In this document: positions 1 to 54,217 of the stretch, one piece after another | Numbering within the stretch: the first letter of the stretch is position 1 | How the letters are laid out: each line of letters starts with the position of its first letter | Notes under the pieces: model-generated | Databases searched by the model: none | What the model was told of the DNA's origin: nothing | What the model saw: only the letters and a program-made list of their open reading frames with translations | Made by a program: the position numbers and the translations under genes | Origin: a virus | Taxonomy: Duplodnaviria; Caudoviricetes | Direction: 5' to 3' (one strand) | Length of the DNA: 54,217 bases | Virus record (IMG/VR): IMGVR_UViG_3300014050_000030 | Coordinates: 1-54,217 of that record

Positions 1-72
1 GGCTCAGGGCTATCTGATAAGTCGGGGGCTCAGGGCTATCTGATAAGTCGGGGGCTCAGGGCTATCTGATAA
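1..72. repeat. 26-bp perfect tandem repeat (about 2.8 copies; may continue left of the window)
   Basis: Unit GGCTCAGGGCTATCTGATAAGTCGGG at 1-26 and 27-52, partial at 53-72; no spacers. Confidence 0.95.
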
Positions 73-161
73 CAGGCAGGCACAGGGCAGGCACACGCAT
101 TACCTACGCCTATTGGTGGCTCTACTTATTAGTAGGTGAAATCACCAAAGCGCCATTATTT

Positions 162-190
162 TAGCCGACTAGGACTCGGGCTGTTAGGCT
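162..190 (+). promoter_or_regulatory. Putative sigma70-type promoter with extended -10 for the left-arm operon
   Basis: TAGCCG (162-167), 17 nt, TAGGCT (185-190) preceded by TG-n; upstream of the AAA gene. Confidence 0.35.
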
Positions 191-302
191 TGGGGCAACG
201 GCAAGAGCGAGAGAGTGACCCCCCGAATTACATGGTTCGGGAATAATGGATTATTCTCTGCTGTTGTCACTACCGACAAGTCCTAGAAAGGGGCATAACG
301 CT

Positions 303-1631
303 ATGAGCGTAGCACTACTGATTGAGTCCGTTGTTGAGGGTGGCAAAATGCAGTCCCTCGTCACGGAGTACGGCAATTTCCACCGCACTTCCACAGGTGC
401 TCGTGGTCGCGGCGAGGCATGGAAGGCAGGCAACCATTCAGGCGCAAATCCTTCCGTGTCCAAGATTGTGGGCATGACCGTCCAGCCTGCTGACGAGCGC
501 GACTTGCGTATCGGCAAGGTCACAGGTCTTGCCACCAAGTTGGTCGGCATGGAGCCGACCATGGACACCTATCCTGAGGGCTTTGCTCGCCACCTGAACG
601 CAGTCCACAATTTGACTGAGGCGGTCAAGTCGCAGTCACAGGACTTGGTGGCTCCCTACTTCCGCTCTATGGTCTTGTTCGGTGGAGCGCAAACCATTCA
701 GGCGCAAATTATTCCTGCTCCTGTCATGGAGTCCGTATCCGTGGAGCGTCCTGTCATGGTCGGCGCTGCTCCTGTCATGGAGTTGGCAACCGTTCCACCG
801 ATTGAGATTGCCGACAGTTACATTCAGCGCAAGGTGGTCGGCAAAATCACGGAGTTTGATATTTACGATGTAGCCATGCGCGACAATAAAAATATCCTTA
901 TCAAGGGTCACGCAGGGTCGGGCAAGACCATGAGCGTTGTCGCCTACGCTGCCAAGCGTGGCTACCGCTACTACAACATCTCGTCCCACGCAGGCGTGGA
1001 TACCACGCAGTTGTTCGGCAAGTGGAACCCACAACCTGACGGCTCGCTTCGGTGGGTGGACGGCGCGGTCACTCACCTTGTCCGTAATGGCGGAGTGCTC
1101 CTTATCAACGAAATCAACTTCTTGCCTGAGCGAATTTCCACGGCGTTGTTCTCGCTCTTGGACGACAGGCGCGAAATCCAACTTGCCGACAAGGACGGCG
1201 AGGTAATCAAGGCTCACCCTGAGTTGCTTATCTTGGGTGACATGAACCCGAACTACCGTGGCACTCGCCCACTCAACCAAGCGTGGTCTGACCGCTTCGC
1301 TCTCGTCTTGGAGTTCCCATATGACCCAAGCATTGAGGCGAAACTAATCAAGAACAAGGCGGTCTTGGACTTGGCTGCCAAGTTGCGCCAGCAGTTTGAC
1401 AATGACGAATTGGAAACCCCGATTTCCACTCGCGGTCTTGTTGCCTTCCAGCACAGCATGGCGACTCTTGGATACGACTTCGCGGTCTATTCCTACCTGA
1501 ATAAATTCGCTCCGCATGAGCAACAGGCGGTCAAGTTGGTCTTTGACACCTACGCCGAAAACATCAAGCAGAACGCGACTGAGTTCGCCAGCGTGGACAC
1601 CTACGCCGACATGACTGAGGAAGGGCTCTGA
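303..1631 (+). CDS. MoxR-type AAA+ ATPase (CbbQ/NorQ/CobS-like)
   Basis: Walker A GHAGSGKT, Walker B-like VLLINEIN, MNP.Y.GT.PLN.A..DRF sensor/R-finger; start moved to ATG 303 after AAAGGGG RBS. Confidence 0.9.
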   Translation: MSVALLIESVVEGGKMQSLVTEYGNFHRTSTGARGRGEAWKAGNHSGANPSVSKIVGMTVQPADERDLRIGKVTGLATKLVGMEPTMDTYPEGFARHLNAVHNLTEAVKSQSQDLVAPYFRSMVLFGGAQTIQAQIIPAPVMESVSVERPVMVGAAPVMELATVPPIEIADSYIQRKVVGKITEFDIYDVAMRDNKNILIKGHAGSGKTMSVVAYAAKRGYRYYNISSHAGVDTTQLFGKWNPQPDGSLRWVDGAVTHLVRNGGVLLINEINFLPERISTALFSLLDDRREIQLADKDGEVIKAHPELLILGDMNPNYRGTRPLNQAWSDRFALVLEFPYDPSIEAKLIKNKAVLDLAAKLRQQFDNDELETPISTRGLVAFQHSMATLGYDFAVYSYLNKFAPHEQQAVKLVFDTYAENIKQNATEFASVDTYADMTEEGL

Positions 1632-1633
1632 GC

Positions 1634-3607
1634 ATGGGCAAAAAATACACCAATGACGCTCGTGAGCGTTACTACCAAACCTACAACAACGCACGAATTC
1701 AGGCGCAGAACGAGGGCGTGGAATTTGTGGAGCCGTCCTTCGCGGATACGACTAAGACGCTCTTGGAAGTGGATACACTTGCCAGCGTGTATTCGCTCAC
1801 GGACAAGGTGCTCACCAAGAGCAACCCGACTGTGTACCTGACCGACTCTACTGAATTGACTGTGCCTGCCATGAATGACGGCAAGGACATTTTCATCAGC
1901 ACTAGAGGCTATGGTGACCGCGTTAATAATATGGACATTGCAATGTTCCACGGACTCAATTACCACGAGGTCGCCCACCTGCTCTACTCGCCGCGTCAAG
2001 GTGCTGAGTTGGGCAAGTGGCTCAAGGATAATGACGACTACCTTCGGGCTTTTAATATCCTTGAGGACGGACGCATTGAGGTTCTGCTCACCCACAAGCA
2101 CCCTTCGGTCATTCCGTTCCTGACCAATGCCGTGGTCAAACAATTAGTAAAAAATATTGAGCCCGAAAACTTTGTAATCACTCGTGGTCGGCGCTACCTG
2201 CCCATTGAGGTTCGGCGGTTGTTCGCAGGGCTCGCGGTGCAGAAGTTCGGCAAGGACAAGGTTCGCGCTCTTGCCGATTGCATTGACGAATTCCGCCTGC
2301 TTAATATTTTCCAGCAGCCCGACAAGGCTAAGGAAATTATTATCAGGTTCGCCAGCCTCATTGAGGACATGACACCGCCAGCCAGCCCGAACGGTTGCGG
2401 CAAGCCTGTCAAAGATGAATGGGGCAGGACTAGGGAGAAGGCGCGTCCTGTGATGAAGGCAGGTCGCACCGAAACACCCAAGAACATTCAGGAGTTGCTT
2501 GACCAAATCACCAAGAGCGACAGCAACGCTGAGGACTTGGAAAACCTAGAGGGTTGGGACAAGCCTGAGGACGGCGAGCAGCAGGACGGCGAGCAGCAGG
2601 ACGGCGAGCAGCAGGACGGCAAGCAGCAGTCGCAGCAGGAAGGCAGCACCCAACGCGAGCGCGAGCGTCAAATCATGGAGCAAAGCGTCAGCAATGCTGA
2701 GGGCGACCAAAGCATTAGCAACGAGGTCAGCCGTGTACGCAAGGTTGTGCGCGAGTCTGTCGGCAAGGCGGTGGTGAATAATATCAAGAAAAACAATTCG
2801 CCCACCTTCCCTGTGCAGCAGACAGCACGAGTCTCCGCTATCAAGTTCGCTCGTGAGTTGGAGCAGTTGCAGCAGCAGACAGACCCCTCGTGGGTTGTGG
2901 AGCAGCCAAGCGGTCGCGTCAATATCCAGCGATACATGAGGCGCGACCCTAACGGTCTTAATAAAATCTTTGACCGTTGGAGCGAGGGTAATTATTCCCA
3001 CGAGATTGAGTCAGTCGTCTTGACCGACTGTTCGGGTAGCATGGGTTCGGTCATGCAGCAGGCTAACGAGGCGACTTGGATTATCAAGCGAGCGTTGGAG
3101 TCCATTCAGGGCAGCGTCACTTCCTACGCATTTAATGAAAGCCCGAAACTAATTTACACGGCTGACGAGCGCACTAGTGCTAATGCATATCGCAACCCAC
3201 AATCCAGCGGTGGCACTAATCCGCTTGACTGTCTGCTTGCAGCGCAGCGTATTTTCATGGGCTCGCAAAAGACCACGAAACTATTATTCATGGTCACGGA
3301 CGGCATGTGGAGCAACGCGCAGCAATGCGACAGCCTGCTCCGTGAAATGGAAAAAGAAGGCGTTGTCACTATCCTGATTTACTTGGGCAACCCTTATTGG
3401 CGGCGTGGGCAGAACGGCAGCCCAATAAATATCAAAAGCAGTTGGTACGACTATTGCACCGACCCTGCTGACCGCGAGAAGGCATATGCCTACTCCATGA
3501 AAAATGAATTCCATGACGCGCAGATTAAGCACTACCTGACTGACGCTAAGGATATTGTGGAAGTGGCTAAGGCAGTTGCCAATACGCAGATTAAGGCGGC
3601 GATGTAA
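1634..3607 (+). CDS. vWA-domain partner of the MoxR ATPase, with N-terminal HExxH region (CobT-like architecture)
   Basis: HEVAH, NILEDGRIE, acidic linker, MIDAS DCSGS, GGT and TDG motifs. Confidence 0.85.
   Translation: MGKKYTNDARERYYQTYNNARIQAQNEGVEFVEPSFADTTKTLLEVDTLASVYSLTDKVLTKSNPTVYLTDSTELTVPAMNDGKDIFISTRGYGDRVNNMDIAMFHGLNYHEVAHLLYSPRQGAELGKWLKDNDDYLRAFNILEDGRIEVLLTHKHPSVIPFLTNAVVKQLVKNIEPENFVITRGRRYLPIEVRRLFAGLAVQKFGKDKVRALADCIDEFRLLNIFQQPDKAKEIIIRFASLIEDMTPPASPNGCGKPVKDEWGRTREKARPVMKAGRTETPKNIQELLDQITKSDSNAEDLENLEGWDKPEDGEQQDGEQQDGEQQDGKQQSQQEGSTQRERERQIMEQSVSNAEGDQSISNEVSRVRKVVRESVGKAVVNNIKKNNSPTFPVQQTARVSAIKFARELEQLQQQTDPSWVVEQPSGRVNIQRYMRRDPNGLNKIFDRWSEGNYSHEIESVVLTDCSGSMGSVMQQANEATWIIKRALESIQGSVTSYAFNESPKLIYTADERTSANAYRNPQSSGGTNPLDCLLAAQRIFMGSQKTTKLLFMVTDGMWSNAQQCDSLLREMEKEGVVTILIYLGNPYWRRGQNGSPINIKSSWYDYCTDPADREKAYAYSMKNEFHDAQIKHYLTDAKDIVEVAKAVANTQIKAAM
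2570..2629 (+). repeat. In-frame 15-bp tandem repeat x4 encoding DGEQQ
   Basis: GACGGCGAGCAGCAG x3 plus GACGGCAAGCAGCAG. Confidence 0.95.
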
Positions 3608-3924
3608 TGGCTACGAGCAAGCCTTCGGGCAGCACACGGCAGGGTATTCCCAACGATGATTTAATGTGGAATGTCAAGACACCAAAGTTTGACAACCCTG
3701 TCTGTGCTGACCCAACCATTGACCCCGAAATATTTTTTCCAATTAGTACGCAACCTAAATACGCAGAGCCAGCCAAGCAGGTGTGCCGTTCATGCCCTGA
3801 GGTGATGAAGTGCGCTGAGTTCGCCATGTCCGACCTGCGTATTCAGGGGGTGTGGGGTGCGCTCACTTGGGAGCAGCGTAAAGATTTAAATAGGCAAATT
3901 AAATTACAGAATGGGGATAAATAA
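3607..3924 (+). CDS. whiB: WhiB-family Fe-S transcription factor
   Basis: C...DPEIFFP...AKQVCRSCP...C...GVWGA. Confidence 0.93.
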   Translation: MATSKPSGSTRQGIPNDDLMWNVKTPKFDNPVCADPTIDPEIFFPISTQPKYAEPAKQVCRSCPEVMKCAEFAMSDLRIQGVWGALTWEQRKDLNRQIKLQNGDK

Positions 3925-4067
3925 TGTCTGCCTATTGGACTGACCACCTAGCCCACACTCTAAGCATTTCACAGCGGGTGGACGAGGACGGCAGAGCGGC
4001 GTATCAAATGTGGTGTACGGATTGCGATGTGTTGCTCTCTGATAATGAAGGTGAATTAAATTGGTGA
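3924..4067 (+). CDS. Small hypothetical protein (47 aa, CxxC), not in ORF track
   Basis: MSAYWTDHLAH...MWCTDCDVLL...; TAATG and GTGA coupling on both sides. Confidence 0.6.
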   Translation: MSAYWTDHLAHTLSISQRVDEDGRAAYQMWCTDCDVLLSDNEGELNW

Positions 4068-4489
4068 ACACATTCCTGCCCTATGAAAGTTACAAGCAGT
4101 CGGCAGCCGTCTTGGACATGAGGCGGTTGGGCAAGCAGCGCGTAGAGGCTTATCAAATTCTGCGAGCGTTGTCGGGCTTGAGCAAGGGGTGGGTCAATCA
4201 CCCCTGCTCAAATATTTGGCGTGGGTATGAGCCAGCCCTCGCACAGTACGCGCTAGTTGTTTGTGTTGAGTGGCGCAAGCGTGGCTACCAAGATACCGTG
4301 TACGACAAGGTGCGAGCCATGTACCCTGAGGTGTCGGAGCACTTCGCCTCGTCCGTCCGTCCACCAATCATCGGACGCGAGGACTTTCACCTGTCCCACA
4401 GGAGCAATTTGCTTCGCAAGGACTTTATGCATTATTCTCAATTTGACGGCTTTGACATAGGTGCAGACCTGCCCTATGTGTGGGTATGA
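4064..4489 (+). CDS. MSMEG_6728 family / pyrimidine dimer DNA glycosylase-like protein
   Basis: MNTFLPY...LD..RLGKQRVEA.QIL, W.NHP...W.GY, H.SH.SNLLRKD, LPYVW. Confidence 0.85.
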   Translation: MNTFLPYESYKQSAAVLDMRRLGKQRVEAYQILRALSGLSKGWVNHPCSNIWRGYEPALAQYALVVCVEWRKRGYQDTVYDKVRAMYPEVSEHFASSVRPPIIGREDFHLSHRSNLLRKDFMHYSQFDGFDIGADLPYVWV

Positions 4490-4503
4490 AAGGGGAAAGA
4501 CCA

Positions 4504-4656
4504 ATGGATATGCCAACCGATTACCTGCCGTATGACGGCGAGGCTTGTAATGTCTGCGAGCGAGAGGCGACTCGTATCGTCTTGTTTGAGAATTCGCAAA
4601 TGGCTTTGTGCCGTAGTTGCAATGGTAAAGATGTCTATGAGAGAGAGGGTTACTGA
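4504..4656 (+). CDS. Small Zn-finger-like protein (CxxC...CxxC), not in ORF track
   Basis: MDMPTDYLPYDGEACNVCE...MALCRSCNGK...; AAAGGGG RBS; TGATG coupling. Confidence 0.55.
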   Translation: MDMPTDYLPYDGEACNVCEREATRIVLFENSQMALCRSCNGKDVYEREGY

Positions 4657-4880
4657 TGAAAATTGTTCGGCAGTATGTCAAGGAGTACGACATTCAGGCG
4701 CACATAAATGTGGACGATGAATGGGTTGCTGAGTTTGTAAAGAAGTACGCTGCGGAAGCAGGAGAGGAACCGTCCATCAGCGAAATTTATGACGCTGCTT
4801 TGGAAAGTGATTTATTCACAGAGGAAATTGACTTTGAGGAAATTGGGGACGAGCGAGCCGTAGAAACTTGGAGAGACTAA
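4656..4880 (+). CDS. Hypothetical acidic protein
   Basis: Coupled ORF in operon. Confidence 0.65.
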   Translation: MKIVRQYVKEYDIQAHINVDDEWVAEFVKKYAAEAGEEPSISEIYDAALESDLFTEEIDFEEIGDERAVETWRD

Positions 4881-4882
4881 TT

Positions 4883-5077
4883 ATGGACGAGGAAACTTAT
4901 TGGAAAGTAAAAGCCGATGCCGACATGGACGCATGGGCTGAAATGGAGTGCGAGAGTTGCAACGGCACTAATGCCGACCACGAGGAACAATGTGAGGAAT
5001 GGGAGTGCCGCGATTGCGGTGCTTCTTACCCTGACCAGCACGAGAATAACTGCGACTACATGAAAGACGAGGACTGA
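4883..5077 (+). CDS. Small Cys/His-rich protein with two CxxC...H...C repeats
   Basis: CESCNG...HEEQC and CRDCGA...HENNC; GGAG RBS. Confidence 0.65.
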   Translation: MDEETYWKVKADADMDAWAEMECESCNGTNADHEEQCEEWECRDCGASYPDQHENNCDYMKDED

Positions 5078-5078
5078 C

Positions 5079-5561
5079 ATGGGTTTGGATATGTATTTAT
5101 CGGTAGGTAAATCTATTTCAGGCGAGCATTATTCTCCTGAAGCGGAGAGAGATTATTACGAGGGGCTAGTCTCTGTGGGAAAAGCGTCATTTATGAAAGG
5201 GCTCCCGCATTGCTCAAAACTTGCCCATGTGGAGTTACAAGTCGGTTATTGGCGAAAGGCTAATGCTATCCACTCGTATTTTGTAAACTCTGCCCAAGAC
5301 GGCGTTGATGATTGCCGTAGGTCTTATGTGCCGCGAGATACGATGAGAGAACTTGTAGATTTTTGCAAAGAGATTATTGACAGCAATTTTGACGCTGATA
5401 AATGCAATGAGTTGCTGCCGCCGTGCGAGGGCTTCTTCTTCGGCTCTAATGAAATTGACGAGTGGTATCAAGAAAACATAATTTACACCTACGATACGCT
5501 CAATTATCTTTTATCAGCCGTCCCCGATGAATGGTCGTTTTATTACCAAGCAAGTTGGTAA
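5079..5561 (+). CDS. Conserved phage protein of MGLDMYL / YWRKANAIH type, function unknown
   Basis: MGLDMYL, YWRKANAIH, GFFFGS, YYQASW motifs. Confidence 0.8.
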   Translation: MGLDMYLSVGKSISGEHYSPEAERDYYEGLVSVGKASFMKGLPHCSKLAHVELQVGYWRKANAIHSYFVNSAQDGVDDCRRSYVPRDTMRELVDFCKEIIDSNFDADKCNELLPPCEGFFFGSNEIDEWYQENIIYTYDTLNYLLSAVPDEWSFYYQASW

Positions 5562-5563
5562 TA

Positions 5564-5770
5564 ATGGGCTCAAAGAAATTTGAGTGCGATAACAAGTCTT
5601 GCTACAAGACACCCGTAATCAGAGGGGAGCCCTCACCCTTCGGGTACTGCATGACCCACGACCACAAATTATGCAAAAAGCAGTTTAAGTATTATGATAA
5701 AACCTTCACCTGCTCTTGCACCTGCCACGAGAAAGACCCCGATGAAAGAGATACAAAACCCCTGCCCTAA
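5564..5770 (+). CDS. Small Cys-rich hypothetical protein
   Basis: GYC...H..C...CSCTCH. Confidence 0.6.
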   Translation: MGSKKFECDNKSCYKTPVIRGEPSPFGYCMTHDHKLCKKQFKYYDKTFTCSCTCHEKDPDERDTKPLP

Positions 5771-5897
5771 CCTTCTTAGGTACGAGGGCAAGAAAGTTCA
5801 GCATGAACGCGGTACAAAATACGGTAATTGCAGTCAATGTGACGCATACAACCGCCGACTAGATAGGAGAGCAAATAGTGGGAAAGCATTTAGATAA
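5742..5897 (+). CDS. Small hypothetical protein (C..H..CxxC)
   Basis: Fills gap in operon; overlaps both neighbours. Confidence 0.45.
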   Translation: MKEIQNPCPNLLRYEGKKVQHERGTKYGNCSQCDAYNRRLDRRANSGKAFR

Positions 5898-6015
5898 AAT
5901 TTTAAAGGCGCTAGAAATTCGCAGACGCAATGCGCCCGACAAGAGAGGCTTCCACAAGCCGGGGTCTATGAACAAGAAAAAGACAGGCTATGCAAGCAGA
6001 GGAAAGAAGCGATGA
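5878..6015 (+). CDS. Small basic protein (45 aa), not in ORF track
   Basis: GTG start after AGGAGAG; MGKHLDKILKALEIRRR...FHKPGSMNKKK; ATGA overlap with next gene. Confidence 0.65.
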   Translation: MGKHLDKILKALEIRRRNAPDKRGFHKPGSMNKKKTGYASRGKKR

Positions 6016-6590
6016 CAGAGCCGTGGTTTGAGGGGGAGTTCCCTAATTGGTTTGAGGTCACAGGAGAGAGATTGTTTGAGACTCATGTGCCTAAGGACAA
6101 GCCGTTGAGAGTTTTGCAAATTGGCGCGTTCACAGGAGACGCTACAGAATGGTTGCTAAAAAATAGAGAGATTATTTGCGTACACGATGTGGACACATGG
6201 GAAGGCAGCGAAGAAGAGGCCCACGACGGCCTTGACTTCCAAAAAGTGGAAGCGCATTACGATAATAGATTTGAGAAAGAGAGACGCGTCACTAAATATA
6301 AAATGACCAGCGATGCGTTCTTTGCTCTTGAGGCTCCTAAGCATGGAGAGTTGTACGACTTTATTTATATTGACGGCGACCACACCGCCACGCAAGTTGC
6401 CATTGACGGATTTAATGCCTTCCGTTGGGTAAAGCAAGGCGGGCTGATAGCCTTTGACGATTTCACATGGAGCACAGGATTAGGAGAGTTTTATGAACCC
6501 GCCCTCGGAATTAGGTGCGTTTTGACAGTTTGGGAGAATAAGTATAAAATCGTGGAAGCAAGTTCACAAGTATGGGTAGAGAGGTTCTAA
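6012..6590 (+). CDS. Class I SAM-dependent methyltransferase (Methyltransf_24-like)
   Basis: LQIGAFTG, DVDTW.GS, YDFIYIDGDH, GGLIAFDD. Confidence 0.88.
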   Translation: MTEPWFEGEFPNWFEVTGERLFETHVPKDKPLRVLQIGAFTGDATEWLLKNREIICVHDVDTWEGSEEEAHDGLDFQKVEAHYDNRFEKERRVTKYKMTSDAFFALEAPKHGELYDFIYIDGDHTATQVAIDGFNAFRWVKQGGLIAFDDFTWSTGLGEFYEPALGIRCVLTVWENKYKIVEASSQVWVERF

Positions 6591-6889
6591 TGGACAAAGA
6601 CAGAGCAGAGTCGCTCAAAGATATAATTGCAAGACTTGATAAGACTTTTGGCAAGAGAGCAAACTCTACGCCAGCCCCGACTGTAGAGGAAATAAGAGCA
6701 AGACAGCGTAGAATTGAGGCTGAAGACTTTTACACTTGGCTTAGTAAGGGCAAGGCAAGAGGTTGGGTTACTGACTCGTTTTGTAACACCCATGACGGCG
6801 ACCCGTACATGACACCTGAAGAAGAAAAAGAGTGGGACGAAGGCGGCGACCCTTGCATGGTTGTCATCAAAGTTCTGTTCGGACAATGA
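6590..6889 (+). CDS. Hypothetical protein
   Basis: Coupled ORF; W...FCNTHDG...GGDPC. Confidence 0.7.
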   Translation: MDKDRAESLKDIIARLDKTFGKRANSTPAPTVEEIRARQRRIEAEDFYTWLSKGKARGWVTDSFCNTHDGDPYMTPEEEKEWDEGGDPCMVVIKVLFGQ

Positions 6890-6899
6890 GGAGAATAAA

Positions 6900-7139
6900 A
6901 TGGCAAATAAAGCGGTAACCAATCCCTGTTCAGGCGGTGGCAAGAAGCCTGAGGGAGTCGTAATTCCATTGGGCAGCAAGTCTGTGGCACAATGCTCTGA
7001 CTGCGCTCAAACAATTACGGTTAATAAAGCCAACGGAATGTTCCGTAGGCATAATGCTGCATTTGAAGTTCAGCCCGTTGTCCAGCAGGACAGCGGACTC
7101 GGTGAACCCGCGTTGGCTGAGGCGACAGCAGCAAACTAG
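6900..7139 (+). CDS. Hypothetical Zn-ribbon-like protein
   Basis: GAGGAG RBS; C.G.G...CSDC...H. Confidence 0.65.
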   Translation: MANKAVTNPCSGGGKKPEGVVIPLGSKSVAQCSDCAQTITVNKANGMFRRHNAAFEVQPVVQQDSGLGEPALAEATAAN

Positions 7140-7164
7140 AAAAAGCAAACTATAAAAGCGCAAG

Positions 7165-7204
7165 AACAAATAGCCCCCTGCCAATCAGCAGGGGGCTATT
7201 TGTT
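7165..7204. terminator. Bidirectional intrinsic terminator at the convergence point
   Basis: 17-bp perfect stem AACAAATAGCCCCCTGC-caatca-GCAGGGGGCTATTTGTT between convergent genes. Confidence 0.9.
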
Positions 7205-7210
7205 TATCTA

Positions 7211-9238
7211 TTACTTTTGCGGCATCTCGCAAGCGTCTGTGGTGCAGTAAGCCTCACCAGCTGCGTCCTTTGCATTACCAGCGTAGATAGAGGAGAAATT
7301 AATCGGCTTCAGTTTGTTTGTGTTGGCGTCATAATCCGCCTGTGTAATCTGCGTGTACGGCATCTGCGGATAAGTGGCATTACCCATAGGAAGGAAGGAC
7401 ACGGTTTTGAGTTGTCCGTCATACATATGGAGCACCTTACTCACATCACCGCGTTCTTTTTCCGCGTCAAAGGATACGGTCACAGACACGGAGTTGTCCG
7501 ACCAATGACGCTGAGAGAGTGCCGCAAGAGAGATTTTCTCGTAGATAGACACCTCGGACTCGGAGCGCTTGGCTTGGGACTTGATTGGGAAATACACAAC
7601 GCTGGTCGTGTCAGGCGACTCGGACGCGCTCTCGACCTTGTACCCCGCATTGCTGAACAACGAGAGCATCGGGTCATCGTTGGAAAATCTGATTGCCCGA
7701 AGGAAGTAAGCGCCGCCAGGAGTCCAGTGAACTCCAGGAGACTCCCCGGCAAGGATGGAGACAGTTCCGCTTGGTTTTACAGTCGTGGTTTTAATAGACT
7801 CACGAATACCCAGCCACTCAGAATACGAGCGGTCATAATAAGCAACAGTTTCGTAGCCCTCGTTCATCCAGTCCCGGAGAATTGTCAGGCCACGGTTGTC
7901 ACCGAAGTTGGCAATGCCAGACATGGAAGTACCGATGCGGCGGTTGCGCTGCATGATTGCATTTGTTTCTTCCCAGTGAGTTGGGAGAAGCGTCACGGTC
8001 TTGGCGTAGAGATACGCGAACTTCAGAGTGCGCTTGTAATCCTCAAGGCTCTCGTGGCGGTTCAAGTAAGTCTCGACCAAGGTGCAGCACTCGAAGGACT
8101 CAAGCGATTGCTCGGCGCAAGGGTTGTAGCCAGCGGCCCGCCAGTCTTTATTATTTGGCTGGTCAAGAAGCCGCCCATAGTTACGAGTAACATCCATCCA
8201 AATTACGCCGGGTTCGCCGTTAAGGGCGATGTTGTCCACAATGTGCGAGAGGTCGTCTCCGACCTTCACCTCAACGGAGTTGTTAGACATCCAACCCCAG
8301 CCCGGATTTTTTGCGCTGTAAGAGTTGCGGGCGGGGAAGCGCTTTGGGTTTTTGAGGTTGAGGAAGGTGTCATCATGGATAGAGCCCATGAGCAACTCGG
8401 CGGAACGGCGAACATTGCCCGACACCACACACACCCCAATGAGGTTTCCGATATCGGCAATATCGCGGGAGTCAATCTCCTCGCCTTCCCTACCCTCAAA
8501 AATCTTGGCAATAGCCTTGTGCAATTTAATAAGAGGTTCTGCACCAGCAGCCGTGCCCCCGAAAGTCTTGATGGGAGCTCCCGCTGGTCTAATCTGGCTG
8601 TAATCAAACACCACGGGATTTTGCGGTTCTGGCTTCAAATAAGAATTAATAACCAAAACAGTGCTTTCCACCCAACCCTCGCGAGTATCAGGGATGGCGT
8701 AGTGAATTGGCTCGCCTGTCGGCTTGCCGATAATAAATCCCTTTTCTACTCCCTTGGTGTCAAAACCAACACCCACACCCAGCATGGACGCTTCCATGAG
8801 AAAGGCGAACGGCTTGGCTGGGTTGTGGCGCGTCATCTCCGCTGTGGAGACGAAGGCGCAGTTCTGCAAAGCGGCGGAGTTCTTTTCTTCATTCACCAGT
8901 GGGGTGCCCATAATCCAAAGACCACGACCAGGCGGCGTCCACTTCAATTCAAACATACGCTCGAAGGCTTCCTTTGCGGAAACCTGAGCCTTCTTCTCAT
9001 TCCACGGCAGACGGTTAGTTTTGCAGTGGTCTTTCTGAATTGAATACATACCTTCAATTACGCGGCGGCATACATCAGCCCAAGTCTCCTTGGTGCCGTC
9101 CTCTTTGATGCGGGAGTAGGTTCTCAGGAACGTGATTTCGCCAAGGGAGTTGCCCCCGGCATCTGTGTACCCCCACGGGACTGGCCGACCCTCGTATTGG
9201 GAAACGAACTCATCAGGGAGTTTAAATGACAATGACAT
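7211..9238 (-). CDS. nrdJ: Class II (B12-dependent) monomeric ribonucleoside-triphosphate reductase
   Basis: FLRTYSR, PPGRGLW, NCAF, GNVRRSA, NPCAEQSL, TVKPSGT, C-terminal CTTDAC. Confidence 0.95.
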   Translation of the reverse strand: MSLSFKLPDEFVSQYEGRPVPWGYTDAGGNSLGEITFLRTYSRIKEDGTKETWADVCRRVIEGMYSIQKDHCKTNRLPWNEKKAQVSAKEAFERMFELKWTPPGRGLWIMGTPLVNEEKNSAALQNCAFVSTAEMTRHNPAKPFAFLMEASMLGVGVGFDTKGVEKGFIIGKPTGEPIHYAIPDTREGWVESTVLVINSYLKPEPQNPVVFDYSQIRPAGAPIKTFGGTAAGAEPLIKLHKAIAKIFEGREGEEIDSRDIADIGNLIGVCVVSGNVRRSAELLMGSIHDDTFLNLKNPKRFPARNSYSAKNPGWGWMSNNSVEVKVGDDLSHIVDNIALNGEPGVIWMDVTRNYGRLLDQPNNKDWRAAGYNPCAEQSLESFECCTLVETYLNRHESLEDYKRTLKFAYLYAKTVTLLPTHWEETNAIMQRNRRIGTSMSGIANFGDNRGLTILRDWMNEGYETVAYYDRSYSEWLGIRESIKTTTVKPSGTVSILAGESPGVHWTPGGAYFLRAIRFSNDDPMLSLFSNAGYKVESASESPDTTSVVYFPIKSQAKRSESEVSIYEKISLAALSQRHWSDNSVSVTVSFDAEKERGDVSKVLHMYDGQLKTVSFLPMGNATYPQMPYTQITQADYDANTNKLKPINFSSIYAGNAKDAAGEAYCTTDACEMPQK

Positions 9239-9362
9239 GGCACTCTTTCTTTGTTAAAGGTCAAAGGTCTAGAATAGTGCGTAGCGTACAAACTTACATT
9301 GGGAGCTGTACAACAGGGGATGCTACAATTCATATAAGAAATGGCATCTTATATGATAAGAG

Positions 9363-10817
9363 TTAGTCCTCTGTTATCTCCTCAATCAAGGCGTCTGTCG
9401 CCTCTGCATCATAACCACCGCCGGGTAACTCCCGCAAGTTTTGGGTGGCTCTTTCACCAAAGATACTAGATAGAACGCCAGCCCCGCCCGACCTCTCAAC
9501 AGTCATTCTGATGAACTCTTTGGAGTCGTTCAATTCCTTAACCGTCTTTATAATTTTGAAAAGGCGGTCAATTTCTTGACTAAGGTTGGGGTCAGGGTAG
9601 CCACCGTTAATTTCCTCGGAAAACCTTGCAAATGCTACTCTTTGGCCCTGCATCTCAATGATTGCATTGATGAAAGATTGCATCTGTTCTTTGGTTCTCA
9701 ACTCCAACGGAAGGTTGAAGGAGCAAGCATTGTCCATCTTGAAAGCGGGGCACTTGGATGCTATGAAACATGTGTTGCACATGCGCAAAGAGTTGGCGGT
9801 TGAGGTGATTACCTGTCGCTCCGATATGACATCGCGGCCCTCTTCGTCAGGCTCTATAACCGTCTTATACTCCAGCCCAAGGACAGGCAAAGTGGTCATC
9901 TCGGAAGGATTTCTCGGGATTAACTTTCCACCTTTTTCCGGCTTCTTATCAACATCAGATGAGGCGGTTTCCGCTAAATCTGAAGAGGGCTCATTTCCGC
10001 TGTTATATGATAACTCTCGGTCCATCTTAGCCTCCAATTGCTCGTATGACCATAAGGCTAACTTGCAGACCTCAATATTATCATCATTTAAAATTTTATT
10101 AAAATCTAAATCTGCTTTCTCTGCCGCCGCCTTGCATCTGGGGCGGGCTTGGTCTTTCATGGCCTTGGGGTACCGCACAAGCTCCGCACCATCCCACATA
10201 ATGGTCTCGCCATGCATCATTGGAGATAGCCACGATAGGGTGGAAACAGATGTAAAAGGCGTTGATTTTAATTCACTGGGGTCAGCAAAAGCGGTAGTGT
10301 GGAACTCGGTGCCGTATTCCCGGATAGCTGCACGCATCCTGTGAATGAAGGATGTGGACTCCTCAAGACGTTCTTTAGGTACCAAGATATTTTTATAAGT
10401 TGATGCAAAATAATCTAATTTGCTGTCATCATATTGAGGGCGGAACACAGCTATAAATTTATCTGGCTCTTCTTCCCATGCTCCCCGACGCTGTTCGGTG
10501 GCCATCCGCTCGCTCAGCGACGCATGGTCTACCTCTACAAAATGGGATACACGGTCAATATTATTGACAATAAAATCTTCATAATCTGCGCAAAATTCTT
10601 CCATTTCCCGCTCTGAAAGCTGGGCCTTTGAGGGGATACCTGCGTAGACTGTAATATTCATGAAGGGGTTAAAATAATTAGACAACAGGTATTCTTTGGT
10701 TTTAGGCAGCCCGCGCTGGGATGCCCGCCAAAACGAAAACCCTACTTCTCGCACGCCCATGGTTTCCAGAATCTTCCGATTGCTGGGAACTTCAGCTCCT
10801 AAGTATATAAATTTCAT
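9363..10817 (-). CDS. Uncharacterised 484-aa protein; possible alpha/beta-barrel N-domain plus Cys cluster
   Basis: Long coupled ORF; FTSVSTLSWL segment and CNTC-x5-C-x8-C cluster; fold guess unverified. Confidence 0.8.
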   Translation of the reverse strand: MKFIYLGAEVPSNRKILETMGVREVGFSFWRASQRGLPKTKEYLLSNYFNPFMNITVYAGIPSKAQLSEREMEEFCADYEDFIVNNIDRVSHFVEVDHASLSERMATEQRRGAWEEEPDKFIAVFRPQYDDSKLDYFASTYKNILVPKERLEESTSFIHRMRAAIREYGTEFHTTAFADPSELKSTPFTSVSTLSWLSPMMHGETIMWDGAELVRYPKAMKDQARPRCKAAAEKADLDFNKILNDDNIEVCKLALWSYEQLEAKMDRELSYNSGNEPSSDLAETASSDVDKKPEKGGKLIPRNPSEMTTLPVLGLEYKTVIEPDEEGRDVISERQVITSTANSLRMCNTCFIASKCPAFKMDNACSFNLPLELRTKEQMQSFINAIIEMQGQRVAFARFSEEINGGYPDPNLSQEIDRLFKIIKTVKELNDSKEFIRMTVERSGGAGVLSSIFGERATQNLRELPGGGYDAEATDALIEEITED

Positions 10818-11275
10818 ACGCGGTTATCTTCTTCGTATAATTTTTGCTGTTTGTCCAGCTCATGCACGATGTCGGACCAAGCTCTAATTCCTGATGGGCG
10901 GTCTGGGCGAAATTTGTGGTTGAAGTATTTTGGGTGCAAAAATAAAAATACAGACAGGCCCTCTTCCAACAAGCTCTTGGCCAGCTCTAAGTCATCTGTG
11001 ATGACATAATCCACCGGCCCTCTGCTGCGAGCGTGAAGGACCTGCCTGTATTTTTTTACATCTGAAAATGCTTCACCGGGATTATAATCTAAAATATCGT
11101 CTAGCTTTGAGGACAGATTGTTTTGCTTCATCCAGCGGTCTATATCGGTTTTATCGGTGCCAACCAATATAACGCGCTCTTTTTCGGCAAGGCTTTTATA
11201 TAGCCTGACGCCGTCGGGTATAGGGAGGTTATTCTCCCGCCGCATAACCCCGTCAACAAATACTAGGACAGGCAT
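10814..11275 (-). CDS. HAD-fold-like protein (degenerate motif I)
   Basis: N-terminal VLVFVDGVMR; first Asp of DxD absent; later VITDD. Confidence 0.55.
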   Translation of the reverse strand: MPVLVFVDGVMRRENNLPIPDGVRLYKSLAEKERVILVGTDKTDIDRWMKQNNLSSKLDDILDYNPGEAFSDVKKYRQVLHARSRGPVDYVITDDLELAKSLLEEGLSVFLFLHPKYFNHKFRPDRPSGIRAWSDIVHELDKQQKLYEEDNRV

Positions 11276-11276
11276 A

Positions 11277-11999
11277 TCACATCAACTGCTCTAAACCTGT
11301 GCCTGCCTCATTGACTGATGCCCACTCTTTGTAGTGGTTTTCGTTCAACCACATAAACTTGTGGTGCTCGGCAATTGCTCCTGTGTGGGCGTGTACTGGG
11401 ATACCCACATTGTAAAGGCGCGAGAAAAAGCTCAAATCTTCGGACAACCAGCGGTTGCCGTTAATCGGGCCATCTTGGAACCAACACCAGTCAGGGCCGC
11501 AATTTTCATTTACAAACGCTTCCCGCATCTTCTCAAACACGGATTTGTGGATTAAAAGGAAACCTGTACCGGCTGCGGCGACTGGGATGACGGAGTTCTC
11601 CTCATAGTTGTCATAAGGCAGGGCTCCTTTACCTTCTACATCCTTAAAAATAAGCGGCGCGGGGCGAAGGTTGCCGTCAATCCACAAGGCGGCAAAATAA
11701 AGACCTGCCATGACGGGGCGCTTTTCCGCGTCTGCGGCATCTACCAACTTGTCAAATGCTTCAACTGAGATGCGCTCGTCCGCATCGAGCATAAGCAACC
11801 AGTCGCAATTTGAATATTCTAGAAAATGCTTGACGGCAATATTGCGGGATTTTGCCAAAAGGCCTGTGCCCTCTACACAATGGAATGAGCCAATGCGCGA
11901 AGTTCTAGACCGCATAATATCAAGCAAGCTGACCATAAAATCATTAGATACATGGTGGGTGTGGCACCAAGTAATGCAAACTTTTTCAGTCTTTTTCAT
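11277..11999 (-). CDS. GT-A fold glycosyltransferase (GT2-like)
   Basis: RN.AV..FL, WLLMLDAD (DxD), AGTGFLLI..SVF, SED..F, H.K. Confidence 0.85.
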   Translation of the reverse strand: MKKTEKVCITWCHTHHVSNDFMVSLLDIMRSRTSRIGSFHCVEGTGLLAKSRNIAVKHFLEYSNCDWLLMLDADERISVEAFDKLVDAADAEKRPVMAGLYFAALWIDGNLRPAPLIFKDVEGKGALPYDNYEENSVIPVAAAGTGFLLIHKSVFEKMREAFVNENCGPDWCWFQDGPINGNRWLSEDLSFFSRLYNVGIPVHAHTGAIAEHHKFMWLNENHYKEWASVNEAGTGLEQLM

Positions 12000-12019
12000 A
12001 TTGTTCTCCTAATATTGCG

Positions 12020-12065
12020 GGGCGGGAGCAGCCGGTCTCTTGTGAGCTTACGGTTGCTCCCGCCC
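12020..12065. other. Long GC-rich intergenic hairpin
   Basis: GGGCGGGAGCAGCCG ... CGGTTGCTCCCGCCC, 15 bp with one mismatch or wobble. Confidence 0.75.
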
Positions 12066-12072
12066 AACTTTA

Positions 12073-12672
12073 TTACTTCTTGGGCTCTGGCTTTACAACC
12101 TTGGCGGGTTTGGGTGCGACAATCTTGGCAACCACTCCCGGCTTCTTAGTGCCCGCACCCTTGCGAACACCATTGGCGTCAATACCAAGGTCGGTTAAAA
12201 CCTTAGCAATATCTCCGGCGGTAACACCCGGCTTCAACGCATAGTGCATCGGGTCCCACGACCCCGGGCTGCTGTAATCGCCACCCTTGGCCTTGTCACC
12301 ACCCCAGATGACAATCTTGTAGCGCTTCTTAATTTCGGCGCACGCCTTAATCTGGGCGGCGTTCATGGTCTTCATGCCACCCTTGGGGCCCATGGCGCCC
12401 TCATGACCCCAGTTGAGGTCAACCGCCGTGCCCGAACTGTGGTCAGAGTAGAACTTGGCCTGCCGCGCCTTGCGGAACGCGTAAGCGCCGCACTCGCCGT
12501 TACGAAGCGGGGCAACTTCCTTGTGAAAATCTGCTGCAAGGGCGAGGAACAAAGGAAGAACCTCTGCACGCATTGTCAGCTTGACATTGGTGCCAGGGAC
12601 AATCTTCATCTTCAAACGCTTGTCAGAGCGCGAGGTGATGACTTCCCAGCCGTTAATTGACTCATCAGCCAT
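12073..12672 (-). CDS. M15-family zinc peptidase, putative endolysin
   Basis: NGW start, R...S.HSSGTAVDLNW, WGGD, DPMHY; Lys/Pro-rich C-terminal tail. Confidence 0.85.
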   Translation of the reverse strand: MADESINGWEVITSRSDKRLKMKIVPGTNVKLTMRAEVLPLFLALAADFHKEVAPLRNGECGAYAFRKARQAKFYSDHSSGTAVDLNWGHEGAMGPKGGMKTMNAAQIKACAEIKKRYKIVIWGGDKAKGGDYSSPGSWDPMHYALKPGVTAGDIAKVLTDLGIDANGVRKGAGTKKPGVVAKIVAPKPAKVVKPEPKK

Positions 12673-13610
12673 TATTCATTTCCTTTTCTGGTTAATAAAG
12701 CGCGTCTCATCAACGTGCTGGTACTCGGTAACTCTACACCATAAGTGGACGTTTCAAACTCTCCTTGCGCCTTTTTTTGCAAATCTTTTAATTTTCGCAA
12801 CGCAGGAATTACACCACTGCTTTTACCGGCTTGCCACCGGTAATTGGCATAGTCTGAATAACCCTGACCTTCAGGGCTAAACGCTGTTTTTCTCCCCCTA
12901 TGAATATCTTCAAATAATGCTGTGCCCTGCTCAACAGCCTGCTGCATTGCCGTCTCGGCGTTTAATCGCGCAGCTTGGTTGGTTGACGCCTTTAATGACT
13001 GCACTGAAATATTATATCTATCTAAAATCTGCTTTGCAAATTTAGTTTCGGTCTCAGCTTGGGCTTGCCATGCCGGGTCGGCTTTAAACGGCTCCGTAGG
13101 AGGGTCCACAACCCATTCATCATCAGTCAAGGAATATGCTGCGTAAGGCTTGATGTCTCTAATATCCGACCTGACATTTACATAAAAGGTTAATTCATAT
13201 GCGCCCATAAAATTATCTGTCTGACCATTTAGGATGCTCAAGCCCTCATTTAGCTCGGCTGCAATCTCCGCGTCGCTAAAACCTTGGTATGCTGTATTTT
13301 GCATTCTAAAACGCGGGTAATCAACGCCAATTAAACAATCTAAATCTGCCGGGGCTCTGTGGGCTGACCACTGATACGATACCCCTGACCCGGCCAACCA
13401 AATGTGGCACCAGGACTCAGGATGTTTATAAAGGCCCGATAAATAATTGAGAAGGGTTGCCATGATTGACACTCTAATATTGGAATTAAGCCGTGTGTCG
13501 GAAAATAACTTTGGGTCAAGCTTTTTCTCAATTGGGCTCAATAACGATGTTTCCGCCGGTTCTGCCTCCAGAGTGGACGCCATACGAGAAAGCACCTCGT
13601 AGTAGTTCAT
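12672..13610 (-). CDS. DNA polymerase beta-superfamily nucleotidyltransferase
   Basis: hAGSGVSY.W...ADLDCL signature and ELTFYV third-acid strand. Confidence 0.75.
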   Translation of the reverse strand: MNYYEVLSRMASTLEAEPAETSLLSPIEKKLDPKLFSDTRLNSNIRVSIMATLLNYLSGLYKHPESWCHIWLAGSGVSYQWSAHRAPADLDCLIGVDYPRFRMQNTAYQGFSDAEIAAELNEGLSILNGQTDNFMGAYELTFYVNVRSDIRDIKPYAAYSLTDDEWVVDPPTEPFKADPAWQAQAETETKFAKQILDRYNISVQSLKASTNQAARLNAETAMQQAVEQGTALFEDIHRGRKTAFSPEGQGYSDYANYRWQAGKSSGVIPALRKLKDLQKKAQGEFETSTYGVELPSTSTLMRRALLTRKGNE

Positions 13611-13611
13611 C

Positions 13612-13821
13612 TCACTCCTCTAACGGCATATCGCCAATTGGAACATCTAGCGTCTTAAGCGGGGCGTCCAACTCTTTCTTTATCGGCGTCACATAACCAC
13701 ACTTAACATGGGCGTCTAAAAAGCGTTGGATTATGAGCCACACAACTGTTTCATCCTGTTTTGCTTGGATGTGCAAAACAGCATTGCAGGAGCACTGCAT
13801 GTCATATTCCATAGTACCCAC
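13612..13821 (-). CDS. Small hypothetical protein (CxC...H..C)
   Basis: ORF with AGAGG RBS. Confidence 0.6.
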   Translation of the reverse strand: MGTMEYDMQCSCNAVLHIQAKQDETVVWLIIQRFLDAHVKCGYVTPIKKELDAPLKTLDVPIGDMPLEE

Positions 13822-13860
13822 CTCTAGTTAGCTGGATACTTATATTTTACCCGACTTTTA

Positions 13861-14403
13861 TTAGTTGTACAGGCCCTTCTCGGTGAAGGCCTTCTTCTGG
13901 TTGTACATTTTTACAGGGCAAAAATCGCATAAATAAATTTTTGGGCCCTTTGTTCCAGGTTTATCCAACCCAGCATCTTTGCGCTCGGCAGCGGTATCGG
14001 GCTTCAGTTGCTTCTTATCGGATTTATAATCCGGGCACTGCTCCTTGGGGCGGTTGTGCTGGCCCCAACAGGTCATGGCATCCTCATGGAACGTCATTTT
14101 GGTGTCATAAAATTTGGTGCCAAAAACGTCAAGACCCTCTGACCCACCGCGAATCTGTTTGACAATCTCTTCGCGGATTTTAGGGACGGCCCAGTATTTT
14201 AATGGAAACTTGAAAAGAAGCCCTGTATGGGCAACTGGGCGCTGATGACGCTCCACTGAAATGTTAAGAAGAAGGTCATCAGCCGGGTCGCCGTCGTAAT
14301 CAGGTAGCTCTTCAATTGTTTTGCAATCGCGGCAGACAAGCAGCCGAATTTGCGGCTCATTAGTTTCTGCGCCTTTGCTGAGTGTGCTTAAATCCATAAC
14401 CAT
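13861..14403 (-). CDS. Hypothetical Zn-binding protein
   Basis: CRDC, C..H.RP...C, LCDFCPV. Confidence 0.75.
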   Translation of the reverse strand: MVMDLSTLSKGAETNEPQIRLLVCRDCKTIEELPDYDGDPADDLLLNISVERHQRPVAHTGLLFKFPLKYWAVPKIREEIVKQIRGGSEGLDVFGTKFYDTKMTFHEDAMTCWGQHNRPKEQCPDYKSDKKQLKPDTAAERKDAGLDKPGTKGPKIYLCDFCPVKMYNQKKAFTEKGLYN

Positions 14404-14421
14404 GTTGTTATCCTATCATAG

Positions 14422-14498
14422 TCCGCAGGGTGGGGCTTGAACCCACATATCGACCCAGTTTATAAGACTGGCGGCGTCACCAATTTGCCTACCTGCGG
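14422..14498 (-). tRNA. tRNA-Ile (anticodon UAU)
   Basis: Minus strand: CCGCAGG-TA-GGC AAATTGGTGAC GCC-G-CCAGT CT TAT AA ACTGG-GTCGATAT-GTGGG TTCAAGC CCCAC-CCTGCGG-A; no encoded CCA. Confidence 0.85.
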
Positions 14499-14506
14499 TT
14501 ATCCGC

Positions 14507-14515
14507 AGAGTAGCA
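14507..14515 (-). promoter_or_regulatory. Extended -10 (TGCTACTCT) just upstream of tRNA-Ile
   Basis: TGnTAnnnT 8 nt before the tRNA 5' end. Confidence 0.5.
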
Positions 14516-14517
14516 TA

Positions 14518-15750
14518 TTAGCCCAGGTTGTCCCAACTCTTTCGGCCTTCTCCGGGCTTGGGTTGAGTTTTTGGAACAACAGCCCCGCTGGGCCCAACAG
14601 TTTTTTCAACTGGGGCGGCGTCACCCGTCTTTCCAAACATCTCATCAACGTTCGCATGTATTCTTGCAGACTCTTCAGGTGATGTGTAAGCGCCTGGAAG
14701 GAAAAGATGCTTTAGAAATCTAGCTGCGCCTTCTTTGTACTCAGGGTCTCCCGGTCGAACACGTCGTGCGGAAGGGTCGGCAGGCGGAACATTAAGTATT
14801 TCTCCGCGAGGGGCTCTATCTGAAGAATCCCCTGCTAGAGCACCCGTTCGCATTCCTTCGTTACAAGCTGGGCAAAGTGTGGAATCTAATGGTTGCGTAG
14901 AAGGGTTTGCATCAGCTAAATCATACGCGGGAAAATGAGGCGAGTCGCAATCTGAACGTAAGCAAACTTGCATATCAGGAAGTGTACCGGGCGTTCTTTT
15001 AGAGTATCCTCTTTCTTTTGCAATTGGAAAATCAATGTGCTCGTCAACATCTCCCGCAGTAAGCTGGCGCTGCGATAGGTGAGCCGCAAACCTGGCCCGT
15101 TCCGCTTCCATTTTAGGCTTATCCCCATTTAAGCGGGCGGTTTCATAGCCTCTAGTAATAGCCGCGCCCTCTAAACGTGTACCGCCTTGCCGTCCAGAGG
15201 TGCCGTAAATAATGTTATTAAGGCGGGCCTGTTCTTTGTTTTCAGACTCGCTTAATTTAGGACCTTTGCCTGAGGCAGCCAAATTCTTTCTTGTTGATAA
15301 CTCTTGATGTTGTTCTTTAAGCGGTCCCCAAGTTTCCGCGTCTGGGGCAGACTCGTAGTGAGGGGAAGCCGCTTCTGTTGGAAAATCCATGGCTTCTGGT
15401 TGGCCAATGTCGCTAAGAACTTGATTAACGCGGTCTTCTCTATCCCAAGCAGCTTCTCCGCCCATCGCGCCGCCTGCTTCTCTTATATCAGTGGGCAGGC
15501 CTTTTGCTTTACGCGTTTTTGAAGCTCGGCGGGTTGTAGAAGTAGCAGGAGCAGCTCCAGCATCTTGAATCTCCTGCGTGATTCCCCTACCGCCAATATG
15601 CTGGACTCTTGCGGCTGCTTCGCGTCTATCAACGCCTTGTCTAATTAAATCATTGAAGGCGATGCCCATTTCATACTTTTTGTGCTCGCCTTTTTCTTGA
15701 AGCGCGGCTAATACATCTTCGCTAACAAGGTGGCTTTTATTGTAAGCCAT
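14518..15750 (-). CDS. Hypothetical 410-aa protein
   Basis: Long coupled ORF; C-x4-C...CPAC; low-complexity character. Confidence 0.75.
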   Translation of the reverse strand: MAYNKSHLVSEDVLAALQEKGEHKKYEMGIAFNDLIRQGVDRREAAARVQHIGGRGITQEIQDAGAAPATSTTRRASKTRKAKGLPTDIREAGGAMGGEAAWDREDRVNQVLSDIGQPEAMDFPTEAASPHYESAPDAETWGPLKEQHQELSTRKNLAASGKGPKLSESENKEQARLNNIIYGTSGRQGGTRLEGAAITRGYETARLNGDKPKMEAERARFAAHLSQRQLTAGDVDEHIDFPIAKERGYSKRTPGTLPDMQVCLRSDCDSPHFPAYDLADANPSTQPLDSTLCPACNEGMRTGALAGDSSDRAPRGEILNVPPADPSARRVRPGDPEYKEGAARFLKHLFLPGAYTSPEESARIHANVDEMFGKTGDAAPVEKTVGPSGAVVPKTQPKPGEGRKSWDNLG

Positions 15751-16100
15751 TAGTTAGTCTCCCTCTCAGTTTCAGCGTGTACATCGCCGGTAAACGGGTC
15801 GGTGGTTACTTCCGGGTCTTCTGCGTCAGAGGTAAAAGAGGACGGGCCGCCCATGACATCAGGAGTTGTTCCAAAAAGAATCTCCTGCGCTTTGGCGGTT
15901 TTTTCTTCGCTTTCCTCTGCGCTCATGTAAGGATTGTCCTTAAAAATCGCAGCGACAAGATTGGCGTATGCTTGTGCGCGAGCCATATCTAATGGCTTCT
16001 TTTTTGAAGGCATTTTGCCAACTAAATGTTTGTCTGTCGGGCGGCCCGTTGAAAGGCTCAAATCTTCGCCGGTACGGCGGTCTTTAAACACGCCCATCAT
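15750..16100 (-). CDS. Hypothetical protein
   Basis: ATGA-coupled ORF. Confidence 0.65.
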   Translation of the reverse strand: MMGVFKDRRTGEDLSLSTGRPTDKHLVGKMPSKKKPLDMARAQAYANLVAAIFKDNPYMSAEESEEKTAKAQEILFGTTPDVMGGPSSFTSDAEDPEVTTDPFTGDVHAETERETN

Positions 16101-16303
16101 GCACCCGGATTCACTTTGGACGGCTCTTCGGAGTTGATGAAGCCGTAGTTCATGTACGGGTGGAGGTCGGCACGGTTCTTGACCACAATCTCATCACCCA
16201 TCCCACGGGCAATCGTGGTGTTCGGGCGACGCTTGCGGTACTTGCCGTCGGTGGCACCTTCAAAAAGCTCCGCGTTCTGAGAACGGGACACATTTACTGC
16301 CAT
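16097..16303 (-). CDS. Small hypothetical protein
   Basis: Coupled ORF; EGATDGKYRKRRP. Confidence 0.7.
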   Translation of the reverse strand: MAVNVSRSQNAELFEGATDGKYRKRRPNTTIARGMGDEIVVKNRADLHPYMNYGFINSEEPSKVNPGA

Positions 16304-16536
16304 TATCCAACCATCCTATTCTTAAATATTTTTCTCGCCTTTTTTCTGCTGCACCTTGGGCAGATGTCAGTCATCAACGTCGAGGGCGGGTCCATCTTCA
16401 ACCCGCACTCAATGCAAGGCTTGCTACCATTATAGTAGGTTTCGGCTAACATTTTCTGGGTATCTAAAGACACATCCATAGCACCGGCCATGCCATCGCC
16501 GGTGCCGTCCGTGAACATACCGGGGTCAATACTCAT
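16303..16536 (-). CDS. Small Zn-finger protein (CxxC...CxxC)
   Basis: CIECG...CPRC; TAATG coupling. Confidence 0.7.
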   Translation of the reverse strand: MSIDPGMFTDGTGDGMAGAMDVSLDTQKMLAETYYNGSKPCIECGLKMDPPSTLMTDICPRCSRKKARKIFKNRMVG

Positions 16537-16889
16537 TAAACACCCCAACCTAAGCTGTTACGACTGGTGGACTCTTGTGTGTTCGGCTGCTGAGCATAAT
16601 CTGTGCGCTCGTAGGTCCGATGTCCGTATTCAATAATATCATAAATATCAATTTGCCCCTGCGGATAACCGTATCTTTGAGGGAACAATTCAACCTGAGG
16701 CAACGCAGGTCTTACAAACTCTTGAATCTCTTCGCTTGTCATAGTCAGCGATTGCAGGCTTTGAGTAAGCATCTGCTCTTGGCGGTTTGAGAAAGGGCCT
16801 ATGTAAGACTGAGGGGCTTCAGCAGCCTCTATAGGAGCAATCCACGGGGGTGCCTCCGCGTAACCTGACTCAAAGGGGTCTTGAGCCAT
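16536..16889 (-). CDS. Hypothetical protein
   Basis: Coupled ORF. Confidence 0.7.
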   Translation of the reverse strand: MAQDPFESGYAEAPPWIAPIEAAEAPQSYIGPFSNRQEQMLTQSLQSLTMTSEEIQEFVRPALPQVELFPQRYGYPQGQIDIYDIIEYGHRTYERTDYAQQPNTQESTSRNSLGWGV

Positions 16890-16890
16890 A

Positions 16891-17430
16891 TCAGGTCCAC
16901 GCTGGTCTCAAGCGGCCAAGCTGGGCCGCACGGCGTTGGTCAATCTCGCCCGGGGAGGTGCTGACCATATTTGCCTTGCCATCATTCGGTAGGTGTGGAG
17001 GCGGCACCATGTCGAAGTCGGGGGTATTCCTTGGCACCATCCATACATTGCCGTCAAGGACTGCCTGTGCTTGTCGTAGCAACCCTCTTTCAGGGCGCAA
17101 AAAATCCGGGTAAAAATAATCTGCGGGGTCAATGCGCTCGCCACGGTGAACTCCGCGTTGGTACGACCGTTGGCCTAAACGGATGCGAAGGCTGTCAAGC
17201 ATCCGTTCTGAGGTGCTATTAGGGCGGCCTTTGTCGTCACGGCGCGACCTGATAGTGCCTAAATAACCGCTGGGGTATTCGGCACTGGGCTCTCTACCAA
17301 TGCCCATACGCAACGAATCAAGCTCGGAGCGTGCGACAGCAACACCACCACCTCCATAGGTAGTGGCGGTGTCGTACATTCCACCGGCACCCAGATACTG
17401 GATATTTTGGTGGGGACTGCCTCCGGCCAT
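16891..17430 (-). CDS. Hypothetical protein (possibly virion-associated)
   Basis: AEYP.GYLGTI.SRR.D, YQRGVH.GERID. Confidence 0.75.
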   Translation of the reverse strand: MAGGSPHQNIQYLGAGGMYDTATTYGGGGVAVARSELDSLRMGIGREPSAEYPSGYLGTIRSRRDDKGRPNSTSERMLDSLRIRLGQRSYQRGVHRGERIDPADYFYPDFLRPERGLLRQAQAVLDGNVWMVPRNTPDFDMVPPPHLPNDGKANMVSTSPGEIDQRRAAQLGRLRPAWT

Positions 17431-17458
17431 ATCTATAGTTTACATGATATTTGCGGAT

Positions 17459-18658
17459 TTAGCGGTTGGTAGTTATGACACTAATGTCTTTTCTAGGGTC
17501 ATAATTCTCCCCAATTGTCAAGGTCAGTAACCCGGGCTTTGACTCAAGACCTTTGCGGTCACGGAACCAATCCGACCCTGCATCGGTGGTAGGAGCTTGA
17601 ATCCAGAAGCGCTCACCAATGTCTTTGGCTTGAAAATGATGGTAATGCCCTGAAAGCCATAGGTCTGCCATACCCAAAGCTGTCTGCCCAGTGGCCTGCC
17701 CGCTGATGTATTTTGTCACATCACCTGTGAATTGGTGCCCGTGGAACAAACCAAGCACAGTCCCGCAGACCTCCACGGCAAGCGTTTGATGCCCCTTTTG
17801 CGGGTAACGGAACTTGACATGTGACAATGAATCGTTTTCAGCGCAAATATCTTGCACTGCGCTGGCAATCTCGACATTCCAACCATCAGAAGGGTCTGTT
17901 GCTACCTGGCGTGTAACCTCGTCATGGTTCCCATTCACAACGGCAATAATCAACTCATCACACAAAGGCGCAAAAGCTTTGATTTGCTGCAACAACAGTC
18001 GTCTCGCAACTCGCACCTGTTCAGTCTGTCCTAAATCAGCGGCTGCCTGACTTTGCAGTTTTCCATTTTGGCTAGTGTTTCCTTCAATGTGGTCGCCCAA
18101 CATTGCAAACACTACAGTGCCCAGACTTCTACCAACCTTGCGAAGTTCTTTTAACCGCTGCAGCGCCTCGTCTGTGAGGAACAACAGGCGCTCCACCGCT
18201 TCTCCTGTTCCTCCGGAAGCGGCTTTCTTACCTAACTGCTGGTCGCTTAAAGCTACGACAAATGCGCCCTCTCCTGATGTTTTCTGCGACGGTTTGGAAG
18301 GCTTCCATTTTGAAATATCTTTAATTAACTGCTCAATGTCGTCTTTGTTTTGGGCAGCGATTGCTGGCACAAAGGTGACTCTGAATGCAGTAAGCATCTC
18401 GCCATCCCAACGTTGCCATTGGGAAAACCTCATACCGGTAACTTGCCATTCATCTGGGTTGAGGTTGTTGTCTTTCAAAATCTGCTCTGCGGGTGGAACA
18501 TCTGAAGCAGTGTAAAGCTTGGTGACAAGGAAGCCCCCCTCGGACGGGTCTATCTCAATTCGAGGGCGCCATTCATCTGTGATTTTCAAATCCCTGTAAT
18601 CAGAGCCGGTTTGACCGGGACTGGCTAATGAAGTCAACTTGTCTGCCAAATCTTTCAT
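17459..18658 (-). CDS. Calcineurin-like metallophosphoesterase
   Basis: SDQQLG, GDHIEG, GNHD, HGH, GHYH motifs. Confidence 0.9.
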   Translation of the reverse strand: MKDLADKLTSLASPGQTGSDYRDLKITDEWRPRIEIDPSEGGFLVTKLYTASDVPPAEQILKDNNLNPDEWQVTGMRFSQWQRWDGEMLTAFRVTFVPAIAAQNKDDIEQLIKDISKWKPSKPSQKTSGEGAFVVALSDQQLGKKAASGGTGEAVERLLFLTDEALQRLKELRKVGRSLGTVVFAMLGDHIEGNTSQNGKLQSQAAADLGQTEQVRVARRLLLQQIKAFAPLCDELIIAVVNGNHDEVTRQVATDPSDGWNVEIASAVQDICAENDSLSHVKFRYPQKGHQTLAVEVCGTVLGLFHGHQFTGDVTKYISGQATGQTALGMADLWLSGHYHHFQAKDIGERFWIQAPTTDAGSDWFRDRKGLESKPGLLTLTIGENYDPRKDISVITTNR

Positions 18659-18659
18659 G

Positions 18660-18917
18660 TCACTTCCTAATCTTGGAGCAAACGCAACGACGTTGGATGT
18701 GGTGTTTAAAGGTGCTTATCCCAAAAGGAACTTCTTCGTTTTTAGTTAAAGCGTCTTCTTTTATGATGTCGTAAAACCGTTGATAATTTGGCAGCCCGTT
18801 TTCAATTGCAATTTTGAAAACTTTGTTAACACGCTCGTCTTGGACCGCAAGCCACCGTGAAACTGCGCATCCCGAGGACGGGGTTTGCACAACCTGCTCT
18901 AGCAATTCCGCAAGCAT
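18660..18917 (-). CDS. Hypothetical protein (C...H...CxC)
   Basis: GGAAGG RBS; directly upstream of phosphoesterase. Confidence 0.65.
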   Translation of the reverse strand: MLAELLEQVVQTPSSGCAVSRWLAVQDERVNKVFKIAIENGLPNYQRFYDIIKEDALTKNEEVPFGISTFKHHIQRRCVCSKIRK

Positions 18918-18962
18918 TCTCGCCACCTTCCAATTGTAGGTTGGTAAAAGGTAGCATAAAGC

Positions 18963-18996
18963 AACGAAGCCCGCCAAATCGATGGCGGGCTCCGTT
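18963..18996 (-). terminator. Putative terminator hairpin
   Basis: AACG.AGCCCGCCA-aatcga-TGGCGGGCT.CGTT downstream of 19007-19336; imperfect U tail. Confidence 0.6.
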
Positions 18997-19006
18997 ACAA
19001 ACGGTG

Positions 19007-19336
19007 TCAGTCTTGGAAGTCGTCCGTGCCCTCTGAGAAAGAAAGGGTGGCAGAGCGAACCGTCTTAGGGTTCAAGATGACTCCGTTAGCCTGTGTGGGG
19101 GCGATGGTCGGGTCAACCGGCGGGTAACCATTGACCTGGACGCCGTAAGACGCGCCTGCACGCTCCTGCACCACCTGGCGGCGGGCAAGATGCGGCATGA
19201 GAGCCGGGTCAGACGCCTGGGTGCTGTGGCGTGGGACAAGGGTGGTGTAGGCGGAAGCAACGCCAGACTGGTTAGTAGTCGGGTTGCCCTTGTACGAGCC
19301 TACGCCCTCGGCGCCGGGGGCAATGTTCTTTGCCAT
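19007..19336 (-). CDS. Hypothetical protein
   Basis: GAGG RBS; followed by hairpin. Confidence 0.7.
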   Translation of the reverse strand: MAKNIAPGAEGVGSYKGNPTTNQSGVASAYTTLVPRHSTQASDPALMPHLARRQVVQERAGASYGVQVNGYPPVDPTIAPTQANGVILNPKTVRSATLSFSEGTDDFQD

Positions 19337-19397
19337 TAAAACCTCACTTTATTAGGGCCTACTTAAAGTAAACCGCATTTTTTTTAATTTGTCAGGC

Positions 19398-19676
19398 TTA
19401 ACTTGATTGAACTGTGAACACGATGGCGCTGATATCGCCGTCATGGCTTTTAATGCTTGCAAAGCCCGGAATGCACTTCAAATCAAGGCCTCTGGGGGCG
19501 GTGTAACCACGCGCAATGGCAATTGCTTTCACGGCTTGGTTTACGGCCCCGGCTCCCACGGCCCTGATTTTGCATTCTTTGTTCTCATAAATGCTGTGGG
19601 CAATGGCAGACGCAACTGACTGGGGGTTACTGCTGGCACTTACCCGCAGGACGTCATCATCTTTTACTTCGGACAT
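19398..19676 (-). CDS. spoVS: Stage V sporulation protein S family
   Basis: LRVSASSNP.SVA.AIA...AVGAGAVNQAVKAIAIARG...IPGF. Confidence 0.92.
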   Translation of the reverse strand: MSEVKDDDVLRVSASSNPQSVASAIAHSIYENKECKIRAVGAGAVNQAVKAIAIARGYTAPRGLDLKCIPGFASIKSHDGDISAIVFTVQSS

Positions 19677-19741
19677 TTTTACCTCGTATGGTAGAAGGAA
19701 TAGCTTTATTAATTCTACCAAAAAACAGGCTTAAAATTGAC

Positions 19742-19936
19742 TTAATCCGAACAGGTTTGGTTGCCTTCATAACCTGGTTTTACCCAAGGGGCAGGGGCGG
19801 TAGCCAGACTCCCGCAGTTGGCGCATTCCATGTCTACAAAATAACTGACCATCTCATAATCCTCAAAAGTGGCCTTTACGTTCCAGACAAAGCACCCACA
19901 TATGCAAACATGGGTAGGCTCGCCGCGCAGGTCCAT
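19742..19936 (-). CDS. Small Zn-ribbon protein (start uncertain)
   Basis: MDLRGEPTHVCICG...MECANCGSLATAP. Confidence 0.65.
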   Translation of the reverse strand: MDLRGEPTHVCICGCFVWNVKATFEDYEMVSYFVDMECANCGSLATAPAPWVKPGYEGNQTCSD

Positions 19937-19988
19937 AGCATTTTCATAAGAGGGTTTTAACTCTGTGATATGCTTGGGGGCAAGCGGA

Positions 19989-20534
19989 TTACGCTCTATA
20001 TTTTTCGTCTCTAAGCTTATCGTAAACTTCTTTTTCGTAGGCCAAGGACCCCGTACCTGAAACCAATTTAGCCAAAGCATAAGAATCTGCCGCATTGTCA
20101 TCTCTAAACTCCACATTCCATTTCTTATAAACATATAGAAGCATCTGATTTTTTTGCACCCCTGTGCCTTTTCCAGTCACATATTTTTTAAGACTGGTTG
20201 GGGGGACAATTAACGGTTTTATACCGAACTCACCGTAAACCGCCAATTTTACAACGCCGCCAAGCTCTCCTAGCATATTTGCCATCTGAGAGCCGAACGC
20301 ATAACCCTCCATGGCAAAATCAGTTATATTTCGGCATAAAAGGGATTCTATATAAAATCTAATAGCTTGAAGGCGCTCTACGCCTTGGCCATCAAATTTT
20401 GCAACCCGAGTTTGGTAAGCACCGTCCTCAGCAAGGATGGTGGTAGCAAACCCAGAGTAAGATTGGTCAATGCCCATATAAACGGGTTTAGTGGGGTCAA
20501 TATCCGCCCCATATGTTTTTTCTGAGTAGCTCAT
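19989..20534 (-). CDS. ruvC: RuvC-like Holliday junction resolvase
   Basis: GIDQS, AMEG, P...KK..TG.G, DDNAADS. Confidence 0.88.
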   Translation of the reverse strand: MSYSEKTYGADIDPTKPVYMGIDQSYSGFATTILAEDGAYQTRVAKFDGQGVERLQAIRFYIESLLCRNITDFAMEGYAFGSQMANMLGELGGVVKLAVYGEFGIKPLIVPPTSLKKYVTGKGTGVQKNQMLLYVYKKWNVEFRDDNAADSYALAKLVSGTGSLAYEKEVYDKLRDEKYRA

Positions 20535-21028
20535 GTGATGAACTTTCTAGACCGCGATTTGTAGGTATCCCCGGCAGTGCGGCGGGTCAGCTCACGGCTT
20601 ACGAGCATAGCGTCGCGCTCGTAATTATCCAGCATTGACTCGATAATCTTTCTGTACGAATACGCCCCTGAATAAGCCTCCGCAGCTTCTACAACTGCAG
20701 GGTCTGCCGCTGCCTGAGCTTTGATTACGGAAACCTTGTCGCCCTTGGCAACGGGAAGGCTGGCGGTTACCTCGGCTTCTACTTGATTCAGGTACCGCTC
20801 ACTTTCACGCTCATCAATTTGAGCCAAGGCAACCTGCGTGGACAAGAAGTCAATGTAAGAAATTAGTTCCGTAAACAGGCGCATCAACTCCTCGTCTTCC
20901 AATTCCGTGATGTCCTCTGGAAGCTTTGGGGTATTCAAGTCGGCTTCGCGTACTACCGTAAGCCCTTGTGCGTGCAACTCTTCCAAGGCTGTTGTGGCGT
21001 GAACGGGCACCTTAAGTTTAATTGTCAT
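20531..21028 (-). CDS. Helical coiled-coil protein (possibly UvsY-like recombination mediator)
   Basis: All-helical pattern; located in recombination module; function inferred. Confidence 0.5.
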   Translation of the reverse strand: MTIKLKVPVHATTALEELHAQGLTVVREADLNTPKLPEDITELEDEELMRLFTELISYIDFLSTQVALAQIDERESERYLNQVEAEVTASLPVAKGDKVSVIKAQAAADPAVVEAAEAYSGAYSYRKIIESMLDNYERDAMLVSRELTRRTAGDTYKSRSRKFIT

Positions 21029-21944
21029 TGTAACCTCGGCATTTCTGGCAGTCGGTCTTTCCGTACTCAGGGACGTTGCAGGGCAACGGGGAGTCGTTAT
21101 TCACGGCTTTTACAATCTTAGCAGCTGCCTCGAACAGCTCGTCAACTCCAAAGTTGCTCTTTGGGATGACAAGCTCTTTTACTTCGTCATTAGGTTTTCC
21201 GTGATAAATAAAAACTGCTTCTTGCGGCTTGTGCTCAATCTTTGGCATATCTTCAATCAAGCGCATATAAATTTGAGCCTGCAGATTATGACTCATAAAC
21301 GGCGTATCTATCTCTGACCACATCTTTGAGAAGTCGCCGTTGTGTTTGTAGAACAGGTCTGGCATTTCGTATCTAAACGACCCCGCACCAACGGTTTTAA
21401 TTTCCAGCAACAAAGGGGCGCCATAACCTACCAAAATGCCATCGCAATGGCCTGAAATTCTGTACTTGTCGTCGCTCTTCAGCGGGACTTCTTGATATTT
21501 TAACTGGCTATCTTGGCAGCTTGGGCATACTTCAAACCCAAGAGTGTTGCTGTAGGGGAAAGAGCACCTAATGCACCGCCAATTTCCGTACAAGGTTCCT
21601 TGTTTGTAGAAAAGGTCTTGCCACATATCGTGCATTCTGTGGCCTGTCTCAAAAATCATCTTGGTTTTGAAAGCATATGTTTTAACAGGGGCAGGGGCTC
21701 CCTTGAGCAAAAAATACGAAGCTCTGTGGCACCAATCGGGCTTGGACATCTCCGATGGGTGCAACACGTCCGTTTTACGCGGACTTTCCGGCGCGGATAG
21801 AACAAAACGCTCTACAGAAGGTAGCACGCGGCGTTTGTCTTTTCCTGCGTTGACAAAGTTTTTGAAGGCCTTGCTTGGCGCCACGCCCTTCTTTTTGTCG
21901 TAATTAAGGACGAAGTCCGAGCCATTGTTCAAGGGTTTTTCCAT
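21018..21944 (-). CDS. Cas4-like PD-(D/E)xK exonuclease
   Basis: HPSE...WC, G...H, GHCDG, LEIKT, Q.Q.Y, C-terminal C..CQKC; internal CxxC...CxxC. Confidence 0.85.
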   Translation of the reverse strand: MEKPLNNGSDFVLNYDKKKGVAPSKAFKNFVNAGKDKRRVLPSVERFVLSAPESPRKTDVLHPSEMSKPDWCHRASYFLLKGAPAPVKTYAFKTKMIFETGHRMHDMWQDLFYKQGTLYGNWRCIRCSFPYSNTLGFEVCPSCQDSQLKYQEVPLKSDDKYRISGHCDGILVGYGAPLLLEIKTVGAGSFRYEMPDLFYKHNGDFSKMWSEIDTPFMSHNLQAQIYMRLIEDMPKIEHKPQEAVFIYHGKPNDEVKELVIPKSNFGVDELFEAAAKIVKAVNNDSPLPCNVPEYGKTDCQKCRGYNDN

Positions 21945-22209
21945 TCTTCTTGGCCTTCCTGACTAGGGCGTTTCTTTCTCTGTTGCTAAGTCCGCCCCAG
22001 ATTCCATAGGCAGTCTCTATATCCACGGCATAGGCTAAGCATTCTTTTCTTACCGGACAAGCGGGCTTGCCGTCTTTCCCAAAACAGATTCCCTTTGCCT
22101 TATCTGCAATCTCTTTGTATTGGTCTTTATCTCGGGGCGGAAAAAACATCTCCACATCCATGCCTTGGCATTTGGCGCGTTCACGCCATCTTTCATCCCG
22201 GCGCATCAT
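21904..22209 (-). CDS. whiB: WhiB-family transcription factor (second copy)
   Basis: W...AKC.G...FFPP...AK.IC-x8-CPV..EC...GIWGG. Confidence 0.92.
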   Translation of the reverse strand: MMRRDERWRERAKCQGMDVEMFFPPRDKDQYKEIADKAKGICFGKDGKPACPVRKECLAYAVDIETAYGIWGGLSNRERNALVRKAKKNGKTLEQWLGLRP

Positions 22210-22523
22210 TCTCCCTGCAATTCGTATCGAATTTCCAAGAAGTCATCCTCCGTTAAAACAACGTAGTTGTTGTTGTTCAATGAGAACCCCAATACAGGCA
22301 GTCGGCCATCGAGGATTGCCTCTGTGACAATCTTCTCCAGCACATCCGACTTCATTGTAAATGATTTTTTACCAGTCCATTTGTGCTCTATAAGCAAATC
22401 CGCAGACCTGACGTCGCCTTTGCGGCTCCAAAAGGCTCCTGAAGCAGCATTGACTTTTCCGTCAACCAACTTGGCCAGTCTTTTTTCGTGCTTCTTAGAC
22501 TGCTTCTGCCCTTCACTCTTCAT
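22206..22523 (-). CDS. PD-(D/E)xK nuclease, Hjc-like resolvase
   Basis: HE..LAK, SGA, KGDV, IEHK. Confidence 0.7.
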   Translation of the reverse strand: MKSEGQKQSKKHEKRLAKLVDGKVNAASGAFWSRKGDVRSADLLIEHKWTGKKSFTMKSDVLEKIVTEAILDGRLPVLGFSLNNNNYVVLTEDDFLEIRYELQGE

Positions 22524-23571
22524 TGTTGTCCTGTGCTATGCCCTTGGACTCTGATTTAATAACATCAAGAACATCTCGTTCAAGCGCCTCTTTTAAATCC
22601 ACATCCTCGCGAATAGCATTAACAACTGCCTCAGCACCTTGCCATTGCTGACCATCATAACGGTAATAGGCGCCCGCACGGACAATCACCTTATTCAGGA
22701 TGCCTAAGGCAACAATCTCCTTAGCGAAGTCGTAGTCTCCCGCTTTGCAGGAGTCTCCGTCTGCAAAGTAGAAATCAATGTACGCGACTTGACCTGGGGG
22801 CGCGGATTTATTTTTGAGTGTGCGAACTTTGATAGTCTGACCCACACGGCGCTTATCTTGTCCGCTACCCACATCAATCCAATCATCTCGCTTAACCTCA
22901 ACGCGAGTGAAAAAAGCGTAGTTTTTTGCTTCCCCTCCGGGAGTAGTCCTCGGGTCGCCATACATAACACCAATCTTCATGCGGTACTGATTGATTACAA
23001 GCCCGATGAACGGCCTTTCCACGTTGGTGAGGCTTCTTTTGCTTGCCTTACCCACTTTACGGAAAAACTTACCAGTAAGGAGAGCGCCGCGACCAACGGT
23101 TGCTTCATCCATGTCTTTTTCATCTTCCGCACCTGGAACAAGAGCTGGAAGAGAATCGATAACAACGCAATCGACAGCCTTAGATTCCACGAAACTAATA
23201 ACCGCTTCATATGCTTCCTCCATGATGTTAGTGTTGATGACGTAAACGCGGGAAAGGTCAACACCGCACATCTCCGCATATGCGGGAACCCATTGCTCAG
23301 CGGCAACCCATACAGTTGTGAACTCCGGGTCCCGTTCTTGATTGGCGGCGATTGTTTTAAGTGCAACTGCCGTCTTGCCATTACTGGCTTCTCCTAAGAT
23401 TTCATGCCATTGATTAGTAGGCCAACCGCCGCCAAGAACGACATCAAGAGCAAGAGTTCCGCTAGTCGTCCTGCCAACGATGTCATCTCTAATATCAGCT
23501 CCTAGGACAACGGTGTCAGTTCCAAACTTCTTGTTGAGGTCTTTAATAATTTTAATTATTTCAGCGCTCAT
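22513..23571 (-). CDS. recA: RecA recombinase
   Basis: LDVVLGGG.P, GEASNGKT, VIDS, INQ.R.KIGVMYGDP.TTPGG. Confidence 0.95.
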   Translation of the reverse strand: MSAEIIKIIKDLNKKFGTDTVVLGADIRDDIVGRTTSGTLALDVVLGGGWPTNQWHEILGEASNGKTAVALKTIAANQERDPEFTTVWVAAEQWVPAYAEMCGVDLSRVYVINTNIMEEAYEAVISFVESKAVDCVVIDSLPALVPGAEDEKDMDEATVGRGALLTGKFFRKVGKASKRSLTNVERPFIGLVINQYRMKIGVMYGDPRTTPGGEAKNYAFFTRVEVKRDDWIDVGSGQDKRRVGQTIKVRTLKNKSAPPGQVAYIDFYFADGDSCKAGDYDFAKEIVALGILNKVIVRAGAYYRYDGQQWQGAEAVVNAIREDVDLKEALERDVLDVIKSESKGIAQDNNEE

Positions 23572-23954
23572 TACCGAATCCTATCTACAATGACATTCGG
23601 ATTCCAGCCGCCGCCTTCCGCTTGTCTAGCGGGTCTGGCAGGGCCATTTGAAGAAGAAGCTACACCTCCGGCACCGCTTCCTTGCTGGACTACAGGATAA
23701 CCGCAGTCATAGCATTGATAAGAATGCACGACACCGTTAGCGGTTGTTATCGAGCCGACCTTTGTGTAGTTGCCGCTTCTACAGCCTGGGCAAAGCTCAG
23801 CTGGCTGCGCCATGATAGGGGGCGTGGACGCGTTATAGACCTCTTGGTTTCCTTGGGTAAAAGCCTCCGGTCTTGTTTGAGGCTGCACAGGAGGGGTTGA
23901 TAGTGGAACTTGCGGAGTTCCAAGCTTTTGCGCCCACCAATTAGAATTTCCCAT
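23571..23954 (-). CDS. Hypothetical Zn-ribbon protein
   Basis: CPGC.S.NY...CYDCGYP. Confidence 0.7.
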   Translation of the reverse strand: MGNSNWWAQKLGTPQVPLSTPPVQPQTRPEAFTQGNQEVYNASTPPIMAQPAELCPGCRSGNYTKVGSITTANGVVHSYQCYDCGYPVVQQGSGAGGVASSSNGPARPARQAEGGGWNPNVIVDRIR

Positions 23955-24423
23955 TGTCTACCTCCTTGGCAACCACACCGCTGGGAAGAACAACCCCCAA
24001 AGAGAGGGCTGCTGAAAAAGCAGCAATCAAAGCTGACATTGAAACCTGACCAAGTATCTCTCTGGTAGTTTCCAAGACGTCGTCGGCTTCTTCATCGCTA
24101 AGATGCATTTTTGATTTGATGTTCTCATGTTGGAATTCGGTGACGACAATCGAGTTAATCTGAGCAAGTGATTGCAAGAAAGGAAGAATGGGGACAATGA
24201 GGTCGAGGCGTTTTGCGCTTGCCTCTTTCTCCATCTCTTCCACGTCTTCGCTTAACCCGCTCAACCCCAATTGGGCCGCTATCTTGTTAGGATTTGTAAT
24301 ATCCATGTCATAGCAGTACCAACGGAACAAGGTGCTCATGGGGATGACGGGTGATTCCGTTTCAATGGAGAACTCCACGTCTTTAATAACCTCTTTTGAG
24401 CGCTTCCAGAATTTCCAGCTCAT
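23941..24423 (-). CDS. Hypothetical protein
   Basis: ATGA-coupled to polA. Confidence 0.7.
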   Translation of the reverse strand: MSWKFWKRSKEVIKDVEFSIETESPVIPMSTLFRWYCYDMDITNPNKIAAQLGLSGLSEDVEEMEKEASAKRLDLIVPILPFLQSLAQINSIVVTEFQHENIKSKMHLSDEEADDVLETTREILGQVSMSALIAAFSAALSLGVVLPSGVVAKEVDNGKF

Positions 24424-26405
24424 TTTGCCTCTCCCCACTTCTTTACAATTTTAACATCTGCGATTAGCGGAACGCGCAACACATCTACTCCTTCCATGGC
24501 AGAACGAATAGCCTCAGCCGTTTCTTCTGCCATATTTGATGGGCATAGGGTAACAAGCTCGTCATGCACGGTCAAAAGCAGCTTTGCCTCTTCTGGAATC
24601 AAAGTATGGGCAGACACCATTGCAATTTTTATAATGTCCGCCGCCGACCCTTGAATGCGCGTGTTAAACGCTTGTCTCTCTGCCTGAGACCTGAGACTTA
24701 CATCTCGGGATAACAACTCGGGCAAAAATCTTTTCCTGCCTAGCAGGGTTTTTACGCAAGGAACGGGATTCTTGCTTGATTTAGCAGCCCCGATGACTAG
24801 CGCTTTGTATCGAAGAACGGAGGGGAATTTATCATTAAAATTAGCAAGCAGGTCTTTTGCGTCTTTGGAAGAGCAGCCAATTTGCCGTGCGATTTTATCT
24901 GGGCCGACTCCGTAAGCCATTGAAAGCACCAAAACCTTACCGGCTTTTCGGTCAACTCCCATGACGTTTCCCACGGTTGTGTAAATATCCTCGCCGTTAA
25001 GGTAGTTATTCATCATAACCTCGTCTTGCGAAAAAGACGCAATGATGCGGGGCTCAATCTGGCTGTAGTCAGCCACCACCAACAAATGGTCATCGGGGGC
25101 TGCAAATAAGTTTCTAATTGCCCTACCGTGCTCGGTGTTGGGCGCCGGAACATTCTGCAGGTTCGGGTTGCGGCTGGAGAAACGGCCTGTCTCAGCGCCG
25201 TTTTGAATGAAGTCGCAGTACACCCGCCCATTGACCAACAAGCTGTCTTTTGTCTCCCGCTTTTCTTTACCCATAACTGTGCGAACTACTTCGCCGCCCT
25301 TGTAAGGAACTACATAAGCGGTATTTAATTTGTTAAGTTCTGAATAATGGAGCAAAGCATCCACCAATTCGTCTTTTCCTCGCCACGCTTCCAATGCTTC
25401 AGCGGAAACGGAATATTCAGACAAATCCGGCTTCTTGCCAGACTCTAGCTTTTCCTGCCCTTTGTTGGTCAGAATCTTGGGAGTCAGGCCTCTATTGCCA
25501 TCTTTCTTGGAACCGAAAAGAATTAACTGCTTGTCAGCATTTGAATTAATATTGAAAGGGCGCTTTGCAATTGAGAAAATAGCTGCCCTTGCAGCTTCGA
25601 CGTCCTCTTTCAATTTGGCATCTAATTCATCCAAAGCGCTCAAATCGATTGGGGCGCCGGTTAATTTCATATCGCACAGAACTTTGAGAACGTCCATCTC
25701 CAAGTCCATAACCAATTGAACATCGGCTTCAATGATTTTTGCAGCAACAGCTTTCCATAACAGAAAAGTGTATTTAGCATCAAGGTAAGCGTATTTAGCG
25801 ACTTCTTCAAAAGTGTGCTTTTCAACTTCTTTGCCGACGCCCTTGACCATCTCGTACCCAAATTCGCGCTTGAGGCAGTCGTCCAAACCGCATTTGTTCT
25901 TGTTGCGGTTGTCATAAAGAAACGAGCCAATCATCGTGTCAAAGTAAGGGCCTGTTGGTACTCGCCCGCCGTAGTATTTTGCAACAGAGCAAAGGTCAAA
26001 CACAAGATTGTGGCCAATTGTCAGAATCTTGTCATTGAACAACAACGGTTCTAGTGCTTTAAATACTTCTGCGGGGTAAAGTTGCATGGGTGGAGCACCG
26101 AAGACTTTGGTAGCGTTTTTCTCGCTTTTAGAGTAATCGCTTGGCTTCGGAGGTAATCCTTTTTCACGGCGTTTTTGACCAACGCTTGTAAGCGGGTAGA
26201 TAACATCTACAACATCTCCATTCGGGTGACCCATAGGAATGACATCGCACCGCCCATAGGTGGCAAAACTAATCCATAGGACCTCATTCACGGCAGGTGT
26301 GCCTCTGCGGGGTCCAACGGTTTCAACATCAAAAGCAAACGCATCTTGAGATAGGTAATAGGAAACCATGTCGTCAAGTTGTTCAGGCGTAAAAATGATA
26401 TTCAT
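24420..26405 (-). CDS. polA: Family A DNA polymerase (3'-5' exonuclease plus polymerase)
   Basis: DVET, HNLVFD, TGRFSS.NPNLQN, ADYSQIE.R, K...L...YG, IQGSAAD, VHDEL. Confidence 0.96.
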   Translation of the reverse strand: MNIIFTPEQLDDMVSYYLSQDAFAFDVETVGPRRGTPAVNEVLWISFATYGRCDVIPMGHPNGDVVDVIYPLTSVGQKRREKGLPPKPSDYSKSEKNATKVFGAPPMQLYPAEVFKALEPLLFNDKILTIGHNLVFDLCSVAKYYGGRVPTGPYFDTMIGSFLYDNRNKNKCGLDDCLKREFGYEMVKGVGKEVEKHTFEEVAKYAYLDAKYTFLLWKAVAAKIIEADVQLVMDLEMDVLKVLCDMKLTGAPIDLSALDELDAKLKEDVEAARAAIFSIAKRPFNINSNADKQLILFGSKKDGNRGLTPKILTNKGQEKLESGKKPDLSEYSVSAEALEAWRGKDELVDALLHYSELNKLNTAYVVPYKGGEVVRTVMGKEKRETKDSLLVNGRVYCDFIQNGAETGRFSSRNPNLQNVPAPNTEHGRAIRNLFAAPDDHLLVVADYSQIEPRIIASFSQDEVMMNNYLNGEDIYTTVGNVMGVDRKAGKVLVLSMAYGVGPDKIARQIGCSSKDAKDLLANFNDKFPSVLRYKALVIGAAKSSKNPVPCVKTLLGRKRFLPELLSRDVSLRSQAERQAFNTRIQGSAADIIKIAMVSAHTLIPEEAKLLLTVHDELVTLCPSNMAEETAEAIRSAMEGVDVLRVPLIADVKIVKKWGEAK

Positions 26406-26419
26406 ATCTCCCCTTAAAG

Positions 26420-26458
26420 GCCTGGGGCAGAGCGAAGGGGAGGCGCCCTGCCCCAGGC
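26420..26458 (-). promoter_or_regulatory. 15-bp hairpin in the polA leader with a loop complementary to the polA RBS
   Basis: mRNA: GCCUGGGGCAGGGCG-CCUCCCCUU-CGCUCUGCCCCAGGC-CUUU-AAGGGGAG-AU-AUG. Confidence 0.6.
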
Positions 26459-26468
26459 AGCTTAGGTG

Positions 26469-27134
26469 TCAGCTCAAGGATTCAGCGATTTCAAGGAGGT
26501 CCTGGTAAGGAGTCTCCCGAATAATGGAGGCGTCGTAGCACTCCATCTCTGCAATTGCTGCAGTTGCTGCGGCTTCATTGATACCCCAGTCCTCTTCAAG
26601 GTCGCGGCCCTTGACCGCATTGAAGTGGTAAACCGTGGTCTGCTTGACGCCAGTCCGGCTGATTGCCCAGAAGTTCTTGTTAAGAGGACCCTGGGGGGAG
26701 AAGTGCGCAGAGTGCATCGTCTTGTACAGACGCGGTGTTGCGATAAGCAACTGGCGCTCTGCGGGATTGACACTCAGATTTGCGATAGTGAACGCCCTCT
26801 TGACTTCAGGGCGGTGCTTCAAGATATCGCAGAGGGGGCAGTTGCTCTGCAGACAAACATACGAACGCTTGCCGGAGGTCTTCTGCTGTAGGAAGTGGAG
26901 CTTGTACGAAGCAAACGGACCATCCGGGTCAAGGACCTTGATAATCTGAAAGTCTTCGTTGTGCTTGAACTCAATCGGGTAATCGCCCGAAGGAGCGGTG
27001 AGTTTCTCTGCTGCGTCCCACCCGGAGCTGATAGCAGTGCTAGCAGCCTGTGAAGGGCGAGCGTCAACATCGAACTCGCTGTTTGCCGCGTCCACATACT
27101 TTGATGCAGCGGCTTCGTTCTTCTGGATTGGCAT
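26469..27134 (-). CDS. Single-stranded DNA-binding protein (gp32-like, Zn-binding)
   Basis: H...C....CPLC, SRTG...T.Y; position next to polA. Confidence 0.7.
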   Translation of the reverse strand: MPIQKNEAAASKYVDAANSEFDVDARPSQAASTAISSGWDAAEKLTAPSGDYPIEFKHNEDFQIIKVLDPDGPFASYKLHFLQQKTSGKRSYVCLQSNCPLCDILKHRPEVKRAFTIANLSVNPAERQLLIATPRLYKTMHSAHFSPQGPLNKNFWAISRTGVKQTTVYHFNAVKGRDLEEDWGINEAAATAAIAEMECYDASIIRETPYQDLLEIAESLS

Positions 27135-27146
27135 ATTCAGTCCTTT

Positions 27147-27623
27147 TCAGTCAGTCTCTTTTTCATCAGCGCGGATTTTGTTCCACGCTTCAGCAATCTC
27201 TACCGGAACTTGTGGATGATTCTTCCACTCGACCCGTGGTGTGTCAAATAGGCCTGCCTCTTTGAACATCTGGACTGCCGCGTCTATCATTGCCTTACTA
27301 TACAGACGCCTGCCTGCACGCGCAACCCCGTTTTTGTCAGGCTTTGTTGGAAGCCTGTATGGAGATGCCGGAAGGTGCCCCTCTTTAATCCATGTGCGGA
27401 TTGTGATGATGGGCCTGCCAAGCGCCTGTGCCAGAGAACCGATGGTATACATGGCAATCTTCTTGCCATTTGGGAGGGTCTTCTCATAGTAATTAGACTC
27501 CCACGAACCATCGGTTTCTTTGACAACCTGTGGTGATTCATCTACAGGGCGTCGTTTTTTCCTGCTGCCGGGATAAAACTCCTCAAGCTCGGAAAAAGTC
27601 CGCTCTATAAATGCATCGCTCAT
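27147..27623 (-). CDS. MerR-like HTH DNA-binding protein
   Basis: YTIG.LA.ALGR...TIR.W...G.LP...R.Y. Confidence 0.8.
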   Translation of the reverse strand: MSDAFIERTFSELEEFYPGSRKKRRPVDESPQVVKETDGSWESNYYEKTLPNGKKIAMYTIGSLAQALGRPIITIRTWIKEGHLPASPYRLPTKPDKNGVARAGRRLYSKAMIDAAVQMFKEAGLFDTPRVEWKNHPQVPVEIAEAWNKIRADEKETD

Positions 27624-28021
27624 TTTAAATTGCTCCCCTTCGACTTCTGATATTGCAACAAGTCATCTAATGTGAGTAGATAACCTTTGCTCGGATTCGG
27701 GGGGATATTACATGACACTTCTCGGATAGTGCCCGCTATGTGTTTAGCGGCAATCACGGCCTTGATATGTCCTGTAGGTACAATTATAGCAGATTCTCCA
27801 AGGACAAAAGCCCAGTGGCTTGCTTTAGTTACCTCAATTCCGCTTGCAAGATACGTTCCTTGCAAAGTGTTATAGCAGGACCGTTCAATATAAAGGTTTC
27901 CTGTATCAAACCACTTCAAATCCCTTTTTACTTCAACGGTATCAATAGACAGCAGGGATGAGACGTACTCCTCGCCTTCTTTGCCTACTGATAAATCTAA
28001 ATCAAAGTCGGAATTCTTCAC
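27620..28021 (-). CDS. Putative PD-(D/E)xK endonuclease
   Basis: G..GE, EVKRD, TGNL.IE. Confidence 0.6.
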   Translation of the reverse strand: MKNSDFDLDLSVGKEGEEYVSSLLSIDTVEVKRDLKWFDTGNLYIERSCYNTLQGTYLASGIEVTKASHWAFVLGESAIIVPTGHIKAVIAAKHIAGTIREVSCNIPPNPSKGYLLTLDDLLQYQKSKGSNLK

Positions 28022-28473
28022 TTAATCACCGTCGCCCAAGTGACTTTCTCAGGAAACATCTTGTCAATATCTTCGTCGGTTAGCAACCCTTCATTGTATG
28101 CAGCCATGACGGCTTCTTCATCAAGAACTGCGACAGTCTTGACGCATCTTTCAATTAAGTCTTTTTCTTTCAAAATAGCGTGGGCTTCTTCTTCATTAAA
28201 GTTTTTAGACACCCTGCGCTGGCGTGTGACTTTTGACACCCCGGAAACAGTGTCGTTGAGTTCGACGACAATGTGCCCCTTTGCATCTTCTTTGCCAAGC
28301 TCTTCCGTCATGCGGTCAATTTGCCCTCTGACAAAAGTTTTCCGCTCCGTAAGCATGTCCATGTTGGATTTAATTTGCTCATGTTGACGGACATAGTTGA
28401 TAAGGCCTTCTAATCCTTCATCTTCCGCCATAGGCATGATGGAGGTAAAAGCTTCTGAAATTTGCTCGTTCAT
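28018..28473 (-). CDS. Hypothetical protein
   Basis: ATGA-coupled ORF. Confidence 0.7.
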   Translation of the reverse strand: MNEQISEAFTSIMPMAEDEGLEGLINYVRQHEQIKSNMDMLTERKTFVRGQIDRMTEELGKEDAKGHIVVELNDTVSGVSKVTRQRRVSKNFNEEEAHAILKEKDLIERCVKTVAVLDEEAVMAAYNEGLLTDEDIDKMFPEKVTWATVIK

Positions 28474-30056
28474 GTTGATTCCCCTTCTAGGAATTTGGTG
28501 AGGCTGCTTAGTGTAAGGGACAGCCCCCCTTGGTCGTCAAATCCATCCCCGTCAATAATTGCAGACGCCACGGAGCTTTTCTGCTGCAGCATCTCATATT
28601 GGCGTTGCTCGATAGAGCCGCCTGTTAGCAAATCTTGAATTACGACAATCGGCCATTCTGAAGAGGCCCGTTTGATTCTGCCGTTTCTTTGCTCTGCAGT
28701 TCCTGCACTCCAAGGAAGGTCGTAATTTATAAGAAGATTAGCAGCAGGCAGGTCAACGCCATAGCCCCCAGCATCAGAGCTAACAAACACCCTGATGGCG
28801 GGATTGGTGTTGAAAGCAACTTTTCTAGCTTCTTTTGTTTTAGCATCGACTTCTCCTGTGTAAGCCACGCAAATATCTTCCCCCAAAGATTTTACTATTA
28901 TGTCTACCATATCGACATAAGAGGAAAATATAACTAGTTTATTGGCCTCTGATGAGCTTAAAAAGTCTTTTACATACCCGATTAAATAATCTAACTTAGG
29001 GGTTGATTTTAAAGTATCAAGAGCCCCCTCTTCCGCCAACATATAAGCATACGCCGACCCGCCGTTTAAAGATTCAAACCGCTTGGCGCTGTTACGGAGC
29101 AAATCCGGGTGGCTACACAGCATCCTCATGCACATGACCTTTGACATGATTTTGCCTCTGGCTTCATCCATCTCTGAGAATCGCTTTGACGTCGTGGAAG
29201 CCCCGTAATGCTCCGATAAGTTAAAAGAGGAGCCAAAATGCTCCATGGCTTCTTTTATGTCTTGCACCACTTCGGTTGATATCTGTTTGTAAAGTTTTGA
29301 AGCGGCCCTGTCTAGCGAAATCATTACTGGTGCTTTGTGGATTGTTTTAGGAAGATAGGGCGAGACATCCGGGTCTGTTTGAGTTTTTCTCACTGAAGCT
29401 TTGCTCATTAAATCGTGGAAGGTGTTCAAATTTCTGTACCCTTCTACCCAGCCATTCCATCCCCGCACTATGAACATCTTGTCAAACTTGTCGAACCTTC
29501 CTAGTACGGATGAATCGACAAACTGCATGATGGAGAACAATTCCTCTGGGCGCCCGTTTTCTATCGGAGTTCCGGTAAGAGCAAATCTAAAAGGCGCGTT
29601 TCCAAGTTTCTTAACATGCTTTGAACGTTTTGACTTGAAGCTTTTGATGGCCGTCGCTTCATCAAGAACCACAAAACCGCGAGGAAGCTTAGAAACGTAA
29701 GCCCAATCATTGACCACCTGCTCGTAGTTGAGGATGACATAATCTACTCCTGTCTTGCGCCAATCAAGCGCTGCTTGATATTGCTCTGCTCTTTTAGAAG
29801 GAGTGCCGTCAATAACTAAGGCGGTGCTCCCGTTGGTAAATTTCTCTATCTGGCTTTTCCACTGATATTTAAGGCTGGATAAGCAGATAATCAAACCAGG
29901 TTCGTTAATTTCTTGTTCGTCCATTAACCGCTCGATTGCGGCGATGGTCAGCACTGTTTTGCCCAGCCCCAAATCGTAGGCGACCAACATGGAGCCGCGC
30001 TCGCACATGCGGTCAACAGCTTCAGGCTGGTAAGGCAACAAAGTGCCGGTGAACAT
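28470..30056 (-). CDS. SNF2-family helicase
   Basis: LLPYQ, LGLGKT, LDEAT, LTGTPIEN, GVDL...LINYDLPW...QRNGRI.R. Confidence 0.93.
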   Translation of the reverse strand: MFTGTLLPYQPEAVDRMCERGSMLVAYDLGLGKTVLTIAAIERLMDEQEINEPGLIICLSSLKYQWKSQIEKFTNGSTALVIDGTPSKRAEQYQAALDWRKTGVDYVILNYEQVVNDWAYVSKLPRGFVVLDEATAIKSFKSKRSKHVKKLGNAPFRFALTGTPIENGRPEELFSIMQFVDSSVLGRFDKFDKMFIVRGWNGWVEGYRNLNTFHDLMSKASVRKTQTDPDVSPYLPKTIHKAPVMISLDRAASKLYKQISTEVVQDIKEAMEHFGSSFNLSEHYGASTTSKRFSEMDEARGKIMSKVMCMRMLCSHPDLLRNSAKRFESLNGGSAYAYMLAEEGALDTLKSTPKLDYLIGYVKDFLSSSEANKLVIFSSYVDMVDIIVKSLGEDICVAYTGEVDAKTKEARKVAFNTNPAIRVFVSSDAGGYGVDLPAANLLINYDLPWSAGTAEQRNGRIKRASSEWPIVVIQDLLTGGSIEQRQYEMLQQKSSVASAIIDGDGFDDQGGLSLTLSSLTKFLEGEST

Positions 30057-30220
30057 TAGAAACCTTCCCAGCCGTTCAAGGCTGCATCCACGCCGCGTTT
30101 ATAAGCCGCTTTTAATGCTTCGCACATTACGCACTCGCCAGTAGTCCAATTGACAGCCAACCGGTGCATGGGTTTGCCATTCAAAGTGGCTCCTGCGCAC
30201 TCTGGTTCTGCGTCGCTCAT
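30056..30220 (-). CDS. Small hypothetical protein (54 aa), not in ORF track
   Basis: MSDAEPEC...CVMC...GWEGF; coupled at both ends. Confidence 0.55.
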   Translation of the reverse strand: MSDAEPECAGATLNGKPMHRLAVNWTTGECVMCEALKAAYKRGVDAALNGWEGF

Positions 30221-30390
30221 GCTTTTCCTCCCCATCCCCCACCTTTGAAAGCTATGGCTGGCGGAGTGTACAAGCGCTTCATCACACCTTTGCAGTTGTT
30301 ACAAAGTTGCGGGTCGTTGCACTCGGAAATCGGTTTGCGAACCTCTAAGTGCGTATCGCACGCCATGCAATAGTAAAGATAAGTAGCCAT
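30217..30390 (-). CDS. FmdB-like zinc-ribbon protein (57 aa), not in ORF track
   Basis: MATYLYYCMACD...CNNCKG.MKR.Y.PPAI.FKG.GW. Confidence 0.8.
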   Translation of the reverse strand: MATYLYYCMACDTHLEVRKPISECNDPQLCNNCKGVMKRLYTPPAIAFKGGGWGGKA

Positions 30391-30779
30391 TAGTGCTTAG
30401 GCCACTTTCCTCGCTGAACCATGAGAGCGATAATGGAATAGTTAATCATGTCAACAAGGGTGTCTTCGATTGATTCATACTTAGGTGCCTTTTTGCCAAG
30501 AATGAGCGTCTTCAATCGCTCCATCTTGTCGTGCATACGAACAAGTAGACCGTTGATTGCGCCGCCAGGGGCGTTGTTGATGTTATCCGGGCCGTAGTCC
30601 TGATGCTTTTTGATTAAAATGTCGGCAGCCTCTAATGCAATCTTCGCAACTGCTTCCTCAAATGTCTCAGGCTTTTCAATAGCAGTGAGAGGGTCCCATT
30701 GCTTATCTTTGCGGTTCATGCGACGTTTCCATTCTTGATATTCTTTTTCGCGGGCGTTCTTATAAAATTCTTTATCCAT
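30390..30779 (-). CDS. Nucleotide-modification-associated domain 1 (DUF1599 / MazG-like)
   Basis: KK..DYG..N, VRM.DK..RL, ESIEDTL.D..NY. Confidence 0.8.
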   Translation of the reverse strand: MDKEFYKNAREKEYQEWKRRMNRKDKQWDPLTAIEKPETFEEAVAKIALEAADILIKKHQDYGPDNINNAPGGAINGLLVRMHDKMERLKTLILGKKAPKYESIEDTLVDMINYSIIALMVQRGKWPKH

Positions 30780-30787
30780 GATTTCTC

Positions 30788-31729
30788 CTAACGTAGGTGG
30801 CGTAAGTGTCTTAGAACATGGCGGGCTGTGTCAAGCCCGGTTGCAATCTCGGCTTTGCTCATCCCCCCAATGTCTTTCTGGTCGGTGTACTCGTAATTAA
30901 AAAACCAAGAATCAAAATTATTGGAAAACCCCATTTTTGCCAAATTATAAGAAGTTGACCTTCCCGCGTCGTCATTATCTAGGGCAAAAATAATGCGGTC
31001 CGCCCCCTTGATAATATTGACCTGCTCGCGGCTTGGGGACGCCCCATAAATGGCCACACCCCCGTAAATGCCCACAGAACGCATTCTAACGGCATCTAGG
31101 GGCGATTCGACTACTATCATGTCCCCTCCCTCATAAAGCCCGTAGCCGAAGACTGAGAGGCTTTTTTTCACGCCAGTGGGGTAATTTTTAAAATATCTGG
31201 ACCCATAACCCTTTTCCTGCCACCCCATCAGCGCCCCTGTGTAAGGGTCTCTAATCGGAATTATCCAATTTTTATTCCTTGTATCCCAACGGATACAATA
31301 TGCCTCAGCAGCCTCTAAGGTCAGCCCTCTGGACTGGAGAGCCTCCAAGGGAGGGGTATCAAAGGCGGCCAATGTCGCTTCTGACAAATAATTTAAATCA
31401 TCAAAAGCTGGTTTTTTTGATTCCGCCCGCGTCAAGGCCTCTGTCAGGCCTTCATCCAAATCCCCAAGCCATTCCTTGGCTTTAGAGAAGTCAGCCCCAT
31501 CCTGCCCAAAAAACCCATTGACATAACAGATAAGATAGTAGAGGCTACCTTTAAACCCGCAGGAAAAACATATGTGGGCGCCAGTTTCCATATTTATGTA
31601 CCACGATGGATTGTGGTCCGGTTTGCCAGTTCTATCCAAATGCCCGGGGCACAGAGCCCTCAGCTCATTCCCCATCTCTGCTATGACATCTATGCCTAAG
31701 CGAGCAAGGGTGCTTTCTACCCCCGTCAC
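30788..31729 (-). CDS. DNA primase (Zn finger plus TOPRIM)
   Basis: CPGH...D..PS...CFSCG; VVES.LDA; ALDND.AG; GTGA coupling to helicase. Confidence 0.9.
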   Translation of the reverse strand: MTGVESTLARLGIDVIAEMGNELRALCPGHLDRTGKPDHNPSWYINMETGAHICFSCGFKGSLYYLICYVNGFFGQDGADFSKAKEWLGDLDEGLTEALTRAESKKPAFDDLNYLSEATLAAFDTPPLEALQSRGLTLEAAEAYCIRWDTRNKNWIIPIRDPYTGALMGWQEKGYGSRYFKNYPTGVKKSLSVFGYGLYEGGDMIVVESPLDAVRMRSVGIYGGVAIYGASPSREQVNIIKGADRIIFALDNDDAGRSTSYNLAKMGFSNNFDSWFFNYEYTDQKDIGGMSKAEIATGLDTARHVLRHLRHLR

Positions 31730-32955
31730 AGGTCTGTCTCGTCTAGCTCGCGGAAGTGCCCGGTCTCCCAATCCCATAGCATTGAAACCTCACCAGGGCC
31801 GCAATTTCTACTGGCAAGAATCTTGAGGACGCGAGTGTCGTCCACCTCTTCATCTTCTCGGTGAAGCCCGAAGATTACATCGGAATCTTGCACGAATGAC
31901 GACGAGTAACCAATGCCATCTGTGCTGAGTTTGCCGCCTTTGAGTTTCCAACTCAACACCTGTGTTGTTATGACAATTGGAATTTGGTATTTCTGCGCCA
32001 GTTTTTTCAATGAGCGGGTGATGTTGGTCAATGCAATTGACTCGTTCATCTTGCCCGTCATCTCGTCAATCATCAAATACACGCCGTCAATGAAAAGCAC
32101 GTCGGGCTGATGCATCTCTAGTTTGGCGTCAATACCGGAGACAGTAGATGCCGTGGATGACTCGGAGAACCAGAACTTAGTCTCCATCTTCTCAAGATTA
32201 CGGAGCTTTGTTTGATAGCGGGCTTCTTCATCTGCAGTCAAAGAGCCTGTGGTCAAACGGTGATGCGAGATGCGGGCTCTCATGGAGTCATAACGGCTTA
32301 CCTGCTCGTGATTAAGCATCTCAAAAGATTGGAACAACGGCACAACCCCTCTAAGGTGGATGTTGTGCGCAATCTGCAACGCCAGCGTGGATTTTCCAGT
32401 CTTGGGAGTTGCGACAATAGTAATCAGTTGGCCCTTTTGCAGACCACTTGTTGCTTTGTCAATCGTGGCAAAGCCCGTCGGATATCCGCGCAAACCGTCT
32501 GGAAGGTTCTTAAGTTCTAGGTAATCCTCCCACCGTTGCATCGGCATGTTGGTGATGTCAACATCTGTGGCAATAGATGTGGAGTCTTGCTCAAGCTTCA
32601 ACAAGCCCGCCCGCAGCGTTGAAAGAGCCGCTTCGTGGTTGTGGTCTTTCTCAATGTTGTTGATTGCCTCATGCATCATGAGGCTGGTGGCGACTTGCCG
32701 CCGCCGTGCTACAACATCATCAAGAAGGAAATCAATAGGGTCTTCAACATCAATAAGCTTGTAGGCAGGGAAGTTGGAACCCAAGACTTCCATGCTAGGC
32801 ATTTGACCGTATTTGCTGTTGTGGTCTCTGATAAACGCCCAGATTCGACGGTCGTCTTCATCTGAGAACCAAGTCTCATTAACGCCGCGTTGGTATAACT
32901 TGACAAGGCTTTTGTCTGCTATTGCCCGATGTAGTAGTCGCGTTTCGCTGTTCAC
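31726..32955 (-). CDS. dnaB: DnaB-like replicative helicase
   Basis: GYPTGF..ID..T.GL..GQL, ATPKTGKS, FEM, FIDG, QDSD, RN. Confidence 0.92.
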   Translation of the reverse strand: MNSETRLLHRAIADKSLVKLYQRGVNETWFSDEDDRRIWAFIRDHNSKYGQMPSMEVLGSNFPAYKLIDVEDPIDFLLDDVVARRRQVATSLMMHEAINNIEKDHNHEAALSTLRAGLLKLEQDSTSIATDVDITNMPMQRWEDYLELKNLPDGLRGYPTGFATIDKATSGLQKGQLITIVATPKTGKSTLALQIAHNIHLRGVVPLFQSFEMLNHEQVSRYDSMRARISHHRLTTGSLTADEEARYQTKLRNLEKMETKFWFSESSTASTVSGIDAKLEMHQPDVLFIDGVYLMIDEMTGKMNESIALTNITRSLKKLAQKYQIPIVITTQVLSWKLKGGKLSTDGIGYSSSFVQDSDVIFGLHREDEEVDDTRVLKILASRNCGPGEVSMLWDWETGHFRELDETDL

Positions 32956-32963
32956 CGTAATCC

Positions 32964-33359
32964 TTACAGGTCTAGTCCCCAATGGCCGTACATTAACTGC
33001 TTGTCAGGAAGGTCCAACACCCCCAGCACTTCTGGTCGGTAAGGAAGCTCTTTGACCAGAGCGCCCACATTATCGTATGAGGAGTGGTATCTAAAAGGAT
33101 TCACGCCCGCCCTGTCAAGCTCATTGTACAGGCGAGTCACCTCGTCTTCATCCAAGTCGTAGGAAACAAGCTCCAGGGTGACCCCTGCCGTCACCGTGTA
33201 GTGGTATAGCTTGTTTAAAAGCAACTTGTCATAAGCGACGTTTTTAAAGCTTTTCTTTTTAAACCATTTTCGGGTAATCGTTTCGGTGTAGTCAGTGAAC
33301 AAAGCATCGACTACTAACACCCGCTTAGGCATCTCATTGCTTAAGTCCCCTTTGTACAT
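32964..33359 (-). CDS. Hypothetical protein (possible degenerate HAD fold)
   Basis: ORF within replication module. Confidence 0.6.
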   Translation of the reverse strand: MYKGDLSNEMPKRVLVVDALFTDYTETITRKWFKKKSFKNVAYDKLLLNKLYHYTVTAGVTLELVSYDLDEDEVTRLYNELDRAGVNPFRYHSSYDNVGALVKELPYRPEVLGVLDLPDKQLMYGHWGLDL

Positions 33360-33360
33360 T

Positions 33361-33672
33361 TTAAAAAACCTCGACTTTTCCAAACTTCAAAACAAATTCC
33401 CGGAAAGCCGTGTTGGACTCGAATGACTTATCGAGCTCTTCTTGTGGAGCTTTGTTTGAAATCTCCAGCGGGTAGGTCCCGAAGTTTGCGTCAATACGGG
33501 CCCTTACGAATTTTATGTGCTTGCAGGAGCCCTTGCCGTTGTATCCGGGGCAGGTGCAGTGGAGGTTGTTGTCTTTTTTGATGCTGACCTCAAAAACTGC
33601 GGGGTTGGATGATTGGCTCAAGAACACCTGCACCAACCGCAAATCGGTGTCGTTCATCTCTACATCCTTCAT
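33361..33672 (-). CDS. SWIM zinc-finger protein
   Basis: CTCP-x7-CKH. Confidence 0.75.
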   Translation of the reverse strand: MKDVEMNDTDLRLVQVFLSQSSNPAVFEVSIKKDNNLHCTCPGYNGKGSCKHIKFVRARIDANFGTYPLEISNKAPQEELDKSFESNTAFREFVLKFGKVEVF

Positions 33673-34361
33673 CGGCGCAAATCCCCCTTAGTAGATTCTA
33701 GAACAATATAGGCAAAGGCTTCTCGGGCAAACGACTCCATTGCGGGCCCATAAGTAGCCGCCCACTTATTTAATTCAATATTCGTGGTCACAATTGTCGG
33801 CAAGCCATTATTGAACCGCGTCCGGATAATGTGGTGCAGAAGGGATTGCTGCCAGCCGGAGCCCGATAAATGCTCTTTGCCCACGTCATCCATGACCAAG
33901 ACCCTGACATTGTAGGCGTCGTCTTCGGCCTCTCCCAGCAAGCCATTGAAACGTTGAATATCCTCGTAGGTTTTGTCTGCCGACATAGTGACGCCCTTCA
34001 AATCAAGGATGTCATTGTAAGTAGCAAAATAGCAAGGCATTATTAATGTGTGGTCGGGCTTCACATTAAAAGCTTCCAAAGGCGCGTCTTTTATCAACTG
34101 CTGGATGATGCTCAGGGCAAGGGTGGTTTTGCCTTGACCGGGGGTTCCGTACAGCAGGATTCCCTTGCCGCAAAGCGGGTCCCCCACGGAGCGGATAACC
34201 CGCCCTTGCTTGACGCGCTCCACCCACCTGCCAATCCTGTCCAAATCGTTGGGGAACAGGTCTTTGCAGTCTTCCAGAAGCCAGCCTTGGCGGGCTTTGG
34301 GAATGCTGGCAATCTTCATCCACGAACGCCTGCGAACTGGGAGCGACTCCAACTCGTACAT
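33669..34361 (-). CDS. DnaC/IstB-like AAA+ ATPase (helicase loader)
   Basis: GILLYG.PGQGKT, LVMDDVGKE, R.N.GLPTIVTTN. Confidence 0.88.
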   Translation of the reverse strand: MYELESLPVRRRSWMKIASIPKARQGWLLEDCKDLFPNDLDRIGRWVERVKQGRVIRSVGDPLCGKGILLYGTPGQGKTTLALSIIQQLIKDAPLEAFNVKPDHTLIMPCYFATYNDILDLKGVTMSADKTYEDIQRFNGLLGEAEDDAYNVRVLVMDDVGKEHLSGSGWQQSLLHHIIRTRFNNGLPTIVTTNIELNKWAATYGPAMESFAREAFAYIVLESTKGDLRR

Positions 34362-35221
34362 CAGATTTCCCTCCAAGACTTGTCAGCCTGCTCTTTGGCC
34401 TCCACAACCTGCTCTTCTGACGTTAGCATTGAGCGGGCTTTGACGGCAAGTTCATTGAACCGTGCTAAAAAGGTGCGCCAGAGACGCTCAGAATCAGTGT
34501 GCTTTTGGAAGTCCATGGATTGGAAGAACAACTCCAGCATCTTGAACTCCAACTCGCCGTCGGTATTATGCTTCAAGCGGGCATCGGCAAGAGCTGGGAC
34601 AAAACGGCTTTCCACCAAGTTGAGCGGGCGGATGTGCCAATGCTCTTCCAGCCGGTCAGCGAACTCCCGGGCAACATCCAAAGGACGCCAGAGGTTCAAG
34701 GCCATCTCCTCGCGTCGGATGAACTTGCGCTTCTCCCGCTTCTCTGCCTGCTTGCGTTCGTATAACTCACGTTTGGCGTCCATTTTTTTAGCCAGATACT
34801 TCTCACGCTCGCGCATGGCGTCGTCGTCGCTTGAGGTCTTCTCGAAAAAGTCGTAAGGCATCGTTTCTTCCCCTCGTGAGAGAGATTTTGTTACTAAATT
34901 AGCATCTAAAAGACTATTGCTAGTCTGCAGTGTCTGCTCATACAGGAACCGGAAAACACGGTAGTTAGCGTCTGATGACAGGCTGCCGAACAAAGGCTCC
35001 ATAGCCGCTTTGATTCCCGACTCCGTTACCTCGTAATAGCTGACAACCCTGTCATTTATCTTGCTTTTATGCAAGACCGCATAACCATTATCGCGCAAAA
35101 ATTTCAGGTCTTTTTGCAGCAGGTCTCTTCCCACCCCATGACGGTTCATCATATCCTTAACGGTGGGCGACTCTGTTGAAATTAAGGATACAAGAACACC
35201 AAATGCTCTTAGTGGAATCAT
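34361..35221 (-). CDS. Putative replication initiator / winged-helix protein
   Basis: N-terminal wHTH-like (GRD...DL..L...GY); directly upstream of DnaC-like gene. Confidence 0.55.
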   Translation of the reverse strand: MIPLRAFGVLVSLISTESPTVKDMMNRHGVGRDLLQKDLKFLRDNGYAVLHKSKINDRVVSYYEVTESGIKAAMEPLFGSLSSDANYRVFRFLYEQTLQTSNSLLDANLVTKSLSRGEETMPYDFFEKTSSDDDAMREREKYLAKKMDAKRELYERKQAEKREKRKFIRREEMALNLWRPLDVAREFADRLEEHWHIRPLNLVESRFVPALADARLKHNTDGELEFKMLELFFQSMDFQKHTDSERLWRTFLARFNELAVKARSMLTSEEQVVEAKEQADKSWREI

Positions 35222-35859
35222 TTACCCATAATTTTCTTTAATTCAAGGGCAACTTCCCGCGCAAAAATCTGAGCAATATAGGTTATGGCATCGGTCAAAA
35301 CCTCTTCAACCTCCACCTCTTCCTCGTCGTCTTCTTCCTCTTCTTCCTCTTCTTCAAAGTCGCTGTCTTCTTCTACCACCGGCACGGGGGGGTTTACCAC
35401 AATCTCCTGTTTAGGCATAACCGGTTTTTCAACAGGCTTGATGTTTTCGGTAGGTGTAATTTCATACAATCCCGACGTCAAATCAAAACACCTTACTTTT
35501 GCGGCTTTACACAGCCGCAGAACCTCTGTTGATTCTGTGTCTTCGTCATCCCACAATAAAAATGCGGCGTTTTCTTTATCGGCAATAAACGCTACCGCAT
35601 CTTCAAACGGGGTATCTGTCTCTATCTGCTCGTCTCTTTGACAGTCTACGTTTTTTGAGTCTGGCAACGAGTATAGAATAATTTTTTTGTCATTATCTTT
35701 TGCGTACTGAGCCGCCCATTTTTGACCCAAAGTAGGGGTCCGCTCAAAAGGCAGAACAACCACTGAGTCTTTGTTCAAAATAAAGTAATCATCAATCAAA
35801 GCCTCAACATTTGCCCGGGTGGTATTGCCGTTTCCAGCAATCAGGATGTAGTATTCCAT
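35218..35859 (-). CDS. Hypothetical protein with Rossmann-like (SLOG-like?) N-domain and poly-Glu tract
   Basis: YILIAGNG start; acidic run EEEEEEEEDDEEE. Confidence 0.65.
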   Translation of the reverse strand: MEYYILIAGNGNTTRANVEALIDDYFILNKDSVVVLPFERTPTLGQKWAAQYAKDNDKKIILYSLPDSKNVDCQRDEQIETDTPFEDAVAFIADKENAAFLLWDDEDTESTEVLRLCKAAKVRCFDLTSGLYEITPTENIKPVEKPVMPKQEIVVNPPVPVVEEDSDFEEEEEEEEDDEEEVEVEEVLTDAITYIAQIFAREVALELKKIMGK

Positions 35860-35884
35860 GTAGTCTCCTTCATTAAGAGCCCGA

Positions 35885-35914
35885 ACTATAAACACAGGAA
35901 AGTCAGTCTAGCAA
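35885..35914 (-). promoter_or_regulatory. Putative sigma70-type promoter for the replication block
   Basis: Minus strand TTGCTA-18 nt-TATAGT upstream of AAGGAG RBS. Confidence 0.5.
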
Positions 35915-35921
35915 ATCGACC

Positions 35922-35993
35922 CCCCTCGTAGCTCAGAGGAAGAGCATCAGACTTCTAATCTGTTGGTCGCTGGTTCGAATCCAGCCGAGGGGA
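35922..35993 (+). tRNA. tRNA-Arg (UCU)
   Basis: CCCCTCG/CGAGGGG acceptor; anticodon loop CT TCT AA; GGTTCGAATCC. Confidence 0.92.
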
Positions 35994-36025
35994 CTAATAT
36001 CAATGACAGTCTTTAGGAGAGAGAT

Positions 36026-36220
36026 ATGAGTTCAGGCGTCAGACCTAGTTCCGATAAACCCGCAGAAGATTACTACTTCCAACCGTGGTGGGCCAAAGAG
36101 TTTATCCGCATTGTTGAAATCATGGAGAAAGCGGACTTGGCAAGGCTCAGCGAAAAGGATACAAAGGCCATGACAAAGGCTGCTGCGTCCCTTGCTAAGA
36201 TGTTCCCAGAGCGCCATTAG
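36026..36220 (+). CDS. Small hypothetical protein between tRNAs
   Basis: AGGAGAG RBS; last 10 nt overlap tRNA-Lys. Confidence 0.55.
   Translation: MSSGVRPSSDKPAEDYYFQPWWAKEFIRIVEIMEKADLARLSEKDTKAMTKAAASLAKMFPERH
36193..36201 (+). promoter_or_regulatory. Extended -10 (TGCTAAGAT) upstream of the tRNA-Lys/Asn/Leu run
   Basis: TGnTAnnnT 9 nt before tRNA-Lys. Confidence 0.5.
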
Positions 36221-36283
36221 CTCAGTTGGTAGAGCTGCGGACTTTTAATCCGTAGGTCGTAGGTTCGAGCCCTACATGGCGCA
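36211..36283 (+). tRNA. tRNA-Lys (UUU)
   Basis: GCGCCAT/ATGGCGC acceptor; loop CT TTT AA. Confidence 0.95.
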
Positions 36284-36287
36284 CCTA

Positions 36288-36362
36288 TCCCCGGTAGCTC
36301 AACGGCAGAGCAGCCGACTGTTAATCGGCTGGTTGTTGGTTCGAATCCAGCCCGGGGAGCCA
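36288..36362 (+). tRNA. tRNA-Asn (GUU), CCA encoded
   Basis: TCCCCGG/CCGGGGA acceptor; loop CT GTT AA; G-CCA end. Confidence 0.95.
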
Positions 36363-36363
36363 A

Positions 36364-36436
36364 GCCCTTGTAGCCCAGCGGTAGAGGCAAGCGACTTAAA
36401 ATCGCTCAAGCGTGGGTTCGAATCCCACTGGGGGCA
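36364..36436 (+). tRNA. tRNA-Leu (UAA), short variable loop
   Basis: GCCCTTG/TGGGGGC acceptor; loop CT TAA AA; variable CAAGC. Confidence 0.9.
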
Positions 36437-39400
36437 CTACTCCGAGTAGGTCAAGCTATATAAAGCCGACCATCCAGGCCCGACTCCAATAGTTCCGGAA
36501 CCGTACAAGATTGCATCCGGCAACGTGTCCTTCAACCTAGCTTGCGCTGTCACAAAGTCTTTGTAGTAATAAGACTTTGAAGCATCCGCAGTACCAGCCC
36601 ATTTGGTGTCTCTATCAGATGCATCATACAAAGAATGGCCGTCGTAGTGGCCGTCAAAGTAAAACTTTCTAGACGCGCCTTTTTCAAACAACGCATTGTC
36701 AATGTAAATTGAGTAAGTACCGCCTGTGTTGGAAGTGTCAAAAGACTGCGCCACATATAAACCGACAATTGCACGAGTGTAGTTATTTGTGCCCAATGTG
36801 CCGCCCACCGAATTGCCTGGGACCGACATTCTTGTCCATGAAGAGGACAAATCCCACATGACATAAGGCAAGGTAGTTGTTTCAAAATAAGCTTTGGACA
36901 AGTCTGTATCAGACATTGATGTTGTTCTAGTAGCGGTGAAATACCTGTTACCTACAGCAGTAATCGTGTAAACAGTGTTTGCGTTAGTTGTATTGAATGC
37001 TGAAAAAGCAATTGTGTTCGCTACGTTTGCATACTGGGTAGACGGCAACCCGAATATATGCACTTTATCCCCCGCCAAAAATTGATGCGGGGTGTTGGTA
37101 TAGAAAGTCGCCACGTTGTTTTTGCAATAGACGCCTTTTAATGTGGGCGCATTGTCTATTCTGTAATTAGAACTAGCATCACCTGGGTTTGTCAAAATAT
37201 AAGGAAGCGCCGCCACACCAATGCCGCTTGGCAAAGATGGGATTTTTGCGCTAACGCTGAATACGTACTGCTCGTCTGCGTTTACAACCACGCCAGCTGT
37301 TGTTCCGCTTGTCGAATCGCCGTTAAAGTAGATGTTCTTTCCTATAAAAAAGTCCAGCACTATTGTTGAAAACACATACGCATTGTTATCAAATAAAGAG
37401 CTAGTGTTAGTGCCAGACGAGGAAACAGTAAATGACGTGGGGCTATTGACAGTTTGAATTGTAGACGATATATCTTCTGTATTGGTAACATCATTAGCAA
37501 CAGTTGAACCGCCGGTTATAGTTTGCCCGCTTGAAACATTAATAGGCCATGCTGTATTTACTACTATATCCCCGTTTAAATCATAAGAAGCACTTGACAC
37601 AGGAACCAGTTCGTAGAAAGAAGGGACTATTCCTCGTACATTTGAACTTCCAGTTCCTGCTTTGTACATTTTTACAGAGCCGCTATAAGGGACATTGGTC
37701 GGTTGGCCGCCTATAGTAAAAGTAGTGGTGCTAGTAACCGTAATAGAACCCTTTGCATAGCGCTCACTTGTCACAATGTAATCACCTGTTGTGTACCCGT
37801 GGCCACCTGAAACAGTGATAGTCGCGGTCGAGCCAGCAATATTTTTTGATATGGTTCCAGATATAGTGCTTGGAGTTGTAAGCGTCACAACTCCTGCGTA
37901 AGAACCCGTGACATGCGCAGCGGTAGTACGGGTTGTTATAGCGCTATTAGCAGGGTTTGGATAAACCATCGGAGCGACTGCGTCCGTCATATACCAAAAA
38001 TTAGTGTTGGTCTCAAAACTTGGATTAAGAACTTGATTAACTCTGTTTGGATGAACAGTTATGTTCACCACTCGGGCGTCTTGGTACGCGCTGGCAGACG
38101 AGCCTGCTTCAAATTGCGCAGCATCCATGTACATAATGTCACCATTAGAGCAGCTTAAGAACGTGACAATTGGAACCGCGTACCTGCTGTTTGATGGAGA
38201 TGTTGCCGTGACTGTGGCTCTTTGCCAGGTATTCGCAGAGCCTGACGCAGTGTTTAGAGTTGTTCCATAAGAAGATGTGCTCAGCAAAGTGCCTGTTTTG
38301 TCATACCACCGTATGGCAAGTTTAACGCTCTTACCTGTATAAGAGTCCCTATTAAAAAACGCGCTAAATGTGTAAGCAGTGCTTGCTGATATAGGGATGC
38401 AGGCCTCTAAAGCAGACCTACGGTCAAGAGCCACGGAGGAAAATTGAACTTCAGCCCCGCTAGCTATGTTGGTAATGAGCTTTTGAGACAATGTTAAAGA
38501 CGCAGTTGTCGTGTTAACAGCCTCAACATAAGTGCCTGTCGGCACAGCGGAGGATAAAACATAGTCTCCAACCTCAGCAATGAGAGGTTTGCATATTATT
38601 GAAGTTGCGGAGGTGGCTGCGCTGGTAGCCGTGACAGTTCTTTTTTGCCCTAGCCGCAAAGTAACATCTTGCGTGCTTCCTAAAACAGCATTTAATTTCA
38701 AGAACCCTTTTTCCTTAAAAGGCCCTTGATAGGTGTCACTGCCGCTATGTCCATACGGGTAAACAGAGTTTTCATTTGTCAAAACCCACGAGATGAAAGG
38801 AGCATAAGGAGCGGTGCTGGCGTAAGCTGTTTCACCGCCGTTAATCTCCGGATACCAGCTTCCTAAAGATTCCACAAAACTGGAAGAGTTGTAATCCAAC
38901 AATCTGTTCACTCCACCGCCTGCAACAGGAGTGGAAGCTATGGTCGAGCCGTAGCCGGTGTAAAGCTCTATAAAATTTTTAATTCCGTCGATAGACCCTG
39001 ACTTTGTATATGAATCTATCAAGTTTGCAAGCAGCACACGCCCTTGCGCAACACTCATATCTCCGTACAACGAAGCCCCAAATTGCTTCAATAAAGCAGT
39101 CAAAAGCTTGGAGTCGACTGTTGAAGGGTTGTGCATGTCAAAAACATTGGTGGTTTGCTGTTTGTACAAAGAAAGATGAAAAGCAAAAAGGGCGAGAAAA
39201 TCTTTCAAATCATCGTTTTCCGATTTATATACAGAGGGAATACTTGCCATCAATGTGTCTAGCATCCCGTCATCTTTGACGACAAGCGTGGTTTCCACGG
39301 CGCTTCTGCTGACATATTGGTTTGAGCTGACGGTGTATGTCATAAACAGCGCGTAATAAGCGGTTTTACCCTGAAGGTAATCCCCCGTGACCCCCTTGCC

Positions 39401-39682
39401 GGGATTAGCGGTGCTTGAAGTAAGCGAGTCGCCAGTATCAAAGAAATGGTACTTTGAGCTGACTCCAAGGTATGTGACCGCTTGAGCAGGGTCGGATGTC
39501 CAAACATGCAAGGTCTCTCCGTCTGTTATAGACGTCGGATACCCGTCAAGGTTCCTGACCAAAGTGATGCTATCCCAGCCGGTTGATATAAACGACCAAT
39601 ATAAGTGCGTGACGCCGTAGTTAGACGGGCGTGCATATAAAGTCGTTTTAGCTGAAGCAGCTAAAGCAGAAGCATCTGTCAT
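36437..39682 (-). CDS. Large baseplate wedge / tail protein with carbohydrate-binding-like modules
   Basis: P2 gpI-like segment (L..L...FG...Y..SGS..GI...I..YTG) followed by NPSFE/DAAQFE jelly-roll-type segments; follows baseplate J. Confidence 0.75.
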   Translation of the reverse strand: MTDASALAASAKTTLYARPSNYGVTHLYWSFISTGWDSITLVRNLDGYPTSITDGETLHVWTSDPAQAVTYLGVSSKYHFFDTGDSLTSSTANPGKGVTGDYLQGKTAYYALFMTYTVSSNQYVSRSAVETTLVVKDDGMLDTLMASIPSVYKSENDDLKDFLALFAFHLSLYKQQTTNVFDMHNPSTVDSKLLTALLKQFGASLYGDMSVAQGRVLLANLIDSYTKSGSIDGIKNFIELYTGYGSTIASTPVAGGGVNRLLDYNSSSFVESLGSWYPEINGGETAYASTAPYAPFISWVLTNENSVYPYGHSGSDTYQGPFKEKGFLKLNAVLGSTQDVTLRLGQKRTVTATSAATSATSIICKPLIAEVGDYVLSSAVPTGTYVEAVNTTTASLTLSQKLITNIASGAEVQFSSVALDRRSALEACIPISASTAYTFSAFFNRDSYTGKSVKLAIRWYDKTGTLLSTSSYGTTLNTASGSANTWQRATVTATSPSNSRYAVPIVTFLSCSNGDIMYMDAAQFEAGSSASAYQDARVVNITVHPNRVNQVLNPSFETNTNFWYMTDAVAPMVYPNPANSAITTRTTAAHVTGSYAGVVTLTTPSTISGTISKNIAGSTATITVSGGHGYTTGDYIVTSERYAKGSITVTSTTTFTIGGQPTNVPYSGSVKMYKAGTGSSNVRGIVPSFYELVPVSSASYDLNGDIVVNTAWPINVSSGQTITGGSTVANDVTNTEDISSTIQTVNSPTSFTVSSSGTNTSSLFDNNAYVFSTIVLDFFIGKNIYFNGDSTSGTTAGVVVNADEQYVFSVSAKIPSLPSGIGVAALPYILTNPGDASSNYRIDNAPTLKGVYCKNNVATFYTNTPHQFLAGDKVHIFGLPSTQYANVANTIAFSAFNTTNANTVYTITAVGNRYFTATRTTSMSDTDLSKAYFETTTLPYVMWDLSSSWTRMSVPGNSVGGTLGTNNYTRAIVGLYVAQSFDTSNTGGTYSIYIDNALFEKGASRKFYFDGHYDGHSLYDASDRDTKWAGTADASKSYYYKDFVTAQARLKDTLPDAILYGSGTIGVGPGWSALYSLTYSE

Positions 39683-41151
39683 GTCGGGTCCTTGACCAAG
39701 ATGAAGTTGTCATTAGTCAACGGAATCGGAATCTCATCTACTGCGTATTCCAATTTTGTCGTTGCGGTAACTGTTCCATCCGCAGATGTAGGGTCAGTTT
39801 GAGTAGACTGGTTTTCCATGCGGGTAATCTTCAAAGCCTGCACGCCTGGAATCGAATATGTTCCGGCAGCCGTGTATATATCCTCTTGCGTTATAGTGTC
39901 GTTGAAAGTCACGTTATCAAAAGCGAACAAATCAAACAGCGCTGCTTTAACCTGTTCCTTGACTTCAGTAGAGTCGTAACCTGCTCTGACAGTCACTTCA
40001 ACGTGGACCACTGGGTAGATTGGCGTGTAATCAGACACATTCAACGTAGTATTCGGCGGAATTTTATCGACAAAGTAATCTTTAATTGTTTGCTCAAGAC
40101 CTGTTTGAGAGCTTAAAGAAGCTCCGTCAAAGCACGCTACATAAAGGTTGACTGATGTGAACACATCTGCAGCGGCAATCGCCTTTGCAACTCCCGTGAT
40201 TTGAACGGCAAGCTGCGCATAGTCCAGCAACGAGACAGCACGGTTCACGGTTCTAAGAGCCGCAGGAGCATTGAGTCTTATAGAATCCGTGGACTCTGCA
40301 TCGGCACCCCCGGATGTCTCCAGTTCTTGAGTTACTTCAACCCCGTAAAATCCATCGGTGACAATCGTTGTTATAGAACCAGACCCCAAGTTGCCCAGCT
40401 TACCCCCGCCGTAACGATAGGTCGCGTACACCGACGACCCAATGGGCGGAATCTTGCCGGAGACACCGTTTCCAAAAACAATGTAGGTGTAGCCCGCGCC
40501 GTCGGTGATAAGCGAGCACACCTCGTCAGTTGCGTCGTAATCAACTAAATGCTGGACAATCGTGTAAGGGCGGTTTGCCACCGTCACAGCAAGGCTTGAT
40601 TGAATAACAGGGGTGTTGCCAATTCTAAAAAGCTGGTTTGGGTTTCCATCAGAAACGCCAAGCTCATCTTGCTTTGCCGTAATACCTTGGAGAATATTGA
40701 TTGCCGAGGATTGAGCCCCGGATGCCAAACCGGATACGGCGGTTTGCGTTTCAAAAAGCACCCTGTTGCCGTCTTGGTCTGGCTCAGTTGCCACAAGAGT
40801 GTTTGCCGGTATATCTATAGCAGCGTTCGTGTCATTGAAAAACTTAACTTGTCCTGATGCGGCTAAGACATTTGTAGGCGTGTAGTTCAACAACCGCGCA
40901 ATATTTATAACAGTTTCGCGCTGGGTTGCTGTGCTCAGGAATGCCTCATTGGCGGCGCGGTCAATGTAGTAATTAAGAAGGTCTCCCATATATGAGAATA
41001 ACTCAATTAAAACAACGCCAAAATCAGAACTGTCGCGAGAAGTCCATTGGGGGGCAAAATTATCAATTAAGCCAATCATGTCATCGCGGATAGCCTGATA
41101 ATCCCGCGAGGTATAATCAACCTGCGGAACAGGGGGTAAGTTGGACGCCAT
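39679..41151 (-). CDS. Baseplate J-like wedge protein
   Basis: DYTSRDY..IR, D.L.YYID..ANE.FL.TA, GG.D.ES, RAV...DY. Confidence 0.92.
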   Translation of the reverse strand: MASNLPPVPQVDYTSRDYQAIRDDMIGLIDNFAPQWTSRDSSDFGVVLIELFSYMGDLLNYYIDRAANEAFLSTATQRETVINIARLLNYTPTNVLAASGQVKFFNDTNAAIDIPANTLVATEPDQDGNRVLFETQTAVSGLASGAQSSAINILQGITAKQDELGVSDGNPNQLFRIGNTPVIQSSLAVTVANRPYTIVQHLVDYDATDEVCSLITDGAGYTYIVFGNGVSGKIPPIGSSVYATYRYGGGKLGNLGSGSITTIVTDGFYGVEVTQELETSGGADAESTDSIRLNAPAALRTVNRAVSLLDYAQLAVQITGVAKAIAAADVFTSVNLYVACFDGASLSSQTGLEQTIKDYFVDKIPPNTTLNVSDYTPIYPVVHVEVTVRAGYDSTEVKEQVKAALFDLFAFDNVTFNDTITQEDIYTAAGTYSIPGVQALKITRMENQSTQTDPTSADGTVTATTKLEYAVDEIPIPLTNDNFILVKDPT

Positions 41152-41161
41152 AATTTTTTAC

Positions 41162-41581
41162 CTAGTAAACCTCTCCAGCTATTGAAAAACTACCCGACCT
41201 AATTTTAACAGATTCCTGGTCTCCTCCAGGAGCCGTAAACATCACCGTCAAAGTAACCGTTCCTGTTTGATAATTATAAGAACCTTCCACGTCGTCAAAT
41301 TTAACTTCAGGCAGCCAACGACGCAGCGATTCGCTCAAAGCCTCCGTTATAGAACTCATTAAAGAGCCTGTTGGTTCAAAGGCAGTTAATGAAGTTACGG
41401 AAGCACCATATAGAGGGCGCCATACCCGCTCGCCCTTTTCTGAGCCAATTACTGCTGCAACTTTATTTTGCCAATATTTTTTATTGTCCTTTGATACATA
41501 GCCAACGCTCCCTCCAATAAATCTAAAAGGAACATCAATAGCAACGTATTTAGTCGGTTTTGCCGGATATGTATATGCCAT
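41162..41581 (-). CDS. Baseplate gp25/W-like sheath initiator
   Basis: I..PF, GERV.RP.YG, ..W.PEV. Confidence 0.85.
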   Translation of the reverse strand: MAYTYPAKPTKYVAIDVPFRFIGGSVGYVSKDNKKYWQNKVAAVIGSEKGERVWRPLYGASVTSLTAFEPTGSLMSSITEALSESLRRWLPEVKFDDVEGSYNYQTGTVTLTVMFTAPGGDQESVKIRSGSFSIAGEVY

Positions 41582-42366
41582 CAGAACACTCCCATCCATA
41601 CTGGAAAGTTAGGGTCTCCACCCTCGTACATAACCCACACCCCGTTACCAGCGGCGGAAAGGGGAGTGGAAACCGGGTCAACAGTGACAATAAGGCTGGC
41701 CGTGGTAGGTCGTGTCGGGCTGGTACCGGCGGTATAGTAGTGGAGAGAAACCGCCGCATTGTCCGTTGACCAATAAAATTGCAAATAATCATCTTTGTTG
41801 ACATTAAGTAAATAATTCCAGCCGGAAACAATGTGTCCGTCTACGCCGCCGTGGCTGTTAGGGACGGAAATAAAACCCGTGCTACCTGCAACATCAGCGC
41901 TAGCCCCGCCGTCATTGCCAAGTCGAATCCAGATAGAAACATCGTGAAGTTGAACAGATGTGTTTTGGAACTGGCCGGACCATTGGATGTTGTAAAGCCC
42001 TGCCTGCTCAAAAACAATTTTTGATTTATTTGTGGTCTCGCCAGTATCAGCTGTAAGAGTCACGCCATTAGAAGCATCAACCTGGTTAAGCGTCATTTTA
42101 GTAGCCACATTTGCCGTGGTGGTTTGGCTAACAAAACTTTGAAAAGACCCATAAGCACCGTTGGCAAAAGAGTTGGCCACGCCTGCAACAGTCAGACAAG
42201 GCCATGCCCAGTTGGTTACAGCCTCACCAGTAACCTGAGGAACTTTTACCTTCAACCGATTTTTTTGCAAAGGGTCGTTAGTGTCCATGACAACGCCTCT
42301 GTAAATGCCAAAGAATCTTTTATCCGAGGGGTCATTGAACAAAGTATTATAAAAATTAGATGACAT
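41581..42366 (-). CDS. Baseplate spike gp5/Vgr OB-fold protein with large internal insertion
   Basis: GIYRGVV....DP....R.KV.VPQ......WA.P ... G..VWV..EGGD..FPVW.G. Confidence 0.85.
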   Translation of the reverse strand: MSSNFYNTLFNDPSDKRFFGIYRGVVMDTNDPLQKNRLKVKVPQVTGEAVTNWAWPCLTVAGVANSFANGAYGSFQSFVSQTTTANVATKMTLNQVDASNGVTLTADTGETTNKSKIVFEQAGLYNIQWSGQFQNTSVQLHDVSIWIRLGNDGGASADVAGSTGFISVPNSHGGVDGHIVSGWNYLLNVNKDDYLQFYWSTDNAAVSLHYYTAGTSPTRPTTASLIVTVDPVSTPLSAAGNGVWVMYEGGDPNFPVWMGVF

Positions 42367-43678
42367 TCTTAGCCTTCAATCTTGCAACTGTACCCGGCAA
42401 TCTAGTCGAGTTTAACAAAACGCGTTTTAAATTACTGGAGTCGCTGGTCCAATATCTTCGCGTAACAGCACTTTGCGGCCTATTTGTTGCTTCGGTAAAT
42501 CCAGTACTTTCCAATGCGTTCACTGGAGTTTTTGTTGATGTAAGTCTAGATGCGGGCGTAACTGTCTCAGTATTTTCGTTTTTCAATATAACGCGTGCGC
42601 TGCTAGTAGGCTCCGCTATTGTTTTGCCGTCATCCCAAATCAACGACCCGCCTATTGAGTCCGCACCAACCTCCAGTTCAGTTACATACTTGTACACATT
42701 TCGAGTTTCTTCGACAACTTTGTGAGAAGCCGACAGAATCACCCAATACCCGTCATAGTATTTATTGATTCCTTGTAAATAAACCGGCATATCCGGGCGC
42801 AGTTGAGGGTCGCCAATAACAAGAGCAGTTGCTCTGTACGGAAATCTGTTTCTAGCGTCTGCCGCTAACGCCTCGCTTTGCGCAATTGCATATGAAGGCG
42901 CGACTATATTTGTTGCAAAACTATCAAAAAACTCACTAGATGAAATATTGCGGCTAGTTGCAAGCCGGTCTTTGTTGGTTTCTCCCAGCGCAAGGGCAGA
43001 CGATGCGTCTACGCCGGACACCTTCACAGCTGATTTAAAGGCGTCCTCAAACAATATAGACTCACCCGCCAACAAGCTGAAGGAATATAAAGTCGAGCCT
43101 TCTGGGTCATTAGCCTCGCGCATAACAAACGAAGGGGCGTTTGCCCTCATTGAAGTGTAGTCAGTCATCAAAGGCGAGAAATAAATCTCAGTGTTTTGCA
43201 GCCTTAATGAGTAGCCAGATTGACGGGCTAAACGAACCATAAGCTCTAAATCAGTGTGCCCTGCTTGGGCAATTTGCTCGTACACACGGGGGTGCGGCTC
43301 CGTGTAGTAAGCAAATTTGTGCCTCTCTGCAATCTGCTGAATCACTTTATCAGCCGTTATGTTCGTGTAGATTTTCTGGTCAGCCTGCTTTAATTTATAA
43401 GAAGCCCCAATTAAAAGCAGTTCTGCAAAATTATTTCCGGGGGTGCTATTTGTCTCTATGTTGTGAACATAGCCATAAAACATCCTTGAGGAAGCAGTGC
43501 TTTTTAAATTAATCTGAACAGGCGTCCCAGGTTTTATAGAGAGAAAGTTGACATCCCAATCACGAAAAGAAAGCTTGACCATCTCATGGGCGTAGCGTTC
43601 TGTATATAGCTCAAACTTATAAACGCGCCCAGGCCCGATATTTGATAACGGGAAATCGATGGTCAAGTAATCAAACAT
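42356..43678 (-). CDS. Baseplate hub (gp27 / late control D-like)
   Basis: F.GYV, IA..H, Q...TD......LA...G, G.P.L.P......G....YDG.W....H. Confidence 0.8.
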   Translation of the reverse strand: MFDYLTIDFPLSNIGPGRVYKFELYTERYAHEMVKLSFRDWDVNFLSIKPGTPVQINLKSTASSRMFYGYVHNIETNSTPGNNFAELLLIGASYKLKQADQKIYTNITADKVIQQIAERHKFAYYTEPHPRVYEQIAQAGHTDLELMVRLARQSGYSLRLQNTEIYFSPLMTDYTSMRANAPSFVMREANDPEGSTLYSFSLLAGESILFEDAFKSAVKVSGVDASSALALGETNKDRLATSRNISSSEFFDSFATNIVAPSYAIAQSEALAADARNRFPYRATALVIGDPQLRPDMPVYLQGINKYYDGYWVILSASHKVVEETRNVYKYVTELEVGADSIGGSLIWDDGKTIAEPTSSARVILKNENTETVTPASRLTSTKTPVNALESTGFTEATNRPQSAVTRRYWTSDSSNLKRVLLNSTRLPGTVARLKAKNVI

Positions 43679-43952
43679 TTGGAATCCGCAATACCGTTCC
43701 GGCATCTATATTGAAGAAGTCTTTTATTTGCGGGTTGTATTCAGCAATAGCCCACCATAAATCGGGGCGGTTGAAGTATTTGTTTGCAATGCTTTCCAAC
43801 CGCTCCCCTTCTTTATAAATGTGCTCTACATAGTTAATTTTTAATAAAGAATCAGGGCGGTAAAAAACAATTGGAGTGAAGGGTCCATCAGCCTCTTTTT
43901 GAACGTAACCAACGTTTGATGTGTAATACCTAGACTGCGGATTGATAGCCAT
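43671..43952 (-). CDS. LysM / tail-X-like baseplate protein
   Basis: GERL..IA..Y......WW.IA..NP.......G..LRIP. Confidence 0.85.
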   Translation of the reverse strand: MAINPQSRYYTSNVGYVQKEADGPFTPIVFYRPDSLLKINYVEHIYKEGERLESIANKYFNRPDLWWAIAEYNPQIKDFFNIDAGTVLRIPNV

Positions 43953-44980
43953 TATTGAGACACCAACTTTCCTTTGGACGCCTTCCCTGCAGTTGCCATC
44001 AAGTTGAAGCTTAGAGATACGTCGGTCTCAATTGGAATCATTCCTTTTGTGAACGCATTGTGGGAAACAACCATGTTGCTGACATAGCCCAAATAAGAAA
44101 TAGGGCCGATGTCGATTCTTAAAAGAGTCGGGGTCAAGAACCCGATATCAGAGCTCTCAGCCATCTCTTTGGACAGAGCGTCATTTCTCCAACCCGGCCC
44201 ATTAATTGCTTTATAGAGATACTCAATATCTGCAACAGTTCCGCGCCTAGCCAGCTCTGTTAATTTTGCCTTAAAGGACTCATTAGTTTCTTTTGAATTT
44301 AAACCATGTTTATAAGCATTGCGCAAATCATTGAGGTTGGCATCGCTTATATTAAATTTCTGAGCGGAACCTTCGTTTGTACGGCCAGAACGCAAAGCAA
44401 AGAAATCATTTCGGCGGTCAAGTTTTATTGTCACGCTGAGCGCCTCACCGCTTGGAAAGGCGCCAACAACTCCCACAAATTTATCATAAGACGTGGGGGT
44501 GATATCTAAATTAACAGACACAGAAGTTTGAAAGTTTTGAGGATTCCAAAGAAATTGGAACCCGTATCTTGGGTCGTTTTTGTCCTTGCTTTGAAACGCC
44601 CCCGAGTAGGACGTGTTTACACGAGAATAGTAAAAAATTCTTCCGCGACGTTTTCTGTGCGTGGCATCCTCATCTTTAATACCAACGCTATCTACGGTTA
44701 AGTCGTCAAGATAAGTGTTGTCCACAGGCAAGCTTGAAATATGCGGGGGCAGGTTCCAGCTGTAGTTTTCTTGTATTTCCGCATACGTTGGTTTAGTTTC
44801 CGGAATGTCAGACTCAGGCTTTCCAGCGCCAGCAACACCGGGAAGTTTATCTGGGGCAAATCCCAGGCTTCCTCCAGAAGCATAACTAATCAATGCTTGA
44901 GCTTCAAAAGAATCAGTAGGCACACCGGCTGTTGTCGTCGCCTCATAATTAACAGCTGTGCTTTTTCCTAATGCAGCCAT
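43952..44980 (-). CDS. Putative tail tube initiator (CIS-tube-like)
   Basis: F.F.WNP, GYV.N..V.H..FT..MIP...; synteny between tape measure and LysM. Confidence 0.6.
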   Translation of the reverse strand: MAALGKSTAVNYEATTTAGVPTDSFEAQALISYASGGSLGFAPDKLPGVAGAGKPESDIPETKPTYAEIQENYSWNLPPHISSLPVDNTYLDDLTVDSVGIKDEDATHRKRRGRIFYYSRVNTSYSGAFQSKDKNDPRYGFQFLWNPQNFQTSVSVNLDITPTSYDKFVGVVGAFPSGEALSVTIKLDRRNDFFALRSGRTNEGSAQKFNISDANLNDLRNAYKHGLNSKETNESFKAKLTELARRGTVADIEYLYKAINGPGWRNDALSKEMAESSDIGFLTPTLLRIDIGPISYLGYVSNMVVSHNAFTKGMIPIETDVSLSFNLMATAGKASKGKLVSQ

Positions 44981-46473
44981 TATCCTCTACCCGCTCCCTT
45001 TTTAACCCAGTCCCAACTTATGTTTACATTTATAGGCTTTGTATTTAAAAACCCGGCAGTAGCTGGATTTATTGGATTAGGAATATTTGCACCAATACCT
45101 GGCGCCATTAAAGCCGAGCCGATTCCCACAACACCGCCTAATATGTCGGAAGCGCCCGTTGAAAAAGTTCTACCATATTTATTTATTTGGAATAGGTCTG
45201 TTAAAGAGGTTGTTGTGCTTGCCAGCAAACTGATTAACCCAGCTCCCGCACCATTTCCGGCACCTGCAAGAACCTCTAAAAATGATTGAAGTGCTGTAAC
45301 ACCTTTTATCATATCCCTATCAGCCAAGTTTGACAGTAAATCACTAATGCCTGAGACAACGGTATTTGCCTGAATAGTTCCCACATTCACGGGCGTGGCA
45401 AAATTCTGGGCAAGACGAGTGCCGACGGCATTCCTATTTGCGGTGCTAATCACAGTTTGGGTAAGGCCGCCGGTTTTAGCAAGCTCTGCTTTAGTGCCTA
45501 TTCCAGCCATTTTTGCGCCTTTGTTTCTTGCCTTTTGAATCAAAGCGGCAAGCACTGATTGGCGAAGATTTTCATCATTGCCAAAATATTGGTTGAGTAA
45601 GCTATCTAAAGCATTGCCGGACATTGCCGATACTGCAATAGCCTGCTCTGTCGGTTCTTCACCTGCGGCGTTTTTAAGAATGTCATACAAGTCATCAATA
45701 ATGGCAGGTATGTCCCGCATACCCGTGCCTTCTTCATTTCTGACATTGATACCAATCATTCGAAGCCTGTTCACACTTCGAGCTTGGTTTAATGCGGCAA
45801 CGGCTCCCATACCGCCTTGAAGACCAATGCCGGGGCTCAAATTAGAGAACAAAGAGGCGCCGCCCATGACACCGCCAAATTGTTGGGTTGCCCCAAAGTT
45901 TTTTAAACCTGGCAACAGCCCCGAACTTGCGGCGACATTTGATGCGTACATTGCGTCCATGTCGCTTGTAGCCAAGCCTAAAGAGGCGGCATTTAGCTGC
46001 ATGTTATACGCGTTTTCAAGAGAGATATTCCGGTTGTAAAAACCCATGCGCGAGCCGAACATCTCGGTATACATTGCCTTTTGCGGAGAGGGCGCAATCA
46101 TTCCCATAATTTGCTGAAGGCCTATAGATAAACCTCCGGCAGTTCCGATAATTCCGGAAATAGTCCCGGGGACAAATCTATTTTTATTTGTTTTAGGGTC
46201 TATATCTTGATAGTCACTGACGTAGTCTCTAGTTGTTCCGCCTACCCCACCAGCGCTAAGGCCAAACCCCTCATCATTTGGAAACGGGGTGGAGGTGCTG
46301 TAACCGCCTCCACCGCGACCGCCTCCGCGCCCGCCATAAGATAAGGAATTAACAGCATCTAAAACTGTTGAAAAATTAGCACTGATGTTGCCGGAGAACT
46401 GTTGCAGCTTCTCCATGAAACCGTTGAGAGACGCCAGGAAATTTATATTCCTGAGCTCATCATCATCAGCCAT
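44980..46473 (-). CDS. Short tape measure protein
   Basis: Ala/Gly-rich helical protein directly after the tail chaperone genes. Confidence 0.65.
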   Translation of the reverse strand: MADDDELRNINFLASLNGFMEKLQQFSGNISANFSTVLDAVNSLSYGGRGGGRGGGGYSTSTPFPNDEGFGLSAGGVGGTTRDYVSDYQDIDPKTNKNRFVPGTISGIIGTAGGLSIGLQQIMGMIAPSPQKAMYTEMFGSRMGFYNRNISLENAYNMQLNAASLGLATSDMDAMYASNVAASSGLLPGLKNFGATQQFGGVMGGASLFSNLSPGIGLQGGMGAVAALNQARSVNRLRMIGINVRNEEGTGMRDIPAIIDDLYDILKNAAGEEPTEQAIAVSAMSGNALDSLLNQYFGNDENLRQSVLAALIQKARNKGAKMAGIGTKAELAKTGGLTQTVISTANRNAVGTRLAQNFATPVNVGTIQANTVVSGISDLLSNLADRDMIKGVTALQSFLEVLAGAGNGAGAGLISLLASTTTSLTDLFQINKYGRTFSTGASDILGGVVGIGSALMAPGIGANIPNPINPATAGFLNTKPINVNISWDWVKKGAGRG

Positions 46474-46591
46474 TGCTCTTACCTCTAACCGCTCTTAAAA
46501 TCCAATTTTGGCGTTGTCTGAAAGAAAGGCCGCGAATATCAGATAGCGACCAGCCCGTGAAGACTCTTGTCAAGCCTTCGTATTGGTCCAT
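46466..46591 (-). CDS. Second tail assembly chaperone segment (likely frameshift extension), not in ORF track
   Basis: MDQYEGLTRVFTGWSLSDIRGLSFRQRQNW...; GW...I..L....R..W pattern; frame open back to about 46639. Confidence 0.7.
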   Translation of the reverse strand: MDQYEGLTRVFTGWSLSDIRGLSFRQRQNWILRAVRGKSNG

Positions 46592-46610
46592 TAAGCTCTC
46601 AAAGTATTTT

Positions 46611-47408
46611 TCACCAAATTCGAAACAAAGACTGAAGGCTTAACGGAATCATAATCTCGTTCCCGCAAGCCCCACATGCCTTCTTCACCCCCCCGAGGCG
46701 TGGACCCGGAGCTCCAGCTGAAATCAGGTCTATAACGGTAGACCTATCCTGGAGCCCTAGGCTTAATGCCACGGAGTTGCCCACAACCGGTTCCCCGTTC
46801 AAAGAGAGAATGCATCCGGCTAGGACAAGGGTGACCAACTCGGCTGTTGTTTTGTTGACAGCCTCGGCCACTTTTCTTTGGGTGATTCCGTTTGGATAAG
46901 CAACTACTAGCTTTCCTAATTTAGTATCGACTGAAAAAGTCTTGGAAAAACCTTCTTCATTATTGAATGTTTTTACTTCAATATCATTCAACAAGTCGAT
47001 GTTGACCGATTGATGCGTCGAGCAGCTAGGGCAGTTGATATTAAAAGCTTCAACTGTTCCGAATGTTACGCGTCTGATAGCCAAAAGCAGGGTGTCCCTG
47101 TCGCCTGCAAGCAAGGAGTCGAGTTCCAATTCGCCCGGAATGGTGTTGCCTAGCTTCACCACACCGCGCTGGAGGATTACATTTAATTTTGCGCCTGGAT
47201 TTTCAATGACGGAAATTACTTCTTCATCGGCTCCGTTAAGTTCCCGTACTTCGGCGGTTTTTACAAACTCGCCATTTGGAAGCCTGACCCCGCCAGGTAA
47301 ACTTACCAGCGTGTCCGTAGGCGGAGTCGTTTTCACGGCCTCCGTGTAATTTGTTACACTCTCAGCTAATTGTGTGACAATATTAGGGTCGGTAATTATT
47401 TTACTCAT
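46611..47408 (-). CDS. Tail assembly chaperone (T4 gp26-like)
   Basis: VRELNG.DEE, GDRD.LL..IR..TFG, CPSC, CGACG; follows tube gene. Confidence 0.8.
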   Translation of the reverse strand: MSKIITDPNIVTQLAESVTNYTEAVKTTPPTDTLVSLPGGVRLPNGEFVKTAEVRELNGADEEVISVIENPGAKLNVILQRGVVKLGNTIPGELELDSLLAGDRDTLLLAIRRVTFGTVEAFNINCPSCSTHQSVNIDLLNDIEVKTFNNEEGFSKTFSVDTKLGKLVVAYPNGITQRKVAEAVNKTTAELVTLVLAGCILSLNGEPVVGNSVALSLGLQDRSTVIDLISAGAPGPRLGGVKKACGACGNEIMIPLSLQSLFRIW

Positions 47409-47416
47409 GATTCACC

Positions 47417-48055
47417 TTAGGTCAGGACGTTATACGCAGGAGCTCCGGTTGCGCTGGGGGCAGGCTTGCCCTTTTCATCAGTGAAATATACACCAAGACC
47501 CTCGTGGACGAAGGTCATAGTCTCGAAATGCAGTTCGTTGCCGCCCGCGTTTAAACCACGGTATTGAACGCCGCTGAGCCATGCATTGCGGACCAAGAAC
47601 GCCATGCGAGGAGCTGCGTCATCGCTTTGGCCAGCAGCAGGGTGGTCGAGCACCGTGATTTTAATATCGCACCGGAAGTCCTTTAAAGTACCGGTCTTCT
47701 GCGGCCCTGTGGTAACCGGAAGGGCAATGCCCTCACCCGTCGTAGCCGCAAAAAGACCGCGCATCCAAGTGATTGCCTGGTCCTGCCCGTAGAGCACACC
47801 ACGGCTCATGGTAATCGGGCTGTAGTTGACCATGCCCGGGACGTTATGCACGGTGGCGTTGTAGCCGCCCTCACGGTAGGTGATTGGCTGCACAACGGTA
47901 GCCAGACCGTCAATATTTGTGAAGCCTCCCGTGAAAGTGAAGATGCTTTCATCAAAAATAGGGTTTCCATTGGCGGGTTTTAAAAACTGCGCACGGAATC
48001 TAAACCCTCTTAACGGGTCTGTCTGGATAGACGAGAACGCGCTGATATTGCTCAT
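47417..48055 (-). CDS. Tail tube protein (T4 gp19-like)
   Basis: DPLR.FRF, GF....GL, YREGG, PG...Y.PIT..RG, NAW, HEG. Confidence 0.92.
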   Translation of the reverse strand: MSNISAFSSIQTDPLRGFRFRAQFLKPANGNPIFDESIFTFTGGFTNIDGLATVVQPITYREGGYNATVHNVPGMVNYSPITMSRGVLYGQDQAITWMRGLFAATTGEGIALPVTTGPQKTGTLKDFRCDIKITVLDHPAAGQSDDAAPRMAFLVRNAWLSGVQYRGLNAGGNELHFETMTFVHEGLGVYFTDEKGKPAPSATGAPAYNVLT

Positions 48056-48061
48056 AATTTA

Positions 48062-50053
48062 TTATCCTACCGTTGAGATGGAAGCGCCAGTGTTGGTCTG
48101 GCCGATTTTGATGATGATGAATTCAGCAGGTCTGGTCAGAGCCACGCCCACCTCGATGTTCAACTCGCCGTTGTTAATGGAATTAGCAGTGTTGTTCGTG
48201 TCATCGCATTTAACATAAAATGCCTGCTGAGCGGTGGAGCCAGCAAGCCCGCCATCAGTCCAGAACTTGTAAAGGAAACTGTTTACCGTGTTAGTAACCG
48301 CGTCCCAAAGCAATTGGGTATTGGGCTCAAATACATATGCAGCAGTCAAATCTGACAGTTGCTTGCCCAAGTAAATAAGCGAGCGCCGAGTTGAAACATA
48401 CCGTTCCGTGCTTGTGGAGCTGAGAGTTCGGGCACCCATGATGCAGAATCCGGACCCGGGCACCGTCTTTATGATGTTGATGGAGACAGGGTTGTTGTTC
48501 AACTTGGAGTAATCCGAGGTTGAGATTCCCTTGACGGCAATGGCATCTTGGACAATCGATTTTGTGCCTGCAGGTGACTTATAGACACCGCGAGCAACGT
48601 CCGTCGATACATACGCTGCCGAGACAGCCCCGCCTGCAGGAATTGTCTTTGGAGTTGGCGACCCCGGGTATTTGGCATCGGCAACTTGAATCTGCGGATA
48701 GTAAGCCGCGCCATATTTGGCGCTTGCTTGCGAGTAGCTGTTCACCGTGGCAAGAACATTGGTGACGGTGTCATTGGCGCAGTCAATTACCGCAAATGCG
48801 TCTTTTCTTCCGGCAGCATAGGCAAGAATCTTGTCAATATTTGTCTTGCTGGTGATGTTGGGGAAGTTAAACACAAGAGGTCCTGATACACCGTCAAGAC
48901 GGGCAAGCTGCTTGTCAAGGTCGGAATCTTGCGTGCCATTGCTTCCGGACGTGACAGCGCTGGCATTTGCGGTAGCAGCCGTGCCAACTTTAATAGCGGT
49001 CTTAGTAAAATTCTGAACATTGTAGTTCAGTTTTCCGTCCCCGCTACCGGCTGCAGTGATATTTGCAGATGTAGTGGAGGTTGACCAAGTTCCGGTGAAC
49101 ACCGGAAGGCGGAATCGGCTGGTCGAGCTTGCCGCAGTTGTGCCAAGAGTAACCGTAATCCAATTAGAGTTAATTACTTTCAAAAAGTAATTATTATCGT
49201 CGGAGTTCATGCTGAGGTTGAACCAGCGCTCCACAACCTTTGAGTTAGCCGCGTCGATGTTCAAATCCCCGTATGTTGTTGCTGCCGTTGAGTAATAGAC
49301 AACCAGGTCAAACAGCAACTCGCTTCCACTGTTCGGGTAAATACCGACCCACAAGCTGTTGCCCCAAGTGCCGTGGTCCTTGGCAGAGACGACAAGAGAA
49401 GTTGTGGTGCTGTTTATCGCACCAGTAACCGTGATGCCAGAAGCCTGTGTGGCAGTAGTGACGTCGGTAGAACCGGTCCACACCAAAGTAGCCACAGTGT
49501 TTGTGTTGGTTGACACCACCCAGTCGCCGGTGTTCAAGAAAGTAAAGCCTGTTGCGGTAACACCGGCAAAGTCAATCGCGGTTCCCGAAGCAAGGTTGGC
49601 AAACGGTGTTCCTGATGCAGCTGTGATAGTCAGTTGGTTAGACGCGGTAGCAGTTGCAAAAGTCCAGTTGACGCTGCCTTGCGTGATGGACGCGTTCTGG
49701 TCACGCAATGAGGAGCTTGCTTTTGCAGCGTTTGTCGCAACAATGTCGCGGATGATGTACGCCTGACCGCCGCCATTGTCAAAAAACGATTTAACCGCGT
49801 ATTTAAGGTCGGTGGCATTTGACCAGATGTCAGCATTTGATGCCGAGCTGCCATAGCTGAAGTAGGTCTTGAAGTCCTCAAAACTGGTGACAAGCGTAGG
49901 AACGCCAACAACAGTGCTGTTGTCGTCCACCGTCGTCGGGCCCCTATCGGAGCTGCCCACAAAGGCGGCAACAGAGGTAATATTATTAATAGCCGTGGTT
50001 CCGCCCAAAATAGAGATTTCCTCCACTGTGACTGAGCCGGGGGTCTGAGCCAT
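48062..50053 (-). CDS. Contractile tail sheath protein
   Basis: PG.V.VEE, AAFVG...RGP, FF.NGG, GV.K.PAG, GARTL, VFEPN, PAEFI. Confidence 0.95.
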   Translation of the reverse strand: MAQTPGSVTVEEISILGGTTAINNITSVAAFVGSSDRGPTTVDDNSTVVGVPTLVTSFEDFKTYFSYGSSASNADIWSNATDLKYAVKSFFDNGGGQAYIIRDIVATNAAKASSSLRDQNASITQGSVNWTFATATASNQLTITAASGTPFANLASGTAIDFAGVTATGFTFLNTGDWVVSTNTNTVATLVWTGSTDVTTATQASGITVTGAINSTTTSLVVSAKDHGTWGNSLWVGIYPNSGSELLFDLVVYYSTAATTYGDLNIDAANSKVVERWFNLSMNSDDNNYFLKVINSNWITVTLGTTAASSTSRFRLPVFTGTWSTSTTSANITAAGSGDGKLNYNVQNFTKTAIKVGTAATANASAVTSGSNGTQDSDLDKQLARLDGVSGPLVFNFPNITSKTNIDKILAYAAGRKDAFAVIDCANDTVTNVLATVNSYSQASAKYGAAYYPQIQVADAKYPGSPTPKTIPAGGAVSAAYVSTDVARGVYKSPAGTKSIVQDAIAVKGISTSDYSKLNNNPVSINIIKTVPGSGFCIMGARTLSSTSTERYVSTRRSLIYLGKQLSDLTAAYVFEPNTQLLWDAVTNTVNSFLYKFWTDGGLAGSTAQQAFYVKCDDTNNTANSINNGELNIEVGVALTRPAEFIIIKIGQTNTGASISTVG

Positions 50054-50072
50054 CACTTCTCCTTGATAAGTT

Positions 50073-50696
50073 CTATACCGCTGTCATACCATCTGGTATA
50101 GACAGTGTACCTTGGTTTATTAGCACTTCGTCTACTGTACGAATGCTTGCTGCTGCCTCAGGAGTCATTTCGCTGACCACCCGCACCGTGTAAATATTCC
50201 TCAAAAGCCGTTTATTTCCCGAGGTGGCGTCATTGTCCACCGTGTCCCGTTTTGCAAACATATCCAAGAACATGTGCCTATAAGCAGTCTCTGTTCCCAA
50301 ATCATTCTCAACCGGCAAAAATCCGTATTTTGACGGAAATTTGCGGTGCATTTGTAAAATTATCGCCCGGTCATGCCGAGGATGCCGGGAGTAAGTCGTC
50401 AGCTGGTACTCCAGGTCATATGCCACAGGAGTTGTATATTGGTACAGATAATTATTTTCTGGCGCAATAGTTCCCATGTAATCATTGTCTTTATTGATAC
50501 CATAAGTCTGGCGCTCATTGGCCGGACGGATATCAATCAAGTCAATTGTGACAAAGGGGAAAATCTGCTGCCGGAGTTCCACATCCGGGTAACCAAACCA
50601 GACGCCAACAGGGCGGCTTGCGCTTTTCTCGTCAGACACGGTCATGCCGGAAAGATAGGTCTTAATAGCCGCGTCTTCAGCAAGGGCAAAAGTCAT
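50073..50696 (-). CDS. Putative tail terminator / neck protein
   Basis: Synteny upstream of sheath; V.F..PD.E.....FP..TIDL. Confidence 0.6.
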   Translation of the reverse strand: MTFALAEDAAIKTYLSGMTVSDEKSASRPVGVWFGYPDVELRQQIFPFVTIDLIDIRPANERQTYGINKDNDYMGTIAPENNYLYQYTTPVAYDLEYQLTTYSRHPRHDRAIILQMHRKFPSKYGFLPVENDLGTETAYRHMFLDMFAKRDTVDNDATSGNKRLLRNIYTVRVVSEMTPEAAASIRTVDEVLINQGTLSIPDGMTAV

Positions 50697-50998
50697 AGCA
50701 TTTTCCTCATAATATCTATGACCTTGCTTGCAGCGGCATCGTTGACAGCGTTGCCGATATTTGCCGTGAACCGACGCATGGCAGGTCGCGGTTTCATGGT
50801 CTGGTTGCCGTATTCCAAGTCATCAATTTTAGATTTCAAATCGGGTTTATAACTAAGGCAAATTTTATTGTCTTTTACTTTTACCTTTATTTGGTCTATG
50901 ACGTCTTCAGGCCAGCCAGCCGTTTCTGCGTATTTTTTAAATGCCTTTTGAAGGCTAGGTTCTAATTTCTTGAAATGAGAGGGGGTCTTATCTTCCAC
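50693..50998 (-). CDS. Putative neck / tail completion protein
   Basis: LEYG.....PRP..R.F motif; synteny. Confidence 0.55.
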   Translation of the reverse strand: MEDKTPSHFKKLEPSLQKAFKKYAETAGWPEDVIDQIKVKVKDNKICLSYKPDLKSKIDDLEYGNQTMKPRPAMRRFTANIGNAVNDAAASKVIDIMRKML

Positions 50999-51116
50999 GG
51001 CCCACCGCCCCGGCAATAATAAAAAGCCAGGGCATAAACTCTGCCCTTGCGTATTCATCACCGCTGATTACACCATGGAGGAAGTCTGCAGGGGATGCTT
51101 TAGAAACATCATACAT
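50988..51116 (-). CDS. Small hypothetical protein (42 aa, hydrophobic C-terminus), not in ORF track
   Basis: GGAGG RBS; MYDVSKASPADFLHG...WLFIIAGAVGRGR. Confidence 0.55.
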   Translation of the reverse strand: MYDVSKASPADFLHGVISGDEYARAEFMPWLFIIAGAVGRGR

Positions 51117-51191
51117 GGCAACCTCCAGAGGAGCGGCAATAATCAGCAAGGTATTTCCGCCACTGCAGTGTGGCTAATTTAATTATAAAGG

Positions 51192-51213
51192 AAAAAGCCC
51201 CCTTTCGGGGGCT
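51192..51213 (-). terminator. Intrinsic terminator
   Basis: Minus strand AGCCCCC-GAAA-GGGGGCT-TTTTCCTTT. Confidence 0.85.
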
Positions 51214-51220
51214 CAATCCA

Positions 51221-51781
51221 TCAATCAAATGGGTTCAAAGTATGGTAGATATCCTTGAACTGTTGGCCCACCCAACTAGCCCCTTGTTCAAACTCTTCTC
51301 CAATACTTTTTCCGGTTTCGCCCAAAAGTTTTGCCGTGTTAAAACCAGTTGCCGCATCAAGCCCTACAACAAAAGCAACGCCGGGAAGAGCTTTTCTTGC
51401 CCCATGCACAATTCTTCCGCCCGCGCTCCCGTACCTACGGTAACGTTGCCCTTGTTTTTGAAGGCTTTTATCTATTTTTGGAGCATTAACAATTTCAGCA
51501 GCGGCAATGTCTTCCCGAGCTTGTTTAGCTTTATCCGCCGTTTTTGTAATTTTGGCAGAAGCTTTCTGTTGTCTAACTTCCGCCCTAGCCTTCCCCCTGC
51601 GCTCAGCTTTAAGTTCTTTTTGGCCCTTTTTCATCATGCCCTCTAATGACAAAGGTCTACGACCACCACTGCCTGGACGCCCGCCTTTTGGCCCACCGCC
51701 AACACGAGCGGCAGCACCTGTATCGCTTCCGCCTTTTTGCTCTCCGCCGGAAGCCCCTTCATCTGGGTCTGTAAAAGCCAT
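51221..51781 (-). CDS. Hypothetical protein (Gly-rich N-terminus, basic helical middle)
   Basis: ORF ending just before terminator. Confidence 0.65.
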   Translation of the reverse strand: MAFTDPDEGASGGEQKGGSDTGAAARVGGGPKGGRPGSGGRRPLSLEGMMKKGQKELKAERRGKARAEVRQQKASAKITKTADKAKQAREDIAAAEIVNAPKIDKSLQKQGQRYRRYGSAGGRIVHGARKALPGVAFVVGLDAATGFNTAKLLGETGKSIGEEFEQGASWVGQQFKDIYHTLNPFD

Positions 51782-51790
51782 TTTAAATCC

Positions 51791-51898
51791 TTATTTCTTA
51801 GTTGCTTTTTTAGCCGCAGGCTTGCATGTCGCGCATTTGCACTTGCAGCCCTTGACAGGGGCGCCCTTCTTGCACTTACATCCACATCCAGCGCACAT
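51791..51898 (-). CDS. Metallothionein-like Cys/Lys-rich microprotein (35 aa), not in ORF track
   Basis: MCAGCGCKCKKGAPVKGCKCKCATCKPAAKKATKK; TAATG coupling and AAGGG RBS. Confidence 0.7.
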   Translation of the reverse strand: MCAGCGCKCKKGAPVKGCKCKCATCKPAAKKATKK

Positions 51899-52059
51899 TA
51901 TTTTTTACCCTTCTTTCGGGCCGCAGCCGCGTTGTCTACTAAATTGGGGTACGGACGCCCCGCTGCCTTGGCTTTAGCTTTAGCAGAAGCCTTCTGCTTG
52001 GGAGACAGTTTCTTGTCCTTGCCAGAAGGGTCTTTCTTGTCCCAGAATGCCTTAGCCAT
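51898..52059 (-). CDS. Small Lys/Ala-rich basic protein (53 aa), not in ORF track
   Basis: MAKAFWDKKDP...AKAKAKAAGRPYPNLVDN...; coupled at both ends. Confidence 0.75.
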   Translation of the reverse strand: MAKAFWDKKDPSGKDKKLSPKQKASAKAKAKAAGRPYPNLVDNAAAARKKGKK

Positions 52060-52274
52060 CAGCCGTTCTTCCTATGGTAGTTCTTGGTGGCCTTGACACC
52101 CTGAGAGATGGTTTTAGCCCCGGCTTTCTTTGTAAGATTAATTCTATCCCATTTTCCGCTTTTTTTCCCAAGATGGTCAACGACAATATCGCCGCCTTTT
52201 TTGTAAACGGCATGGCCTTTACCATCGGGAGCAGTGAACTTTGCCACTTTTTTGGGGGTTTCTTTTTTTGCCAT
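52059..52274 (-). CDS. Small basic protein (71 aa)
   Basis: AAGGA RBS; MAKKETPKK...IVVDH...INLTKKAG. Confidence 0.7.
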   Translation of the reverse strand: MAKKETPKKVAKFTAPDGKGHAVYKKGGDIVVDHLGKKSGKWDRINLTKKAGAKTISQGVKATKNYHRKNG

Positions 52275-52284
52275 TTTTATTTCC

Positions 52285-52800
52285 TTATTGTGCGTAGCTC
52301 TGGAACTGCGGGTCGTTGACCATTTCTTCCGGCATAATTTGCTGGCAGTCAAACGAGATGATTGTGAATCTTTCTGAAATTATACCGTGCATCTGAGACG
52401 CGTATGGGCGAAATACCTCGTCTTTCCACACCACGCGGTCACGGTTCAAGGGGTCTGGATTATCCAGAACGTCCGGGATATAACGCATAAGCTCGTCTTT
52501 ATCCAGAGTCAGGTGCAGATAGTCAGCGTTGTAGAAACCGCGCTCGATAAACGGCGTGGCACCCTGCTTAATGACAGCTCTAATCACAGGAACCTGAATT
52601 GGCTCTCGCCATTGACGGCCTTCCCCGTCGTCAGTGCCCACATCATAAATAGGGTCAACGTGACTAACCGGAGGCGCTTCCCAGACATACCATAAAACAG
52701 AGGAGCCAACGGGAACAGTTAAATCCGCCGAAATACCTTTTAATATGTCATTAGTCTCAAAATCAGAATCAAATCTGCCGCCGGGAGTATATGACCTCAT
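52285..52800 (-). CDS. Putative head-closure / neck protein
   Basis: DPIYDVG..G..W..P, GFY..D.L, DRVVW...F; synteny. Confidence 0.55.
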   Translation of the reverse strand: MRSYTPGGRFDSDFETNDILKGISADLTVPVGSSVLWYVWEAPPVSHVDPIYDVGTDDGEGRQWREPIQVPVIRAVIKQGATPFIERGFYNADYLHLTLDKDELMRYIPDVLDNPDPLNRDRVVWKDEVFRPYASQMHGIISERFTIISFDCQQIMPEEMVNDPQFQSYAQ

Positions 52801-53711
52801 TGCTGCCACCTAACCAATACATACCCAGACGCCCCAGCCCCTCCATTGGTCGAATTTAAGTTGGAGGTATGTCGACCGCCGCCTCCGCCCCCAGAGCCAT
52901 AGCCAGAGGTATTTGCAACAATTGTTGCAGCGGAGCCGTTATTTGCACCCGTGCCGCCGTTTCCACCTCCACTGGCTCCAGAGCCTGCGGTTCCAGTAGA
53001 CAAAGCTCCACCGCCGCCTCCGCCCGCTACAAGAATAGAGCTAGTCCCTGCTGAGGTATTTATAGCAACCCCGGAAGCCCCATCAGTCCAATAAAAAGTT
53101 TTTCCGGCGCCACCAGAGCCCGAGGTTGTGGTCGAGTTGGTTCCTCCAACCGCATTAGCACCGCCGCCGCCACCAGCAGTACCACGAGTGGTGGCGCCAC
53201 CACCGGCATTGGCGTACCCCGTGCCGCCGGAGCCTGCCGAGGCGGTTCCGCCAGAACCGGATGTGGTCGCACCGATGACAGTTCCCGTGGGGTCGTAAAA
53301 ATAACCGCCTCCACCGCCGGAGCCGCCGTTGTTACCTGCGGGAGCGTTTCCGCCGCCGCCCCCGGTTGCGATGACCGATGCGCCGAAAGATGAGTTTCCA
53401 CCATTACCACCGGCTGCTCCCGCAGTTCCCGCTGTTCCGGCAGCTCCTACAGTAACGGTGACGTTTCCAGTGACTGTGACCGCTGAGGCATAAACAACAC
53501 CTCCGGCACCGCCACCACCGCCGGAAAAATCATTAGCGGGAGCAGTGGTTTGGAAGTACCCACCCGAGCCGCCGCCACCGCCTGCAACGACAAGCACTTC
53601 AACCGTTGAAACGCCAGCTGGTTTTGTCCAAGTGCTAGCTCCGGCAGTTGTGAATACTTGCGACGTCCAAGTAAGGCTTTGAGCTGCAATATTAAGTAAT
53701 CTGCGGCTCAT
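52797..53711 (-). CDS. Glycine-rich virion (fibre-associated) protein
   Basis: FT..G..TW.KP.GV..VEVLVVAGGGGG...GASG.V.VRW. Confidence 0.8.
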   Translation of the reverse strand: MSRRLLNIAAQSLTWTSQVFTTAGASTWTKPAGVSTVEVLVVAGGGGGSGGYFQTTAPANDFSGGGGGAGGVVYASAVTVTGNVTVTVGAAGTAGTAGAAGGNGGNSSFGASVIATGGGGGNAPAGNNGGSGGGGGYFYDPTGTVIGATTSGSGGTASAGSGGTGYANAGGGATTRGTAGGGGGANAVGGTNSTTTSGSGGAGKTFYWTDGASGVAINTSAGTSSILVAGGGGGGALSTGTAGSGASGGGNGGTGANNGSAATIVANTSGYGSGGGGGGRHTSNLNSTNGGAGASGYVLVRWQQ

Positions 53712-54217
53712 TATGCAAACGCCTTGCCAGCTAAGAAACCATACACGGCAGAGGTAGAACCGCCTGAGCGGTTCACCACCAGGGTCACAATATCAGTGGC
53801 ATTAGCGGCAGTAGATAATGTTGGCGCAGTGCCACCAGCCCACTTGGTTCCAGTAGGCCAAGTAACTGTTTTACCTCCAGTGCCATCTTGGGTAATGATA
53901 AGAGTCAAAGTAATAGAGCCATCAGACGGCAGGTTACTAAAAGTTAAAGCGGTGCCGATGGAACCTGTGAGGGTGACGGTGTGAGTGGTGCCAGCGCCCG
54001 CGTCAATGGCAAAGGTGGCGGCTTGGTTGCCATTTGCCTTGATGGTCTCCACGGCGGTCGCGGATGCCGCGTCAGCGATGACGGTGACGCCACCCGATGA
54101 GCCGCAATACTTCAGCGCTCCCGACTCCACATACAGGTAGCCGCCACTTGTCGGGATTGCACTAGGGGCGGGTTGCTTTGTGAAAAAAAAGAAAAACGGG
54201 AACCTCTCAAAAAGGCG
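53711..54217 (-). CDS. Tail-fibre-type protein, C-terminal part (5' truncated by the window end)
   Basis: Frame open to window end; P..GG.LYVE.GALKY.GSSG motif and QD.TGG.TVTWP...W..G.APTLST domain. Confidence 0.7.
   Translation of the reverse strand, partial: RLFERFPFFFFFTKQPAPSAIPTSGGYLYVESGALKYCGSSGGVTVIADAASATAVETIKANGNQAATFAIDAGAGTTHTVTLTGSIGTALTFSNLPSDGSITLTLIITQDGTGGKTVTWPTGTKWAGGTAPTLSTAANATDIVTLVVNRSGGSTSAVYGFLAGKAFA

Follow-up and report, generated by a model that had tools for sequence, protein, structure and literature searches.

Palindrome and restriction-site avoidance in phages is classically a genome-wide pattern and is usually scored per genome. The locus described here raises the question of why such avoidance acts on one operon only, at the left side of the window (the whole 54,217-nt stretch of viral DNA that was analysed, to which all positions refer). 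An earlier note, made from the letters of this DNA, had described 1-7140 as a left arm purged of six 4-bp palindromes and had likened it to a segment that is injected first. In this study, the depth, extent, gene content and conservation of the purge were investigated in the window, in uncultured relatives and in cultured phages. Our preferred explanation, to which we give a probability of about 0.55, is that the leading end of the genome carries an early host-takeover operon, exposed ahead of counter-restriction, as in T5-like and T7-like phages.

Selective loss of short palindromes

Direct counting in 1-7140 gave no GATC, TCGA, AGCT or ACGT, one CCGG (5959) and two GGCC (6218 and 6228), which reproduces the counts and positions of the earlier note exactly. 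The first ACGT, AGCT, TCGA, CCGG or GGCC rightward of 7140 is an AGCT at 7259. Together, these five words have no site in 1-5958, whereas all other stretches of 5958 nt starting after 7210 contain between 63 and 108 sites, with a median of 80. The maximal-order Markov expectation for the arm was 24 for ACGT, 31 for AGCT, 24 for TCGA, 19 for CCGG, 27 for GGCC and 9 for GATC. Synonymous codons were shuffled within genes 300 times, and the mean counts were 12.6, 23.9, 32.1, 16.4, 22.4 and 17.8 for the same words in the same order. The lowest counts in any shuffle were 3-20 sites, depending on the word; codon usage therefore leaves the depletion unexplained.

The purge of the six words was confirmed and proved stronger than first described, although the list needed revision in two respects. 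GATC has no site in the arm, as claimed, but it is also absent from the whole 54 kb window, where approximately 136 sites were expected, and is therefore no marker of the arm. The list was also too narrow, because six further words are purged relative to counts scaled from the rest of the window, namely, TTSAA (1 in the arm vs 29), GGWCC (0 vs 6.5), CCWGG (0 vs 7.3), GAWTC (0 vs 13.4), CASTG (0 vs 10.2) and CGWCG (1 vs 9.7). TATA does not occur 5' of 6297. The 4-bp palindromes CATG, CGCG, GCGC, CTAG, GTAC, TGCA and ATAT occur in the arm at normal frequency.

Eleven words (ACGT, AGCT, TCGA, CCGG, GGCC, TTSAA, GGWCC, CCWGG, GAWTC, CASTG and CGWCG) were combined into one set, which has 5 sites in 1-7210 (0.69 per kb) and 1148 sites in 7211-54217 (24.4 per kb). 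The core of the purge, 1-5958, is free of all 11 words and of GATC. A relaxed tail at 5959-7210 holds the five sites (5959, 6218, 6224, 6228 and 7063), a level approximately 6-fold under the rest of the genome. The purge is thus selective and lies far past chance and codon usage.

Extent and boundaries of the purged unit

The purged stretch is exactly the single plus-strand transcription unit, in which 15 genes lie between a promoter-like site (162-190) and a hairpin (7165-7204). The promoter-like site (plus strand; TAGCCG, 17 nt, TAGGCT) is the sole copy in the window, with 1 match vs 0 in 100 shuffles. The hairpin lies between convergent units and has a perfect 17-bp stem, A-rich DNA before it and T-rich DNA after it (fold of -36.8 kcal/mol, z -6.9); it is likely a two-way terminator. 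Its position coincides with the strand switch and with the right boundary of the purge, in agreement with the boundary proposed earlier.

The left end is of another kind. Three tandem copies of a 26-bp unit were read in the sequence at 1-78 (plus strand), and Logan contigs of runs X1 and X2 extend more than 250 nt leftward of position 21, so that the left contig end reflects a break in the assembly rather than the end of the genome. The matching purged unit of the closest relative is 11 kb long and internal to its contig. The left arm of the earlier note is consequently no mapped genome end. The phage encodes tail sheath and baseplate genes, and the window is a fragment of a myovirus genome of ~87-96 kb, because relatives rated 97-100% complete by CheckV span 85.6-95.8 kb. 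The public runs were available as assembled contigs only, in which read termini are not visible, and no end repeat was found within the window. Contig depth was flat over the unit and its flanks in runs X1 and X2 (~8.4-11.8); depth taken from contigs is a weak test, and it speaks against a long terminal repeat of the T5 kind that had collapsed onto the unit.

At the strand switch there is an abrupt change in composition, as would be seen if two phages had been joined near 7200 in a chimeric assembly. This origin is refuted by independent contigs bridging the junction and has a negligible probability: a contig of 6704 nt from run X1 spans 4925-11628 with 0 differences, a contig from run X2 spans 7002-7242, and the order of the unit followed by the reductase gene recurs in related contigs from many samples.

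Genes of the purged unit

All genes of the unit lie on the plus strand. The first (246-1631) encodes an AAA+ ATPase of MoxR/CobS-like type (AAA_5, PF07728, E 3.4e-19, 69.7 bits; phrog_249, E 2.5e-45) and served as the anchor for finding relatives. Its partner (1634-3607) completes a putative MoxR-type AAA+/vWA pair and matches von Willebrand A (CobT-like) only weakly, with 18 bits to VWA_2, under the cut-off of 27 (phrog_5298, E 2.7e-4); the homologous Gordonia phage pair is annotated as AAA-ATPase and CobT-like. The WhiB-like transcription factor at 3607-3924 (PF02467, 50.3 bits vs a cut-off of 23.6; phrog_472; 4 Cys) marks an actinobacterial host.

A series of small genes follows. They encode an acidic microprotein of 47 aa (3924-4067; pI 4.1), a DenV-like pyrimidine-dimer DNA glycosylase (4061-4489; PF03013, 75.5 bits), a 58-aa protein (4480-4656; 4 Cys), a very acidic 74-aa protein (4656-4880; 22 D+E, pI 4.1) and a very acidic, Cys-rich 69-aa protein (4868-5077; 23 D+E, 6 Cys, pI 4.1). 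The last two gave no family match in Pfam or PHROGs. Their 30-33% acidic residues are suggestive through composition alone, and it is on this basis that we list the 74-aa protein as a candidate for DNA mimicry or anti-restriction. The 160-aa protein at 5079-5561 (phrog_7971) is kept in a distant relative, L002, as an ORF upstream of the AAA gene with 38% identity. Three overlapping small ORFs of 79, 67 and 45 aa (5531-6015; the first with 7 Cys, the last two basic) precede a Class I SAM methyltransferase (6012-6590; PF13578, 47.2 bits; phrog_2675, 'DNA methyltransferase', E 4.5e-9), and two ORFs of 105 and 92 aa (6572-7139; the second phrog_6601) close the unit.

The earlier note had suggested that this stretch may encode anti-restriction or host-takeover functions. 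The gene content is that of an early-type operon, which bears out one part of that suggestion; as to the other, no known anti-restriction homologue was identified with Pfam and PHROGs in the 10 of the 15 arm ORFs that were scanned. The same scan gave no match to Ocr-like or T5 pre-early protein families. The acidic microproteins, the AAA+/vWA pair and the TGT-like enzyme described below are flagged as counter-restriction candidates only.

The purge in uncultured relatives

The purge was found in the matching minor-strand unit of all 24 non-redundant related contigs, with AAA-protein identities of 42-85%, conserved synteny and lineage-specific word sets; the positional depletion, which the earlier note had suggested checking in related genomes, is thus a property of the lineage. 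Examples of words purged in single relatives are AATT (0/15) and GTAC (0/18) in L050, GCGC (0/25) in L037 and TGCA (0/19) in L029. Such differences between lineages are what varying host restriction repertoires would produce. The depth of the purge is rarely seen, with up to 12 of the 16 4-bp palindromes nearly gone at one locus (O/E below 0.34), and the pattern extends across the entire lineage, whose members are abundant, uncultured phages of fresh water.

Palindrome-by-locus tests over the 24 loci (at most 1152 each way) gave 168 cases of depletion inside the unit vs 16 outside (binomial p<1e-3). The corresponding numbers for non-palindromic 4-mers were 96 inside and 85 outside, of at most 2880, and the lost words are thus almost only palindromes. 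For the purged words of each locus, the median composition-corrected O/E was 0.16 within the unit and 0.92 at distances above 3 kb. In four relatives with 97-100% estimated completeness, the unit is the sole opposite-strand block, and in the two strongly purged ones (G007 and G008) it is also the sole palindrome-poor stretch. At 32-45 kb, G007 has 58-75 short palindromes per kb vs ~100-140 elsewhere, and G008 is similar; the drop is partial in G005 and weak in G004. GATC is missing from the relatives too, and one relative also avoids CCGG and GGCC genome-wide.

These comparisons bear on the alternative raised in the earlier note, in which a phage with a different host background and with avoidance over its whole genome recently donated the arm. 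Two features of the window agree with a foreign origin, namely, the higher G+C of the arm (0.51, rising to 0.55 over its first 3 kb, vs 0.48) and the differences in some non-palindromic 4-mers (10 depleted inside and 11 outside, of 120). The purge of the unit next to the reductase gene in 24/24 diverged relatives, with differing word sets, largely refutes recent acquisition, and it speaks likewise against the chimeric assembly discussed above. Furthermore, the four near-complete relatives include no fully purged genome of the donor type, and GATC avoidance is common to arm and bulk. We consider recent acquisition very improbable.

The closest relative resolves the left boundary. Upstream of its AAA gene, 7 promoter-like sites and 18 copies of a flanking motif are all on the plus strand; the purge begins within ~10 bp of the first of these 7 repeated sites and includes the promoter array, which is ~40-50% non-coding. 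The purge therefore tracks the transcription unit from the first promoter to the terminator, as it would if it were tied to early expression, for example, if the phage's own or infection-induced host nucleases acted while just the unit had to stay intact. The weak spill-over into the adjacent convergent gene agrees with such a tie and speaks against gradual entry, for which a spill-over would be expected: O/E near the unit was below O/E farther out in 15 of the 24 loci (p 0.15 by sign test and 0.018 by Wilcoxon test). However, one cut anywhere in a fully entered genome is lethal, so that sparing 13% of the genome would bring no obvious benefit. The divergent genes across the promoter region of the closest relative, which are also promoter-proximal, are moreover unpurged, with 32-59 sites per kb right to the boundary. 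A purge caused by early expression in itself is thus rather improbable.

The adjacent minus-strand block

The restriction words return, at a lowered level (O/E 0.60 in the first 2 kb vs 0.90 farther out), in the ribonucleotide reductase gene (7211-9238, minus strand; phrog_367, E 2.3e-137), the last gene of the large minus-strand block. Beyond it, 9363-10817 (minus strand) encodes a candidate guanine transglycosylase of TGT/DpdA-like type (phrog_887, E 2e-40), which gave no match in Pfam, NCBIfam or PDB sequences. Its AlphaFold model (pLDDT 62.8) shows an alpha/beta barrel made up of the N-terminal 265 residues, and the top 14 Foldseek hits were tRNA-guanine transglycosylases (E 9e-6, TM 0.34-0.5), followed by generic barrels. 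Four C-terminal Cys (347, 350, 356 and 365) are invariant. The product is possibly a DNA-modifying enzyme and a candidate for a second tier of protection.

Such an enzyme suggests an explanation that needs no staged entry. A base modification, such as 7-deazaguanine, might shield the bulk of the genome while the early unit is unmodified, or is kept so for host factors, and therefore must rely on site avoidance. In 37 fetched stretches, of which several are redundant, the TGT-fold candidate is kept where the large block ends, and its invariant Cys and the genome-wide avoidance of GATC (in one relative also of CCGG and GGCC), as if a general shield missed some sites, fit this explanation. The enzyme call is nevertheless weak, given the missing sequence matches, the low pLDDT and TM values of 0.38-0.5. 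PreQ0-synthesis genes were absent from the 20 minus-strand proteins searched with PHROGs (9 also with Pfam), and no non-palindromic word distinguishes the unit and the bulk in the way that a modification motif might. We know of no case in which such a modification is lacking from one region of a genome. On balance, shielding by modification is unlikely, yet it ranks above the other alternatives.

A proposed first-entering early operon

The preferred explanation is that of an early operon that enters first. In this case, 1-7210 would be the 7-kb promoter-distal part of the sole minor-strand unit in a contractile-tailed phage of freshwater Actinobacteria with a genome of ~87-96 kb. The unit would be an early host-takeover operon with host-type promoters, and its products would include the AAA+/vWA pair, WhiB, the UV-repair glycosylase, the methyltransferase and the acidic or Cys-rich microproteins. 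On a non-permuted genome, it would occupy the leading end, enter first and be transcribed inward by host RNA polymerase; its products, or slow staged entry, would then shield the remaining DNA, where only GATC avoidance would therefore be needed. Ongoing selection against Type II restriction cutting would clear many 4-5 bp palindromes from coding and non-coding DNA, and it would be confined to the unit most probably because no other part of the genome has reached the cell at the time when host restriction enzymes still act. The sequence data show the purge with its statistics and boundaries, its recurrence among relatives and the structure of the operon; the terminal position, the entry order, and whether and through which product counter-restriction operates are what we infer here.

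The genome ends were considered by means of the nearest cultured relatives, the Streptomyces phages BRock and LuckySocke. G007, a complete relative, has a terminase with 54% identity to the BRock terminase, and the sheath of the cultured relatives is 35% identical to that of the window. The excerpted text of the BRock description gives a 221-bp terminal repeat with well-defined margins (PMC7453282), and the LuckySocke record has a 344-bp end repeat; defined genome ends are thus plausible in the present lineage. LuckySocke is collinear with the large block of the window, including the TGT-like gene as the last large gene. At the place of the purged unit, it has a ~10-kb opposite-strand unit of small genes that abuts the right physical end and reads inward, beside an ArdA-like gene. 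This collinearity indirectly supports a terminal position for the purged unit as well.

To our knowledge, staged entry has not been shown for contractile-tailed actinophages. A more specific proposal is that this widespread lineage delivers its DNA in stages from a fixed end, with the AAA+/vWA pair releasing or pulling in the rest or disarming restriction; we regard it as tentative, with the odds against it. If the first-entry explanation is true, the T5/T7 principle would reach contractile-tailed actinophages, and a local palindrome purge would be a sequence-only marker for leading ends, early operons and early anti-defence genes in uncultured phages. The lineage word lists would likewise be a readout of the restriction enzymes of unculturable hosts.

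Comparison with known systems

The T5 precedent was correctly stated in the earlier note (PMC10644984; PMC12455610). In T5-like phages, according to the excerpted text of PMC10644984, restriction is effective only with sites in the first-step-transfer DNA, and the rest is insensitive in vivo. The leading segment of Tequintavirus (T5 and BF23) resembles the purged unit, comprising ~8-13% of the genome, carrying host-takeover genes and having a structured non-coding element at its distal border, where the present unit has the strong hairpin. In T5, DNA transfer pauses at an injection stop signal until the pre-early proteins A1 and A2 have been produced. Sites missing from the segment yet present in the rest are also found here, at 0.69 vs 24.4 per kb. 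However, T5 is a siphovirus with a demonstrated two-step transfer, here proposed for a phage with tail sheath and baseplate, and its segment lies in a 10-kb terminal repeat, whereas contig depth is flat here and the repeats of cultured relatives are just 221-344 bp. T5 lacks a few 6-bp sites rather than about a dozen words of 4-5 bp, and its pre-early families have no counterpart among the 10 arm ORFs scanned.

In T7-like Murciavirus, the motif matters just in the early-injected region, and host polymerase transcribes the early genes of such phages (Murciavirus; T7 with Ocr) from the leading end inward up to an early terminator, as stated in the excerpted text of PMC12455610. A possibly similar layout here comprises one promoter-like site, 7 co-oriented ones in the closest relative and the hairpin, the promoters being predicted; transcription of the remaining genome runs from the opposite end on the other strand. 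For Murciavirus, that same text gives experimental proof for one Type I motif of podoviruses, whereas the present case, described from sequence, involves numerous Type II-like palindromes and a lineage of uncultured myoviruses. T7 has Ocr, and the present unit has two very acidic microproteins with no family match in Pfam or PHROGs. The excerpted text of PMC12455610 also describes first-entering DNA of conjugative plasmids as poor in restriction targets and rich in anti-defence genes; these leading regions belong to another type of element and to single-stranded DNA transfer.

Genome-wide avoidance shares with the present case the loss of short palindromes past composition and codon usage, and GATC follows it throughout the window and in the relatives. 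The difference is a second, much deeper tier that is limited to one transcription unit.

Two observations on cultured phages count against the preferred explanation, namely, that the Gordonia phage ChisanaKitsune, which has the AAA/CobT pair, showed no local depletion and that the depletion in LuckySocke is mild. BRock and LuckySocke, with genomes of 112-116 kb and many tRNAs vs ~87-96 kb in the present lineage, share a minor opposite-strand unit of small genes that converges on the large block, but this unit is without the AAA/vWA pair. Its depletion is mild and involves three words; in LuckySocke it is local (AGCT 19/456, GCWGC 10/315 and TTSAA 9/229), and some words are enriched.

Loss of short palindromes from the left arm

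The record of this virus consists of a single contig of 54,217 bp, in which genes at 246–7139 lie on the + strand and all genes from 7211 to 54130 lie on the − strand. The earlier note reported that several 4-bp palindromes are missing from the left arm, and its site counts all proved correct on recount. ACGT, AGCT, TCGA, CCGG and GGCC together had no site in 1–5958, compared with 63–108 sites in every other stretch of equal length, and the Markov expectation for the arm was 19–31 per word. Codon usage, which the note had named for control, did not reproduce this loss, as the minimum over 300 synonymous codon shuffles was 3–20 sites per word; the remaining 4-bp palindromes occurred in the arm at normal frequency under the same control. 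The purge is broader than first reported, given that TTSAA, GGWCC, CCWGG, GAWTC, CASTG and CGWCG were also nearly or wholly lost from the arm. The density of these 11 words was 0.69 per kb in 1–7210 and 24.4 per kb outside, and the 5 residual sites were all located within the final 1.25 kb of the unit. Separately, CCTCC/GGAGG was absent from 1–7140 (about 10–13 expected) and occurred 67 times elsewhere in the window.

GATC had also been listed among the words missing from the arm but fails as an arm marker, because it was absent from all 54 kb against about 136 expected sites. It was likewise wholly absent from the first three related contigs analysed, namely, G001 (43 kb), G002 (66.8 kb) and G003. 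In G002, GATC, CCGG and GGCC were absent over the full 66.8 kb, and avoidance of AGCT and CCWGG was confined to the unit. The loss of GATC forms a first tier of avoidance that is genome-wide and distinct from the local tier.

Conservation of the purge in related viruses

Relatives were sought using the AAA protein of the arm as an anchor, and 47 true homologue loci with 42–85% identity were obtained. The counterpart units were delimited from ORFs of at least 150 aa, a rule that gives 1–7210 for the window; ORFs of at least 80 aa were unsuitable, cutting the window unit at 4252 and failing in 4 loci. From 50 sources (49 loci and the window), 15 in which the unit or the sequence beyond it amounted to <4 kb were left out, including L059 and L060 (just 24% identical), and the 35 retained sources were collapsed at shared 21-mers >0.3 into 24 non-redundant loci.

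Positional depletion in relatives, a check proposed in the earlier note, was present throughout: of 48 short palindromes, one or more were depleted in the unit (p < 1e-3) in every one of the 24 non-redundant loci. Across these loci, palindrome depletions at p < 1e-3 numbered 168 in the unit (1–13 words per locus) and 16 outside, and 3–12 of the 16 4-bp palindromes had an observed/expected ratio (O/E) <0.34 in the units against 0–5 outside under local Markov expectations, with the outside stretches being shorter in most loci, so that fewer words there reach the required expectation of 6. Depletions of non-palindromic 4-mers were balanced (96 versus 85). The median O/E of each locus's own purged words was 0.16 in the unit and 0.92 at >3 kb away, and the sets of purged words varied between lineages. 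In four relatives rated 97–100% complete (85.6–95.8 kb), the unit was the sole opposite-strand block; it was the sole palindrome-poor stretch in G007 and G008, whereas G005 had a partial drop and G004 a weak one. The closest relative (G001; 85% identity) had the gene order of the window, and its purge covered the entire + strand unit of about 11 kb, which is internal to the contig and flanked by two − strand blocks.

Recent acquisition of the arm from another host background, the alternative offered in the earlier note, is excluded by the purged counterpart units in relatives and their differing word sets. A chimeric assembly was also ruled out, as independent contigs span the junction of the unit and the large block. 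Five non-palindromic words (CATC, CTTC, CCGC, CCAG and CAGC) were repeatedly depleted in the units of relatives, and could be Type IIS-like targets or pieces of longer sites.

Boundaries and promoter-like elements of the unit

The right end of the unit is formed by a perfect 17-bp hairpin at 7165–7204 (−36.8 kcal/mol, z −6.9) flanked by A-rich and T-rich sequence, and sites resume past it at 7259. The window contig stops on the left within a 26-bp tandem repeat, and contigs of two runs extend >250 nt further left. A promoter-like site (TAGCCG, 17 nt, TAGGCT) is present in a single copy in the window at 162–190. In G001, a promoter-like site recurs 7 times, and the purge sets in no more than about 10 bp from the first of these; their flanking motif occurs in 18 copies, all on the + strand and confined to the region of these sites. 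Upstream of the AAA gene in the same relative (L001 5600–10100), seven small genes are set apart by an array of CTATTCTAGCCAAC with at least 14 copies, often arranged as an inverted pair (TTATTCTAGCCAAC ... TGGATAGAATAA) ahead of a promoter-like −35/−10. This array looks like an early promoter set with an operator. The non-coding promoter array of G001 is likewise purged, and the constraint therefore acts on DNA rather than on proteins.

In 25 of the 47 homologue loci, as in the window, the distance from the AAA gene to the upstream contig end is about 2 kb or less. This hot spot of assembly breaks is most simply attributed to the repeated promoter elements, and a nearby genome end could also produce it.

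Position of the unit in the genome

No exact terminal repeat was found in the window, and no joint between its left end and another part was listed among the assembled contigs of public runs. Depth was flat along the assembled contigs of these runs, which argues against a long repeat of the T5 type. No terminase or portal family match was obtained among the 20 larger − strand proteins of the window that were scanned, and the genes for head and packaging in the complete relative G007 had no homologue in the window. Counting from the divergent junction with the unit, the large block of G007 carries its terminase and portal genes at about 8–10 kb, and the terminase shares 54% identity with that of BRock. 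BRock and LuckySocke, both Streptomyces phages, are the nearest cultured relatives; a terminal repeat of 221 bp with defined margins is described for BRock (PMC7453282), and the LuckySocke record has an end repeat of 344 bp.

LuckySocke is collinear with the large block of the window, the gene of a TGT-like protein being the last large gene in both. The position of the purged unit is taken in LuckySocke by about 10 kb of small genes on the opposite strand (OR725497.1 103656–113699), a unit that runs up to the right physical end and is read inward. On the basis of this synteny, the freshwater unit probably lies at a genome end, with transcription directed inward. An annotated ArdA-like anti-restriction gene (101870–102541) lies directly beside the terminal unit of LuckySocke. 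LuckySocke showed mild local depletion only, and no local purge was detected in ChisanaKitsune, a less closely related Gordonia phage that carries the AAA/CobT pair and was considered as a possible cultured model. LuckySocke offers a cultured system suited to testing the first-entry idea.

Staged entry and base modification as possible explanations

A purge limited to 13% of the genome is useful only if the remainder is still outside the cell or otherwise protected. Under staged entry, the purged unit would be exposed in the cell first, with the bulk of the genome not yet inside. We consider it slightly better than even (a probability of roughly 0.55) that staged entry accounts for the confinement of the purge to the unit; the single direction of transcription, outer promoter array, strong inner terminator and probable terminal position all fit. 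Staged entry has established precedent: in T5-like phages, restriction acts only on sites located in the first-step-transfer DNA (PMC10644984), and in the T7-like Murciavirus only the early-injected region matters (PMC12455610). The Murciavirus authors state that selection concentrates on the first-injected segment and that this is inapplicable to headful packagers (PMC12455610).

The main rival, which we regard as unlikely, holds that the bulk of the genome is shielded by base modification from the TGT-like enzyme, encoded on the − strand at 9363–10817 next to the reductase gene. The protein is conserved at 480–497 aa in 37 fetched stretches, its barrel model is TGT-like, and four C-terminal cysteines are invariant. 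A divergent guanine transglycosylase acting on DNA or RNA is a possible identity. The assignment comes from a match to PHROG 887, its sole annotation, and a mediocre fold match, and sequence searches of Pfam, NCBIfam and PDB gave no match. As to how staged entry might proceed, the O/E of purged words in the adjacent reductase gene was 0.73 versus 0.92; 15 of the 24 loci showed this reduction (Wilcoxon p = 0.018). A weak spill-over of this kind would favour gradual entry and is not conclusive.

The underlying principle is already known. A search of the literature, outside supplementary tables, for multi-palindrome purges limited to an early region and for actinophages returned the T5 and Murciavirus work and nothing on this lineage. 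Within that scope, we found in print no purge of about a dozen 4–5 bp palindromes from one early operon alone, no conserved purge with lineage-specific words across an uncultured freshwater actinobacterial myovirus group, and no operon-level purge combined with genome-wide loss of GATC.

Gene content and host

The large block (7211–54130, − strand) encodes ribonucleotide reductase, the TGT-like protein, exonucleases, a UvsX-like recombinase, DNA polymerase, helicases, primase, baseplate and tail sheath. Gene products of the arm (246–7139, + strand) are an AAA_5 ATPase with a weak vWA partner, WhiB, a SAM methyltransferase and a DenV-like glycosylase; the ten other ORFs are small, and several of them have an acidic or Cys-rich product. 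A megablast search of 1–7200 against cultured phages gave zero matches. The WhiB gene points to an actinobacterial host. Two adjacent + strand microproteins at 4656–5077 (30–33% Asp+Glu, pI 4.1; one with 6 Cys) had no detectable homologues, and their composition recalls that of DNA-mimic anti-restriction proteins. The public runs containing the window sequence are freshwater metagenomes, and the DenV-type pyrimidine-dimer glycosylase within the early operon (4061–4489, + strand) makes sense for a phage living in sunlit surface waters, where the phage itself must repair its incoming DNA.
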